A stretch of 64,000 bases of DNA from a virus (IMGVR_UViG_3300024259_000016:1-64000); one strand, 5' to 3'; shown: positions 1 through 64,000, numbered from the stretch's first letter. Numbers and translations: made by a program. Notes: generated from the letters alone by a model not told the origin.

Positions 1-680
1 GGGGGAGCTGCCGCGGCGGCGCCATCCGCAGGCGGGGTAGGCGGAGGCGGAGCATCGGCGGGGGGAACCGGCGCCGGGGTGGGCGGCGGAGGGGGCGCAG
101 CAGCCTCGGGCGGGGGGGCCTGGGACGGCTGGGGGGGAGCGGCGGTGGTGGCAGCCTCCTCGCCGGGGGTGTTGTCCACCGCGTACTTCCAGTTGGCATC
201 GTTGAAGGGGATGCGGGTCCGGATGTAGTTGTTGGTCCCGTCCTTGCTGACGGTGAGGTAGGCGATGTACTTACGCCCGACCAGGACCTCGTTGTCCGCC
301 GCAGAGCCAGCCTCAGCCAGCTGGGTCAGGTAGTCACGGCAGGCTTCCTCACCGCCCAGGCACGCCTCCCAGATCTGCTTGTAGGCGGCCTTGTCTCGGG
401 CCATGCGCTCCTTCTGCTTGGGGGTGGCCTTGTCCAGGGTAGCCAGGTCACCGTTGCCGATCATGTCGGAGAACGGACGGTCCTCGCGACTGGTGTCGGC
501 GCCGGGGCCCATCTGGATCTCGGTGGCGAAGCGGGTGTAGGAGCCGGGACCATTCTTGTAGCCCCCACCCCCGATCTCAGTGACCTTCAGCAGGTAGAAG
601 CCCTCGGGGTGGGCAACGAAACCAGCGGACGAAGTGCCCAGGAATTCGTTGATGTCAAACGGCAGTGCATTCTTGTTCAT
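1..680 (-). CDS. Putative phage ssDNA-binding protein (DUF669-like) with Pro/Ala-rich tail; 3' end runs off the window; absent from ORF track
   Basis: ATG at 680 with AAGGAGG SD; open to window edge (MNKNALPFDINEFLG...HPEGFYLLKVTE...LVGRKYIAYLTV...PPPP); directly downstream of a Sak4-like ATPase, the usual SSB position. Confidence 0.65.
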   Translation of the reverse strand, partial: MNKNALPFDINEFLGTSSAGFVAHPEGFYLLKVTEIGGGGYKNGPGSYTRFATEIQMGPGADTSREDRPFSDMIGNGDLATLDKATPKQKERMARDKAAYKQIWEACLGGEEACRDYLTQLAEAGSAADNEVLVGRKYIAYLTVSKDGTNNYIRTRIPFNDANWKYAVDNTPGEEAATTAAPPQPSQAPPPEAAAPPPPPTPAPVPPADAPPPPTPPADGAAAAAP

Positions 681-728
681 GGTGGTGTCCTCCTTGTCGA
701 CAGTTGGACGGTTTAAAAAGAAGCTATC

Positions 729-1796
729 CTACCCGTTGAGCGACGGGATAGGCAGCGCGATGTGCTCATAGATGCGGTTGTAGACTGCCCGGAAGGTCGG
801 GGTTGTTCCCAGCTCCGGATCTGTGAGCTTGCCTTCCGGGAAGGCAAAAGCGAATCGATGTCCGACGGAACCGACGGAGTACTTGTCGGGCATCGTATAG
901 AAGACGCGAGAGGTTTCCATGCGTTTGTCAGCAGAGCTGGCATCAGTACTGGTCTGGTACACCGGGGTAGCCTGGATGACAAGATCGGCCGCCGCGGGGG
1001 TGGCCCAAACACTCTGGCCATCAAGAGCCAGCTTCACCTTGTCCAAAAGTAGATTGCCGCGGCCATCCTCTTTGAGGATCTGCTTCTCGTGGCCGATGAT
1101 GATCCGGTTGACAGGAAAAGAGTTCATCTTCTCCATCAGCGCCTGATGAAAATTCTTGAGGAGGCCATAGTCCTGCTTCTGGAACAGCACACCACCCTGG
1201 TCTCTCATCTGCTCGGCCCATCGCTCTCCGGGGCTCTTGCCGTCGCCTCCTCCAGAGGACTTGAGGAGTTTCTTGAGGTCGGCAGGTACAGCAACCTTGT
1301 CCTGGACCAGGGCCAGCCGGTAGGCCTGCAGATCGGTATACCAAAGCCTCTCGAGAAAGCCGATGGAGTCGAGGACCACGGTGGCTACACCCCATGCCCG
1401 CCAGTTCTTCTCGATCATGTCGAGGGCATCCTGCAGGCAGTGATGAGGCTCGTACTTGGAGATGTTGGCCGAGTCGTTGCTGTGCCCCGAGAAGTAGATG
1501 TCGAAGCGGGGGGGAGCCTCCTGGTTGAACACCGGCGGAATCGACAGGTCCTTGCACCGACTAATCAGGTGAGCAGCCACCTGAGGGTAGGTATCCAGGG
1601 CGGCATTACCCCCCTCGGCCACGATGTTCAGGAAGATAGGCGCCGGCCACATACAGGCCCATGTACTCTTGCCCGACTTCGGGGCACCAAACACCAACGT
1701 CGAGGTCTTTTTGGTCACTTCGTTCCCTACGCCGACGGTCCGCTGCGGCGCTCGGGCCGAGTAGCTAATGACGGCTGGCTGTTCCTGGTCACTCAT
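729..1796 (-). CDS. AAA_24 / Sak4-like P-loop ATPase (phage recombination)
   Basis: Walker A GAPKSGKS, Walker B VVLDSI, IIIGHEK motif. Confidence 0.8.
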   Translation of the reverse strand: MSDQEQPAVISYSARAPQRTVGVGNEVTKKTSTLVFGAPKSGKSTWACMWPAPIFLNIVAEGGNAALDTYPQVAAHLISRCKDLSIPPVFNQEAPPRFDIYFSGHSNDSANISKYEPHHCLQDALDMIEKNWRAWGVATVVLDSIGFLERLWYTDLQAYRLALVQDKVAVPADLKKLLKSSGGGDGKSPGERWAEQMRDQGGVLFQKQDYGLLKNFHQALMEKMNSFPVNRIIIGHEKQILKEDGRGNLLLDKVKLALDGQSVWATPAAADLVIQATPVYQTSTDASSADKRMETSRVFYTMPDKYSVGSVGHRFAFAFPEGKLTDPELGTTPTFRAVYNRIYEHIALPIPSLNG

Positions 1797-3580
1797 GAGA
1801 GTCTCCTTGATGCAAAGTCGGACCGCTTCAGGATGTTGAGCAGATCGGTGAGCTGCTTGTGCTCCCGGCCGATCAGGTCGCCAGCGATGGCTTCCTCAGG
1901 CCCAACCCCGAGGACATCCTCAGAGTCCCGCTCTTTGGCCTGGATGCGCTCCAGGATCCGCTCGTCGACGGGATTGTTCTGGAGGAAGAGGTAGATGGCC
2001 TCTTTCTCCTTGACGAAGTCCCCCTCGGCCAGCATACGTCCCTCGACCTGAAGGTTCGGGTCGGGGTTCCAGTCGGGGGTGACGATGAGGCAGCCTGTAG
2101 CGACCTGTAGGGAGTGGTTGGACACCCCGATGCTGGCCCTGGTTGCGACGAGGACAGCCCTGCGGGACTTGTATGTGCCCAGCTCTTCGCACAGTGCCCA
2201 GCGTCGGGCTACAGGCATGGCACCGGTGACTGGCCCTATAACAGGCATCCCTGGACGGAGCCGCTGCAGCTCCTTACAGATGAGGGCTGCTGATGGACGC
2301 CGCTCGGTGAACACGACGAAGGTCTTGTGTGTTTTGAGAGCTTGCAGGGTAGCCTCAGCTGCATGCTGGACCTTGATCTCAGCCATCGCAGAGAGTGTAT
2401 GGGTCAGGGCCACCAACTTGGCCGGATAGGTTCGGGCGGCGCGCTTCTGATCGGCGGTGCCGTCGAACTTGATCCGAGGGCCACCGGGTATCTGGAGCCA
2501 CAGAGCCTTGGGCTGTTTCGCCTTACGGGCTTTGGCTGCCTTACGGCCGGCGGACAGAATAGCATCCTGCAGGGCGCCTCGCTCTGGGCCAGTCAGTTGA
2601 ACCCAGTGTCCTGACCTCTGGACCCGGGTGCCCCCGTGGCTGGCCGCGGTCCCCCGACTCACCTTGAGGACGAAGGGGTCGAGTCGGTGACGTAACTCAG
2701 AGGACTTCTGAGGCTTGCCCATGGTCCAGTAGACCTGACCGCCGCGGGTCTTTTGTTGCTCCATCCCACAGTAGCGGGGGCCGAACATGTCTCCGATCCA
2801 GTCGCCCCACTGCCCGGGCTGCATGATGTCGAGCTGCATCCACAGGTTGTGTCGGCCGGACCGGATGGGAGTGGCTGTCAAGAGCAGGCGCCGGGTCACT
2901 GAGGCCATTCCAGATAGGGCGCGCGTGGCCCCCGACCGGACGGCGGCCGGATTGGCGCAGGCATGAGATTCATCGATGATCAGGTTGACGGGACAGCCTC
3001 GACCCTGCCTGCGGATGAGAGGACCGACCTGCTCCAGGATATCGTAGTGGGCAAACCTGATGAGCTCATCCTTTTTGATGTCACCCTCTGAGACGTGTGC
3101 AACCTTCAGGCCGAAGTACCGGGCAGGGTCCCCCTTGGGCGAGCACCAGGTCTCGGCCGCTTGTAGGGGGCCCAAGATCAGGGTGGGCTCATCGAGGGCA
3201 CCCATACGATGGTATGCCTGTAAGGAGACGGGGGTCTTCCCCAGGCCAGGGGCCGCGGCGTACAGACAGCCGTTGGCATCGAAGCCATAGTTGGCCAAAC
3301 CGAAGCTAGAGAGAGCACGACGGATGAAGGTGACAGCTCGCCGTTGGTAGGACCTGAACTCGAGGCAGCCGCGGGGTGTTGTAGGAGAAGCATCCTCAGG
3401 ATACTGTAGGATCTTGTCCGCGCCGGCTGCCCCATCTTGGCTCTGAGGGAGCTGGAGAGCCAGATCGGAGAGGAGGAGCTTGTCGGCCTCTCCTCCATTG
3501 TGCGATGCAGCAAGCCGCCAGGGCCCTGCGATGTTGACTGTGTTTTGCACTGACGGACAAGGTGTCATACGGCAAACCAC
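1793..3580 (-). CDS. SNF2-like superfamily 2 helicase (true start probably downstream of 3580)
   Basis: APGLGKT, IIDESH, LLTATP, LWMQLDIM, WNPDPNLQVEGR motifs. Confidence 0.85.
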   Translation of the reverse strand: MVCRMTPCPSVQNTVNIAGPWRLAASHNGGEADKLLLSDLALQLPQSQDGAAGADKILQYPEDASPTTPRGCLEFRSYQRRAVTFIRRALSSFGLANYGFDANGCLYAAAPGLGKTPVSLQAYHRMGALDEPTLILGPLQAAETWCSPKGDPARYFGLKVAHVSEGDIKKDELIRFAHYDILEQVGPLIRRQGRGCPVNLIIDESHACANPAAVRSGATRALSGMASVTRRLLLTATPIRSGRHNLWMQLDIMQPGQWGDWIGDMFGPRYCGMEQQKTRGGQVYWTMGKPQKSSELRHRLDPFVLKVSRGTAASHGGTRVQRSGHWVQLTGPERGALQDAILSAGRKAAKARKAKQPKALWLQIPGGPRIKFDGTADQKRAARTYPAKLVALTHTLSAMAEIKVQHAAEATLQALKTHKTFVVFTERRPSAALICKELQRLRPGMPVIGPVTGAMPVARRWALCEELGTYKSRRAVLVATRASIGVSNHSLQVATGCLIVTPDWNPDPNLQVEGRMLAEGDFVKEKEAIYLFLQNNPVDERILERIQAKERDSEDVLGVGPEEAIAGDLIGREHKQLTDLLNILKRSDFASRRLS

Positions 3581-3723
3581 CTGTCAACACCCTTTCTGAG
3601 AAAAGTCTCCGCTAACTGTCCGGAATTGTAGGTCCGCTCAGGGGGTACTGGAAATTCCCTTGACTTTCTGGGCGTTTGTTCTAACCTATGAATCTCAGTA
3701 GTGACCGGGAGGTAATGTAACAA

Positions 3724-4917
3724 ATGCCAAGGAAAATTGCAGACTTAGAGGTCTATTCAACTATCGAAGCAGTGCAAGCCGAAGAGCCCCCCGAGGGGAG
3801 GTGGATAGCCAAGCCCATCATCCCTACTGTAGGGAAGTTCCTCGTCTATGGGGACCCCAACGATTACAAGACGTTCACCATGTTTGACTTCCTGTTGGCC
3901 TACGCCAGCAACGGGACCTACTTTGGGGGGCTCCCCGTCGAGAAGGCAGGGACAGCTCTGTTTATCACGGCCGAAGGGGATATCTACGACACAGGTGCTC
4001 GGCTCCGGATGCTCATGCGGGGCCACAAGGACAAGGACCCCAACAACGTCGACCTCTACATGATCCATGATTCCATCCACCTCAACACCCCGCGGGGCCT
4101 GCAGCAATTCAACGATCTGCTCGTGGAGCTGGAGCCTGGTCTGGTCTTGTTCGACCCACTCCGGCATTTCATCCCCGGGGTCGACGAAAATGATGCCACT
4201 CAGATGGGGCTCTTTTGCGAGAACATGAACGGCTTCATTCGCAGCTATCGCTTCAGCCTGGGGTTCATCCACCATGCCAGTAAGAAAGGGAAGCCCCGCG
4301 GTTCCTCCGTCCTCGAGGGGTGGGTCGACTCCATGCTGCAGTTCGTCTGTGAGCGGGGTATTGAGCTCCATGATACAGAGCAGCTGTTCGACGTGATCAC
4401 TGTGCGGCAGAAGAAAGCTCGTAATGCCAAATACTCTCCTGACACCCTGCTGGTACCCGTCTTCGATAACTCCGATGAGCCTACCGAGACCGTCTACTAC
4501 GCCATGCTTGAGGGGATGAGGGAAGGTGACAGCCCCGCCACTGTAGAGGCCGCACAGCGGGTCTTGGCCTGGCACAAACGCCGCGGCCTGGCTGAGATGG
4601 ATATGCCCTTTTCAGTTAACCAGGCCGTCCAATCCATCAAAGGGGGTCGCCCCAACAAGATCAAGGCTGCCTTGACTTTCCTCCACGAGCGCGGTCTTGC
4701 CGAAAAGGCCGATGCACTGGTTTCTACTGGTCAAGGAAGAACACGATCAACCCCGGGCTGGCGCCTGCTCACCTCGACAATTGACAACATCCAAGCTATG
4801 CTTTCCCTCATGAAGAAGTATTCCGAGGTGCCGTACAGCAGCGACCCATTTCAGGCCCTCGAGGACGATTTTGGTTATCGTCCTGATGATGTCGAACCCC
4901 CAGATCCAGAAGAGTAG
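3724..4917 (+). CDS. RepA/AAA_25-family helicase-like ATPase
   Basis: Variant Walker A GDPNDYKT, ITAEG, LFDPL, IHHASK, RGSSVL; GGAGG SD upstream; divergent from SNF2 gene. Confidence 0.8.
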   Translation: MPRKIADLEVYSTIEAVQAEEPPEGRWIAKPIIPTVGKFLVYGDPNDYKTFTMFDFLLAYASNGTYFGGLPVEKAGTALFITAEGDIYDTGARLRMLMRGHKDKDPNNVDLYMIHDSIHLNTPRGLQQFNDLLVELEPGLVLFDPLRHFIPGVDENDATQMGLFCENMNGFIRSYRFSLGFIHHASKKGKPRGSSVLEGWVDSMLQFVCERGIELHDTEQLFDVITVRQKKARNAKYSPDTLLVPVFDNSDEPTETVYYAMLEGMREGDSPATVEAAQRVLAWHKRRGLAEMDMPFSVNQAVQSIKGGRPNKIKAALTFLHERGLAEKADALVSTGQGRTRSTPGWRLLTSTIDNIQAMLSLMKKYSEVPYSSDPFQALEDDFGYRPDDVEPPDPEE

Positions 4918-4926
4918 CCCCAACCT

Positions 4927-5196
4927 ATGGCCCTTACAGACAAAAGCGAAGTGGATGCAGCCCTGGCCCTGCTCAAGGTCGAGCCTGCCCTGCGCCAGAA
5001 GTTCGACAAGATCATCATCGCCCTCGAGCGGAGGGGGTTAGCCCCCGCGGTCCCTTGTCCCGTCCTCGCTGACTGGCTCGCCTACAAGCCGGACCCGAAT
5101 GCCCCTTGTCTAGCCAACACCCTCATCGACATCAAGGTCCGCCAGAGCCCCCCCAGCTGGGCCGAGCGAATCAGGACCCTCCACCCCGGCCGCTAG
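4927..5196 (+). CDS. Hypothetical protein
   Basis: ATG 9 nt after previous stop, 89 aa. Confidence 0.5.
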   Translation: MALTDKSEVDAALALLKVEPALRQKFDKIIIALERRGLAPAVPCPVLADWLAYKPDPNAPCLANTLIDIKVRQSPPSWAERIRTLHPGR

Positions 5197-6433
5197 CTAA
5201 TGCGGCAGTAATGCGTCCAGCCAAAGACGAATTCACCGGCCCGCTCGCCCTTGATTTTGTGGTCGCCGGCAACTGGTCTAAGAACCTTCCTGCACTTGAT
5301 ACATCGAGGCCACATCTCCCTGGGGTAGTCCTCCAGGTAGATGTCTATTGGCCCACGCCGGGTCCAATGATCTGTCCAGTGGCTCATGGTTTGCCGTCTC
5401 CTGTTGCTTTCGACATAGCCTGGCGCAAGTCGGCCTCTGTCGTTCCAGGGGGCACCATGACCGCTGGTCTGCCGCAAAAGAGGCAGGCATCGCCGCAGTC
5501 ACGTTTTAGGATTCGCCGCGAGATGTGCGCCGCTGGACAACCCCAGGTCGGGTAGTCGTACCAGCGGTCTGGGATGCCTAAAAACACTGCAGATCCCTCG
5601 GCCTCTGCTTGCGCTGATTCCATATCCCTCCAGATGACAAGCTGCTGGATGTCCGCCGCATCAAACGAAGTCATGGCGTGTCGCTCTTGGTCGCTTTCGA
5701 CTCATGGACCCGGCCCCATTTCCGTGATGCTCTGTATTCATCCATGGCGGAGGGCTGCAGGCGGGCAATTTGCTCTGGCGTATACCCGTTTTCGTGTGCC
5801 ACAAGAGCGAGCTGCTCGTGGAAAAACTGCAGCGTCATCTCGGGACTATTGACGCCCCACGACACGCCTTTGGATGGTGCAGCCTCGTCCACCTCTCGTT
5901 TGTAATTCTCGATAATGTCACGTTTAAAACCACCCGCAAGCCGGGCCACTGCCGCCGCGAGTTGGCGCAGATCGTAGACCATTTGGGGCTCAAGCCCGTG
6001 GCTCCAGTGGTCGAGACGCCACTGTGCAAGATGACACTTCTTCAGGATTACTGCTGCCGCCTGAATTCCTTCATCCATCGACCTGCCCCTTGTCTCGGAG
6101 TGTCGATTCCAGCACAGCCTCACGCCAATCAACAGGGACCTGGTGGCCCTGGCCGGCGTCGTCTATCAGCTGGACCAGCTTGGTCAGGGCTAGGCGGAAG
6201 CCCCCCTCAATCAGCTTGCTGATCCGGAGCCCAGCCTCCATCCGGAGGATATCAAGCTGAAGTGCCCTGGTGGATGAATAGATCCGAACGTCCTCGCAGA
6301 CCAGCCTCTCTTTCTTGGGGCCGCCCCAGATCGTCAGGTCCTTATGAGACACTTTTCCGCTCCGGGATGGTGCGATTAAGCAAAAAAGGGAGCCCTCCGT
6401 GAGACACTTCTTAGGGTCTGAGCGTGCCATCAT
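5193..6433 (-). CDS. Four small coupled hypothetical genes (about 6433-6071, 6078-5671, 5674-5384, 5387-5193)
   Basis: Overlapping stop/start junctions; two carry CxxC pairs. Confidence 0.55.
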
Positions 6434-6504
6434 GTCACTCCTTTTGTGCCAACCTGGCACAGTAGTCTACTGCGATTCCCCCAGGTGCTTCTTATGGGGG
6501 GAGG

Positions 6505-6539
6505 GGGTTTCTGTAAATGTAACCTTTGTCCACAGGTTT
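6505..6539 (+). repeat. 35-bp inverted repeat copy A (contains DnaA-box-like TTGTCCACA)
   Basis: GGGTTTCTGTAAATGTAACCTTTGTCCACAGGTTT is the exact reverse complement of 15419-15453. Confidence 0.9.
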
Positions 6540-6618
6540 CTCTTAACAATATCATGGGGTTCTTATATTACAGAAAAGTGAGGTACACCTGTGGCACACG
6601 ATCTGGAACCCCCCGTGA

Positions 6619-9600
6619 TTATTCATCAAAGGTTACATTTCGGAGAAAACGCCAAAATGGACTGTCCGGATCAAGGTAACCCGGCTTGGTTCTGGTAACG
6701 AACAGGCGGTCCTGGGCGCGGGTGACTGAGACATATAGGAGCCGGGTCTCTTCCTGAGACAGTTCGGGGTCCATCTTGGACTTGGCGCCGGGGAACCTGC
6801 CGTGCACCACATCAGCCAGGATGACGTTCCGGGCCTCCTTGCCTTTGAAGCCGTGGATGGTGCTCAGGGTGAGCACGTCCCCCTGCGACGGCCCTGCCTG
6901 GCCCTGGGCCTGCCTGTGCATCTCATGCATGCGCCGCAGCAGGTCAACCTGAGCCAGCAGCTCCCCTACGGTGTCGAATTCGGAGGCAAATTCCATGAGC
7001 TCTTCGAGCACAATGAACGCCCCCTCGGAGCCCTCGGCCTTGGTCAGCCCGAACTTCTCGGCTAGGTACTCCACGTAGCCGATCTCATCGATGACGAACT
7101 TCATCATCTCGGCGGGCCCGCGGCCCTCCCGGCCCATGATCCTCAGCCTGATGATCAGCTCCTTCAAGCTCCTGAGAGCCAGCCTCTGTGGCTTGATGAG
7201 CCTGGCCTTGTCTAGGATCTTGTCGATGAGGTCTGTCTCCTCAGAGCCCTCTGCCGCTGCGTACTGGGGCCTGCCTACGAACCTCTTGGGGACGTTCATG
7301 ACAGCCCGCAGGGCGGTCCCGTCAACATCCAGGCCGGCGCCCACCCGCAAGTAGTTGAGCAGGTCCCGGGCCTCACGCCCATCCAGGATGAAGCCCCCGC
7401 ACAGCTTGATGTACGGCACCTCGTTCTTGGTACACCAGATGGAGATCCAGTGCAGTACGGCCGCGGTCCTGGCCAGCACCGTGGTCTCCCCCAAGCCCAG
7501 CTCCTGAGCCTTATCCACGATCCATTTGACCTCGTCCATCCGGCTCTCGAAGGTCTTGAACTCAATGGGCTCACCACCCTCTGCCCGCCGCGGCCGAATC
7601 TGACCTGCCAGGTGCCAGGGCCTACCCTTCACAACAGCCGAGCCCAGGGTGCAGATCTTGTCGGTGGACCGGTAGTTGTTCGGGAGCTTGAACAGCTTGG
7701 CCTTGTCCCTGTCGATGAACTGCAGGATAACCCCAGGTTCCGCAGTGCGCCAGGAATACACACTGTTGTGGACAGCGATACCGTTGGCGAAGTAGTTGGT
7801 CGTTCCATCGATATCCAGGTCCCTCAATTCGAGAGGTTCTTCCGATCGGTAACCTGTCTTGGCTACAACCTCGTCGGGTGCTCCGTCGTCCCCCCAGATC
7901 CAGGTACCTGGAACGAGATTGGCCAGTGGCATAGCTGTCATTTTCTCCCCGCAGGGTCCTTTGGCACTGCTCAAGCTGACCCTAAGGACGGCACGAATTT
8001 TAGTTGCACCAGCAACTATGTCCCCAATCTGCTCGGCAGCAGCATGTGCTTCCGCACCGGATGGGTATCTCCGACGAATCCTGGCTGTCCCGCGACGTCC
8101 GTCTCGGACAGAGATACCTGTACAGGCTGTTATCGCCTCACGAATCTTTTGGGGCGCCAGTTCCTGTGATTCGCAGGTCAGCTCAGCCGGCCGATTGTTT
8201 TTAACACCCAATGTCAATGTAATAATGATGCGCTTACCGACCTGACTTTGGGGTAAGTACGTGGGCCAGGCAAAGAGCATATGAAACAACTTGAGGATCT
8301 TTGGCCCCCCCTTGCATCCGAATTCCTTGAATATGGCTGCAGCTCCGGCTTCCGACAGGCGTAGCTTCCGACCCACTGTCTTGAACGGGAGTGTAGGGAC
8401 CTTGTAGCGTAAAGACAGCTGCAGCTCTTGCAGAGCAGCATCAGCTGCCGTCTCATGACAATCGAGCAGCCACAGGGCATCAGCTCCTTCGTGCAATGCC
8501 CGAACGGATACAGAGTGACGGGCTGCGTTTTTTGCACCTTGGGTAAGTCCTATCCGAAACCCCATGTCTTTGCGCCACATGAGGTAGGTGTAGAAGCGGA
8601 CATTGGAGTGGGGCATGCAGGCAAAGACCAGGTGGTCGGAAGAGCCCTCTAGAATTCTCCCAGATGCTGTCTTGATCTTCGTTATCTCGGTCTTGTCTGT
8701 CGCTCCGGCATGTTGGACTGTTCTAAACACCTGTTTGCCACCCTGGCATGAACCGACAGAGTCCCCGGCTTCGATATCCCGGAGTAGCACCCTGCCCCGG
8801 GTTTTTGTCTGAATCATTGTCGTGTGGGGGTTCAGGCACTGGCTCAAGTCTCCGGCCAGCATCAAGTTCTGATCCCGGTCGGACCCACCCACCGTCGGGT
8901 AGATTCGGCTGGGCAGCCCCGCGGCCAGGCGCATCAGATCATGCTGGATGCCACTGCAGTCCTGAGCCTCATCCACGATGACCACGGACCACTGGGACCT
9001 CCACCAGGCCAGCAGGTCAGGACTCCCGATGAGCAGGTGCCAGACGAAGGACTGCACATCGTCGTAGCTGTACTTGGCCATGTCCCAGCGCAGCGCCTCG
9101 ATCTCCTGATACATGGTCAAGGCCTGCTGAGAATCGATGGGCATCTTGTCGGCCAACCACGACTCAGCTATCCGCCGTACCAGCTCCCGGCCGTTGTCAT
9201 TCAGACCAAACCAGTCCTTACGCCAGGGGACAGGCCCTGTGTTCTTGCACCGAGACATGAAGGTGGACAGCACCTCGTGGTCTACGATCATCTCAGGGAT
9301 CACCTTCATCTTCTTGAGACGGTCGACCTGGGCACGCTGGGCGGCCGGCAAAGCACCGTCCTCGTCGTGCGACATGGCATCGAAGAGCCAGGGCGCCATC
9401 TTCGGCCCCCTGTCGTAGCAAAGCCCGTGGATGGTTCTGACCTCACATCCCTCGATACCCATCCCCGAGAGCCGCTCGATCATCTCCCCACAGGCTGCCC
9501 GGGTGAATGTGACCAGCAGTATCCGCCACGAATCCACCCCGGCCTCGACCAGGTCCCTCACCCGCTCCAGCAGGCACCGAGTTTTGCCACTGTTATGGAC

Positions 9601-10500
9601 CAGGAACCCGGAGGCTTCGAAGTTATGATGTGGCCCCTTCATCTTGATGTCGTATGTACGCTGCGGCCCAGCCGGGGAGACCGACTTAACGATTCCGACC
9701 CGGGTATATTTGATGCCAAAGTTTTCATCTTTGCCATGAAGTCTGGCATGGGCCTTTTTCGACAGCAGCTGTAGATTCTCAGGGACATCATTGAGGGAGT
9801 CCTCATCCTTATGGTGGACCTCCAACTTAGGGTCCAGATAAGAGAAGATGGAGGGCAAGTCTCCCCGAGTTTTCAAGATTGCAACATAGTCGGAATAAGG
9901 AATCCCATTGATGGAGGCTTCCAGGACCAAACGAGCCCGCGGCACTTCCCAGTATCTGTACTTCTCCTCACGAATACGGAGGGTCCCGGCGGGATGATGG
10001 ACATGGAGGGTAACAACCCGACGTTTAGCATATCGGGTTCTCCCTTCCCCCTTCTTAGGGAGCATATTCCCGAGGAGAAGGACCTCATCGCCGGCGGACA
10101 GTTGCCCGGCCGGCTTTCCATCAATAAGGTCCGAAGGAGTCAGGAAGGGATGGTCCCGGGTACATGTTAATTCCAGGCCGCATCGGGTCGTAACGATGAG
10201 ACAGTCCTGAACTCCGGAATCCACGATGGCCTCGATCTCGCGGTAGGCCACAACCCCCCCAGGCTCAATCGACTTGATCCTAGATGTCATGGACAGGTCC
10301 CGACCTATCGACCTCCTGCACGGGAGACCATTGAATTTCCGGTAGGCCTCCTCGATTGTGTAGGGCCGAGATCCGGGTCGTTGTCCCCTGCTAATACCCA
10401 CGATAGCGTCGGCTGCGAGGCAACCTGGGTTGCCGGCCACCACCGAGGGGCCCAGGCGATGCACCGCTACTTGCTGCTGATCTTCATCCAGATTAATCAT
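6619..10500 (-). CDS. UvrD/PcrA/Rep superfamily 1 helicase with two inteins
   Basis: After removing inteins: AGNPG/SGKT, VTFTRAA, TIHG, VDEAQD, GDLSQ/SVYSWR, NYRST, STIHGFKGKE, EETRLLYVSVTRA. Confidence 0.93.
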   Translation of the reverse strand: MINLDEDQQQVAVHRLGPSVVAGNPGCLAADAIVGISRGQRPGSRPYTIEEAYRKFNGLPCRRSIGRDLSMTSRIKSIEPGGVVAYREIEAIVDSGVQDCLIVTTRCGLELTCTRDHPFLTPSDLIDGKPAGQLSAGDEVLLLGNMLPKKGEGRTRYAKRRVVTLHVHHPAGTLRIREEKYRYWEVPRARLVLEASINGIPYSDYVAILKTRGDLPSIFSYLDPKLEVHHKDEDSLNDVPENLQLLSKKAHARLHGKDENFGIKYTRVGIVKSVSPAGPQRTYDIKMKGPHHNFEASGFLVHNSGKTRCLLERVRDLVEAGVDSWRILLVTFTRAACGEMIERLSGMGIEGCEVRTIHGLCYDRGPKMAPWLFDAMSHDEDGALPAAQRAQVDRLKKMKVIPEMIVDHEVLSTFMSRCKNTGPVPWRKDWFGLNDNGRELVRRIAESWLADKMPIDSQQALTMYQEIEALRWDMAKYSYDDVQSFVWHLLIGSPDLLAWWRSQWSVVIVDEAQDCSGIQHDLMRLAAGLPSRIYPTVGGSDRDQNLMLAGDLSQCLNPHTTMIQTKTRGRVLLRDIEAGDSVGSCQGGKQVFRTVQHAGATDKTEITKIKTASGRILEGSSDHLVFACMPHSNVRFYTYLMWRKDMGFRIGLTQGAKNAARHSVSVRALHEGADALWLLDCHETAADAALQELQLSLRYKVPTLPFKTVGRKLRLSEAGAAAIFKEFGCKGGPKILKLFHMLFAWPTYLPQSQVGKRIIITLTLGVKNNRPAELTCESQELAPQKIREAITACTGISVRDGRRGTARIRRRYPSGAEAHAAAEQIGDIVAGATKIRAVLRVSLSSAKGPCGEKMTAMPLANLVPGTWIWGDDGAPDEVVAKTGYRSEEPLELRDLDIDGTTNYFANGIAVHNSVYSWRTAEPGVILQFIDRDKAKLFKLPNNYRSTDKICTLGSAVVKGRPWHLAGQIRPRRAEGGEPIEFKTFESRMDEVKWIVDKAQELGLGETTVLARTAAVLHWISIWCTKNEVPYIKLCGGFILDGREARDLLNYLRVGAGLDVDGTALRAVMNVPKRFVGRPQYAAAEGSEETDLIDKILDKARLIKPQRLALRSLKELIIRLRIMGREGRGPAEMMKFVIDEIGYVEYLAEKFGLTKAEGSEGAFIVLEELMEFASEFDTVGELLAQVDLLRRMHEMHRQAQGQAGPSQGDVLTLSTIHGFKGKEARNVILADVVHGRFPGAKSKMDPELSQEETRLLYVSVTRAQDRLFVTRTKPGYLDPDSPFWRFLRNVTFDE
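7765..8838 (-). mobile_element. Intein 2 (358 aa) in UvrD motif III, with a possible GIY-YIG-like central domain
   Basis: Starts CLNPHT, GSSDHLVF, ends YFANGIAVHN followed by S; central YTYLMWRKDMGFRIGLT...ADALWLL. Confidence 0.88.
9592..10422 (-). mobile_element. Intein 1 (277 aa) in UvrD Walker A, with in-frame HNH endonuclease
   Basis: Starts CLAADA, block B LTCTRDHPF, ends FLVHN followed by S; HNH EVHHKDEDSLNDVPENLQLLSKKAHARLH. Confidence 0.9.
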
Positions 10501-10573
10501 TGACGTCTTGTCCTTTTACCTATAAGATATAGGTAAGGAGAGGTCTATTCACAGGTCTCTTTTAAAGCTTTTC

Positions 10574-11299
10574 TCAACCCTCGTCGTGGCATTCATGGGC
10601 CATGTCGAGTCCATCGATCGGGACCAGAGGATCAACCTCCCGCAGCTCACCGAGCAGCCGCTTCTCGATGTCCTCATCTGTATCCATGACCGAACGCTTC
10701 TTCTCGACGGCCTGGAACACCCGCATGATCACCGCGGCATAGTCCTCGATGAGGATCCCATACCCCCGCCGCAGGTACTTGCGCACCCGGAGCAACGACC
10801 CCCCAGCATCCTCCTCCCTGTCCGGCCGGGTGTAGACCAGGCGCTTGGCAGCCACATCCTCATAGAAGCGGTCAGAGCACAAACTCTTCCAGCACTGCCC
10901 CCCTGTGCCCTGGGGGTTGTTATCCCACCACACAGCAGCCTGGACTATGGTGAAGTCGAAGCTCTCCACCAACGACTCAGCATCCGTGTACAGCCACCTG
11001 AAGATGTATTGGACGGCCAGCCGGCCCAGGGACAGGACGGTATAGGCGTTCTGGGTAGCATGGAACTTACCCTCCCGTCCCTTGGTCAACAGCCGGGCCT
11101 GTTCCCCCAGGACCAACTGGTTCCCCCCGAAGACGTCAATGTCCCCGGGGGTATCACCAGCGACCAGCGCCCGGATGAACCCCCCTCCGACGAACAACCC
11201 CCGTCCGACGAACAACCCCCGTCCTCTCATCTGAGCCGCCAGGTCCCGGGGAATGTGAGTGACCACCCTGGCCAGGTCTTGTTTATTAAGCTCCCTCAT
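10574..11299 (-). CDS. Nucleotidyltransferase (poly(A) polymerase/CCA-like head domain only)
   Basis: VGGGFIR...GDIDVF and SFDFTI motifs; AGGAGGAGG SD. Confidence 0.75.
   Translation of the reverse strand: MRELNKQDLARVVTHIPRDLAAQMRGRGLFVGRGLFVGGGFIRALVAGDTPGDIDVFGGNQLVLGEQARLLTKGREGKFHATQNAYTVLSLGRLAVQYIFRWLYTDAESLVESFDFTIVQAAVWWDNNPQGTGGQCWKSLCSDRFYEDVAAKRLVYTRPDREEDAGGSLLRVRKYLRRGYGILIEDYAAVIMRVFQAVEKKRSVMDTDEDIEKRLLGELREVDPLVPIDGLDMAHECHDEG
11186..11224. repeat. 18-bp tandem duplication inside the nucleotidyltransferase gene (RGLFVG x2)
   Basis: TCCGACGAACAACCCCCG twice in tandem. Confidence 0.9.
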
Positions 11300-11300
11300 C

Positions 11301-13976
11301 TCAGTCCTCCTCCTTTGTCCCGGCCAGCAGCCTGGCGATCATCTCGGCGACGATCATCTTGCGGGGGATGGCGTACCACTTGGCGCCCTTGAGCAGCTTG
11401 GCCTTGGTGGGGCCCCTGTCGGGCTCAGGCTCCGATTCCCCGGCCAGTGGGCTCTTACCGTCACCAGGCAACAACCAGCTCACGCAGATCTCTCCAGTGG
11501 CCTCCTTGGCGCACAACAGGGGATCATCCTTGGAGCCTCGGCTGACCCGGTCGACCAGGGACTTGAGCAGTCCATCGCAGGCCTTCTTGATCTGCTTGTC
11601 GTCGAGGCCATCAGGGGTATCCCCGAACAGTTGGCCCAACCAATGCTTGTCGGTGTCGTCGACCCAGTCATGTAGCTGGTCGGGCTCAAGCGCCCCAATG
11701 CTCTCAACGCACTCATACTGGTACTTGAAGTACGGAATGATCTGGTCAGCGATACCCGCAGCCCCGCCCTCCTTGACATCCCGAGTGCTGGACAAGCCCT
11801 CGGCAACAGGCTTGGCCGACGGCGCCGAGTACCCGGCGGGGGGCTTTTCGAAGTAGGGCCCTCCACGCTGTAGCACATCGATGACCCGCTCATCGGACTG
11901 CACAAACTTGTGATCCATCCCGGTCAGCCCGCACAAGCCCATCGAGCACATCTCGAAGAAGTCGCAACGCCCCCACCGGCCGACACAGTTGACCGTGCAC
12001 TTGGGGAACCAGTTGTCCACGGTCAAGCCCCTCTTCTTCACCTCCTTTTCCTTGCCCCACAGGACAAGGTGCTGGGCCAGGTCGGTAGCCGCGGGGATCA
12101 TCTCATGTTCCCAACACCGCTCGATGTCCGCAGCCTTGCAGTCAGTAGCCACCCGCACCACATCGTCAGGGGCGATAGCCTGCACACCACCCTCTTCCCG
12201 TGGCTTTACCATGATGGTGACCTGGGTCTGGGCCAGCGGCCCCCACCCATCCGTCTTCTCGTAGTTCCCGTACCGAACCAGGGCGCCGTACCCCGTCAGC
12301 TGGAAGTCCAACCCGAAGGCCTGGTAGAGCTCCAGGGTGAGCATGGAGGCTGTCTTCTCGTCGTGTACCACCACCCCAGCTCGGCCGTCCACGTCCCGAG
12401 CGCCCCGGGACACATCATCCAGGCGCCCCACAAACCGCAACCGCCGACGACCCAGTCCAGTGATCGATACAGGCTCTTCGCACACCGCCTCCAGCCGACA
12501 CTCAACAGCCAGGATGCGACCCCCGTCCTCGACCGACTTGTCCAGGTGCCCGAACTTGGACAACCTCGTCCGCAGGCATGCCCGGGCGATGGCCAGCTCC
12601 TCCCCCAGCACCCCAGCACCAGCCTTGTTCTCGACGAACCGCAGCGGATCCTCCCACCGGTCGAGGCCATAAGACTTGGCGAACTGCAGGCTCGCATGTA
12701 CCAGCGTCCCGATCTGGAACTGTTGCTGCGGCAACCTGTGCTTCAGCCCCAACACATGGGCCAGGAACACCCGCCGCTTGCACTGCTGCCAGTCGATCAG
12801 GATGTGGATGTTGAATCCCCAGTCCAAAGACGACCCACCCGAGTATCCCTTCAGGCCGCCCAACAGCACCCCCACATCAGGCTTACCCAGGGCCAGCCCG
12901 ATCTCCTCCTCCCTCAGGATAGAGTCGATCAGCGAGATAGACTCACCACCACCCTCAGGCAGCTCGGGGAGGGGTGCGGACGACGACCCCTCAGGCACCT
13001 CAACCTCAGCTCCCAGGCCCTCACCCAGGTCCTTGCTCTCCTCTTCAGGAACCTCGACCTTCTTGCTCTCCCAGGCCGGCGCCTCCTCCCCTCGAAGAAC
13101 GAATACATGCTCCAGCTTCACCCAGCCTGGTTCATCTGTGTATGACCCTTCGAGCTTTGCCCGACAGTAGACCTTGTCACCTGACACCTGCTGGAGCAGG
13201 GCGCAATCGAAGGACATGTTGTCAGCGACAGGGCCGAAGCCCGTCTCCACGTCCCCCTGCCTGATAGCAACTGCCCCCTCATACCCCACGGCGTCAACAG
13301 GGAACGGGACCCACTTGTCCTGGAACTCCAGCTCCTTGTGGCCCAGGTCAACGCCACACCCATCACACTGGTCCCTCTCGTGCATCTCGTAGGAGAGGCG
13401 AGCCTGGCACTTGGGGCACTTGCCCCGCGGGTCATCCTTTTCCTTCTCGAGCATCGGGTTGCTCTTGACCTTCTTCTTTCTCTTCGTCACAGGCACCCGG
13501 ATCATCGAGGTAGGCGTCCAGGTCCCGGGGTCATCATCGGTCTTGCATAACAACAGGAACTCCTGGCCGTCCTCTTCCCGACGGTAGTAGTCCCGCAGCT
13601 CCCCCAGCTCAGGGTAGCCGCCCGACACCCGCAGCAGGCCCTGCATCCCGACCTCCCGCTCACTGGCCGGCAGCCACTCGATCTCCTCAGGCCCAGGCCC
13701 CTCGTAAGGCCCCCGCTCTGCCTCATCCTTGGCCAGGTCCAGGCGTGCCTTCGCAGCATCCGACTCAGCTCGAATCTCCTCGACCGCCTTGGGGCAGATG
13801 CGATCCGCCTCGTAGTACTTGTCGCAGTAGGCATGGACATCCGGGGTCCGCATCCCGATCTCCCCACCCCAGCAACCCCGCGGCATGGGCCCCGTCGTTA
13901 CTCCAGCCTCGGCATCGATAGCCACCACCTGCCCACATCGGCACATCACTGCACTGTTACTCTCCGGCTTACCCAT
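11301..13976 (-). CDS. Cas4/AddB-like PD-(D/E)XK exonuclease with long N-terminal extension
   Basis: C-KRRVFL, GTLVH, VECRL, GRLDDV, HDEKT, QLTGY and C-terminal C-x3-C-x6-C-x5-C cluster; CxxC pairs in N-terminal part. Confidence 0.8.
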   Translation of the reverse strand: MGKPESNSAVMCRCGQVVAIDAEAGVTTGPMPRGCWGGEIGMRTPDVHAYCDKYYEADRICPKAVEEIRAESDAAKARLDLAKDEAERGPYEGPGPEEIEWLPASEREVGMQGLLRVSGGYPELGELRDYYRREEDGQEFLLLCKTDDDPGTWTPTSMIRVPVTKRKKKVKSNPMLEKEKDDPRGKCPKCQARLSYEMHERDQCDGCGVDLGHKELEFQDKWVPFPVDAVGYEGAVAIRQGDVETGFGPVADNMSFDCALLQQVSGDKVYCRAKLEGSYTDEPGWVKLEHVFVLRGEEAPAWESKKVEVPEEESKDLGEGLGAEVEVPEGSSSAPLPELPEGGGESISLIDSILREEEIGLALGKPDVGVLLGGLKGYSGGSSLDWGFNIHILIDWQQCKRRVFLAHVLGLKHRLPQQQFQIGTLVHASLQFAKSYGLDRWEDPLRFVENKAGAGVLGEELAIARACLRTRLSKFGHLDKSVEDGGRILAVECRLEAVCEEPVSITGLGRRRLRFVGRLDDVSRGARDVDGRAGVVVHDEKTASMLTLELYQAFGLDFQLTGYGALVRYGNYEKTDGWGPLAQTQVTIMVKPREEGGVQAIAPDDVVRVATDCKAADIERCWEHEMIPAATDLAQHLVLWGKEKEVKKRGLTVDNWFPKCTVNCVGRWGRCDFFEMCSMGLCGLTGMDHKFVQSDERVIDVLQRGGPYFEKPPAGYSAPSAKPVAEGLSSTRDVKEGGAAGIADQIIPYFKYQYECVESIGALEPDQLHDWVDDTDKHWLGQLFGDTPDGLDDKQIKKACDGLLKSLVDRVSRGSKDDPLLCAKEATGEICVSWLLPGDGKSPLAGESEPEPDRGPTKAKLLKGAKWYAIPRKMIVAEMIARLLAGTKEED

Positions 13977-14001
13977 CAGTTTTGTCTCCTTATCGAGTTA
14001 T

Positions 14002-14385
14002 CTATCCGACCCGGTGGAACAACCGGATCTGGTCAGCTTGTTCAGGTGTCAGCAGTAGGACAGTACGGCCCCCTGTCTCCATAGACTTTCCCCGTCCAGG
14101 TTCAGGGAGCACACACTCCCGCTCCATCTCCAGGATCTTCTGGCGGCTCACCCCCAATTCCTCGCCCAGTTGCACCCTGGTAATCCGCTCGCCCTTGGCG
14201 CCCCGCATCCACTTGATCTTCAGGCGGTAGCATTGCTGGTGCAGGGCCTTCTTCGTCACCCCCAACCGACGAGCACCCACCTCCATGGAAACCTTCCCAG
14301 CCAGGTGCAGCAGTCCCTCTCGGCGGGTCATCCTCTCCCCCCCGATCCGAACACCCTCATTCCAGATTCCTCTCTTGCCAGCCAT
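14002..14385 (-). CDS. Small HTH-like DNA-binding protein
   Basis: GARRLGVTKKAL and LGEELGVSRQKI helix-turn-helix-like segments. Confidence 0.55.
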   Translation of the reverse strand: MAGKRGIWNEGVRIGGERMTRREGLLHLAGKVSMEVGARRLGVTKKALHQQCYRLKIKWMRGAKGERITRVQLGEELGVSRQKILEMERECVLPEPGRGKSMETGGRTVLLLTPEQADQIRLFHRVG

Positions 14386-14395
14386 CAGTCTCTCC

Positions 14396-15298
14396 TCACA
14401 ACCAGAGCCACATACCAAGAAGCGTCAGCCCCGCCCCAACGGCAACCCCGAACAATACTCCCCAGACGGGACCAGGCACCCAGCTCTCCTGTATAGGTTC
14501 TCTCGGCGCCACCTTCTCGACGGTATCAGCGAGGCTCAATCCCCCTCCCTGAATTCCCTTATGCAGCTCTCTCTTGAAGTCCTCCACCATGGGGCCAATG
14601 ATCCTTTTCACTTGTTCTCTTTGTTCAGGACTCGGTGGGAGTATCACCAGCTGGGTGTTATCAGGTGGGGGGATAACTCCCTTCCCCCCTTCGTAGCCTG
14701 CAGCAGCCAAAGCATCCAACTGCCTCTGCCTGTGCGGCCCATCCCCCACGAAGATACGGAAGTCAGGCCCTCCACCGATGCGGCTTCCCCTGCCCCCGGC
14801 CTGGATTACAGTATCTGGCGCCCCCACCCCAGGATCCAGGGCCACCCACTGAACGTTCGGGATGTCAATCCCTGTCCCCCACACTCGAGTCGCTACGGCT
14901 ACCCAGGCATCCCCGTCATCCAGACGCTGCCGCATCCCCTCTCGCAGCACCTTGCTCTTGACCCGGGCATCACTCACTTCGATGACCCGGTCCCCCCGGA
15001 ACCCCTCGATCCCGAGCAGCCCCAACCGTATCTTCAGCCACTGGGCTATCAGGTCCCCTGTCGGCAGGTCCCCCACCAACACCAAACCTGGCCAGCTCCC
15101 CTCGCTCAAAGCCACCAGCACATCCTTCAGGATGCCCTCCCAGGCGACATCCAGCCGGCCCTGCTCCCCCCACAGGCTCGACCCACTCGCCCCCTTCTCA
15201 CCACCGGGCTCAATCCCACCGTCGTGCCAGTTAACAACAGCTCCACCACCCGCCAGCTGGATCTCCCTGTCCCGGGGGTTACCTTTGCACGGACCCAT
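14396..15298 (-). CDS. SF2 helicase C-terminal (RecA2) domain as a separate gene
   Basis: Motif V VATRVWGTGIDIP, motif VI VIQAGGRGSR; no Walker A/B; hydrophobic C-terminus. Confidence 0.75.
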   Translation of the reverse strand: MGPCKGNPRDREIQLAGGGAVVNWHDGGIEPGGEKGASGSSLWGEQGRLDVAWEGILKDVLVALSEGSWPGLVLVGDLPTGDLIAQWLKIRLGLLGIEGFRGDRVIEVSDARVKSKVLREGMRQRLDDGDAWVAVATRVWGTGIDIPNVQWVALDPGVGAPDTVIQAGGRGSRIGGGPDFRIFVGDGPHRQRQLDALAAAGYEGGKGVIPPPDNTQLVILPPSPEQREQVKRIIGPMVEDFKRELHKGIQGGGLSLADTVEKVAPREPIQESWVPGPVWGVLFGVAVGAGLTLLGMWLWL

Positions 15299-15418
15299 CA
15301 GATTCCCAGCTTTCCTGTAATGTAACCTTCTCCCAACAATATCGTCACCTTACACGCCATCTTATACTCCCTTGCCCGAAAATCCCCAAATATAACAGCT
15401 ATCCGATATCATTGTGGA

Positions 15419-15453
15419 AAACCTGTGGACAAAGGTTACATTTACAGAAACCC
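15419..15453 (-). repeat. 35-bp inverted repeat copy B, overlapping tandem DnaA-box-like motifs (15413-15421, 15424-15432)
   Basis: TGTGGAAAACCTGTGGACAA reads TTGTCCACA and TTTTCCACA on the minus strand; non-coding region. Confidence 0.88.
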
Positions 15454-15529
15454 ACGTCACACCTTATGCGCATGTGCGCGATCCCCGGGACTACTACCTG
15501 CGGTAGCAGCCCCAGTAGTAGTACCAGTA

Positions 15530-15787
15530 CTACTCATCGGAGGAATCCTCTTTGCGCTCAGCCGGGACCCAGAGGTGGAATGTCATGTAGCTCGGGAGGC
15601 ATCCTCCATTACTGATGGCCCTGGCTGCCTTTTCGATAGGTGTTGTGTCTTTGTCGGACGGGGACTGGCGGAGCAACACAGTGGCTTTTCCTTCCTCGCT
15701 CAGCCCCAGTCGGTCTTCAACAAAGGTCTGCTCAAGCAGGTTCTCGCACTCCAAGCACAGGCCATCTTCATCAAAGGTAACTTTCAT
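15530..15787 (-). CDS. Hypothetical protein between the helicase halves
   Basis: ATGA overlap with the upstream helicase stop; 85 aa. Confidence 0.5.
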   Translation of the reverse strand: MKVTFDEDGLCLECENLLEQTFVEDRLGLSEEGKATVLLRQSPSDKDTTPIEKAARAISNGGCLPSYMTFHLWVPAERKEDSSDE

Positions 15788-17838
15788 GTCCTCACAACCT
15801 CCCCGCGGGCTAGGTACCCACCCCGCTCCAAGTCAGCAATCTCGGCCACCCGTACAATAGGCCCCAGCGCGCACAGCATCAGGCAGTTCCGACCGTCTTG
15901 TCTCCCATCAGGAGTAGCTGTCAGGCCAATACGGCAGCGGGCCCTGAGGCGCCCCAGGACGGGCAAACGTGTATTACTCATGGCTGCATGGCAGTTATGG
16001 ACTACAAATCCGTTAGCGGTGTAGGTGTGCAGCCCCTCAACCTCGAGATTGTAGACAAGACCGTCTGGGCACACCCTCTCGTATTCTTCAAAACTTCCTT
16101 GTTGGAAAACCTGAATACGATCCACCCGAGTCCAGCGAGGAACTTGTCTTTCTTCCGGTCCTGACCTCGCCTCTCTGAACTGTTGTGACTCTGGCCGTCT
16201 ACCTCGATGGCTACCATCAGATCCGGTTGGGCAATGTCGATCTTGTAATGGGTGGGATATCCCCTGGATTTCGGGCCCACCCCTTCTGGAAGGCCTAGTC
16301 TCGTCGGGACAATGTGCTCCATTCCCCAACCGAGTAAACCTGCCAGCATTCGTTGGGGGACTGTAGGTTCTCGTCCGTTGCCCCCCCTCTCGACCCCTTC
16401 CGGCCAGCCCCTCTCCCTCACCTTGGCGGTCACCAGGGCGCGAACCTTGGGATCCTTCATCGGGTTGTTCTTCCGCATTCGCTCGGATGACTTCTTTGAC
16501 CACTCCTCGCGATGCTCCTCCCGGGTTCTGGCCCACACCTTCACTCGGTATTCCTTGACACATTGAACCGAGCAGTAACCCCCCTTTCCTCGGGAAAGTT
16601 GGTAGAGGGCAGACGGGCCCCGACTCCCCTGACAGATAATCCCCTTCCCGCAGTTTATGCAGTTCGTCTTGACTCTCTTCCTTCGTTCTTCCCTCCTCGT
16701 CAATTTGCATGTTTGGCAGAACAGGGATGCTCCGTTGTGATGTCTTTTCTTCCCTGTCTCCTGTCCGCATCTGTCGCAGGTGCCGTCTATCGATCTCTTC
16801 TGATGACCTTTTACTGTTTGATTCTCCATGCTTTCTGTACCCCTCTGGTTTGTGGTAGGGTACAGTGTATAGCACTCTGTCGTTGCGAGCAATCGTCTTG
16901 GCTGGTATCCAGCCTCGTTGGGTGAAAACGGGGTGTTCCTCGGTGCAGATGAATGAACCATCCTGCGTGGTAATCTGGATCAGAGATGATGGGGCTTTTC
17001 TCACGAAAGTTCCTGTGACGGTCCTCCTCTCAAGATTCCCAGATGTCTCATTGTAGGCACTGACTTGGTCCCCGATCTCAATGTCCTCAATGGGCTTTCC
17101 GTCAACCAAGGTCCCTGCTGGGAAGCACTCATCAATCACAACGCCGTCCAGGGCCCCCACAGCCTCCCCAGCAGTCCCTACGGACATGCACTGAGGCACC
17201 CCCTGCCCAACATCCCCACCAACCACATCCCTCATCTCAGGGATCACCCTGTCAAACACCTTCTGGGTCTGCCGAGCCAGCTCCTGGTTCACCACCAGGT
17301 ACCCGACCTTCTCTAGTCCAAGCAGCTCCTGCATGCACATAAGCAGCCCCGCGGCCATCACAGTTTTGCCACTGCCGGTCGCAGCTTGGATCACACACCT
17401 CCCCCACGGTGCACACAACCCCTCCACGATCCCCTCAGCTTGGTAATCACGCAGCGGCATCAGCAGCCCTTCATCCCGCAACGTCAGGACAGCTGACTCA
17501 ATCCGCAGCTGAATCAGCTCGGGCAACCAGGGATTAACAACAGCCCCCCCAACACCCCGGAGCCGGAGCAGCATAGGCTCAGTCTCATGCACTATATGCA
17601 GCCAGCTCATCATGCCCACGGGTACCTGCCCACTCGACAGAGAGCCCGCCCTCAGCACCTCAAGGGCCCCCTGGACTTCCATAACCAATTCTTCAGTACT
17701 GACGCGCCCATCCCGCATCTCCCGGGACCGATACCCCAAGGTCGTTCGCTCGTAGGCCGCCAACATGCTGACGAGGTTTGCCCTCCTACATCCCCCATGC
17801 CCCCAGGTATCCCCCATCCCGTCGACCAGAACGATCAT
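15784..17838 (-). CDS. DEAD/DEAH-type SF2 helicase N-terminal (RecA1) half with intein
   Basis: LRDYQ, ATGSGKT, VIDE/CH after splicing, GLTATPDGRQDG, LGPIV; ends GYLARGEVVRT*. Confidence 0.88.
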   Translation of the reverse strand: MIVLVDGMGDTWGHGGCRRANLVSMLAAYERTTLGYRSREMRDGRVSTEELVMEVQGALEVLRAGSLSSGQVPVGMMSWLHIVHETEPMLLRLRGVGGAVVNPWLPELIQLRIESAVLTLRDEGLLMPLRDYQAEGIVEGLCAPWGRCVIQAATGSGKTVMAAGLLMCMQELLGLEKVGYLVVNQELARQTQKVFDRVIPEMRDVVGGDVGQGVPQCMSVGTAGEAVGALDGVVIDECFPAGTLVDGKPIEDIEIGDQVSAYNETSGNLERRTVTGTFVRKAPSSLIQITTQDGSFICTEEHPVFTQRGWIPAKTIARNDRVLYTVPYHKPEGYRKHGESNSKRSSEEIDRRHLRQMRTGDREEKTSQRSIPVLPNMQIDEEGRTKEESQDELHKLREGDYLSGESGPVCPLPTFPRKGGLLLGSMCQGIPSEGVGQNPGGASRGVVKEVIRANAEEQPDEGSQGSRPGDRQGEGEGLAGRGREGGQRTRTYSPPTNAGRFTRLGNGAHCPDETRPSRRGGPEIQGISHPLQDRHCPTGSDGSHRGRRPESQQFREARSGPEERQVPRWTRVDRIQVFQQGSFEEYERVCPDGLVYNLEVEGLHTYTANGFVVHNCHAAMSNTRLPVLGRLRARCRIGLTATPDGRQDGRNCLMLCALGPIVRVAEIADLERGGYLARGEVVRT
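15994..17127 (-). mobile_element. Intein 3 (378 aa) in helicase motif II; no in-frame endonuclease
   Basis: Starts CFPAGTLV, ICTEEHPVFT block B, ends VYNLEVEGLHTYTANGFVVHN followed by C; middle is low-complexity R/G/E/S-rich. Confidence 0.92.
16002..16829 (-). CDS. Zn-finger + DUF559/Vsr-like putative homing endonuclease nested in the +1 frame of intein 3
   Basis: ATG 16829 with AGAGGGG about 11 nt upstream; four CxxC/CxxxC pairs; SERMRKNNPM; IDIA...AIEVDGQSH...DRKKDKFLAGLGWIVFRFSN. Confidence 0.85.
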   Translation of the reverse strand: MENQTVKGHQKRSIDGTCDRCGQETGKKRHHNGASLFCQTCKLTRREERRKRVKTNCINCGKGIICQGSRGPSALYQLSRGKGGYCSVQCVKEYRVKVWARTREEHREEWSKKSSERMRKNNPMKDPKVRALVTAKVRERGWPEGVERGGNGREPTVPQRMLAGLLGWGMEHIVPTRLGLPEGVGPKSRGYPTHYKIDIAQPDLMVAIEVDGQSHNSSERRGQDRKKDKFLAGLGWIVFRFSNKEVLKNTRGCAQTVLSTISRLRGCTPTPLTDL

Positions 17839-18119
17839 TCTGAGTCCTTAGTGATGGGATCAGGTTCAACGAACAGCATGCATCCGCAGTAACTCTTGCG
17901 AATCTTTTGCGGGTGATACCCCGTCCCTTTGTCCTTCTTAGCGGGTGCAGCACCGGAGATGCACATCCCTTTGGGAAGTGTTGTCCAACCTCGATCACTC
18001 TGCGGCGGCTCGCCCTTGCGAGAAGGCTGGTCCAGGTGGCTATCCCGAGGATGCCCACAGCGAGCACAGATATTTTCGGGAGTTCGGTACTTATCTGACC
18101 AATGCGGCATCACTCCCAC
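17835..18119 (-). CDS. Small Cys/His-containing hypothetical protein
   Basis: CARCGHPRDSH...CGCMLF; overlaps helicase start. Confidence 0.55.
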   Translation of the reverse strand: MGVMPHWSDKYRTPENICARCGHPRDSHLDQPSRKGEPPQSDRGWTTLPKGMCISGAAPAKKDKGTGYHPQKIRKSYCGCMLFVEPDPITKDSE

Positions 18120-18502
18120 CTCCTCTTGGCGTCCCGCTTGTTAAAGCGTTTATCGAACCAGTCTATTTTGCGCCAACTCATGATTGCTCCTTAGCGGTGC
18201 CTTTTGCTTTATCCATCTCTTGCCGCGCCCACCTGGCCCCGTCGAATTGGCCGTTGAATTTCCCAATGCAGTATCCGGCCCAGTAGCCCAGTCCGCCCAC
18301 CGCAAAAAGGCTGATCAAAATAATCTCGCCCATGGCTACTCCTCCTGCTCCTTTGGGGTGGTTACCATTCCGAGGATCACCCTCAGAGCCTTCAGTCGGG
18401 CCTGTGGCCCACCGCGCTTCATGTGGCTATTCCAAGGTGACCGGAGGAACTTTTCGGTATCCTCGATCTCCTCGAGCAACCATTCGATGGCCTCGGGTTC
18501 CG

Positions 18503-19033
18503 TCACTGGCTCGGCTCTTTTTGGGTCGTTTGTGCATCCATCAAGCCCAGCCGGTTAGCCGCCTCCCGCACCTGGTCCATGTCCTTGCCGTACCCCCACG
18601 GATCGCCGTTGCTGTACCAGAGGGGGAAGGGGCCAAGGTGGCTTGCGGTGAACGTCGCGCCGTCTGCGACATACCTGGTGAGGTAACGACAGAGCGCCAG
18701 GAGGGTGCCGCCCTCAGAGAATCCACGGGGGGACCATCGCCACCAGTAGCGGGTGAAGCAGGCGATGTGCTTTTTGGTGAACTTATCCACGAACCAAACG
18801 CGGCCCCGATCATCCACGATGAAGCAGGACACTGATTGTTCATGGTGAAAGAACCGGCGGCCGCAGTTGGCGATAATGCGGATGAACTCATTCGCAATGA
18901 TCGCCCTCGACTCCCTGCCTTCAATCTTTTTTTGACGCACTGGCCAGCTCCTTTGGGGTGGTTGGGGGCAAAGACTCTGAGGATACCCAGATGTCTCCCA
19001 CCGAGCACCACCCACTGTGGTCTCCGCTCTCAT
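18503..19033 (-). CDS. Phage hypothetical protein (start probably near 18940)
   Basis: GRRFF...GRVWFVD...GFSEGGTL...WGY pattern resembles a common phage family. Confidence 0.6.
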   Translation of the reverse strand: MRAETTVGGARWETSGYPQSLCPQPPQRSWPVRQKKIEGRESRAIIANEFIRIIANCGRRFFHHEQSVSCFIVDDRGRVWFVDKFTKKHIACFTRYWWRWSPRGFSEGGTLLALCRYLTRYVADGATFTASHLGPFPLWYSNGDPWGYGKDMDQVREAANRLGLMDAQTTQKEPSQ

Positions 19034-19727
19034 CGTAGCCCCCAGCCTCGGACCACCCCCTCAGGAAGTAAGCAGGTCCCCCATCCCCTACACCAGGACA
19101 CTCAGCCATGAACGATTGGAGCAGCGCCACACCCCCGATCACAGGGGAGTACACCCCTGTCTGGAGATCCACAGCGGACCCATCGGCCGGCGGATTCACA
19201 TAATCAGGAGGCACCCCTTCAGGCGGTTGTACAGCAAGTTGCTCCCGATCCATCTCAGATCCCTCTTCGTCTCCATCCCCCAAAAGAGGCTCACGGAAGC
19301 CATCAGGTCCAACCAGAACGGCTTGTTTAGCTAGCCCCAGTGCCCCGACACACATATCCACAAAAGCTTCGCCACTGTCCTTAGTCAGTTCCCCTCCTGC
19401 GTCAAGCTCAGGTTGCTCAGCAGGTTTGTCGCCGGTGAAGTAGGGCACCACTCGCTCGAGCCCAGTGTAACCTCCCTTCTTCTGGCAGGTGGCCAGCTCC
19501 TCAAGAGCATCTCCCAACCCAGGCCCTGCGCCAATAAACGGGGAGGTCCTTGAGCTCTGAGCTCCCTTGGTCCCCAGGGCTCGAATGTTCCAGCACTTGT
19601 GGCCCTGCATCCAGTCTACAGAGATCGAGTCTCCACCGTTGCAGTCCACCAGATAGGCACCCACCCGGTTCAGCAGCTCCACCTCGGCCGCCCCAAGTAC
19701 CAGTTCCTGCTCTTGCTGATCACTCAT
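18921..19727 (-). CDS. Hypothetical protein
   Basis: Likely start MSDQQEQ at 19727, divergent from the terminase pair. Confidence 0.5.
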   Translation of the reverse strand: MSDQQEQELVLGAAEVELLNRVGAYLVDCNGGDSISVDWMQGHKCWNIRALGTKGAQSSRTSPFIGAGPGLGDALEELATCQKKGGYTGLERVVPYFTGDKPAEQPELDAGGELTKDSGEAFVDMCVGALGLAKQAVLVGPDGFREPLLGDGDEEGSEMDREQLAVQPPEGVPPDYVNPPADGSAVDLQTGVYSPVIGGVALLQSFMAECPGVGDGGPAYFLRGWSEAGGYDESGDHSGWCSVGDIWVSSESLPPTTPKELASASKKD

Positions 19728-19776
19728 GATTCCGTTATCCTCCACAGGGAATACTAATTTCCACAGGTGCATTGAA

Positions 19777-21222
19777 ATGAGTCTGTCTGGACCCGATAAA
19801 CCCAACCCCCTCCTCGACCATCCCCCCCAACCCCCCCGTCAGGAACCGGATGCCCCGGTCGATCCGGTGGCCATGGAGAATTACGTCCAGGCCCTGCTCG
19901 GCCACGACGGCTCTCTCCCCTCCACCAAGGACTTCAAGGCCTGCGTTCCCACCCACAAGCGCAGGGACGCCCGCATCTCCTGGGGCACCATGTGGGAGCG
20001 TACCTTCCCGAAGATCACCAACGTCACCAAGACCATCCTCAGGACAGCTCCGCACCGCTGCACCCACAAACACTGGACCGCTGTCCTCGGTGCCGCCCTG
20101 TACCTCGATAACCAAGGCAAGCCTGTCACCACAGCCGCGGTCAACCATCACGCCCGGGAGCTGTACCCCGAGGACTGGCGCCCCCCCAGGACCAAAGCAT
20201 CCTGGACCAACAAGGCAGCTCTCATCCTCGAAGAGGGTTTGTGGCATCTCGGCCTCCCACCTGTCAGGGTCATCCTTCATCAGTATCCGGCTGCCATGAT
20301 CCCAGCCAACGAGATTGCCAAGAGCGCATCGAAGCTTCTCGACGACGCACTGAGGCTCACCAAGTCGACTGGCCTTGGCATACCGCCCGAACCATCCGAG
20401 CCAGGAGATGGTGCCACAAGTGGCACACAAGTCAACCATAAACTCACACAAGATACCCAAGAACTCACCCCCCCAGAGGACCCGGCGCAGGCCATCGCCC
20501 ATCAAGCCCGGACCATGTCCTTGCTCCCTCGAGAACACTTTCTCAAGATGGCCACCGGCGCCGCGGCCGACTCCAAGGCCCGGCAGCTCGCCGCCTCTGA
20601 GACCACCCTCGAAATCGTCTCCAAGCTTGGGGACCTCTTGACCGGCCACCTGCTCACCATCTACCAGAAGGCCATCACGGAACCTGACTACTTTGAGGTC
20701 CCCGAGAAGATGACCACCGGGCACATGGAGAAGCTCGCCAAGACGGCTGCCGCCCTCCAGTCGGCTACTGCCAGCGCGGTCCAGACTTCCCGTCAGATTG
20801 CTGGCGAGCCTACCAAGTCCATCCTGCATGGGCTCATCTACATCGCATCCTCGATGACCCCGGCCGAGAAGGTCTACTACCGAGAGACAGGCGACCTCCC
20901 TGCCCGTCTCCTCACAGGTGGCTCTCCCGACACCCACCCCGGCGCCGAGGACTTCGACCCGGGCGTCACCCAGCTTCCCAGCGGCGCACCTACCATCGTC
21001 GACATCCCCAACACCCCATCCCCGGAGGACGACCCCAGCTTCACGGCCAGGCCCACCGACCCAGACTATGTTACCCAGCTCGCTGCCCATGCCCTCCGAA
21101 CACCGGAGGACCAAGACCCAGTGCATCAGGCCGCACTGGCCGCGTCCCCCATCGTGCCCCAGACACCAGAGGAGGAAGAGATCCTGACCTCCCCGTCGGT
21201 CCTCGACCGATTCAAGAAGTAG
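19777..21222 (+). CDS. Hypothetical protein, candidate terminase small subunit/packaging partner
   Basis: Long ORF with C-ending codon bias, immediately upstream of and co-directional with TerL; helical core, acidic/Pro tail. Confidence 0.5.
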   Translation: MSLSGPDKPNPLLDHPPQPPRQEPDAPVDPVAMENYVQALLGHDGSLPSTKDFKACVPTHKRRDARISWGTMWERTFPKITNVTKTILRTAPHRCTHKHWTAVLGAALYLDNQGKPVTTAAVNHHARELYPEDWRPPRTKASWTNKAALILEEGLWHLGLPPVRVILHQYPAAMIPANEIAKSASKLLDDALRLTKSTGLGIPPEPSEPGDGATSGTQVNHKLTQDTQELTPPEDPAQAIAHQARTMSLLPREHFLKMATGAAADSKARQLAASETTLEIVSKLGDLLTGHLLTIYQKAITEPDYFEVPEKMTTGHMEKLAKTAAALQSATASAVQTSRQIAGEPTKSILHGLIYIASSMTPAEKVYYRETGDLPARLLTGGSPDTHPGAEDFDPGVTQLPSGAPTIVDIPNTPSPEDDPSFTARPTDPDYVTQLAAHALRTPEDQDPVHQAALAASPIVPQTPEEEEILTSPSVLDRFKK

Positions 21223-21229
21223 GCCCACC

Positions 21230-23245
21230 ATGGAAACTACTACAATCCTGGAAGCCGCCCCGGACCTCGGCACCTTCACGCCCCTACCAGATCCCAACGA
21301 TATCCCTTGGTCACAGCGTGCACATGATCCTACAGCTGGCGGCCGGCTCCCCCACCCCAGTGCGGCACTCAAAGAGAGCATCGCCCAGGACCCCGACGCT
21401 GAGCTCATCCTCAAGGCAGCCCTCGACCTGCAGCACCGAATCGAGCTGGCTCGTCGCTCCCCCCTCCATCTCCTCATGCTTTGCTTCAGGCAGCCCAACG
21501 GAGCCGAGCTCTTCGTCCCCTCCTTCTATCTGGAATGGGATAAAGCCACCAGGACAGAGGGCCGCATCCTCTTTGAGGCCCCCCGTGGCGTAGGAAAGTC
21601 CGCCTTCATGATCGCCGCGGCCTTGTGGGCCATCGGTAACAATCAGAACATCCGCATCAAGTGGATCGGCCCCTCCGACGGTAACGCCCAGAAGAGGCTC
21701 GCCGTCATCCACGAGGTCTTGGATAACCCCAACCACATCTACCACCTGATCTTCCCCGGCATCGAGAAGACACCCAAGTCCTCCAAGCGGAAGAACAACC
21801 AGTCCCAGCTCAACCTGAAACGTACCCTCGACTCCCCCGACCCGACCATCGAAGCTCTCGGCGTCATGTCCTCCGGCGTCGGTGGCCGCTCCGAGATCCA
21901 GATCTGGGATGACTATGTCTCGGAATCGAACACTATCCTCAACCCAGCCATGCGCCCCAAGGTCCTGTCCAAGATGCAGAAGGACCACCTGGGTACCCTC
22001 CTCCCAAAAGGCGTCGTCTGGAACGTCTTTACGCCCTGGTCGCAGGATGACGCCAATGCCTACTTCAAGGAAAACACCTCCTGGAAGCTCCTCCGCCACC
22101 CTCACGGGATAGACGGGGACCCGTACCATTCCATCTTCCCGCAGCTCTGGCCTTCCCACAGGCTCAGGGAACGTCGTGCCGACATGGGCGAGCATGGTTA
22201 TGCTGCAGCCTACCTGCTCCGTCCCAGCGCCGCGGGCGTCATTCCCATCCTCCCGCAGCACCTCCGCCTGTTCGACAGAGCCATCCTCAACCAGGCCAAG
22301 ATTCTGGCCGGCGACACCCGCGTCATCATCACCATCGACCCGGCCCGTGGAGAAGAACTGGACAAGGGCGCCCTGTGCCCTGTCGGTATCAGCATCCAGA
22401 TGTATGTACCGAGAACACTGCCGGGGGACTCCCCTTCGGGGAGCACCCCGCGGGTAGTAGACCCTACCTCGGACAATCCCGACAACGACGAGGAGCTTTC
22501 CTTCAAGGGACTCCCCTTCGAGATCTTCCAGATCGATGCCTTCGAGTGCTACCTGTCGACCGCCGACCAGCCGAACCTCATCTGGCACCTGGCTAACCTC
22601 TACGGCGCCCACTACATCCTGGTCGAACGGGAAGCCTTAGCCGACCTGCACACCTGGCTCGAGCAGCGGCGTCACACCCTACTCAGACAAGCAGGAATAG
22701 ACCCGGCCAAGCTCCCTGTCAAGAAAGGCATCGGCGCAGAGGTCGTCCCGGTCAGCTCAGACAACCTATCCAAAGGGCAGCGGCTCCTCTCGATCACCCC
22801 ATACCTCCACCTCCCTGAGGCAAGCCCAGGTGTCCCGGCCCCCCCGGTCATGTACTTCCACCCTCGGTGCATCAGGCCCCGCCCCGAGATGGAGCTCCTC
22901 CATGTCCCCAACTACAGGTCCATCGAGGTCAAACGAGATCTCCGGGAACAGACACTCTCTTTCCCCGCCAAGTACAAGGACATCATCGATGCCGTCGTCC
23001 ATGGCGTACGTTGGATAGTTCGTTCCCTCGTCGGCCGAGACCCTTACGGACTGTTCGTCGAGAAGGATCAAGAGCAGGGCCCCCTCCAAGTGATTTCTTT
23101 GTCTCTTCGAGACAAAGAACGAGACGAACCAGGGTCAGGCGCCAGGGCCAAGCTCAAGCCAGGCTCGTCCGACAACCCAGACCCCGAACCCAATCCCTTC
23201 AAGAAGCGACACCGCCGCAAGGTCAAACCACCCGGCTTCCGCTAG
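21230..23245 (+). CDS. terL: Terminase large subunit
   Basis: Walker A APRGVGKS, GGRS..IWDD, TPW..DD, LWP, nuclease IDPA, KGQR, DIIDA. Confidence 0.85.
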   Translation: METTTILEAAPDLGTFTPLPDPNDIPWSQRAHDPTAGGRLPHPSAALKESIAQDPDAELILKAALDLQHRIELARRSPLHLLMLCFRQPNGAELFVPSFYLEWDKATRTEGRILFEAPRGVGKSAFMIAAALWAIGNNQNIRIKWIGPSDGNAQKRLAVIHEVLDNPNHIYHLIFPGIEKTPKSSKRKNNQSQLNLKRTLDSPDPTIEALGVMSSGVGGRSEIQIWDDYVSESNTILNPAMRPKVLSKMQKDHLGTLLPKGVVWNVFTPWSQDDANAYFKENTSWKLLRHPHGIDGDPYHSIFPQLWPSHRLRERRADMGEHGYAAAYLLRPSAAGVIPILPQHLRLFDRAILNQAKILAGDTRVIITIDPARGEELDKGALCPVGISIQMYVPRTLPGDSPSGSTPRVVDPTSDNPDNDEELSFKGLPFEIFQIDAFECYLSTADQPNLIWHLANLYGAHYILVEREALADLHTWLEQRRHTLLRQAGIDPAKLPVKKGIGAEVVPVSSDNLSKGQRLLSITPYLHLPEASPGVPAPPVMYFHPRCIRPRPEMELLHVPNYRSIEVKRDLREQTLSFPAKYKDIIDAVVHGVRWIVRSLVGRDPYGLFVEKDQEQGPLQVISLSLRDKERDEPGSGARAKLKPGSSDNPDPEPNPFKKRHRRKVKPPGFR

Positions 23246-23266
23246 CTCAAGTAATGGCTTGAAGCA

Positions 23267-23710
23267 TCACCCAACATTCTTCAGCAATCGAGCAAGCTCA
23301 ATGACCTCTCCATCTTGTCCGTAGGCATAGATGGTGAACGACAACACCATCTCCCCGCCGAGGAGGGCGGTGTCGTCGTTTTCATACCTCACTACCATCC
23401 ATTCGGGAGGGTTACCAGGATCGGGGGGGCTACCTGATCCAAGTTTCAGTTCAGTCGGACCGTGCCCAAGAGACATCAGGTACTCGGCGCACTCCTCTGG
23501 CGTGTCGAAATGTTTCCACCCCCAGGTCTGGGCCTGATTCCGGTCGGCTTCGTCATCCCTATCCCCAATGTGGCTCCAGAGGACATAGAGCTTCGAGGCT
23601 GAAAAGTCACCCCCCTTTGGGGGTGGATCAGCCAGTCCCTCTTCGGAGATGTCTGCAAGGGCTTGCAGGCGTTCTTCCTCCAGACCTTCGTAGTAGATAT
23701 GAATCAGCAT
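23267..23710 (-). CDS. Hypothetical protein
   Basis: 147 aa ORF, AGGGG SD; converges on terL. Confidence 0.55.
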   Translation of the reverse strand: MLIHIYYEGLEEERLQALADISEEGLADPPPKGGDFSASKLYVLWSHIGDRDDEADRNQAQTWGWKHFDTPEECAEYLMSLGHGPTELKLGSGSPPDPGNPPEWMVVRYENDDTALLGGEMVLSFTIYAYGQDGEVIELARLLKNVG

Positions 23711-23778
23711 GGGTACCCCTTGCTAAAGGTTGAGTGGTGGATGGTCACATCAGGCAGACCCGGCACGTTGTTTTCCCG

Positions 23779-24819
23779 CTACTGATCTCGGAAGTTCCAT
23801 CCCAACTTATTTGATAGAAACTCCCGACGCTTGTTTTTTCCCCCAGGTGAGGCATCGGGACGCCAGCTCCCTTGTAGTTTAGCCCCCAAACCCATAGCTG
23901 CCGTTACCTCATAAAGTCCTAATTTATCCATACCGTAATGGTATTGTGATGGATGTGTCTGTTCCAGAATCTGGAAACGACCCCCGGACCCACAAGGTTT
24001 TTCGAGGTGGGCTCCGAAGCAGCACCACATGCATCCAGTTCTTCTCACCCCCATTTCCCCTTCATAGCAATCTGCTATCTGCAGCCGCTCTCGCCGAATA
24101 TAATTCCAGATGTCTTGTTCAGTCCAGAAGGATAGAGGTCGGCCGACGGGGCCACCACGAACTGTCCCTTCATACATGTTGCAACCAAAACGAACCATCG
24201 AAGATCGTCGGGCTCGGGAATCTCCAACCATTGTCCCGACCATGGGGCGGAGATTTCCGAGCTTCTTCTGTGCCCGTTGCATAGGTTCAACCTTGAGTAT
24301 GTAGCAACACTTTTCACTAACCTTAAATGGGGCGGATGCCAATCCCCAGAACTTGCGAGGGACACCGTATTGTTTGGCTCTCCCCTCGGCCAGGGGTTTG
24401 CCACCATTGAGAATTACTTTCGCCCGTTCGGTTCGTCCAGCAATCCAGTGTCTACTGGCATAACGGATCTTCTCGGCATGTTGTTTACTCACAACAGGAT
24501 ACCCTTCATCAATGAGAACACGACGGAATGGTTTCGAGGGACGAACGGTAAAGATGTTGTCAGTCTGCTCGACTTGTCTCACCACCTCAGGGAACTCAAC
24601 TCCGGTATCCCCGAAGATGCCCAACACACTCGGGTACGTCTTTCGGACAATATCCAGCAAAACCGTGGAGTCTTTTCCCCCACTGTACGAAACGCAGATT
24701 TTGTCCCCCCAATGCCTATGCCACAACCAGATTCGTTCCATGGTGGCTGCAACCTTTTGTGACAAAGGGAGATCAATCATCTCTTTGAGCAGCCACCGAC
24801 GATCATCCTCGCGACTCAT
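23779..24819 (-). CDS. PAPS reductase-family (PP-loop) protein
   Basis: SYSGGKDS, DTGVEFPE, CC, PLSFWTEQDIW, RTGCMWC; visibly AT-richer than its flanks. Confidence 0.85.
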   Translation of the reverse strand: MSREDDRRWLLKEMIDLPLSQKVAATMERIWLWHRHWGDKICVSYSGGKDSTVLLDIVRKTYPSVLGIFGDTGVEFPEVVRQVEQTDNIFTVRPSKPFRRVLIDEGYPVVSKQHAEKIRYASRHWIAGRTERAKVILNGGKPLAEGRAKQYGVPRKFWGLASAPFKVSEKCCYILKVEPMQRAQKKLGNLRPMVGTMVGDSRARRSSMVRFGCNMYEGTVRGGPVGRPLSFWTEQDIWNYIRRERLQIADCYEGEMGVRRTGCMWCCFGAHLEKPCGSGGRFQILEQTHPSQYHYGMDKLGLYEVTAAMGLGAKLQGSWRPDASPGGKNKRREFLSNKLGWNFRDQ

Positions 24820-26278
24820 CTACTTAGACCTACCAACAGGCTGCAGCGCAACCACCCGGCCCTGACTCATCGATACCTCCACCCGATTCAAAGCCCCAAA
24901 CATAGGTCCATCAGGATCCACGGGCTGGTAGGACAAGAACTCCAAGGCCCGATTCAGGACGGCTTCAACAGCATCCATGTCGGCACCCTCCGGCACAGAC
25001 ACCTCCAAGTTGATCGTCGCCAGGTACTCATCTCGAAGTTCCATCAGCTACTCCTCCTCGAATCCAATCAACAAGATAGACAACACGCTCCGCCCCATCG
25101 CGGACAAGGTATCCCCGTCGAGTAACCCCATGTGCAGGAGCTTCGTCTGGGTCCCTATAGAAGGCTGGCTTAGGTGTGTCGGCCGATGCCACCACAGCAC
25201 AGCCTTACGCTGAGCATCCGTCAGATTCCAGGCTACCCGACCCTCTTTGTTGTAGTTCAAGAGCCAGCACCCCTCCCCAGCTCTACTAACCTGAATCCCA
25301 ATAGTCTCCAGCTGCCGAAGCATGTCAGGCAACTTCATCTTTACCTGGACATCCTCTCTGAACCGGGGATGTAGCTCGAGGATAGGTTGGTTGCCCCCCT
25401 TCATAGGATTACCCCGGACAACAAACACCCCCGAGTCAGCAAGCCCCAACTTCTTCAGGATGAACCGTAGCTTCCCAGCAGTAAGTTCTTTCATCAGCGC
25501 ATCAACCTATACGTCCGGATCTTGTCGGTCAGTTCCCCAAGAGGGACATCCGGAGCCTGCCCAACGGAGCCGGCCGCGGCAGCCACAAATAATGCTGTCT
25601 CGATCATAGTAGCAATCAACAATCTCCATACATACACCAGGTCCTTGACCCGATCGATCTCTGCGACCTTCAACCTAAAATCTCTATCCACGATTCAGTT
25701 TCTCCAAGAACTCCAACCCGCAGGCTGCAGTGGCTTCAGTGATTCCTACCCTTGTGGTAGCCAAATGGAGTCCATCAGGAAACTCTGGACATACAGGTAC
25801 CGAGATTTCGCACCTCCAGGTCTTGTCTTCTCCATCAGCAGACCCCCCGAGGATCCTCACACACCCCCCATACTGAATCCGGATCTGATTCAGAACATCT
25901 TCCCCCACGGGCATGACTGTATCTACTTCTCTAGGGATAGGTGGTCTTTCCCTAACCATCCTGGTTCTCTCTTTCCAGGAGTCTCAGACCTGCAGCTGTA
26001 GGCCTAAACAGGCGGCCATCTGGAGTGCCACGTTCCAGATTCCCTGCAGCTTCGGCGGCCATTGCCTCCTCAAAGAGCCATGCAGCATCACAGATGATTC
26101 CTCTCAGGCAGTGACGCACAATGCCCGAGTAGTCTCGATCCCTCTTTCGGGGGTGGTCGAAACAGATGTAAGAACCGTTGGCACGTTGGCGCATGTAACC
26201 TTGAATAGCCTCGTTGTGATACCTCTCCCCACAGATATCACAATCTTCGCGGCGACTGTTGCTATCGTCGAGGTCCAT
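24820..26278 (-). CDS. Five small coupled hypothetical genes (26278-25952, 25959-25684, 25691-25494, 25494-25048, 25044-24820)
   Basis: Abutting or overlapping start/stop junctions on the same strand. Confidence 0.55.
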
Positions 26279-27852
26279 TATTTGCTACCGTCGTCCGTGG
26301 CCACCCTCCAGGTCTTGAAGCCGGCCTTAACCATCCGGCGGGCAAGTTCATCCCCACCAGCACCACGCCCGATCAGGTCGACGAACTGCTTCGGGCTGAC
26401 CGTCAGGATGGTCGAAGGCGCTTCGGCCTCTCGGCCAGCGATGACCTGGATGTCAGGCCGATCAGCATCCAGCCCCACCTCGTAGGTGTCCTCATCCAGG
26501 AAGTGCTTCTGGAACCAGTCGGCCAGGTCGCCGTTCAACACCACCTTCTTCGGCTCGGCAGGACTCCCCTTGCCCTTGACTGCATTGAACAAAAAGCCCT
26601 TGTGCTCTTCGGAGTCGGACACCTGAGCCAGCAGCTTCTCATCCTTGATGGCCTTGAAGTTCCCCTCAGCCGAGTGCGCCGGCACAGTCACCGTCACCGC
26701 CCGCAACACACCCGTCTCGGCCACCCCGCCGAGCAACTTGATCTTGCTCGACTTGAACCCCAAGAAGTCGGCCAGCGTGAGATCCTTGAAGGCCCCCTGA
26801 CGAACCCCGTCGAGCACCTTCCACACCCGCTCCTGCACCTGCTCCAGCTTCACCCCCTCCACCATCTGGGCCTCAGCCACTTCCCCCTCAGCCTCGATGA
26901 GGTCGTCCACCGCTGCGGCCACATCCCCATCCTTAATTGAGAGAAGTTGTTTACGCCGATCGATTAAATGCTCCATTTTTATTCCTCCTCCTTTTGCAGT
27001 TGTTTGCCAGTCTGGCCAGAAAACCTGACCGTTCCGATTAGGATAAGCTCTCCGTTCTGGACCTCCGTTGAGGAGGAGATCTTCCTGATGAGTTTTTCCA
27101 TGTATGAAGTTCTCAAGAGTAGGCCTCTTCAGTCCGTGCTTCTCGCACATCTCCTGTTTGTAATCGGAAAACACCCACCAGTCTCTTCTCGGGACACTGG
27201 GGCCAAGAAGCCCTCTCTCTTGGATAGGAGCACAGCCCGCCCGGATCTCTCTGACAACACCCAAAGGTATGCCTGATTTTCTTCCCCCCCTCCCATCCTC
27301 CGCCATTTGCTTCGAGTTCGCCTGGTAGGTCCCTAAATAAAGATGGCTGGGTCGACAACACTTTCTGTTGTTGCATAAGTGACATACAAGGAATTTTGGT
27401 CTGACTGGTCCATAAGAAAGAACCCAGACCATTCGGGATGCAGCAGTGGCTAGACTCTGAGATTTTCCAGCTTGGCTCCCGGGATAACGGACACCTACTG
27501 TAAAGCTCCCATACCCTTGCCTCTGGATAAGACTTCCCGTCCATTCCCAGCAAGAGGTGTCTATCCGTTCTGAGTGGGGCTCTCGCTCCGTACATGATAC
27601 TCGACTCCAGAGGCGGTTCTCTAGCCGGTATGGGAAGAGGAGATGTTCACGAAGATTGGCTACCCCCTCTTCCGATTCCAGTACGGACTGCCGCACTTGG
27701 CGCATCGTACGGGTGTCTCCGGTTTCCGTGGGAACCATGAGTGGCCGCACCGCTCGCATGTGCATGAGGGCAGTACGATCTGCTCGCCTGGCTTCGGATT
27801 CTGATGGGATGACTTTTTGGACTTGTCCGCTTTCATCTTTGATTTTCTCCAT
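26278..27852 (-). CDS. HNH endonuclease-like protein fused in frame to a downstream hypothetical protein (internal start 26976)
   Basis: CWEWTG, GYG, CHLCNNRKCCRPSHL...N; AGGAGGAGG SD before M293. Confidence 0.8.
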   Translation of the reverse strand: MEKIKDESGQVQKVIPSESEARRADRTALMHMRAVRPLMVPTETGDTRTMRQVRQSVLESEEGVANLREHLLFPYRLENRLWSRVSCTEREPHSERIDTSCWEWTGSLIQRQGYGSFTVGVRYPGSQAGKSQSLATAASRMVWVLSYGPVRPKFLVCHLCNNRKCCRPSHLYLGTYQANSKQMAEDGRGGRKSGIPLGVVREIRAGCAPIQERGLLGPSVPRRDWWVFSDYKQEMCEKHGLKRPTLENFIHGKTHQEDLLLNGGPERRAYPNRNGQVFWPDWQTTAKGGGIKMEHLIDRRKQLLSIKDGDVAAAVDDLIEAEGEVAEAQMVEGVKLEQVQERVWKVLDGVRQGAFKDLTLADFLGFKSSKIKLLGGVAETGVLRAVTVTVPAHSAEGNFKAIKDEKLLAQVSDSEEHKGFLFNAVKGKGSPAEPKKVVLNGDLADWFQKHFLDEDTYEVGLDADRPDIQVIAGREAEAPSTILTVSPKQFVDLIGRGAGGDELARRMVKAGFKTWRVATDDGSK

Positions 27853-27901
27853 GCACCCTACTGTGCAGTAGACTGTAACAGTTTGTCAATTCAATTTCCC
27901 T

Positions 27902-28609
27902 TTAGTGGCGAAGGAATGCCACCCGCAACGGTAGGTCAGTCCCCTCACTCTTGACCAAGGAATTCATATGGAAACACCTCCTGCAACCATGGCACCCCCG
28001 CTCGGGGGGGACGTTCCGTTGGTTCGGTACATGCAGGATCTGCTTGAGGCAGTTGTTCATCTCATCCCCGACACCAGGTGTCACTCCGCAGATGTCGGCG
28101 CACAGAGGCCACCCTACCTTCTCCCAAGGGTCTCCAGTCTCAGCATCAGTCGACGCCCAGATCCACAGGCCTCCGTCCCCTATCTCGACAGCCTCCACCC
28201 AGGCATCTATCCACTTCCGGCCCAGGCGCCAGGTCCTCGAGTAGGCATAGCAAACTAGGTCAACCCCAAAGTCTTCCCTTATTGCCCGAATAGCTAATGC
28301 CAAAGCGAGGAGATACTCTATACAGAAGAAATCTCCCGAGGAGTGTATTCGCACAGGTCCAGCTCCAGCCATAAGGAGCTCCCTGGTCAGACGTCGTGCC
28401 AACCCGTCAGTTCCTCCCGCATCAAGTTCTTCCTGGAGTTCCCTCAAGTTCCTGACGTGCGCTTTCCTAACGTGCTCGTAGCGAAAATTCCCTTTGCAAC
28501 CATAACAAATGGATCTACAAGACTCCGTCGAGCCGGGGCAAGAAAGGATAGCAGGGAGGTTCAGGGTCCAGATCCCACCAAGTGACTTATTGATCGTAAG
28601 AAGGCTCAT
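27902..28609 (-). CDS. Gp88-like (radical-SAM-related) phage protein
   Basis: LNLPA..SCPG...CRSICY, VRIHSSGDFF, YSR, CHGCRRC. Confidence 0.75.
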   Translation of the reverse strand: MSLLTINKSLGGIWTLNLPAILSCPGSTESCRSICYGCKGNFRYEHVRKAHVRNLRELQEELDAGGTDGLARRLTRELLMAGAGPVRIHSSGDFFCIEYLLALALAIRAIREDFGVDLVCYAYSRTWRLGRKWIDAWVEAVEIGDGGLWIWASTDAETGDPWEKVGWPLCADICGVTPGVGDEMNNCLKQILHVPNQRNVPPERGCHGCRRCFHMNSLVKSEGTDLPLRVAFLRH

Positions 28610-29418
28610 TATCTGGTCTTCTTCCGAACAGGCCAGCCAATTGCCCCATACCGACCTGGGTATGCACTACGGCTAGGGGGCCCACCGGCCACCAGGTCAT
28701 GCTGATAGGTGTTACCCCTGATGATATTGGTGACAGACATCCTTGATGCCCCCGTCTCCTGCATGACTTGCAGAATTAATTCTAACTCTGGGCTAGATCG
28801 TAAAGGTGCTCCGGGGCCAAGGAGACCCCTTTTGTAGAGACCATCTGCTCTCTTTCGGATGTTTCGTACCTGGGCACGACTGAACAGGTACCGAGCTTCA
28901 AACATCGGGAATCTTCCGTCCCTTACTGCATGCAGATTATTCACCCTGGCGGAACCGGCATAGATGTGGCTTGGACGGACACAGGGTTTGTTGTTGCATT
29001 CATGGCAGATGAAAAGCCCTTTTGGGATGGGGCCAAAAGATAGCGCCCAAGACATCCTATGAGCCAATACAGACTTAACCTTCGTCAGTGAAAAGTGGCC
29101 GTAGCCCGTTGCCATCAGTGCACCTGTCCAATGCCAACAACCCCCTTTACTCCGCTGAGGTTGCACCCTGGCCCAGAAACGAACCTCGAGTCTGTAGGGA
29201 TGGAGGAGGTGTTCTCGGATGGCATCTAACCCCTCTTCCGATTCCAGTACGGGCTTTTGCATTTTGCGCAGCGCAGAGGGACTCCCTCTTTCCTGGGGTG
29301 CCAACGGTGGCCGCACACTTTGCATGTGAACGATGGCAGCTTGATCTGCGGCTTCCGCTTCGTTTTTGGTTGGCCTGACTTCTTCGATTTGTCCGCTTCC
29401 ATTTGCTTTCCTTATCAT
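28609..29418 (-). CDS. HNH endonuclease-like protein, paralog of 26278-27852
   Basis: CWHWTG, GYG, AHRMSW, CHECNNKPCVRPSH...N; shared N-terminus; HTH-like C-terminus (ETGASRMSVTNIIRG). Confidence 0.85.
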   Translation of the reverse strand: MIRKANGSGQIEEVRPTKNEAEAADQAAIVHMQSVRPPLAPQERGSPSALRKMQKPVLESEEGLDAIREHLLHPYRLEVRFWARVQPQRSKGGCWHWTGALMATGYGHFSLTKVKSVLAHRMSWALSFGPIPKGLFICHECNNKPCVRPSHIYAGSARVNNLHAVRDGRFPMFEARYLFSRAQVRNIRKRADGLYKRGLLGPGAPLRSSPELELILQVMQETGASRMSVTNIIRGNTYQHDLVAGGPPSRSAYPGRYGAIGWPVRKKTR

Positions 29419-29420
29419 TC

Positions 29421-29453
29421 CTCTGGTGTACACCAGAGTGTACACTCTGTCAA
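29421..29453 (-). promoter_or_regulatory. Sigma70-like promoter with two overlapping perfect palindromes
   Basis: TTGACA-17 nt-TACACC; CTCTGGTGTACACCAGAG (29421-29438) and CAGAGTGTACACTCTG (29434-29449). Confidence 0.65.
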
Positions 29454-29683
29454 GAGGTTTATGCCCCTGGTTCCCATCTGTTGCACGTCCTCCCCAAGCT
29501 CGGCAGAGTCCAGAACAATTTGCCCGGGGGTGGATTGAACCCTGAGCAGTTGAGGGTGTACGCCTCGGGATGAATAGGATGAGGGTGAGGGGGTTGGGTG
29601 GTCAAACGACAGGTCCCACAACACCGCAAGCTCTTCCACCCCTTCGGGGGGCGGTAGGGTTGATCCTGGCCCTGGCTCATAAT

Positions 29684-32072
29684 TCACCCCCGAGGGACAG
29701 GCCCCAACACCCGCTCGAGCACAGCAAACCCGCACGCCAGAGGATCTTCCCCTCCGGTCCTCTGCATCTCAGCAACGATCATGTCCTCGAGGCACAGCTC
29801 ACCCGTTCCGATCTGACCGAGCAACCGACGGTACTCAAGTCCCTGACAGGCCGCCTCAAAGGAAGCCCCCACCGTCCTCAGGTAGGTCCCTATGTCCAGT
29901 CCCCCGGTTCGTGCCACCATCGCAGTAGCAGTCCCACCAACGGTCACAGCTTCTTGCGGAGAAAGGTCAAGGGCATCCCCCCGCAACAGGTTCGTCAGCA
30001 CATTGATCGCCACTCCAATTCTTTCCTCATCGGTCATCAAGACTCCATCAGCTCCTCGGCGATCACAGCGACCGCCTCCTCGGGATTCAATTCCCCCCGC
30101 CAGCTACGACAGGCATGCAGAATGTTGCACCCAACCAGCAACTGTTCGGGTCGAACAACCAACTTCACCACGATCCTCACATAGAACATTAAACATCCCC
30201 TCTCAAGGTGAGGCTGGACAATGGGATGGAACACTCCGTCCGAAGATCCTCGTTGCCTGGATTGCAAGGCAGCACGATCCCCACGGGCACACGACCCACC
30301 TCAGAACTCGGGCTCATCACCACCAACCGATCAGACATCCCCCCGGCCGGTGCCCACAATTCGAAGCCGAATGCCTCGAGTGCCAGACACACAGGTAGAG
30401 CAATCCAATTCCATCCAACCCGCAAGAAGACCTCAGTCCCCCTCAACTCCGATGCTCCTATCTCCTTGCGAAGACGGGCTGCACCTATCCCCCGACCATC
30501 GGTACCTACAACCTCGAGACTCATGGACTGACGGTCCCACCAACCAACATCATCTGCCAGGTCGTCAACCCCTTTTCTTACCTGCAGTTCACAGCTGGCT
30601 GGCCTCGGGACGTCATCCTCCCATCCCAGATCAAACAGACAGCGAGTTACCAATCCGCCGCCCACTATGACTCTCCACTGTCGTACTAACCAGCCCGACT
30701 TCGGCAACAGAGCATCGGCGAGAGTCCCGCTTGCAAACATCCCCTCCCGTTCGATGTCGCCTACCAAGCCCCCATCTTGACGTGACCAGAGCCAGTCCAC
30801 AGGAGTATCGCCTTCCTCCCCAACGGACCGAGGCATTCCCGCCATCTTACAAGCCACCCCCATCAACCGGGCCATCCTCCGATGTGGCTTGTACCCCAGT
30901 AGAGTCTTGTCCTGATTGTGCACCCCGATTCCACGCAGGCTCGGATGCCACAGGGCCCACCAGTTACTTACCAGCACAGGCCATGGTGCCCACTCGCATA
31001 CTCCATATCCTAACTTGGACAGCTGACCCCCAACACCACCCCCCTCCAGCAATGCCTCCGGTCGGTACACCTTGACACCCGGCCCCAAGTCTCCACGGCC
31101 GTATCCTGACCCATGAAATGGATTGATTGTAGGAGTGATTGTGGGAATGGCTTTGCCATCCCCACACGAGTTAGATTTATTCATCGTCAGAATTCTCCTT
31201 GATACGTAACCCAAGCCCCTTGGCGCTTACCGCATACCCCCCAACCGAGAAGGTGCATAATCCTGGAAGAGAGATTTGTTCAGTTCGGATTACAGAGTAA
31301 ACGGGAGGTGCTGCCCGCCTTGCGAAAGGCAGCAGTCCGACCAAACGGTCCATCAGGGATCCCCCAAACTCCGCTCTGGCGTCCACCAAATGGGTGATTG
31401 ATACAAGAGTGCCCTGGGCTGTTGCATAACGGTAGTGCTTCCTTGACGACGCCACGTACTCCCCGGGTCCACTACGAGGGTAGAAGCTCACCGACACAGG
31501 CATCGCGGCGCGCAAAGGCACCTCAGCCGCACAAAAGAAGCTCTTCGCAGCCCGAACGAACCCCATAGCAGCAGGGGCGGCCCCCCTCAACGCAGCAGCC
31601 ATCTCCCGATCCAACCTGTTCATCTCTTCGGCCCACCCTCTTTCCCCTTAGGGACAGGCAGCAGATCAGAGTCAGGAGTTGGCAGGGGGAAAGGATACTG
31701 AGCAGTTACTTCACTTGCCGCCATCTTCCCCACCATCAGATCGATCAGCGCGCAGGTGATAGTGCCACGGACTTTCATGTCATCCAGATACTGGACCCAT
31801 GGTTTGCCTTGGATCAATTTCCGCATAACATCTTGGACGTCCATCCCTACCTTGGTTATTACCCCTTCAGCAGAAGTCAATCCGATGACTGCAACGAATG
31901 CGTCCAGGCAGGCCTCGAGCACATGAATATTGTAGATCCACTTAGGATCAGTCGCTGACCACTTCCCAATCAGCTCACGAAGGCAGTTAACATTTGAATC
32001 CTGTAGTTCGTACCAACCCTTCGAGTACAAGATAATGTGCTGGGACAAAGTTCCCCTATCAGGATTACTCAT
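29684..32072 (-). CDS. Hypothetical genes (32072-31620, 31623-31177, about 31187-30189, 30040-29684)
   Basis: Coupled same-strand ORFs downstream of an operator-bearing promoter. Confidence 0.5.
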
Positions 32073-32100
32073 CGCAGTGGTTCCCTCCGGAGATCAGGTT

Positions 32101-32126
32101 ATGCCACGTGTGGCACACAAAGTCAA
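32101..32126 (-). promoter_or_regulatory. Promoter with GTGCCAC-N2-GTGGCAC-type operator
   Basis: TTGACT (32121-32126 minus) next to ATGCCACGTGTGGCAC; intergenic. Confidence 0.7.
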
Positions 32127-32132
32127 GGAGAC

Positions 32133-33705
32133 TCAACAACCCCAATAGTCCCTCACTTGCTCATGAAGATCATACAGGGCGATGTTGAAAACATTGGGGC
32201 TCCAAAGTCCTGCCAGTCCAGCCTTCAGGTTATCCCCAAAGAACCTCCCGAAGATCCCCTCGAGTTTTCTCAAGGACGCCCAGTCAGTTTCCCCGAACGA
32301 GCGGTCCCGGAACAACCCCCCCACAGATTTATATATCGAGGACCAAGAGTCCTCGAGCATCCTACAGAACATCCCTACCTGGCTGTCCCTCCAAGCATAA
32401 GATGGCTCGAGATACTCTTTCCCTCCAGGGAAAGCAAGGCGCCCCTCCCTCGACAACCGATCACACAGCTTGGTCCCCGGGAACACACGCAGGTGCATGT
32501 CGGGATGCCGGAACACCTGTTGCAATGCCATCATTCTCCCCCAGGAAGCCCAGCGACTCCTCGAGCTCCTCCCACGTGGTGTCAGGACCAAACAAGATCC
32601 GACCGAGGTTCACCCGTATCCCTGCCCTACGCAGCCCGAGCACAGCAGTTCTCACATCCCTGGACTTCACTCCCTTCCCCAAGTACCCAAGCATCCGATC
32701 CGACCCACTCTCGGCCCCGAGGAACACGGTCTTCATCCCTGACCTATTCAGTTGCTTCAACAGGTCCATGTCCAGTTGCCCACCCCAGTTCAGGGAGTCG
32801 GCCCGAAGCTCCACCTTGTACTCGATATCCAACTCACGTTCCAGGATCTCGTGGGCAATCTCAGTGGCATGGTCCCATCCATCCATCCCCTTTGGCAGGA
32901 ACAGGTCATCATTGAAGTAGAACCGACGGATCCCCCTCTGCTTAACCATCACTTCGATCTCATCGACGACATCCCCAGCATCCCGACCAATCCAAGAAGG
33001 CTGTCCACAAAGCTTGCGGACGGCCGGCGTGGTGCAGAAGCTGCAGTTGTGGGGGCACCCGCGGCTCGCCAGGATCCGGGCACACTGTTGTCCATCACCC
33101 ATCTCATCGAGCACAGCTCGGTCAGGCTGCAGCCCTTTCCATACCTCCGAGTCACTCACCTTCTCAGTAGCCGGGCCTGTAAAAATGGGGGCAGGACATC
33201 CGGCCCGAGGTCGGAAACCGATACCCATGACACCAGTCATATAGGTTGTTGGGGGCTCCCCCAGTCTATTAGCCAGACAGACGGCAGAGGCAACCTCGGG
33301 GGCAGTCAGTTCCCCGTCCCCCAGTACAACCACATCACAGGCTGTTGTCTCCCAGTCCTCGAGGATCGCACGGGCGCACAGACTAGCATGGTGTCCGCCC
33401 CAACAAACCACAGGGGACTCGAGCCTCCACATAGCCCGGACATCCCGGCTGACCCGACTTACCACCTCCGCATTCGAACAGTCCACCGTGAACCCAACCA
33501 TACCAGCCATAGGAATCCGGGACAGAGTTGTCACTACTTTGGCGACACCACCCATCACCCCGCTATCCAGGATCCTCACCTCATGCCCACACCCCCGCAA
33601 AGAGGCAGACACATAGGCCAGGCCCAGGTGTTCGTCGGCATGAACCCGTTGTCTAACCAGGTCGCCCCCAGCCTCGGTCAGTAATCTCACCAGATAGATC
33701 AACAT
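32133..33705 (-). CDS. B12-binding (class B) radical SAM protein, frameshifted near 32540
   Basis: HLGLAYVSASLR, GGHHAS, GDGE, SRGCPHNCSFC, DDLF, GAESGS; the expected VFPGTKL motif lies in the +1 frame (32133-32591). Confidence 0.85.
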
Positions 33706-34660
33706 CAGCCTGGCTCCCTCATGTACGTGCAGTCATCGTTGCCGCAGTGCATGCAGCCAGGCTCTCCTGTCTTGCACTGATGGAGGTCCGCCCCACACTC
33801 CGGACACTTCTCAACATCGTCGTCAGCCTCACCTTTGCTTCCGCAATGAGCGCACTCAAAATGCTCCGGGCTGGCTTTTTTCAGGTTTTCAGCCAGGCAC
33901 CTGTCCCTATCGACAACGGCTGTAATATTGAAAAGCGGGTCTCCACCTTCCTCAGTCCTGCTCTCACACTCGGGATTACTGCAACGAATCAATTCCATAG
34001 TCTCCAGGGCGTACATGGCGTCACGCACCTCGACCAGCTCATGCACGGCTGTGTCCATCATTCTGGCAGCCTCCGCTGCTGCTTCGGCCACAGAGACGGC
34101 CTCGAGGCAGGCATCGCCGATCTCAATGCAGATGAATCGCGCCAGGCCATCCCCTTCAGAGTTCTCTCGGATAAGGTCCCCCCCATCTGGGTACGCCTGG
34201 CGGGCAGATGTGAGCAGCACTTCTCTGATGTCCCTTGTCATCTCTGCGACAACTCTGTCTCTAATGTTTTCCGTCTCCACGTCGACAGGTAGCACATCCC
34301 CTCGTCGGCTGGCAGTGAACATGGCCTTGGCCGTCTCGATGTGGACATCGTGGTCCTCGCTCACCCACAGTGGATCCTTGATACTCAGGGTAAGCCATGC
34401 GGTGTCAACGTCAGCCTGTACCACAGAAGGATGCACCTCGATACGAGGTACCTTCTCGCCAGGAAACGTGCTGCCGATGACGAGGCGGGCATCCCACCGA
34501 ACGCGCTGCCAGAGCATCTCACGCAATGGAGTCAACTGCCCCAGACAGCCAATCAGGTCCATGCCTCCGTTGGCGTGCTCGACAACCTCGATCCCGCGGT
34601 GCTTGCACAGCCGCCGGATGATGGTTCCCCTCTTCATATTTTCATCCACCCCTCGCGGCA

Positions 34661-34972
34661 TCAGGCGTCTTCGATGGCATCGGAGAAGTGGTCCTCGAGG
34701 ACATCCACGTCATCGTTGTGCTCCAACCAGGCCCTGGCTTCCGCAGGTGTCAGGGGGGCGATACCCTCACCACTGCCACGTCCATGCTGCATATCCCCCT
34801 CACCCCAGCGGGTCATAGGCCCTCCCATTCCGTGGAGGAACCAGGTTCCCTTCTTCGTCAAGTACAGGTCTTCGGAGTACTGATCGAAGTCTCCGGCGTA
34901 GCCGCGGCTGAACGACGCCACACACTCAGCCGTGGCTGTGTTGTACCGCTTCCCATCAATGATCTTGATCAT
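34661..34972 (-). CDS. Conserved phage hypothetical protein
   Basis: IIDGKRYNTATA...EDLYLTKKGTWFLHGMGG...EARAWLE. Confidence 0.7.
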   Translation of the reverse strand: MIKIIDGKRYNTATAECVASFSRGYAGDFDQYSEDLYLTKKGTWFLHGMGGPMTRWGEGDMQHGRGSGEGIAPLTPAEARAWLEHNDDVDVLEDHFSDAIEDA

Positions 34973-37381
34973 GTCCCTTCCTCCTCGTCTATCGGATAAG
35001 GCCAGTCCTCACCCGTCTGATGTTCGAAGTCCCCCTTATCCACCCACACCCAGGCTTGCACGTAGGCCCCACCCCCATCCGCTCCGACCGACACATAAGC
35101 GTCGTCATCGATCTCCAACTCACCCTCGATGTAGTGCCGACGCTTGGTATACTCCACCACAGCATCATGCTCGGCTGTGTCAGCAGATAGCTTGAGACGG
35201 GTCAGCGCAGTAACCAGCAGGTCCTTAGCCTTGGTAGACGTTGCCCACCCATGTTTGTGCAGGCACACCTTGAGCCAGTTCACGGCCTCATGGACCACGG
35301 GCGGGGCGTGCCCTGGCTCTTCGTTCTTTGTCGCGAACTCAGCCGGCCGACTCTTCACTCTGTCACTACTCACGGAAGGTAGCCCTCACAATCAGGATCT
35401 TCGACCAGGCCCAAGGCATTCTTAACTACCCTGAACCCGCTACAATCCTTTTGCAGTTTCCTCTTCAGTTCTTCGACAGGGGAGACATCAAGCCAGATAT
35501 TAAAAGATGGGTAGTCTGCTGGATTGTAGGTAGCAAATAAGGTCGGACCATGGGGAGCTTTAACTATTAGGACAGCAGCACCATCATCGTTGAGCAACAA
35601 GGTATTACCTCTCTCGCAAACCCCCCCGTTGGCAAACAACTCATGTGCGTTCATCGGGACGCCCCTGCAATCTTAGCCTTCCTACATTGGCGGTCTTCAA
35701 TGTTGGTCCACCATGCCTGCTCAGGGGGGCGGAGGCCAAAGCCCTTCTCGAGCATCTCAACACGGCAGGCCAGCAGCAGCCACCGGGCCTGGAGGAAATT
35801 CATGTACGCGGCGGCGCGTTCACCTCCATCATCATCCTTGAATCTTGGATCCTCTCTAAAGGTGAAGTCACCAACAGTTCCTTGGAAATCACACTCAGGG
35901 CACTCACAGTAACTTTGATTGCCCCAGATGGTATCTCCAGAAGGTGCTTCATTTCCATCATCATAGATGTCTAGTACCTCGGTGCATGTCATCTCGATCC
36001 GCAGGGAATCCTGGTGCCCACAACAGGGACAGCACATCCCCCTAAGGGCGTTGACGTTCATGTCCTCAGCCGTTAACTGTTTATGCATCAGACCGTCTCC
36101 CCATCAAACACAGGATCGTTGCCAGCTTCCCCAAGGTCAGGCTCACTCCCGCCAAGAGTCCGGCCCCCCGCGGCACCATACATCTTGAGCATCAGGTTGG
36201 ACGCCGGACAATCAGGGGCACGCTCCCCATCCTGCACATCCCCAGCGTACCGACGCAGCCCGGCCAGGCAATCCCCACCCATGAAGTCCCGAGCCGACGA
36301 ACCAATCCTATTCACAGGCCTATCAAGCAAGTCCTCCATCAATCTCTCATCGGCCAGGATCTCTTCGGCCCGCTTGACCCCCCGACTTACAGCCCACCCG
36401 AACCGCGGCGCCGAGTCATCATCCAGCGGCGCCCTCGTACCGTGCGTCCGCAAGGCATCAGCCAACAGAGGAAACAGTTTCCCCAGTTTCTCACCGTCGT
36501 CCAGTTCCTCATCGGCAACCATCTCGGCGTAGTAGTCTTGTTGTCCACAGTAATCCAAGGCGCTATTCCAGACAGAGGCATCAACCCCCAGTACATCAAC
36601 GAGCTGCACCTCCCACACAAACTGATCCCCTCCGCCACCACGCCAGTCATCCCCGCAGGCATCTTGCATGTCCGTCACTTCAACGAACAGGTACCGATGC
36701 GCAACCTTCCCAGCCTCGCCAGTCAACGACTTGCAGTAGACCGCGTGGGTATCCTCGTACCAGACTTCCCACCCTCGGGCCTCAGCCCACTTGCCCAGCT
36801 CACTCATCAAGTTGTCTCCCCATACCAGGGCAGATAGCCGCAGGCATCAATCTCGAACGGGTCCTGTCCCTCGTCACCGTCGTAACCATTCAGCTCCAGG
36901 TTGAGATTGTCGATGTCCATGCCGTTGTCCTCATGGCTATCAGTCCAGGCCACCCCATGGCCTACGATAGGCATCACCTGGTAGTGCCCCCAACCATCCA
37001 GGTCATCGAGGGCGTCAGCCTTACCAGCCCACTGCCACCAGCCACCCTCAGTCTGTGCCCGCTCGATCTTGCATGCCAGCTGTTCGGCATACCAGTCAGC
37101 TTGCTTGAACCCCAACTCATAGCGGGCATCAGCATCCCCCTTGTCTGGGGCAATATCCATGAGGTCTACCCCCATCAAGCTCCGACCCCCAAAGGCCCGA
37201 GCACTATCAGGCATGCCAGCATATTCCTCGTCGGTCAGATCATCGTTGTCCGACAGCCACGACTCACCACCAGGCTTGTCCTCCTCGCAGGAGATCCAGG
37301 CCAGCACGAAGATGGTCCGAGCCATCGACTCGACAACCTCGGCACGCACTTCGCTCACTTCCATCTCAGTCTTCGGCATTA

Positions 37382-38521
37382 CTATGCTCCTCCTCGCCTG
37401 AACATCTCGGTCAGGACATCAGCAATCTCGCAGGTAGCAAGGGTTCGATTAGTCGCCTGATTCAGGTCGACCTTGATCTCCTCGGCCAGCCACTGCAGGT
37501 CTTCACCCTCCACATGTAGGGCCCGCAGTGGCGCCCCCCACAGGCCCAGCCAGAACTCAACCCGATCCGATTCCGGCTCGACATCAGACAGGTGAACAAG
37601 CAGGTCCTCTCGGATCCCTTCAGCATTCGGCTTGAATGCTTTGTTGTCCTTGATCTCCTCTTGCACATAATGCACGGCATCGCACAAGGCTCCATCCCAG
37701 GTCTCATCCGGCTCAAGCGGATCAAGCAGGTGCCCACGAATGGCATCGGCGAGCTGGCCATCATCGAAGTAATCATCCTCCTCGTCAGACTTGATCTGCT
37801 CTCGCTGGATCTCCAGGTCAGCCTCGTCCTCCGAGGTCAGTGTCTCGAAGCAGTCGATGCACACAGAGCCACCATGGTACTCATCGCCGGGCTTGGGGAA
37901 ACTCTGCCCGAGGTCGTATGTATCGCCGCCGCCGAACTTCCCTTCGCCAACCCCGCGCAGGAGTATGGCATCTACACACTCCGGGCACATCTCAGCGCAG
38001 TCCCGGCACAGGGCAACCTCCCCCCCGTTACCCGCGACGAAGGTGAAGGGGGGCTGCTCATCACCGGCATCATCCTGGTCCTGCGTGTAGACGCCGCGGA
38101 GAGCCCGGTCCCATTGCATGAAGTACTTGTAGTCATCGGGCGTACCCTTGCCCGTCGTCAGCCGGCGGAAGATCTCTTCACTGGCGTCGTCCCCGATCAT
38201 CATCCGGCCCCCACAGGCAGCGCAGACCCACAGGATTCCCTGGTCCTCCGGCCGAGCCCAGTCAACAGGCTCAGTCGATTGGTCCTCGGTAGCATGCAGC
38301 CGCTCGAACCTGTCCGGGTCCTCGTCGTTCATCACGACCGACCGCAGGTGCGCAAGCTCGGCTTCCTCAGCATCGATCCCGTCGGGCAGTACACCCTGAC
38401 AGCAAGGGCAGCCCTTGCTCGCCCGAAACAGAGTGGCCTCCCACCAGGTCATGTCCCCAGTAGCCACCCCATACCCATCCCAGGGCTCGTTGCACACTCC
38501 ACATAGAATGTCTTGGCTCAC
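37382..38521 (-). CDS. Cys-rich acidic phage protein (GTG start near 38521)
   Basis: DILCGVCNEPWD...KGCPCC plus further CxxC pairs. Confidence 0.6.
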   Translation of the reverse strand: MSQDILCGVCNEPWDGYGVATGDMTWWEATLFRASKGCPCCQGVLPDGIDAEEAELAHLRSVVMNDEDPDRFERLHATEDQSTEPVDWARPEDQGILWVCAACGGRMMIGDDASEEIFRRLTTGKGTPDDYKYFMQWDRALRGVYTQDQDDAGDEQPPFTFVAGNGGEVALCRDCAEMCPECVDAILLRGVGEGKFGGGDTYDLGQSFPKPGDEYHGGSVCIDCFETLTSEDEADLEIQREQIKSDEEDDYFDDGQLADAIRGHLLDPLEPDETWDGALCDAVHYVQEEIKDNKAFKPNAEGIREDLLVHLSDVEPESDRVEFWLGLWGAPLRALHVEGEDLQWLAEEIKVDLNQATNRTLATCEIADVLTEMFRRGGA

Positions 38522-39420
38522 GTCAATTGTCTCCCAATGAAGGCAGCAACATCTGCCGGCTCGAAGCCGTACTCCGCAAGTAGATAATCGAGTTGGCCAG
38601 CAGCCCCTGAGTTGTTGATGTTGCTTGCCTCGCAGGACTTGCATTCATGAACGAGGTCATCCAGCCATTCAGCGGCATCTTCCATGCTGCCGTACTCCTC
38701 GGCGAGAATCCTCTCGAGCTTCTGTCTATCGGTCATACCGCGTTGCCTTCTTTGTCTACCGACGTTATGTACGTAGGCCAGCCCAGGAAATTGAGTAATT
38801 GACCGCCCCCCACCTCCTTATCAGCCTGGAGTTTGAACTCATGGCTCAGATCATGTGGCCACTCAGCCGTCGTATGATCTCGATCGTTGAGCCATTGAGC
38901 GAGTGCCGGATTAAACTCGGCCTTTGGGTTGAACCAGATGCCGCACTCCGGGCAATCAACCAGACCCTCGAAGTCAGGCTTGGCTTCAAACTCAGCGCCG
39001 CACCCAATGATGTCCCCATCGGAATGCCTGCTTGTCGGACAGATGTACTTGGCCATTAGTAGGCCTCGTACATCCCGGCCTCATCTTCTCCGTCGACAGC
39101 ATCGAGCAGGCCCAAGGCCATCTCCCCGGTCATGCCCGGTTCCATGGCGCACAGCAACTTGTCCAGGCTTTCGCGGCGCCCACCCATCCGGGCAGCGCAG
39201 GATGCCTCAAACTCGTCGCGCAGGGCCTGGGCCTCTCGGTGGCTCAGGCCAGAGCCAGGCGCCGCATAGTAGGTCATGCACCCCCCATCTCCGGCCTGCG
39301 ATGCTTGCAACACAGGGGCATCATCAACATGCACCACACAGGTCCAGGCATACCCCTTCCCTGTGTCATGCCCCTTCAACCCACTGATCGTGATCATCCG
39401 AAGTTCAATGCTCATGATCT

Positions 39421-39756
39421 CTATCTCTCCATCTTCCAGAGGTTGTAGTTGCTCGGGTAGCATCTTTGCAGCATCTTCTCAGCCAGAGCCAAGTCGACCC
39501 CAGGGAATAGCTCAGGCCAGGTCAAGATGATGGCGTAGGTTGCGCAGTCCTCTTCGAACCACAGCCCAGCCCCGCCGTTGCCAGGGTTTTCCCAGTCGGT
39601 ATCGCCGATGGCAGATAGAGCCGGCGGCATCGAGCCAATCAGTTGCGATGCCACGTAGACACCCCCATGCGACGGCGTCTGGTACTCAATGACCCCAGGC
39701 ATCAGAACCTTGACATGGTCGGGCCTGCCCCATGGTGTGTTAGTTGGCTTCAACAT
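39421..39756 (-). CDS. DUF7007-like phage protein
   Basis: TPWG...TPSHGG...WFEEDC. Confidence 0.65.
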   Translation of the reverse strand: MLKPTNTPWGRPDHVKVLMPGVIEYQTPSHGGVYVASQLIGSMPPALSAIGDTDWENPGNGGAGLWFEEDCATYAIILTWPELFPGVDLALAEKMLQRCYPSNYNLWKMER

Positions 39757-41290
39757 GATCCCTATCCCTCCTCGCTCGCGTTCAACCAGTCGGCTACTTC
39801 GCAGGCCAAGTCAGCTCGCCAGCCACCAAAGTGCCAGTAGTCATGAGATCGATCCGTGTCGGACGTCGATCCACTGTAATGCACCTCGCCGTTCTTCTTG
39901 ACCCTCACCCGTCGGCTACCTACCCCATGCCCGAGGTACTCTCGGATCTGCGCGTCGGTAACATCTGTGTACTTGATCATCAAACTACCTCCTCGGCATG
40001 TTGGCGCATGCTGATACGAAGTCACGGTATCGCTTGCTTCGCTTCTCTCTCATCGGGATGGTGTGGGCTGCCTCATGCTCGAACTCCTTGGCTATCCAAC
40101 AACGGAGCTCATGGCCATCCCACCCGGCAGGCAGGTCACCTTCCTCGATGTGCCGGATGAACATGGCCTGCATGTCCTCCATGAATCGGTTGACCAGGCG
40201 CAACTTGCCCAAACGGTGGTGAATATCCTCTGTGCGTGTCTCAGACCAGTTCGGGGTCCAGTCCGCCTCAGAAGAAACAAAGTGAGACAGGGCGCCACAG
40301 TCAGGACACTCGCCGGCCGGCATCAGCTCTCCTGGCTCGACTCGGCCAAGCAAGTCAAAATACTCCACCAGGTCACCGCCATTGACATCCTTGTCCAAGT
40401 CCATGCCCCCTGCGTCTGCATCGAAGTACATGAAGTGGACCAAATCGGCGACCAATGCCTTGGCCGCCACAGCCGCACCGACCGGCGCATCTTCGCCGGG
40501 GTCATATGTTAGTATCGGCGGTCCTTGTGTCTCAGCATCGAGAGGCATCGCATCCTGCCTTTTGCTGAGCTTGAGCGCGTATGCCTCCTGCTCATGCAGA
40601 TGCTTGGACAAAAAGGTGGCGAAGGCATAGCCCCAGGAGCGAGAGGCTACGTAGTCAGCCACATTCTCCCACGAAAGCTCAGGCCCCTCTTCCCAGCCCC
40701 GGCTGAGCCGCTCATCCAGGATCTCCAGTGCCTGCTCCAGGTGGCTCTGTTTGAGCACTCGACGAGATGCCACAGGCCCCTCACCGCGCAGGTGCTCGGC
40801 CACACCCCACAGGGCACGCTCAAGTAGCTCTTCCCAACGGCTGCCCCTCGGCACTTCATGTTTGTCACACAGTTTGCGGATGCTGGTCCAGGTATCCATC
40901 AGGTTACGTCCTCCTTGATCGTTTTCCACTTGTTGGTCTCGTCATCCCACTGCTGCACAGCCAGGACTTTGTCTCCATGCTCGGCCAACCACCGCACCTT
41001 CGATCGAATCCAATCCAAGCTATCAGACAGGTAGTAGGCCACACCCATCCCGCTCGGGTCGGGCCTACCAATCCAGTGTTTATAACGATACTTAATCCGG
41101 TAGTCGTGCAGGAACACGGCTCGCCCCCCAATCTCCTCCCGATGTAGGGTCATCGACTCAGAACTGGCGGCCAAACTGGACGCAGACATTCATTGGCTTG
41201 TAGTGACGGCGGGCCGTCTTCACGATCCGGCGCCATGTTGCCCCCCGCCACAGCGCAACTTACCTAGTCGGGTGTTGATCTCAGGCTGGC

Positions 41291-41689
41291 TCATGATTCA
41301 TCCTCCTCAACGATCTGAGGTTCATCGCCAATGGCTGCGCATGCCCTCATGTATGCCTCTCCCAGGTCAACCCAGTCAGAGTCGCAATTTGGCGCACAGG
41401 TGCCATCCGCAGAGATTCGGATGCCGCCTGTCTCATTGACCGTTGTTATTAAGTCGATGAGGCATCCGATGAGCTCCTTCTCTGAATAGATATTTTTCAA
41501 CTCGGAGACCTTGCCGGTCCAGTCACACTCGCAGATAACTAGGGCGTCGTTATCGACAGGAAACTCCGTGGCGGCGAGTGCCCCCGGCCCCACAGCCTGG
41601 AGCCTGCCACACCAGCGGAAAGCAGCTGGCAGCCGGACAATCAACCGATCTCCATCACAAGCCGGGCACACCTGACGTAGCCGGCTCAT
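41291..41689 (-). CDS. Zn-ribbon module protein
   Basis: CPACD...LPAAFRW...TEFPVD...ICECDWTG; ATGA overlap at start. Confidence 0.6.
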   Translation of the reverse strand: MSRLRQVCPACDGDRLIVRLPAAFRWCGRLQAVGPGALAATEFPVDNDALVICECDWTGKVSELKNIYSEKELIGCLIDLITTVNETGGIRISADGTCAPNCDSDWVDLGEAYMRACAAIGDEPQIVEEDES

Positions 41690-42489
41690 GTGATTACGAT
41701 CCAATCGTTGCCCGCTGTCACGTAACAGGTGCCAATGTTGGAGAAGATGCACAGGTACACCCGGCGCCAGCGAGGAGAGCCGGGCAACTTGGCCATCGTC
41801 GATGTTGGGATCTTGCGGCCATAGCCAGAGGCTGTGTATTGCAGGCCAACCTTTTGCCACGGCAACAACTCAGTCTTGTGCTCCAGGTCCTCGAGGGGAT
41901 ACCGCGCAACAATCTTGGTCTCAGGCATCGGCTGGGCTACTCGTCGTCAGTAGCACAATCGGTGCACATGCCAGCTTCATCATCGAAACAATCGTGGCAG
42001 ACCATCAGGCCACAGATGTCGCACTCTTCCGTGTCGTCCTCGTCGACATCCTGCTTGCACACTGGGCATTCAACCTCAACAGGCTCTTCGTTGAAGTCGG
42101 CCGGCTCGGTCTCACCTCGTCGCTTAACCACGATCAGGGTACCCTCGTGTAGCTCGGCGGTCTCCATGTGAGCCATGCCATCCGACGGGTGGGGCATGTG
42201 CAGCAGCAGATGACCATCAGGCGTCCGCCGCATCGTGAACACGAAACAGCCCCGAGGGTCACCTACCGACACGCAGCAGGACACCTCATCTTTGTCTGGG
42301 TCAGCTGTGATCCGAGCAGAGTTGAGCCAGGACAAACCACCTCGGCATTCACCATACCCATTCTCGGCGTCGGGATTGGAGATCCTGACCGTCAGCTCTT
42401 CTCCTGGCTCTCGCTCATCCATCAGCCCCCCGGCGTATTCCCCATCAACTTCAGGTATCAATCTCACATCGCTCATTGTCCTCCCTCCT

Positions 42490-42999
42490 TTAGTATCCCA
42501 TCCTGGCTTCCCAGGCTTCCTCAGCAGCCCACTCAGCACGCATCCCAATCCGCTTCCTCACCCGGGCACAATTCGGATCGTCCGGTGAGGGTACAGGCTC
42601 GACACGACGGCCACCGCAGCCGTAGCACGGCACATCGTAGTCACCCCTCATGTAGCTCCGCTGAAACTCAGGGCCCAGCTCAGCCATCTCCGAACCTGTA
42701 ATCCCATCGGCATCTATACCGGGATTGACATGGCTGCCTCGGCCATCACATACCGTACAAACTTCCCAGACAATGTAGACCTCAACAGACTCGGTGCAGT
42801 TGCCACAGTCGGCTCCAACACATCGAGTCGGAGCAAGATGGACCCCCTGCTCTTGTTTCTCTTGGTCTCCATAGCAAGGCCGGTCCCCAGCCTCTACTGG
42901 CAGCTCCACCCGACAGGTCATCCCCTTCTCGTCGAGGCTGTCCTTATCGTACCAGCAGGTCATGTAGCTTGCCCTGTCCCTACAATCAGAGTGGAACAT
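42490..42999 (-). CDS. DnaJ-type Zn-finger phage protein
   Basis: CTVCDGRG...YDVPCYGCGGRRV. Confidence 0.65.
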   Translation of the reverse strand: MFHSDCRDRASYMTCWYDKDSLDEKGMTCRVELPVEAGDRPCYGDQEKQEQGVHLAPTRCVGADCGNCTESVEVYIVWEVCTVCDGRGSHVNPGIDADGITGSEMAELGPEFQRSYMRGDYDVPCYGCGGRRVEPVPSPDDPNCARVRKRIGMRAEWAAEEAWEARMGY

Positions 43000-43556
43000 C
43001 AGGCAGGCACCTCGATCTTCGCACCACCCACCTTATCAATCAGGTCTTGCAGCTCACGGCAGGCTTCCCCAACCATCTGCCCGTAGTAGCCCCCTGCCTC
43101 CTTGAACCCCTTTTCATCCTTGTAGCTGCAGGCGCCGAGGAAGGCTGAACCGTACAAGCCCTTATAGGTGGCACGTACCTCGACCTTGGCCCAGGCCCAG
43201 ACATCTCCCCCCTCAAGCCGACGGATGATCTCGTCCTCGACTTCCTTGTCGTAGGCATCATCCCCGCTTGCCATAGCGTTGCCCCGAACAGGGATGTCAT
43301 CCTCCGGCTGCACATGCAACGTGATCTCAGGCTGCACCTTGGCTGCCACAGGCTGAAGGTCATAGACCCGACCGGTCCAGTCGCAGTCGTTGCAAACCAC
43401 GGTGGCCCCATCCTCAATCGGGAACTCAGTACCAACCAGGTGTTCATCCAGCAACGCCAGGTCCATGACCCCGTCCCACTTGAAGGTCGCAGGCAGCTGG
43501 ATAACAAACCTGGGCTCGGCCTCACCGCAGTCGGGGCAGCAGACTTGCCTACTCAT
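42999..43556 (-). CDS. Zn-ribbon module fused to a conserved phage domain
   Basis: CPDCG...LPATFKW...TEFPIE...CNDCDWTG then VRGNAMASGDD...WAW. Confidence 0.65.
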   Translation of the reverse strand: MSRQVCCPDCGEAEPRFVIQLPATFKWDGVMDLALLDEHLVGTEFPIEDGATVVCNDCDWTGRVYDLQPVAAKVQPEITLHVQPEDDIPVRGNAMASGDDAYDKEVEDEIIRRLEGGDVWAWAKVEVRATYKGLYGSAFLGACSYKDEKGFKEAGGYYGQMVGEACRELQDLIDKVGGAKIEVPA

Positions 43557-45474
43557 AAGTTATCTCCTTTGCTACCTTCAGAGCCACATCAGCCAGCAGC
43601 TCACAACCAGCCTCGCTGGCTTTCTCGAGGCGGTCATCGTCCTCGCCGGCTGCCTCGAACAGCGGCGTGACCTCCTTGTCGTAGCGTTTCTTGATCATTT
43701 TGATGGCCAGGGCCAGGGCGCCGTTGTACTCAGGCCTGTAATAATCCCACAGCAGATCACGGTCCTCTTTACTGGCCTTATCATCTTGATGCTCAGGCAA
43801 GAATTCAGAGAGACCGATCGTATCACCCTCGTCACACCAGGTATCGATGGTTCGGCGGTCAGCCCACTCATCCGGCCTGGCCCCATCATAGAACCAGTGC
43901 TCAATCTGTTCTTCAGTGAGTACAGCCTTCACATCTTCCCGTGCCCACCGTTCAGCCAGCTCTCGGGCGCCTCGATACAGAGTCATGCGCGCCGCCGATC
44001 TTGCATCCACATAGGCTCGTCGATGAAGAACATCAGCTCCCATCCCCCCCATCATCAGGGCTGGGGTCCTCAACAACTTTGTCTGGGTCGAAGAACTCGT
44101 CGCCCTCAAACTTGTCCACCACCTGGCGGCACAGCTTGATCAGCTCTGCCCTGGCGAGGGTCTCCCCCTTCTCTGGACTCAGATGCACATCGTACTCCCG
44201 CTCTCTACTCCTCCTCGGTGATCTGATCGGGGTGAGGGCCTTCCTTGGCCACCCACTTACGAAATTGCTGTGATCTCTCGTCCGATTTATAGGCGGTGAT
44301 GCTCACGTCTGGCTGGACATCCCCCACATGAAACACCTCCCAATCAGGCCCATGGTTGCCACCAATGTCGACGTTGCCCCGGCTGAAGGGCTTAACACGC
44401 AGGCCAAAGCCGGCAGGGCCCTCGCCCCCGCTCACTGCAAAGCCGTAGCGTCCATCCTTGGACTTGACCCAGATCTCCCGGGCATCGTTGGGCCACAGGG
44501 AGACTCGGGCCAGCGACAGCAGGGAGTCCGGCTGCTCAACCAGGTCGACGTACTTTTCAAGGCGTTGGTCGACGTTGTCGAGCACCTCCCCCCCGATGAC
44601 CTCGGTCTCGGGGCAGGCATCCGAGTACTCGAGCGACGTGCGGATGGCCTCAATGGCCGTGCTGCCGGCGATGGCGTCCGCCACGCACTGCTCAACGTCC
44701 TCGCGCTGATCGTCGAGGCACTGCACCTCGATCTCAACGAACACCCGATGGCGCACCACTTCGATCTCTTTCCACTTGAGCACCACGTAGATGTTTGGCT
44801 GCTCCTCGGGCGGCACCCAGCCGATCTCCTCGTCAACATGTTCTTCAGGCATCGGATTGCCCTTCTTGTTGACAGGCCAGAACAGTGTCGGATCAGCCTC
44901 ATGCGCGCGGGTTAACTCAGCGTCCAGGGCAGCACCGATCTGCTCATTCCCAACCCCATCAGGCACACCGTCCCAGGTATGCTCGCTGCCCATCAGGTCT
45001 TCGACAGCCGCACCGGCATCACCCCAGTTCGGCGAGCAATACAACAACAGCTCACCATCCCTGTTGTGCCCATCCTGCAGATAGCAAGGGGAGCACTTAT
45101 CGACGAAGTCAGCCGTCACTTCATACTTCTTGGTCATAACCACTCTCCATTGATCTTGATGGCTGTACATCCAGCATTCGGCATACCGAAGTCATCGAGG
45201 GGCTCGAAGCCGCTGTACTCCCCATAGATTATCCCTTCGTAGTGGCAGTTACCGTCGTCGTCATACAGACTGAACCTGGCTGCATTCCCCCTCACCTCGG
45301 AATTGAGGTTGGATGGTCCCTTCGTCCCTACGGCACTGTTATCCCAGTCAGACCCATCGGCCCGCTTCGCGCCGTGCTTTTTGATAGATCTCTCGAGGAG
45401 TCTATCGCGGGTGACCTCCCAGCGGTAAAAGGCCTCGCCATTAGCATCTACCTCAGGTACATTCCACAGGCCCA

Positions 45475-45816
45475 TCAGGTATGCACACTCCAACCATCCT
45501 GCGGTGTCAAACAAACGGACAGGGTTGGTGCCCCACCATCTCCACCATTGTCATGCCGGCCATGCCAAATTAAACCGCCGGAAAACCAGTGACGATACTC
45601 TCCATCTTCCCCTCTCTGCTCCATTGCAAAGGAGAAGGACAGTGGCGCAAAGTCGGTACCGAGATGGCACCTGGTAGCCTCCGGATCTCCATGGCAGGCA
45701 TACTCGGCGAGGTAAGTCAGTTCCCCCTCCAGCTGCTCCCTCATCTCTACCCCAAGCTTGTCCGCCGCGGCTCTCACCTCGGCCAGATACTCTTCACACC
45801 TATCAATTATTAGCAT
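45475..45816 (-). CDS. DUF4120-like phage protein
   Basis: DFAPLSFSF...GGLIWHG...TLSV...GWSVHT. Confidence 0.6.
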   Translation of the reverse strand: MLIIDRCEEYLAEVRAAADKLGVEMREQLEGELTYLAEYACHGDPEATRCHLGTDFAPLSFSFAMEQRGEDGEYRHWFSGGLIWHGRHDNGGDGGAPTLSVCLTPQDGWSVHT

Positions 45817-48800
45817 TAGCTTACCACCCCATTGAGTTCTTTTATCAGGCCGAGGACAATACCAGTTACCTCGGCCGCTGACATTTGGGGACGTGCCCCC
45901 CATCGACCTTCTAATGCACTCATGAGAGACAGCTGACCAGCGATCCAAGAGGGCATCATCTCGTCCGGGGTCAGGTCAGAAATGAACACCGAGGGACGTC
46001 CTATTCGTGCCAAAGAGAACGGCATCTTCAGGACGACCAGCAGGTCAGCCTCGGGCACCTCTGTTTTGTCGTTGGCCGCCAGGTACCCTTTGACAGGTAT
46101 CAGCAGAAACTTGCAGTCACCACGGTCCACGATCAGGGAGAAACCTGTCTCCTTGGCGAGCATCCACATCCTTTGTGCATCAGTCATGGGTTATTCCTCC
46201 TCGAGGCTGATGTTCATACGCAAGGACAAGGACTCATCGCACCCGGGGCACTTAATCTTACGGACAACCCTGGCCACCTTACGGACAGGCCTCTCCTTCT
46301 TCCGACGCCGTTCTACCTCAGCGAATGCTTGGGCAGGGTGCAGGAATGAATGTTCAATGGAATTGTGCCCCCCGTCACTGGTACGCACGGCAGGCTCTCC
46401 AAGATCGTCAGAAGGGGACGGGGGAACAAGAACGTCGTCTACCGTATCGAAGAAGCTCATGTAGACCTTGTTTGTTCCTTCCATCACGAAGAAGTAACGG
46501 AACATCCCCCCTCTGGTCATGCACACAGGCATCCCATAGATAGGCTTGCCACCCCACTCACCGACCTTGCGGCCGGCGGTCCTGGTTGTCTTTCTCCTCA
46601 TCAGATCACCAGGTTCCCGTACCTACACAGTTCAGCAGCCAAGGTTGTCGGCCCAACCATATCAGAGCGAACAACAACACCAAGGAGATCAGGAGCAGGC
46701 CCCAGATGTGCATGTCGCTGCGCTGCCGCGGTGTCATAGGACCACCAGCCCAACCATAATCAGGAAGCCAAACCAACCGGCCGCGGCGAGCCAATAAGCC
46801 CGCCGGACATCCCCCTGCAGGACCTTGATGGTCCCTATACCATCACGCACGGCCGTCTCCTGCTCGCACAGGGACTCGTACATCTCCTCGTTTCCTACGA
46901 GTAGGCTATCCCGGTTCACACGCACGGCTTCCAGCGATCCCCGAAGCCCCTTGTTCAGGCTCTTCAGCTCGGCAGCCTGCTTGTGGCATCGGCGTCCATC
47001 CTTACGGGCTGAGTTCAGCTCCCGCTCCAACCCTTGGATCATCTCATCACGGCGTAATGCCGCAGCCTCGTCTTTCTTCGCACGATTCCTCTCACTCATG
47101 ACAAGTCCTCTGCCTGCAATGCAGCTGTTAACTCAGCCAAGAAAAGACCAAAGTCCTCATATACCTGCCCAGGGTCTGATGACCGGTGTGCCCGCTGGCG
47201 GGCTGTATTGTACGATCCTGGAAAGGCACCACTGAGGGTCATCTCCGAGAAGGCATTAGTCATGTTGTCAGGTAGAAGTAAGTGAAGGAACCAGACATGC
47301 AGATTGTGGTCCGAGTTGTTAGTGTCTGTCTCAGCTGCCAACAAGGTTATGTTGCGTATGGTCACAGGCATCCCGTATGGGTACCGACTCTTCGGGAACA
47401 TCTGCTTGAACCGTTTGAACTGATCCCTGCAAGGATACAAGGAGGCCAGAGCTTCATGGGTGATGTGCCTCATCGAACTAGCATCCTGTCGAGCAGCTCC
47501 CCGAACTCCCCGTCAATAGAGACGGGCTTGCCGGAGGTCTTGCGACCCTTCCCCTTCTTACCCTTCTTGCGGCGCTTCCACCTGTCCCGCCGATTCTTCT
47601 TCTCATTCAACCCCATGTCAGACAGGTCTTGGAAGACAGGGCCCTCTACTTCGGTCTTCTTCAGAGACATGGTCTACCCCTCGATCCCGCGGATGAAGTT
47701 GATCATATGAGACAGGGCCGCGGCATCCCCGTCGTACCTGAGCCTCAGCTTCTCCATCATATAGTTCGGGTGGATCCAGCAGCCCTGGGGCAACCACATG
47801 CTGGCGTGGAAATTGACCACGGATAGTAGATCATGGGCCGTGGGCTCGGTCATTGGCGCCAGAGTCAGGCACACCTCGTAGCTGGTGGCATTACCCGGCT
47901 CGTAGAGGAACATCCGGGTGTCTGGATGATGCAAGCGGCGTTGCTCATTGACTGGATGAAACATTTCAGCCAGCGCCTCATTGCAGATAGCAGTGTGCAT
48001 GCTTGGACGTGGCATCCTACTTGCCCCCCCTGCCGACGAAGGTGTAGACCGGGCGGGCAACCTTGCCCGAAGCAAACCTGTTCCCTACCCTCTTCTGGAC
48101 GAGCTCACGGTCAATACGAACCTGCCCCATGGCAGGCCGGTGGCGCAGGGTGGGCTGCTGCTTCCCCTTCACATCCCCCCCCATCCCCAGCCTCATCTGC
48201 TCAACCTTCTCCTTCTCCTGCTCCTTGCGTGCACGTACCAGCTCAGCCCGGGCAGCTTTCTCGACCTTCAGTGCCCTGGCGGCCTGCCCCAGCACGTCAT
48301 CCAGCATGGCCCTGCCTGCCTTGCTCATCCCTTTACGTACCCCAGGCCTGTCCAGCATCTTCAGGTCCCGCCCAGCCCTCTCCACGGCGTCCTGGGCAGC
48401 CATAAGGCCTGCCATCGGGCTGTCACCCCGGCTCCGAGCTGTCAACAGGCCTTGAGTCGTCACAATCTGACCTGCTTTCCCCGGGGCACGGGAGGCCACC
48501 AGCATGTGCTCAGCCTCCAGGTACCAGCCCAGAGCTTTCTCCAGCCCGCACAAGGCCGCATCCAACCGAACATCAGGCTCGGCATCCCACTTCTTGCGAG
48601 CCACCCAGATTTCTTCAAGCCTCGCCTTGAATCGGGCCCCCCGCCTACGGATCGCGTGCATATCCTCAGAGAACCGGGCGTTCAGCGCATCCACGCGCGC
48701 CTCGATTTCCTCAGCGTCCCGCCGGCTCATCACCACCTGACCCACCTCGACATCCACAACAGGTGAGGGCAGGCATACGCCAGTAGCCTCAACATCTTGA

Positions 48801-48986
48801 GTCAGCGCAGGGCTGGTGCCCCTACACTCCAACGAATTATCCCCCATCACCCGGGGGTCTGCATCAACAGCAGCACTCTGCTGGGCCTGCTTAGTCACCT
48901 TACGGCGGAGCTGTACGCCCAGGGCCACGAATTTACACATGGCATTTCTCCTCGATTGTTTTGAAGTACTACAGATGAATCAGGTA

Positions 48987-49385
48987 CTACCCGTAAACGA
49001 CAGAACCAAAAAGGCAGAGCTGGAGGAATACATCCCCCGTAGTGGCATCATCGTTCTCCGCCATGAAGTCACCCCAGTGGCGGGTGTACTTCTGCTGCAT
49101 CAGCGCCAGCCCCTTCTCGATGGCGGCCTTGTCCAGCTTGTAGCGGCTGTCGGGGTCATCATCGGTGGAGAACACCACCGAGCAGCCCTCCACAAACGGG
49201 ATCAGCTGCGACGGGTGCCAGTAGGTCTCTCCCGTCTGGCTCCCCCCCTCCTGGAAGTCCTTGTGGGTGAGGCCATCGCGCAGCTCTTCGCCGACGATCT
49301 GGTACCAGTAGTTGCTGCCGCCCTCCAGGGCACAGCACAACAGGCCCCGAATCTTGTCATCGGGAATGCTAATCTTGACGTCCAT
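48987..49385 (-). CDS. Conserved phage hypothetical protein
   Basis: ALEGGSNYW...DATTGDVFLQLCLFGSVVYG; AAGGAG SD. Confidence 0.7.
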   Translation of the reverse strand: MDVKISIPDDKIRGLLCCALEGGSNYWYQIVGEELRDGLTHKDFQEGGSQTGETYWHPSQLIPFVEGCSVVFSTDDDPDSRYKLDKAAIEKGLALMQQKYTRHWGDFMAENDDATTGDVFLQLCLFGSVVYG

Positions 49386-51074
49386 CTCTGTCTCCTTTGT
49401 TGTTGAAACTACAGGCGATCCCAGTTGTACGGGCGGTTGACCATGTCAGGCTCATCGACCAGCTCTTCAGGCTCATGGTCGACGTAGGGGGGCACCACCC
49501 AGGTGTAGCCGTGCCGGCTGATGAAGATCACCCGTCCGGCCTCATGCAAGCGCTTGACGCAGGTGAACACAGCCTGCTCAAACTCCCCCCACCCCCCCAG
49601 CTCCTCATTCTCATCCCCCCACCCCAGGTCGGAGGCCTCCGGTGTAGGCCTGCCGGCGTACATCAACGGGATCGGGTATGGGAACCTGGCCCCACCTGGC
49701 ATCCAGCGGATCATCTCGTACACTTTCTTCTCATCGATCTTGAATTCCATGGTTACCTCCGGGCGTCCGGGTGGGGTTCAGGGCAGAAGTGCAGCTCCCA
49801 GCACAGCAGCTCAGTGCATCCCGCACACCCAGCCCGCTCAGGCTGGCTGCAGTCAGGCCCGCGGTCCAGCTCCCCCAGCTCGGCGGCCTCCAGGCACACA
49901 GGCATCACGTACCCGGGCCCTTTGAGCAGCCGGGCCAGGCACCGGGCGTTGTCACACCCCCCGCACATGGCGACCTGCTTATCCTCTTCAATTCTCACGG
50001 CATTGCTCATCATTTGATCTCCTCGACATCCACCGCGGCTGCAGCTGGTCCCATCCATCGGACCGCCTCGGCCAGGTTGTTAAACCGCATGGACCTGGCG
50101 TAGGCATCCAGGGCGCCCTTCTCGCTCAGGGCTGTGTGGGTCCCCAGCAGGAGGCCAGAGCGGTGCCCCCTGATCTCGTAGGTCTTGAGCTTGACTTCGG
50201 TGGGGCCGAAGAATATCCGTGTTGTCTTAGGCATCAGCAGTCCTCCCCCCAGCAGCCCCAACAGTCAGAGCTGGGCTCGCAGCCCGAGGGGCAACGCAGG
50301 CCCTGGGCCTGCTCACGCCCCCACTGCCCGACCACGGCCTGCTTGTCCTGCTCCAGGTTGCTCTTGAACTTCTGGCAGATCCCGAAGCAATCGAGCGGGG
50401 TGTACTGCTTGTAGGCAGAAACATCCGGGAAGGTTCGGCCGATGAGGCTGGCCAGTTCTTCGCGGGTCAGGTTCTGATCCAATTCGTTGAAGGTCATGAA
50501 CTTTTCTCCATGTCAGGCGACGAGCCAGTCGCATCCGGCGGCTCTGGCGGCATCCACTTGCAGGCTACTACACACCTGTATCGCGACACACCGCATGGTA
50601 ATCTCGGACTGGAATTGGCCAGCTACCCTATCTCTGATCAGGTGGGGCAAGGGCAGGTCAGTCCAGGCCTCCGACTCGAAGACCAGATAGGCCGGCGTGG
50701 ACATCCTGGGCAACTCGAACAGCTCAGGGAACAATACCTCATCAGCTGGACTGACAAGGAGCTGATCTTCGTGCACCCACCTGGCCGGGGCCATCTGATC
50801 AACCCAGATTTCAGGGGGCTGGGACCGGACAACCAGGTCAGGCAGTGAAGTAACCCTGTCCAGGCCACGACACCAAGGATCCGCCGGCAGCTCCTCCAGG
50901 AGCAGTGCCCCGAGGATCAGGAAGACGAGCAGAGCGAAGATGAACATGCTACCTCCAGTTGAAGGTTAGGGGAGATCATTGAATTTGCAGGTGATTCAAG
51001 TTGCTGGCTACCCCTCGCACACGCGGGAGTTCACTAGTAGGTGAGCCTACTTAGGCGGAGCTAACTCCCCAGGT

Positions 51075-51265
51075 GTAATCGATTGTTCACAGTGTAATCG
51101 GTTGTTCACGTGAACCGCTGTTCACAGGGGGTGTGAACGATTGTTCACAGTCCAGGGGGTTGAGGGTGTGAACGTTGGGTTACAGGTGTGAACGTCTGTT
51201 CACGGTCAACGGGATATGCTACCCTGTGAACGATTGTTCACATAGAGGTGTGAACTTCTGTTCAC
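51075..51265. repeat. Array of eight GTGAAC-N4-GTTCAC palindromes (5 perfect, 3 degenerate)
   Basis: Copies begin at 51075, 51094, 51110, 51133, 51168, 51188, 51226, 51250; non-coding region. Confidence 0.9.
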
Positions 51266-51383
51266 GTTCCCCTAAACTCCGTGCGATATCAAGGGATTAG
51301 GGGGAACCATGAGTTTTCATGGTCCGGACGTAGGTATGGTGTGGGCTACTGGGGGGTGTTGCTCCGCTTTCCCTGTGATACTG

Positions 51384-52484
51384 CTAGGTATTCGCGGGGT
51401 AGAGTCTCATTCCAAGCTCATTGGGGGTGACACAGTATGTTGCTCCTGACCTTGAAGGCCAGTGGACCCAATGGGGAATGCTATGTAGATAGTTGCTGTA
51501 TGTCTCTTGTGTTGACTCCTGAGCTTGCCTAGTGGGTGCTACCTGGTTACGGTACGCCGCGACCCTGGATGGTGTCAGGCGACGGGTGGTGCGTTGCTGT
51601 GCAGTCGCTTGACGCTTGATCTGTCGGTTGAGCTTGCGACGTTGTTTCTTCGATAGTTTGGATGCAGGGGATCCGCATACCTTGCGACGGGTGGCGCGGG
51701 ATTCTGAACCATTTTGTGCGTGTTCTTCTATGTCCCGTGCACTGTAACCATGGTTCTGGGGGTCGTTTATGGGGTCGATAGCGTCGACGATAGGAGCAAT
51801 CCCCCCCTTCCCTAACACCTTGCGTATGTTCCCCCGTAGCCGCGCGCGCTCGCTTGTATATTCAGCTTTTTGGGATGGGTCAAGGGGAGTACGGCACTCG
51901 GTACAAACGACCTTTAAACCGCTTGTATCAATGTCTACTGGCGCCATACATACGGGACATACTGCCCCATGGTATTGATACTGCTCCGCCCCTTCTACAC
52001 TCCAACGTATGGATCCTTGTATACTGCCCGGTCCTTGTGTAGGGCCGTACCCGAATCCCTGCATATTGCGAGACTGTACACAAGCTAGCTTGCTATCTAC
52101 TTGCCGCGATTGGCTGTCATTGCGACGTATAGAGGCTACTACAGATTGTATAGACTTGAGTAATATACGTTTATAGTGAACAGGGAGATTATCTACAGTG
52201 GTTTGTACATTATTGAATGATGATGCTACTTTGTATATTTCCCTAGTAGATAGGGATTCGAGATATTGTATACAACGTGTGTAGTATTGTGGGCCATACT
52301 CGCCAGCGACGGGAGTAGGTAGCCCGATGACATGATCGGGTGCGCGATAGCCTGTCACGTCCCTATGTACTAGGGACCATGACGGCCAGTGTACCTTGAC
52401 CAATGGATCAGGTAGCAAGCAAGGGAGAATCCCTTTGTAGGTTTGCTGGAGGGTATCGGGGGATGGTATTAGGGGGGGAAGCAC
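51384..52484 (-). CDS. AT-richer hypothetical protein with Zn ribbon and basic tail
   Basis: 366 aa ORF, CPVC...CTEC, KKQRRKLNRQIKR. Confidence 0.5.
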   Translation of the reverse strand: MLPPLIPSPDTLQQTYKGILPCLLPDPLVKVHWPSWSLVHRDVTGYRAPDHVIGLPTPVAGEYGPQYYTRCIQYLESLSTREIYKVASSFNNVQTTVDNLPVHYKRILLKSIQSVVASIRRNDSQSRQVDSKLACVQSRNMQGFGYGPTQGPGSIQGSIRWSVEGAEQYQYHGAVCPVCMAPVDIDTSGLKVVCTECRTPLDPSQKAEYTSERARLRGNIRKVLGKGGIAPIVDAIDPINDPQNHGYSARDIEEHAQNGSESRATRRKVCGSPASKLSKKQRRKLNRQIKRQATAQQRTTRRLTPSRVAAYRNQVAPTRQAQESTQETYSNYLHSIPHWVHWPSRSGATYCVTPNELGMRLYPANT

Positions 52485-52510
52485 AGTACGGTGGGAGTAG
52501 GGCAGGAGCC

Positions 52511-53140
52511 CTACGCCAGGGACATGCTCGCGATCTTGTTGGTGAGATCCGAGCGCCGGTCCTTGGCAGTCTCGCCGGGCAAAGTGTCGCGAAGCGACCC
52601 CTTAAAGTCCGAGTAGGCCAGGGAACCATACGCCGCAATGATGCTCGCCTTAGACTTGGCCAGCGCGTCGACGGTAGCCGCGTGAACATCCGGACCGGTA
52701 GCACCGGCAGCCACTTGGACCGGGATGGTGGCGGATCCGGACTTGTTCAGGGGAACGGTGAGGGTAACTTTCTTTGGTGAATCGGACATGATATTCTCCT
52801 TTGTTGGTTAACTACAAGGGGTTAACGTGCCAAGTACTTGTCAAGGATCGCGGTAGTGCTCGCGGGGGTTTTGATGGACTTGCAAGGGATGGCCTTGCCG
52901 TTCTTCAAGATGATAGTGAACATGGTTGCTATCCTTTGGTAATTACCATCTGAGATTGAAGTCAGAGTAACCAAACAATTTGGCCACCCTTTTTGCTTGT
53001 TTCTTGATCTCCCCTCGGACAGCTGCTTTGTCAGTGGGGGAGAAGTTGTGATCATGGTTTTCATCTAAAGCCATCAAAGCATTCTCAAAGGAGTACAGAA
53101 GCCTGTCTTGTGCTTCCCGTTTTGCTTGTGTCTTTGTCAT
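52511..53140 (-). CDS. Three small genes heading the leftward arm (53140-52943, 52923-52822, 52789-52511)
   Basis: AAGGAG and AAGGA SD sites; downstream of a TTGACC-type promoter near 53175. Confidence 0.55.
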
Positions 53141-53913
53141 ACCAGAAGAGTGGGTTATATGAGAGTATAGGTCAAGGGAAAAGAACCTATGATATTACGC
53201 TAGGTTACTGTGATTCAGTGGTATCTGCTATCCCGGACCATGCAAATAAGGGAGATCCCCAAGGGAAGGGATCTCATAAGATAGAATGAACCGTGATCCT
53301 GCTACCATCGCGCGCGTACCCGTACCGCCAGTGCTGGCCGCCGGACCACCACTGAATCGGTCGAGACAGAGTCAAGCGATGGATCCGGACAGAGGACAGA
53401 ATGTTAGCTAAGTGTAGGTAATGACAGATGGAATGCATACCTACATGATATGAGAGGTATCCTACAGTTACATACCAATACAAGGAATACAAGGTATTTC
53501 TATCCTACACTGTAGGGAAGTGTATACAATCCACCTATAGGTTTTCTGTAGTGATAACAGATAGTTACGCTGGAATCAATTCTAAGCTCATAACCTATAC
53601 TCCTATACCAGGGGATACCTCGAACCGGTAGGGAGCCTCACAGGACCTAGAATAATAGGGTCCATCCAGACATGGTTAGGGTTTCTGGAACCTAGTGCCA
53701 AGTCTATAGACAAGGTAGACAATGACCCCTTTTCCTGTGTAGGGTAGGGTAGTGTGGAGTAGGTAGCAGCCTACAGTGGGGGGTAGGGTAGGAGTAGGGA
53801 CCGGGGTACGGTATACAGGGGAACCGGTCCGGACCTTGACCACCCTCGCCCGCCGGACAAGGGTATTCCCCTTGAATTGGGGTACCGAAATGCCGGATTT
53901 CCCACGCGGGGGG

Positions 53914-54090
53914 TCCCATCACGCTATCAACTACTCGGTCCTTAGATACATAAGTATATACTCCCGTGACAACCCCCATCACGATATCGTATCGAAAACT
54001 CCCCTATGATGATTCATATACTCCCATAACAACTCCCGTCACGCTATCAAATACCCCGACCCCCCATAAACTGGCATATACTCCCATAGC
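53914..54090. repeat. Degenerate repeat with exact 60-bp period
   Basis: ATATACTCCC at 53956, 54016, 54076; CCCRTCACGMTATC at 53915, 53975, 54035. Confidence 0.85.
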
Positions 54091-54330
54091 AGTTACCGGT
54101 GGACCTCGTGACCCCTCCTGTACTACATTCCCGACAGAGATTGGCGGCCAGCAACCGTTGCCCTCCAGGCGTCCTACCGCTTGGGGGGCTTTCTCTTTCC
54201 CTCCTGATGCAGCTATGAACCTGCAGCCGGCCCCCGCGGCGCCGGCCGTATTCCCTCTGCAGCACCTTCTCTTATCCCGAAGATCCTGACGGCCCTCTAT
54301 TCTAAAAGAAAAGCTGGCCCCACATCTATT

Positions 54331-54346
54331 GTGCCACACGTGGCAC
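54331..54346. promoter_or_regulatory. Operator palindrome GTGCCACACGTGGCAC at the head of the rightward arm
   Basis: Perfect 7-bp arms; extra half-site at 54366-54372. Confidence 0.7.
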
Positions 54347-54381
54347 CTGACAGGTATGTGTCAGTGTGCCACACCTTTGTG

Positions 54382-57300
54382 ATGAAATACAGCGACAAGA
54401 AGAACCGCAAGGCGGTTGGATCCTTCGATTGGCAAGCGCAGGGGCGGCCGGAAGTCAACCCGTTCTCGGCGGGTCAGGAAACCTTCAGCGCCGGCATATT
54501 CATGTGGAAGCTACGGCCCGCCAAGAAGGACGGCCAGCCGAGGTACAAGAAGGGTCCGATCGTCCTACGTGTGAAGGGCTACGCCGCGGACCCGAGCAAA
54601 GACCTGTTCGTCAGCTACACCGTCGGGAAGGTGCTTCGGGTAGACATGGAGAAAGGGGAGGTGGTCCTGCAAAAGATACTACGATGTGTTGTGGCGGATC
54701 GCCAAGGCCTACAAGACACCTGACCAGCTCCGTAAGGATCCGAACGTGGAGGTCCTGGGCCTCGAGGAAGTCATGGAGATGGCCTACCAGAACATCCAGA
54801 CCGAGGCCAAGAACGCTATCCGTCGACGGCGCCGGCCTGCAGAATAAGGGGAGAACCATGGACAAGTTCAGGAAAGGGGACCTGGCCCACTGCACCAGCG
54901 GGGACCCGACGATGAAGATGACACATACGATGTGTTCCCAGCTGGGGCAGTGGTGGGCCGAGATGGCCCCAAAAGAGCTGCCGGGTCTCCTGCATGTTAA
55001 TGGCCTCCGTACATGGATGGAAGTCAGGGGGACGGAGGCTGAATATGATATCCGCCCGCGCGCGCTAGAGTTTGCAGCCCGTCTCGTGGTGGACCCAGAC
55101 AAGGAGAGCCCCGACCTTCCTCCCTCTGTCCCGAAGGAGTTTAACGTATCCTTCCTCGTCCCGAAGATCCTCTTGGCCGGCAAGAGCCGTCAGGAGGCCG
55201 AGGGGGCCGCCCGCCATCATATCTGCATACTGATGCCGTTCAGGGTTCGTGAAGCCCATGAGCCGGGGTTGAAATGACCAGGTGGAGGGTGAAGAAGATC
55301 CCACCTAAAGGGGCCAGGACCTGGAGGTACACCTGCTCCAACGGAGAGCTGACCTGCGGGACAGAGCACAGGAACCCAGAGGCCGCCCGCCAGCACTGCA
55401 TCGCCTTAAATGAGCAGGCCGCGGAGGGGAGAAATGAAGGAGCACAAGGTGGTGATCACGGGGAAAGCGGAAGTCCGCTTCCGGAAGGTCGTGATGGTCC
55501 CTGAGGATGAGCTGGAGGAGTACTGCCAGCCGGAGGTCCTTGACATGCAAATCGATGATGAAGACCTGGAGGACCGGATAGACCAGATTGTCTCACTCGA
55601 GCACACGGTGGATGGGGGAAGCCCTGATGGCTGACAGGAGCATTGCTGAGATCGTGCTGGCTGTCCAGGAGCAGGAGGAAGTGTCTGATGAGGAGCTCCG
55701 GCTCTGCCTGCTCGCCCTGGACTACAAGGCCCAGCTCGCTCAACGTAGGATCGAGAGCGCATTAGAACACGGCTCCCTTTTCAGGCTGATGCACAGGACC
55801 AAGTTGCAAGCCTTCACGGACTGGCACACGTTCAACAATACAACACCGAAGAAGTACCTTGGCCCTCGGTATACCCCAGGGACTGAGGAGAACACCAAGG
55901 GCCGGCGGATGAGCAAGAGGATCATGGATGCAGCGATGAGCAAGAAGGGTGGGTGAGAGGACCGGGACGAGGCTGTCGGGTTCCAGTGAGATAGGACATC
56001 AGCTCCTGGGGCGGCACAACTGGGATCAGAATAGCAGCCTGAGGGGATGAGGGCAACCAAGGGTTGACAAAGGTGCCACGTGTGGCACACTCCTTCGCAT
56101 GGACGAACCTATCAGGTACAGAAGGCGGGGGATGAAGACCCGGACGGGCCTACGGGATACCCTTCTACGGTGCGCTGAGCTAGAGAGGCAAGTAGAGCTG
56201 AAGGCCGGCGCTCTCCATAGGGTTGCCAAAGAAGCCGAGGTCCCGCGGTTGCTCCAAGACCTGATGAGCTACTGCCACGAATTTGAGATCCGGGTGAAGG
56301 ACGATCTGCGGGAGACCCTCCCCTTTTGCCCAAGCCTCTTTCGGATTGCAGACAAGCATCGTCTCGAGCGAGTTATTGCAGTGGGAACGTGTGCTACGAG
56401 GTGCCCCAGCTTCACCTTCGTCGGAGCATCGGATACGACTGGCTACTTCTCGGGAACACGCCAGGGCTGACAAGATTCTAGGACAGCGTCTGCAGTGCCT
56501 GATGTTGATCCTGAATCATCGAAGAGTGGTTATTGTGTGCTCTGACGAAGAAGCGGCCAAACAAGAAGCCCAGGCGATCAAGGAGTTGGCTGCCCTACTC
56601 GGATTGGGGGAGCTGATCGAGGGAGAAGAAGAATGAGGCTGAAAGATTCACTTCGGGATGAGGGGGACTGGACTGCTCTTCTGGACTGGGTGGATGGGCG
56701 GTTAGGGACTACGCCGGATGAGCCTGCTCCTGCGGTTAACTTCCTGGAGCGTTTCGTTGCGGGGGAGATCTGGGTCAAGGCCGAGACGTGGGGCCAGCGT
56801 GCTCAGTTCTTCTCGGCACTATGTGCTGCGGAGCCTTTGTTACGGCAGACGGCCCCTTTACCAAATCCCTCGGATGCCCCCTACCTTCGTGCCCGCGAAT
56901 ACCTGGTCGCCCTACAAGCTCGCACCCCCTTCGAGGGGAATAGGTTGAGGGGGAGTATTGTGGTCTCGGTTAATACAGCCTCGGGGGTGGGCGTCACAAT
57001 TGCAAAGAGTGATGAAGCGGTAGAGATCCTTCAGAGGGAACAGAAGTTACAAATTGTCTACCATCCAAGTCCGGCTACTCCAAAGCGAGACTTCCGACCT
57101 GCCTGTGCCAACTGCAAGGATAAGAGGTTTGTGAAGTACGCCGGGGGGGATTGGTACCCGTGCGAGCCATCAGATCCAAATGAATGGACCAGGCCCTGCC
57201 CTGTCTGCACCAAGGAGTGAGAACATGCTGAGTGATTTCCCCCTAACGAGGGTTTGGGTGCACAAGCTGGCCAGGTACGATGGGGAGCGGACCAGGATAA

Positions 57301-57764
57301 ACGAGAAGGTCGCAGCCTCCATGATGGGAATGGCGATCGTCCCGACGGCGAAGATGCGTCGGTCGGTGAGTGGGGGCCGTCGGTCTTGGCTCCCGATGCC
57401 GTTGAACTTGGAGATGCCTCGTGCCGCTTACGTGGTGGGAGTGAAGTACCTCCAGACAGGTTCTCCTACTTATGGCCACAATGATGCAGGTCCCCTTCTA
57501 TTCGATGAGGCCGAAGCGCGAGTGCCGGTGCTTGAGTGCCGGTTCTGGCCGAGCGGGAAGTCCTTCTTCGTTCCCTTGGGAGGTTGGGTCTTATGCGAGG
57601 GGAAGTACGCTGGCCTTCGCCCGGTCTCTCCCCAGCAGCGATCCTGGGATGAGACTCCCAAGAAGACGGGTGACGATGCCCGGAAGGTGCTGCGGGAGGA
57701 TGCATCCAAGCAGAAGCGGGGGCCCAACGGGGGATTCATCAAGGGGGGGAAAACTGATGGGTAG
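54382..57764 (+). CDS. Rightward cluster of small hypothetical genes (including 54858-55277, 55434-55634, 55627-55956, 56099-56470, 56633-57220, 57225-57764)
   Basis: Coupled plus-strand ORFs with SD sites. Confidence 0.55.
56064..56092 (+). promoter_or_regulatory. Promoter with operator between -35 and -10
   Basis: TTGACA-AAG-GTGCCACGTGTGGCAC; ATG at 56099. Confidence 0.75.
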
Positions 57765-58515
57765 ATTTGTCCTCTGGTGCGATGTTGACGGTGTGGTTTC
57801 TAACACTGTGGCGGGGATACAGATCGAGGTGGCTCGGAATACCGGTGTAGTCTTTCGTCCTCAGGATGTAGGCCAGCAGGCTGTCACCCAGGCCCTCGCC
57901 GACTCTGGCCTCTTTGAGAGTGGTTCGGACATGGAGGTATATGTCAAAGAGGCTATCTATAAGGCCTTTGCCAGCCCTTTGTTCTACTCAGCGTTGGGGC
58001 ACTATCCTGAGGCCTGGGCCGCGGTGGTATCCCTGTTGATGGCTAAGTCTCAGAAGGAGCTCTGGGCAGATCTGGTTGACGTCAGGTTCCTGACAGCCCG
58101 CCCCTTTGAGACGACCCGTATGCGGGTAGCTTCCCAGAAGTGGATCTCGGACAGGTTCGGCTGGGATGCCCTACTCTACTTTGAGCGTGCCCACGGTGCC
58201 AAGGACAAGGGAGAATTCCTGAGTCAGTGGGGTAGGGAGGCTGCAGAGTCTGAGACTTGGCTCATCCTCGAGGACAGCCTCGAGCAGGTCTACGGAATTC
58301 AACGAGAGATCATGGCAGGCTGCTTGCCATGCAAAAACATCTTTGTCTTCTTGGTTGATCGGCCTTGGAACCAGATGGGTTGTAAGGGGAACGATGAGAT
58401 TCTTCACAGTCTGGCTAATGGGCAATGGATAAGGATTTCAGAATCGGGGTTGGAGATGGCCCTCAGCAAGCAGGTTCTGCAACACGCGCAGGATAACACT
58501 GAGGAAGAGGGCTGA
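57757..58515 (+). CDS. HAD-superfamily 5'(3')-deoxyribonucleotidase-like protein
   Basis: CDVDGVV, LTAR, ILEDS, DRPWN. Confidence 0.8.
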   Translation: MGRFVLWCDVDGVVSNTVAGIQIEVARNTGVVFRPQDVGQQAVTQALADSGLFESGSDMEVYVKEAIYKAFASPLFYSALGHYPEAWAAVVSLLMAKSQKELWADLVDVRFLTARPFETTRMRVASQKWISDRFGWDALLYFERAHGAKDKGEFLSQWGREAAESETWLILEDSLEQVYGIQREIMAGCLPCKNIFVFLVDRPWNQMGCKGNDEILHSLANGQWIRISESGLEMALSKQVLQHAQDNTEEEG

Positions 58516-61500
58516 TGGGTAAGTATTGGGATCTGACTCTTCCCCAGAAGAGGGCTTTGGTTGTACTGGGGCACTATCTACTGAAAGTCCATGCAGGCCC
58601 CAATCCCGAGGATGCGGCAGATGGGATCCCTGCCAGGGACCTACTACCTGAAGAACCATCAAGGTCCCGAGTGACCCAACAGGTTGCCCTAGTCCTTTCC
58701 CGACTGTCTCGACGTCGCCCCCCTCTGATCCGAATGACGATGGCTAGTAAGGGCCATAGCTCTCCGACAACTTACAATCTCACTTCGACTGGATGGGACT
58801 TCTATAATAGATTCTGCGGGGAGCTGCACCTGGACCAGGCCGCCGAGCGGATGTCGTGCGGGGCCTGCGTCCATCGCTGCTCCACGTGCGGGCTGCCTCA
58901 CGATGGAGACCCGAACCACTGGCGCGGCGACCGGCACATGGTGGCGGATCCAGGTGCGGGGTTTGCCGGGTGCGCGGTGGCGGATTTGGTTGAGTGTGGG
59001 GCGGTGGGGGCGGGTGCGAAAATGACCGCTTGCAACAAGGGAGGGACGAGAAATGAATCCAAAACCTAACAGCCGAGATCAGATCCTGGCATTCGTCGGG
59101 GATATGAAAAAGAGGGCGCGCGCAACAGGTTCTGGCGGTGAGGAATATGCATACGACGTGGTTGAGGGATTCATTCAGTGGATGACACCTGATCCCGACG
59201 CGGCCCCGGCGAAGAGTGCGGGGGAGCGGGTGCTGGCGCTGGACTGCGACATCTTGCACTTGAGGCACCCCGGCGAGTGGTGCGTCGTCAACGGTCACAT
59301 GCGCGGCACAGGCCCGGACCCCCGAGTCGGCAGCGGCTGCGGTGCTCCGGGGCTTGAAGGAGTGTGAGTGATGGGACACATGAGACACCATTCAATAATC
59401 GTGACCGGGTGCATGGACGGCGCACTGGACAAGGCCCACGACGAGGCGGTTCGTCTGTTCGCATGGGTAAGCCCAAGATGCCCAGACCAGACCAACGGCT
59501 ACCGCTCCTTCTTCATCCCGCCCGATGGAAGCAAGGAGGGTTGGGATGAATCTGAAAGCGGAGACAGTCACAGGAACGCGTTCGTGGCCTTCCTCCAGTC
59601 ACTCCGGTATGAGGACGGCTCATCTCCCGTTGACTGGGTCGAGGTGGTTTTCGGTGACGATGGCGACTGGACCGAAGTTACGCGGGAGGTCAATAAGGAC
59701 ACCACCAAGGAGCCAGAAACCGATGCATAACCAGGACCAGGAACGCGAGGGGCTGCGGGCGCTGGACACCGTGCGGCACTATATCAACGCGACAGGCCGA
59801 CTCGGCATACACCCCAAGGCAGAAACCCTGGAAGCCCTCGCGACCCTGACCCGGCTCGTGTCCGGGCGTCAAGATGTGGCGGACGGCGATGCACCGCTGG
59901 CACTACAGCGCCTGGAGCGCAACCATATTCGCAACTGCAACGGGTGGGCGCCAGATCAGGCCGTAGCTGACCTTGCTACCGTGTGGCGGATTGTTTCGGG
60001 GAGTCGAGTTTAGGTGGGGGTTGATGCGATTGAGGCGCTGGAGCGGGAACGTGACGCGCTCCGATCCGAGGTTAAGGGTGTGCGCACATGGGCCGGCATA
60101 GAGGCTGATAACGTGGATGCGCTGAACGTGGAGCTGGCCCGTGTTCGGAAGCGTGTAGCCGCCATGACCGTTAGGATAACTATCCAGGCCAACCGTGTTC
60201 GGAAGCAGATATCCGCCATGACCGCCGCCCGCGCACTGTTGACCAGGTGCATACCACTAGCCAAGAGCCACGACGAGACCCTGTATCAGGACATCGTGCG
60301 GGCGCTCAAGGATGGGGAGAAAAATGGATAGTCAACAAAAAATGCAGCGTGAGATTGCCGCACTTAAGGACAGGATTGTCGCCGTGGCAGAGGAGAAGGA
60401 CGCCGAGATTGAGCGGCTGAGGCGGGAGCGAGACGAAGCCCGCGCCGGCGTCACCAGGCTACAAGGTGTGGTCGAGATGCTCAAGTCGGGCGGGGCGGGG
60501 TGATGAGCACATGCAACTGCGGGCCGCGCGGACATGGCCCAGAATGTACAGCGCAGGCAGGGGAGATATCCCGGCTCAGCGAACAGGTCCGGGAACTGAA
60601 AAACGGGGTGGGAGCCACGACCGAGCGGTGGGAGATGGGGAAGTACGCGCAGATGGTCTATGAGCGCCACGACTACAAACAGGGATACTGGGAGCAAAAA
60701 TTCGGATTCCGGGTTGGCGACCGGATCTGGTGGGTGGGCGTGGAAGGGTACGGCCACGACGAAGAACAGAGCAAGAAGGACAAAGGGACTTGCCGCGAGA
60801 TAGTGCGGCGCTTGAATGCCGACCCCGAGCCCGGCGAGTAACCGGCAGGGGGCGGGGGGTTGACTTCTGTGGCGCACGTGGCACACTCTGCTGGACTATC
60901 TAATCTGTGATGAAATACTGAGGAGGAAGAGATGCCGAAACAGCCCAAGACCATTAAGTACTCACCGGCGGATGAGCGCCTGCTGCTGGAGTACTGGAAC
61001 AACCACCACAGGGCCTGGCAGTATCCGTCGGCTTCTGACCTGACCCTGTGCCGGAAGATCGTTGCGGCGCCACAGAAGTATGGAGACATGATGGAGATGT
61101 CGGTGTGCCCTCACGGGGACCTGCAGGGACGCGAGAGGTTCCGCCTGACCCCGGTGGGCCGTGCCCGGGTTGGTAAGGACCTGTAGGTGGGGCGGCCAGA
61201 TCCCATACTGGAGATGATGAAGCCTCTCGATGGGGCTGACCGGATCTTGGCTGTGCAAACCTACCTCCGGCAGATGCTGACACTGTCATGCTCCAAGGCC
61301 GGTGTGACCGTTGAGGCGTATCGTAAACTCGAGCCGGCCTGGTGCAAATTCATCGATAAGTTCCCCGATGTGGGGGTAGCAGGTCTGCAACACCTGGAGC
61401 CAGCTTGGCAGCAGATGGCCAGTCAGGCATTTGTGTGGGCGGACCTGCCGGAGCCAGGGGAGACGACTGAAGGAAAACCCCTGAAGGTGCTGGAGGTGAA

Positions 61501-61896
61501 GATATGAGCCGCGAAGGTCTGACGTCCCATCCGATCGTTAACAAGATGGCGTCCCTGCTGCTTGATGAGGTCCAGGAACATGGCCTGGAGGCATTGGTCC
61601 TCCCTACCGGAGGCGGCCTGGACCTGTCATTGTGTGTCCAGAGAAAGAACTCTGTGCGCAGTCTCCTGCGAATCGAGGTAGTCTTCGGCAGGGAAGAGAG
61701 CGGTTCCGACTTGCTCCTGGTGGTCATGGACTGCGACTGTATCGCTGAGACCCACAAGGCGATCATGACCAATAAGGGGAGAGGAGGTCCTGACTCTACC
61801 TTGGTGTTCAATACAGGGGACCTGGAGACCGATCCGAAGTTGCCCGATGCTGTAGAGCAGGTCAAGGCGTTGGTCAAAGCCTGCGCCGGACTGTAG
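58515..61896 (+). CDS. Cluster of small hypothetical genes (first has a winged-helix-like N-terminus)
   Basis: Coupled ORFs 58515-59069, 59053-59367, 59371-59730, 60014-60331, 60503-60841, 60932-61186, 61187-61507, 61504-61896. Confidence 0.55.
60860..60888 (+). promoter_or_regulatory. Promoter with degenerate operator
   Basis: TTGACT-TCT-GTGGCGCACGTGGCAC; intergenic, upstream of GAGGAGG SD. Confidence 0.7.
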
Positions 61897-61933
61897 AATA
61901 AGTTCTTCTGAAGACCGGGGAAAGTGAAAGTAC

Positions 61934-62182
61934 GTGGCCGCAAAGAAGAGACAGAAAAAAGTCGTAAAGGTCCGACATCGTCCCCCCCTCCATACCACCA
62001 TCTCGAAGTACGCCCGGGGATTGCTTGACGGCCTGATTGCTGATGTCAAGACCGCGGGGAAACCCGAACTCAAGCAGTCAGCCATCCTTGATCGCTGCAT
62101 CATCGCTCAGGTACCGAAGCTTCGGGAACAGAATGGTCTCCCCCCGGATCCCGAGCAGGTCGCCAGAGAGGGGGGCAAGTAA
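61934..62182 (+). CDS. Small basic ribbon-helix-helix-like protein
   Basis: LHTTISKYARGLLD...KQSAILDRCI strand-helix-helix pattern. Confidence 0.45.
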   Translation: MAAKKRQKKVVKVRHRPPLHTTISKYARGLLDGLIADVKTAGKPELKQSAILDRCIIAQVPKLREQNGLPPDPEQVAREGGK

Positions 62183-62204
62183 CCCCTTCCCCCCCTCCCC
62201 CCTT

Positions 62205-62939
62205 ATGCCCCGACAACCGGCCTCGATTTATCTATACCAAGGGGACATGTTTGATGTCCTTCCTTACCTGGTGCGTGCCGGGTTGGACCTGCAGTCCATC
62301 TTCACTGATCCCCCCTATTCCGATGTAACCTGTGATGGCCACAACAAAGGAGCCTCTGGCGTAGAGGGGCGGGGAGTTATTGAGTACTCGAGCTGGGGGG
62401 CGGAGGAGGCCCGTCGGTTCTGTCGAGAGATTGCTGTATTGGCACATGGATGGGTTGGGGTGCTGACTGACGACATTCTGGCTGCTGTGTTCCGTGAGTA
62501 TCTGAAGAAGCCTGTTGCAGACGGGGGGGCTGGTCGGTACAGCTTCGCACCGGTACCCTGTGTTGTCCCTGCCAGCCGGGTCCGGTTCCAAGGAGATGGG
62601 CCCCCTTGTGAATCCCACTACCTGGTGGTGGGCCGCCCGAAGCAGGACAGGTTCGTCGGAGGCTGGTCCCCGCGGGGATACTATATCGGGCATCGGGAGG
62701 AACCCTTGAAAGTCCTGGGGGGCAAACCCTTGTCCTTGATGGTCCCGATCGTGAGGGACTACTACTCCAGGGGGGCTGGTGGGTTCGTTTGTGATCCGTG
62801 CCTCGGTAACGGCCAGACCTGCATTGCTTGCTCAATATCGGGAATCCCGTCAGTGGGGATCGAGATGAGTGAGGAGAACCTGGACCTGGCGTATCGCCGA
62901 TGTTTGGAACATGGTCTCCCTGTTACACTGGTCACCTAA
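62205..62939 (+). CDS. N6/N4 DNA methyltransferase (beta-class motif order)
   Basis: LYQGD, IFTDPPYS, KPLSLM, DPCLGNGQT...GIE. Confidence 0.85.
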   Translation: MPRQPASIYLYQGDMFDVLPYLVRAGLDLQSIFTDPPYSDVTCDGHNKGASGVEGRGVIEYSSWGAEEARRFCREIAVLAHGWVGVLTDDILAAVFREYLKKPVADGGAGRYSFAPVPCVVPASRVRFQGDGPPCESHYLVVGRPKQDRFVGGWSPRGYYIGHREEPLKVLGGKPLSLMVPIVRDYYSRGAGGFVCDPCLGNGQTCIACSISGIPSVGIEMSEENLDLAYRRCLEHGLPVTLVT

Positions 62940-62950
62940 CGGAGGACTTG

Positions 62951-63808
62951 ATGTCTGATTACCCTACTCTGAGACTTACCAAGCCGGCGACCCACAGCCC
63001 TGCTGTTACCCGTCTGCAGGAGCTCCTGGACCTTGCCGGGTTTGCTCTCCAATGCGATGGATGGTTTGGACGGGAAACCCATAAAGCGGTTGTTGCCTTT
63101 CAGAAGCTCACTTCTATCGAACCTGACGGGGTGGCCGGTCTGCGGACCTGGGCTGCCCTCGAGCCCCCGACGAATGCGGCCCCTCGTCCGGAAGATTCGG
63201 ATCCGATCGTCAGCCGCATTGGCTACCATCCCAAGCCGCGGCTGTTCCAGCGGGTCAGGGAATGGGCCGATATCTGCGGCGTGACCCTGCATCAGATGGG
63301 GATCCTCGTTTCCGACACACCGCAACGTCAGGATACTCTCGGGGCACATATTTCTATCCTCCGCTCGGGTGCCATCGTCCGGGTGAACCCGATGACAGAC
63401 ATGATTTGGCATGCCCAGAAGCTGAGCCACAAGACCGTTGGGATTGAGTTCAATGGGAATATGGAGGGTATCGAGGGGGACCGTTCTACTCTTTGGGGAG
63501 ATGCCGGCCCTCATCCTGTAACTGATGCACAAGTGGATGCGGCCAACGACGTCCTGTTCCCTTGGTTGGTTCGATGTTTTGAGGCCAATGGGGTGCACTT
63601 CAGCAACGTCCATGCACATCGCCAATCCAGTGGTACCCGACGGGCCGACCCGGGGTCAGAGATCTGGCAGCGGGTAGGGATTCCGTGGATCGAGAGGCTG
63701 AAGGCACTAGGGATGGGCAAGCGGGGGGACGGTGGAGCAGGGTTCTCGGTGGGGGACGGTCGGTCAATTCCGAAGGAGTGGAACCCGGAGTACCCTGGGA
63801 AGTACTGA
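62951..63808 (+). CDS. Endolysin: peptidoglycan-binding domain + N-acetylmuramoyl-L-alanine amidase
   Basis: LQELL...DGWFG..T..AV.AFQ....DGVAG..TW; TLHQ, AH, WHA, VGIE, HAHRQ, DPG; GGAGG SD. Confidence 0.88.
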   Translation: MSDYPTLRLTKPATHSPAVTRLQELLDLAGFALQCDGWFGRETHKAVVAFQKLTSIEPDGVAGLRTWAALEPPTNAAPRPEDSDPIVSRIGYHPKPRLFQRVREWADICGVTLHQMGILVSDTPQRQDTLGAHISILRSGAIVRVNPMTDMIWHAQKLSHKTVGIEFNGNMEGIEGDRSTLWGDAGPHPVTDAQVDAANDVLFPWLVRCFEANGVHFSNVHAHRQSSGTRRADPGSEIWQRVGIPWIERLKALGMGKRGDGGAGFSVGDGRSIPKEWNPEYPGKY

Positions 63809-64000
63809 CCGGCGAGGCCCTGAGATGCTCTGTGCCGGGCCGAACCCACAATCCGGTACACCTGCATTGCCGGGTCCGGGCTCTGTCGGGGGCGTGTGCG
63901 GTGCGAATTGTGGCGGGGGTGTGCGGGTGGGGGTGTCTACGGGACGGAGGCGGGAGTCGCGGCGCTCTCTGCCGGCGCTGGGTCGGGTGTTGGGCACACC

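Follow-up and report, generated by a model that had tools for sequence, protein, structure and literature searches.

A putative homing-endonuclease gene nested in the +1 frame of a predicted mobile intein in a marine phage helicase

A helicase gene of a marine phage was found to carry a contiguous intein in which a second gene, for a putative homing endonuclease, lies on the same strand and out of frame. The sequence comes from an IMG/VR virus record of 114 kb with terminal repeats, and the window analyzed, to which all positions refer, is a stretch of 64,000 nucleotides (IMGVR_UViG_3300024259_000016:1-64000). Taken together, the anatomy of the two frames, the predicted folds of their products, and the comparison with related loci make it highly likely that this is a mobile intein with a nested out-of-frame homing-endonuclease gene (HEG), working by the mechanism proposed below.

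Results

Host Helicase Gene and Insertion Site

The host gene and its insert were delimited as follows.

17838-15784, minus strand: N-terminal half of an SF2 (ResIII/DEAD-type) helicase, 684 aa (ORF; Pfam ResIII 2.3e-9; PHROG 16 DNA helicase 3e-15)
15786-15784, minus strand: stop codon of the host ORF
17127-15994, minus strand: class-1 intein, 378 codons, from C1 (CFPAGT...) to ...VVHN, then the +1 Cys of the extein (stop-free frame; Pfam; splicing residues)

The predicted helicase role of this gene is in line with its motifs I (GSGKT), II (DE|CH, where the bar marks the intein), and III (TATP), and the host ORF aligned with a complete helicase of 938 aa (L004). Downstream of the intein, the helicase is divided into two genes, with the stop at 15784 and the Helicase_C part at 15298-14396. 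The insertion point lies between DE and CH of motif II, a site that was identical in most relatives, and a minority of the related loci showed the sites DE|CK, DE|CQ, or DExH|C. The intein-less junction would read ...GTGATTGATGAG|TGCCATGCA... (DE|CH codons; ...GATGAG|TGCCAT...). An Rfam search of positions 13500-18500 at E <= 1 gave no match, and in particular none to a group I or II intron within the helicase or next to it.

The Intein Frame

Three parts of the intein were distinguished with the aid of an AF2 model.

17127-16843, minus strand: HINT N-lobe, intein residues 1 to about 95, blocks A and B, with T62xxH65 at 16944-16933 (pLDDT 94-98 over residues 1-90)
16842-16141, minus strand: linker, residues of about 96-329, which is the nuclease gene read off-frame and predicted to be unstructured (pLDDT 44-57)
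16140-15994, minus strand: HINT C-lobe, residues 330-378, blocks F and G, ...DGLVYNLEVEGLHTYTANGFVVHN (pLDDT 89-98)

The exteins and the intein form one uninterrupted frame, with 0 stops over 378 codons, and the splicing residues are all present: C1, T62xxH65 in block B, the terminal H377-N378, and the +1 Cys in the C-extein. The open frame and intact splicing blocks described in the initial annotation were thus confirmed. Among 52 related inteins, C1, T62, H65, and N378 were invariant and H377 nearly so, and blocks F and G were conserved across all the related loci. Pfam assigned this frame to Intein_splicing with 38.8 bits (cut-off 35.8; residues 12-378, with a large insert) and to PT-HINT with 40.7 bits. 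In a Foldseek search, the intein model matched the splicing domains of mini-inteins with a prob of 1.00, with 2IMZ, 6FRG, and 6QAZ as examples and with Mtu RecA, Ssp DnaB, and gp41-1 among the mini-inteins matched. On the basis of this model, the intein frame is predicted to fold as a mini-intein HINT domain plus a disordered middle. The latter had been noticed earlier as low-complexity sequence typical of off-frame translation, and in agreement, residues 95-325 had a pLDDT of 44-57; the linker was modeled as a loop of about 235 aa in which one weak helix is the sole secondary structure. This disorder is explained by the linker being the off-frame reading of another gene, and the linker is constrained only to stay stop-free. 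A disordered loop of about 235 residues might slow or impair splicing.

A Nuclease Gene in the +1 Frame

The second frame contained the following features.

16829-16002, minus strand: HEG in the +1 frame, 275 aa plus stop, ATG at 16829 (ORF; Pfam; homologues)
16846-16840, minus strand: SD-like AGAGGGG, 10 nt upstream of the nuclease ATG (read from sequence)
16778-16560, minus strand: two zinc-ribbon-like modules, C18xxC21...C38xxC41 at 16707-16778 and C57xxC60...C86xxxC90 at 16560-16661
16370-16032, minus strand: Vsr-like/DUF559 (EDxHD-type) nuclease core, residues 154-266 (structure match; profile; invariant residues)
16205-16203, 16199-16197, 16187-16185, 16160-16158, and 16151-16149, minus strand: core residues E209, D211, H215, D224, and K227, respectively

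The 275-aa ORF with its own ATG and SD-like sequence, its stop 8 nt ahead of the intein end (16004-16002), the four Cys pairs (C18xxC21, C38xxC41, C57xxC60, and C86xxxC90), and the DUF559/Vsr-like core had all been proposed beforehand, and each was found again here. This did not apply to a segment described as NUMOD3-like, since Pfam at E <= 1 listed neither NUMOD3 nor any other NUMOD family. The profile search assigned the product to DUF559 (42.5 bits, cut-off 20.6) and MTES_1575 (39.3 bits, cut-off 38.2), so that, as anticipated, HMM searches placed splicing families in one frame and nuclease families in the other. The 44 called homologues, with an identity of 36-55%, nearly all matched both nuclease families, and 2 matched DUF559 only.

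The nuclease model had a pLDDT of 82.7. When its residues 148-266 were compared using VIA-align, the best score was obtained with 3HRL (Z 12.1, rmsd 1.3, 86 aligned), followed by 3R3P, which is I-Bth0305I (Z 10.3, rmsd 2.6 over 90 residues), and 1CW0, which is Vsr (Z 9.5). Foldseek with the whole model gave these same structures with weak E-values only (0.04-0.6). A profile comparison against the PDB returned 3HRL with 6.7e-10 and 3R3P with 0.011, and the 3HRL alignment extended through the C-terminal helix. The E/D/H/D signature aligned with AIEV.G...D of 3R3P and with 3HRL, a mapping made by alignment rather than by a superposed active site. Within 27 family members, E209, H215, and D224 were invariant and D211 nearly invariant, and the copy under study holds all 20 invariant family columns, including E209, G212, H215, D224, and K227. 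The family also shares a conserved S-x-R-M-K-x-x-N-P-M motif. The zinc-ribbon modules were modeled as short strand pairs (pLDDT 76-88), their region gave weak zf-FCS and L33-like profile matches, and C86 was invariant in the family, with C57, C60, and C90 nearly so; they are presumably the DNA-binding part of the nuclease.

The start of translation deserved attention, because the +1 frame is open for 325 codons and its openness begins at intein codon 49, upstream of ATG 16829. An upstream ATG at 16961, which would give a 319-aa form, was rejected as the start, its extra N-terminal stretch having no counterpart in the homologues; the N-terminus from ATG 16829 aligned with the homologue starts. 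A scan for sigma-70-like promoters found none within the intein ahead of the nuclease ATG, and sites were no more numerous than in shuffles. The sequencing runs listed for this sequence included no RNA run. The spacer of 10 nt behind the SD-like sequence is rather long. This non-ideal spacing and the open frame upstream of the ATG would both fit a programmed +1 frameshift from the intein frame, yielding a fusion of the helicase N-extein, the HINT N-lobe, and the nuclease. Nevertheless, several relatives (L002, L011, L052, L054, L062, and L070) have a nuclease-frame stop 0-3 codons ahead of the ATG, leaving no room for a conserved shift site; the called homologues and a free-standing relative start at the aligned Met; and such a fusion would stop ahead of block G and be unable to splice. 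A frameshift therefore seems very improbable, and the stops in relatives, a comparison of sequences, argue for independent initiation of the nuclease.

A Doubly Structured 3' Overlap

Near its 3' end, the nuclease ORF overlaps the coding region of the HINT C-lobe by about 140 nt, and in part of this stretch both products have predicted structure.

16139-16038, minus strand: doubly structured overlap, nuclease residues 231-264 (LGWxVxRFxN...TVLSTIS) over intein strands 330-364 (RVDxV...DGLVYNLEVE) (secondary structure and pLDDT in both models)

The nuclease side consists of the last strand and the C-terminal helices, and the intein side consists of the block F strands of HINT. In relatives, the nuclease ORF showed a substitution density of 0.18 per site over its last 75 nt versus 0.42 in the core. 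According to both models, the final 45 or so nuclease codons encode conserved, folded protein in both frames. The earlier description of the intein product over the gene as a junk peptide consequently stands for the linker but not for these last codons.

Layout of the Family

Related loci numbered at least 383 in IMG/VR. An open frame at +2 relative to the nuclease, within an ORF of about 500-2500 aa, was present at 82 of the 83 viral loci examined (GC 0.30-0.67), and the remaining frame at these loci contained 3-31 stops. On bacterial or MAG contigs, the open frame accompanied 49 of 54 long matches, and ordinary short DUF559 matches were mostly without it. Far from being a one-off, double coding is therefore the rule in a large family of phage inteins. 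Among relatives, the nuclease ORF starts at intein residue 80-100, approximately. Two other configurations were also observed: at L059, a free-standing nuclease relative adjoins an intein-less helicase, and in P0048, a UvrD-type helicase of 818 aa, the intein seems to carry an in-frame DUF559 core that is 50% identical to the nuclease core described here.

This in-frame form gives some room to an assembly or sequencing artefact, in which two compensating indels would have moved an in-frame endonuclease out of the intein frame. For the region 15700-17900, Logan contigs from four other seawater metagenome runs showed 0 differences and 0 gaps, with cover in pieces, none spanning the whole stretch, and X8 without cover at about 16440-16587. 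The compensating indels for which the initial annotation had recommended a check were thus absent from these contigs. Moreover, the same relative frame recurs in unrelated samples, at the viral and genomic loci counted above; the nuclease ORF starts with an ATG of its own, at a point matching the N-termini of the homologues in the alignment; and the nuclease stop lies within the coding region of block G, so that no indel pair would restore one frame without losing blocks F and G. The artefact reading is close to refuted, and its probability is negligible.

Both Frames Are Kept Open

To quantify how unusual the double openness is, codons were resampled synonymously with the nuclease protein fixed. 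A mean of 10-12 intein-frame stops was obtained, as compared with 0 observed, and none of the 20,000 resamplings (0/20,000) reached zero, indicating that the openness of the intein frame is not due to chance. In the same stretch, the third sense frame had 21 stops, and the antisense frames had 9-14. Similar results were obtained at 66 unique loci of the family, where the intein-frame stops totaled 0 versus a median of 8.9 expected per locus. At-risk codons at these loci (n = 3,812) showed 0% T at position 3 versus 24.6% elsewhere; i.e., T is never the last base of a nuclease codon when the next codon starts with AA, AG, or GA, and therefore no intein-frame stop arises.

These data also bear on a split (trans-splicing) intein of the "fractured gene" type, with N and C parts made separately, for which an open middle would be irrelevant. 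The nearest published arrangement of a Vsr-like HEG is indeed the fractured gene (Dassa et al. 2009), whose HEG 3' end likewise lies over the C-intein coding region. Here, though, no stop follows the N-lobe, no start of a C-intein gene is evident, and the intein frame is free of stops against about 9-12 expected, both in this copy and in the 66 unique relatives. Since the frame is kept stop-free, read-through must be required, and we regard a split intein as highly unlikely.

The substitution pattern was then compared between frames in six clusters of relatives. In the exteins and the intein N-lobe, 51-58% of the substitutions fell at intein codon position 3 (N-lobe, 51%), and in the nuclease core 57% fell at intein position 1 (position 3 of the nuclease codons). 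At the family level, this sequence comparison, made per frame as suggested in the initial annotation, indicates that purifying selection acts on the nuclease reading across the core and on the intein reading across the splicing blocks. For the copy under study, no relative nearer than 50% aa identity was found in IMG/VR, and the best match of the metagenome scan was at 37%; because of this, the selection refers to the family and not to this copy.

The same lack of close relatives leaves some weight to a decaying relic, i.e., an inactive or unexpressed nuclease ORF, still open via the intein frame and recent descent, within a de facto mini-intein with filler. Against it stand the full-length ORF with all the invariant family columns kept, the confident nuclease model, and the expectation that an open frame of 325 codons in DNA of 57% GC would be short-lived without selection, the off-frame stop density in other long ORFs of the phage being 3-4%. 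We consider a relic unlikely and retain the reading of a working nuclease gene nested within a splicing intein.

Discussion

Proposed Mechanism

According to our proposal, the ribosome would translate the helicase N-half and the 378-codon intein without a break. The two ends of the intein, about 95 residues at the N-terminus and about 49 at the C-terminus, would form the mini-intein HINT domain, and the approximately 235 residues between them would be a disordered loop. Class-1 splicing, relying on C1, T62xxH65, H377-N378, and the +1 Cys, would then take the whole insert out, rejoin VIDE-CH, and restore motif II. Ribosomes starting separately at ATG 16829, probably on the same mRNA, would translate the +1 frame into the 275-aa protein, in which two zinc ribbons are joined by a helical linker to a Vsr-like nuclease of the EDxHD type. 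In co-infecting phages, helicase alleles that lack the intein are presumably cut by this nuclease close to the DE|CH codons, and recombinational repair would then copy the intein and the HEG jointly (homing). The notion of the intein as a safe harbour, with an open mini-intein frame and a separate +1 nuclease gene, is supported by both models and by selection in relatives. As for the origin, it is plausible from sequence relationships that a free-standing HEG invaded a mini-intein, because free-standing relatives such as that at L059 exist.

Implications

Gene callers give the long host ORF only, leaving the nuclease unannotated and the intein to be taken for a decaying or mini-intein. For intein evolution, the family favours an order in which the splicing domain came first and the endonuclease invaded later, and it links the free-standing HEG, the fractured gene with a split intein, and the in-frame endonuclease domain. 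It also represents a large natural data set on two frames held open, with a simple rule, no position-3 T before AA, AG, or GA, and a case of two predicted folded segments sharing about 100 nt. If the model is right, a disordered insert of about 235 residues can be accommodated by the HINT domain, a property that would be of interest for intein engineering. In addition, EDxHD nucleases with zinc-ribbon DNA-binding parts are candidate site-specific enzymes, having a very conserved helicase motif as the target.

Comparison with Known Systems

The idea itself is already in preprints of 2025-2026: out-of-frame intein endonucleases, which the initial annotation had mentioned for some phage inteins, are published as a general kind (Gosselin et al. 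2025, 10.1101/2025.01.02.630785; Phillips et al. 2026, 10.64898/2026.09.14.751524). In the first of these (Gosselin, Arsenault and Gogarten, bioRxiv 10.1101/2025.01.02.630785), actinobacteriophage inteins are described with the endonuclease (HEN) in a separate overlapping frame. The likeness extends to the HEN placed between the splicing blocks, an open but structureless intein frame over it, the proposed invasion by a free-standing HEG, and a VSR-like/EDxHD type among those reported. The VSR-like HENs given there are antisense, however, the sole same-strand out-of-frame case there is endonuclease VII-like and in frame 3, and the hosts listed are DNA polymerase, minor capsid, terminase, and thymidylate synthase. 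The present case has a same-strand, +1-frame Vsr-like HEG in the DE|CH box of an SF2 helicase, with the HEG 3' end over blocks F and G.

The second report (Phillips et al. 2026, bioRxiv 10.64898/2026.09.14.751524) deals with a broadly distributed intein with splicing and homing endonuclease (HE) in separate overlapping frames. It resembles the present work in that substitution analysis showed purifying selection on the HE frame and that a secondary invasion of a mini-intein was proposed. It differs in that the host is dnaX in cyanobacterial chromosomes, the HE is in a "+2 ORF", and the word "Vsr" is absent from the text. The arrangement is termed a rarity there, whereas the family described here comprises hundreds of loci.

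In fractured genes (Dassa et al. 2009, PMC2677866), the intein is split, and a free-standing HEG, either Vsr-like or GIY-YIG, lies between its two halves. Common to both are the Vsr-like lineage, the same strand, the phage context, and the position of the HEG between N and C intein parts; the overlap of the HEG 3' end with the C-intein coding region is 6-69 bp in fractured genes and about 140 nt here. In fractured genes, a stop breaks the intein frame, a spacer of 27-51 nt precedes the HEG, and splicing is in trans, whereas the intein described here is contiguous, with 0 stops through the whole HEG. Neither the broken intein frame nor the separate C-intein gene that characterize a fractured gene was found here.

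The prototype of EDxHD homing endonucleases is I-Bth0305I (Taylor et al. 2011, PMC3239194; PDB 3R3P). It likewise has a C-terminal Vsr-like catalytic domain and a separate N-terminal DNA-binding part, and it is tied to a self-splicing element in a phage DNA-metabolism gene. That element is a group I intron of recA, and the enzyme bears NUMOD repeats; here, there is an intein, a different frame, and two zinc ribbons, and the nuclease sequence is nearer to DUF559 (3HRL, E 6.7e-10) than to I-Bth0305I (3R3P, E 0.011). Lastly, in the ShiLan-type insertion (PMC11855218), a hidden out-of-frame HNH endonuclease lies within phage methylases. As here, the host frame is stop-free across the insertion, and a zinc-finger HEG lies in another frame on the same strand, but the ShiLan type has no splicing domains, stays as a loop of the host protein, and is HNH, whereas the present insert has a complete HINT domain and is predicted to be excised.

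Set beside these systems, we lean towards the view that the same-strand, +1-frame Vsr-like HEG is no rare accident but the ancestral and default state of a very large phage DE|CH helicase intein family (hundreds of loci, GC 0.30-0.67, prophages or MAG contigs of many bacterial phyla). Such a family would connect, as a contiguous "missing link", the split inteins of fractured genes to the canonical in-frame endonucleases, with P0048 as maybe one in-frame derivative and with some 100 nt coding in two frames at once for two different conserved segments, both predicted to be folded.

The intein and the nuclease gene nested in it

The features of the helicase locus are as follows.

Features of the divided helicase and its intein
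17838-15784, minus: N-terminal half of an SF2 helicase, ORF of 684 codons; ResIII (Pfam) 2.3e-9, PHROG 16 'DNA helicase' 3e-15
17127-15994, minus: intein, 378 codons, between DE and CH of helicase motif II; CFPAGT start, VVHN end, then Cys
ATG 16829 to stop 16004-16002, minus: nuclease ORF, 275 residues, +1 frame, one base out of step with the intein
15787-15530, minus: 85-aa ORF overlapping the stop of the helicase N-half in an ATGA; no family match
15298-14396, minus: 300-aa ORF in another frame, preceded by a 230-nt spacer; Helicase_C domain, 27.6 bits

The initial annotation had described an intein frame open for 378 codons with its splicing blocks, and this was borne out, as frame 0 contained no stops and matched two Pfam families. 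Intein residues 12-378 aligned with positions 11-155 of Intein_splicing, indicating a large internal insert, and the PT-HINT match spanned residues 11-86. In the AlphaFold model of this frame, residues 1-90 and 330-378 had pLDDT values of 94-98 and matched the solved mini-inteins Mtu RecA, Ssp DnaB and gp41-1 (Foldseek probability 1.00). The middle of the intein had been described as low-complexity sequence typical of off-frame translation; in agreement with that reading, residues 95-325 showed pLDDT of 44-57 and were essentially devoid of secondary structure. As modelled, the intein product is a mini-intein in which some 235 residues form a disordered loop, and this loop is the nuclease gene read off-frame.

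The nuclease ORF had been reported with its own ATG, an AGAGGGG motif upstream and a stop 8 nt before the intein end, and all of these were read in the sequence; the motif precedes the ATG by 10 nt, and the 8 nt run from the stop to the last intein codon. A promoter scan revealed no promoter-like site inside the intein. The protein contains the four Cys pairs described, and a C-terminal DUF559/MTES_1575 domain (DUF559 at 42.5 bits, curated cut-off 20.6), but the 'NUMOD3-like' segment also proposed found no support in Pfam. Its AlphaFold model was confident (mean pLDDT 82.7, core >90), and residues 148-266 could be superposed on the DUF559 protein 3HRL (Z 12.1, rmsd 1.3, 86 aligned residues), the catalytic domain of the homing endonuclease I-Bth0305I, 3R3P (Z 10.3, rmsd 2.6, 90 aligned), and E. 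coli Vsr, 1CW0 (Z 9.5, rmsd 2.1, 96 aligned residues), supporting the proposed DUF559/Vsr-like core. By sequence, the nuclease-family profile recovered 3HRL at 6.7e-10 and 3R3P at 0.011. E209, H215, D224 and K227 were invariant in 27 family members and D211 nearly so, a conservation pattern that, by alignment, is consistent with the composite EDxHD signature defining the I-Bth0305I lineage (PMC3239194).

The helicase itself is divided into two genes, with the stop of the N-half at 15786-15784 (minus strand); in relatives the gene is undivided. Rfam matched no intron at the divided helicase (14396-15790, minus). The spacer separating the halves contains DnaA-box-like TTTGTCCACA / TTTTCCACA motifs (15380-15460, minus) and a promoter-like site at 15418-15389 (minus; 9/12 with TG).

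Chance and artefact as sources of the double open frame

Within the intein, the nuclease frame runs for 325 codons without a stop; 21 stops occur in frame +2 and 9-14 in the antisense frames. Off-frame stop density in other long ORFs of the 114-kb phage record is 3-4%. When the nuclease protein was kept fixed and synonymous codons were redrawn, from genome-wide usage or from the gene's own codons, the intein frame acquired a mean of 10-12 stops, and none of the 20,000 draws reached zero.

Compensating indels were also considered as the cause of the double frame. Across 15700-17900, Logan contigs of four further seawater metagenome runs aligned in pieces with 0 differences and 0 gaps, and this explanation was therefore rejected.

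The same layout across a family of loci

A protein collection search returned 44 called nuclease homologues (36-55% identity). Their conserved tail at the C-terminus, CVQTVLSTISRL...T.T, corresponds to intein block F (DGLVYNLEVE) imprinted in the +1 frame. Scanning IMG/VR gave at least 383 related loci; the top 80 were examined, together with three identified beforehand. Of these 83 loci, 82 had no stop across the nuclease in the frame offset from it by +2, which is also the phase seen in the window, and this frame was part of an ORF of some 500-2500 aa. The remaining frame carried 3-31 stops, and the stop-free layout spanned GC contents from 0.30 to 0.67. Among 66 unique loci, the intein frame had 0 stops in total (median expected, 8.9 per locus). 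None of the 3,812 nuclease codons at risk of creating one (next codon beginning AA, AG or GA) ended in T, a base found at 24.6% of codon ends elsewhere.

All 79 loci with settable ends had a long-ORF intein running from CF, CL or CM to HN, three ending in SN. Insertion was mostly at DE|CH of helicase motif II, with a minority at DE|CK, DE|CQ or after DExH. In three loci (L011:656-1882, L028:3068-4285 and L075:3248-4114), the intein and +1 nuclease follow DExH (...DEGH|C, ...DEAH|C), one turn later in motif II, in much larger host proteins (some 810 to 2520 aa), which suggests that the pair moved between related target sites.

Among genomes of bacteria and archaea, mostly represented by MAG contigs, this open frame was present in 49 of the 54 long matches, and a block G was recognisable in at least 40 of the 49; as a control, ordinary short DUF559 matches mostly had stops in the corresponding frame. 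Five long nuclease matches on MAG contigs (L101, L117, L118, L136 and L143) had stops in both other frames and may be free-standing or fractured-gene forms. At another locus (L059, 1531-3373), a free-standing 206-aa nuclease relative lacking the STIS imprint shares 17 nt with the start of a helicase gene (412 aa) that has no intein; this layout resembles that of free-standing HEGs, the proposed source of the nested form. Finally, P0048, an 818-aa UvrD/RecD-type helicase encoded on a 4484-bp ENA metagenome contig, has an intein (VVVDE|CLPYW...LVHN|CQ) in which the same DUF559 core lies in frame, 50% identical over 116 residues and without zinc ribbons. Judged from its protein sequence, it may either descend from the +1 arrangement as an in-frame form or result from a frameshift error.

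Selection on each frame

Substitutions were analyzed among related loci grouped into six clusters (70-99% identical at the nucleotide level).

Share of substitutions by codon position
Exteins: 54-58% at intein position 3
Intein N-lobe: 51% at intein position 3
Nuclease core: 57% at intein position 1 (= nuclease position 3)
Last 75 nt of nuclease ORF: 48% at intein position 3

Per site, substitutions were sparser over the final 75 nt of the nuclease ORF (0.18) than in the core (0.42). Together, these shares and densities indicate that amino-acid-level selection targets the nuclease in the central part and the intein at either end, and in the relatives both frames are under selection in the last ~45 nuclease codons. 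There, nuclease residues 231-264 overlie HINT strands 330-364 and form the last strand (invariant GW.V.RF.N motif) and the C-terminal helices, the latter also aligning with 3HRL. No close relative of the window's own copy was found in the IMG/VR and metagenome scans; this copy is judged intact because it is full-length, retains every invariant residue and gives a confident model.

Proposed working of the element

To the observed anatomy, two predicted folds, non-random double open frame and frame-specific selection in the family, we add a working scheme based on established knowledge of class-1 inteins and EDxHD homing endonucleases (PMC3239194, PMC2677866). The ribosome would translate the helicase N-half through the intein, and the HINT lobes would associate around the disordered loop, with splicing then rejoining VIDE-CH. 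The nuclease would be translated separately from ATG 16829, probably on the same mRNA. Its production by frameshifting is less favoured: many relatives have a nuclease-frame stop 0-3 codons ahead of the ATG and homologues begin at an aligned Met, and independent initiation is preferred for these reasons. The independently initiated nuclease would cut the DE|CH-coding DNA of alleles that lack the intein, and their repair would then copy the whole element.

Comparison with known systems

A dual-coding intein with a nested HEG is well supported as real, and the window element is a typical member of a large unannotated family, of a kind recently described, rather than a singular oddity. The alternate-frame endonucleases of phage inteins mentioned in the initial annotation are indeed described by Gosselin, Arsenault and Gogarten (bioRxiv 10.1101/2025.01.02.630785), whose main text reports inteins with the HEN in a separate frame (antisense LAGLIDADG, antisense VSR-like and same-strand frame-3 endonuclease VII-like) in polymerase, capsid, terminase and thymidylate synthase genes, and proposes the origin also suggested here, in which a free-standing HEG entered an intein. 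Phillips et al. (bioRxiv 10.64898/2026.09.14.751524) describe a cyanobacterial dnaX intein with an out-of-frame HE under purifying selection and term such cases a rarity, and Dassa et al. 2009 (PMC2677866) found Vsr-like HEGs between split-intein halves, 'fractured genes', with 3' overlap onto the C-intein. A full-text literature search for 'intein' with 'DUF559' returned nothing relevant, and our data may overlap with the supplementary tables of the 2025 preprint. Compared with the cases of Phillips, Dassa and the main text of Gosselin, the window element differs in its combination of features: the Vsr-like HEG is on the same strand in the +1 frame, the intein frame is contiguous, and the insertion is at DE|CH of the helicase.
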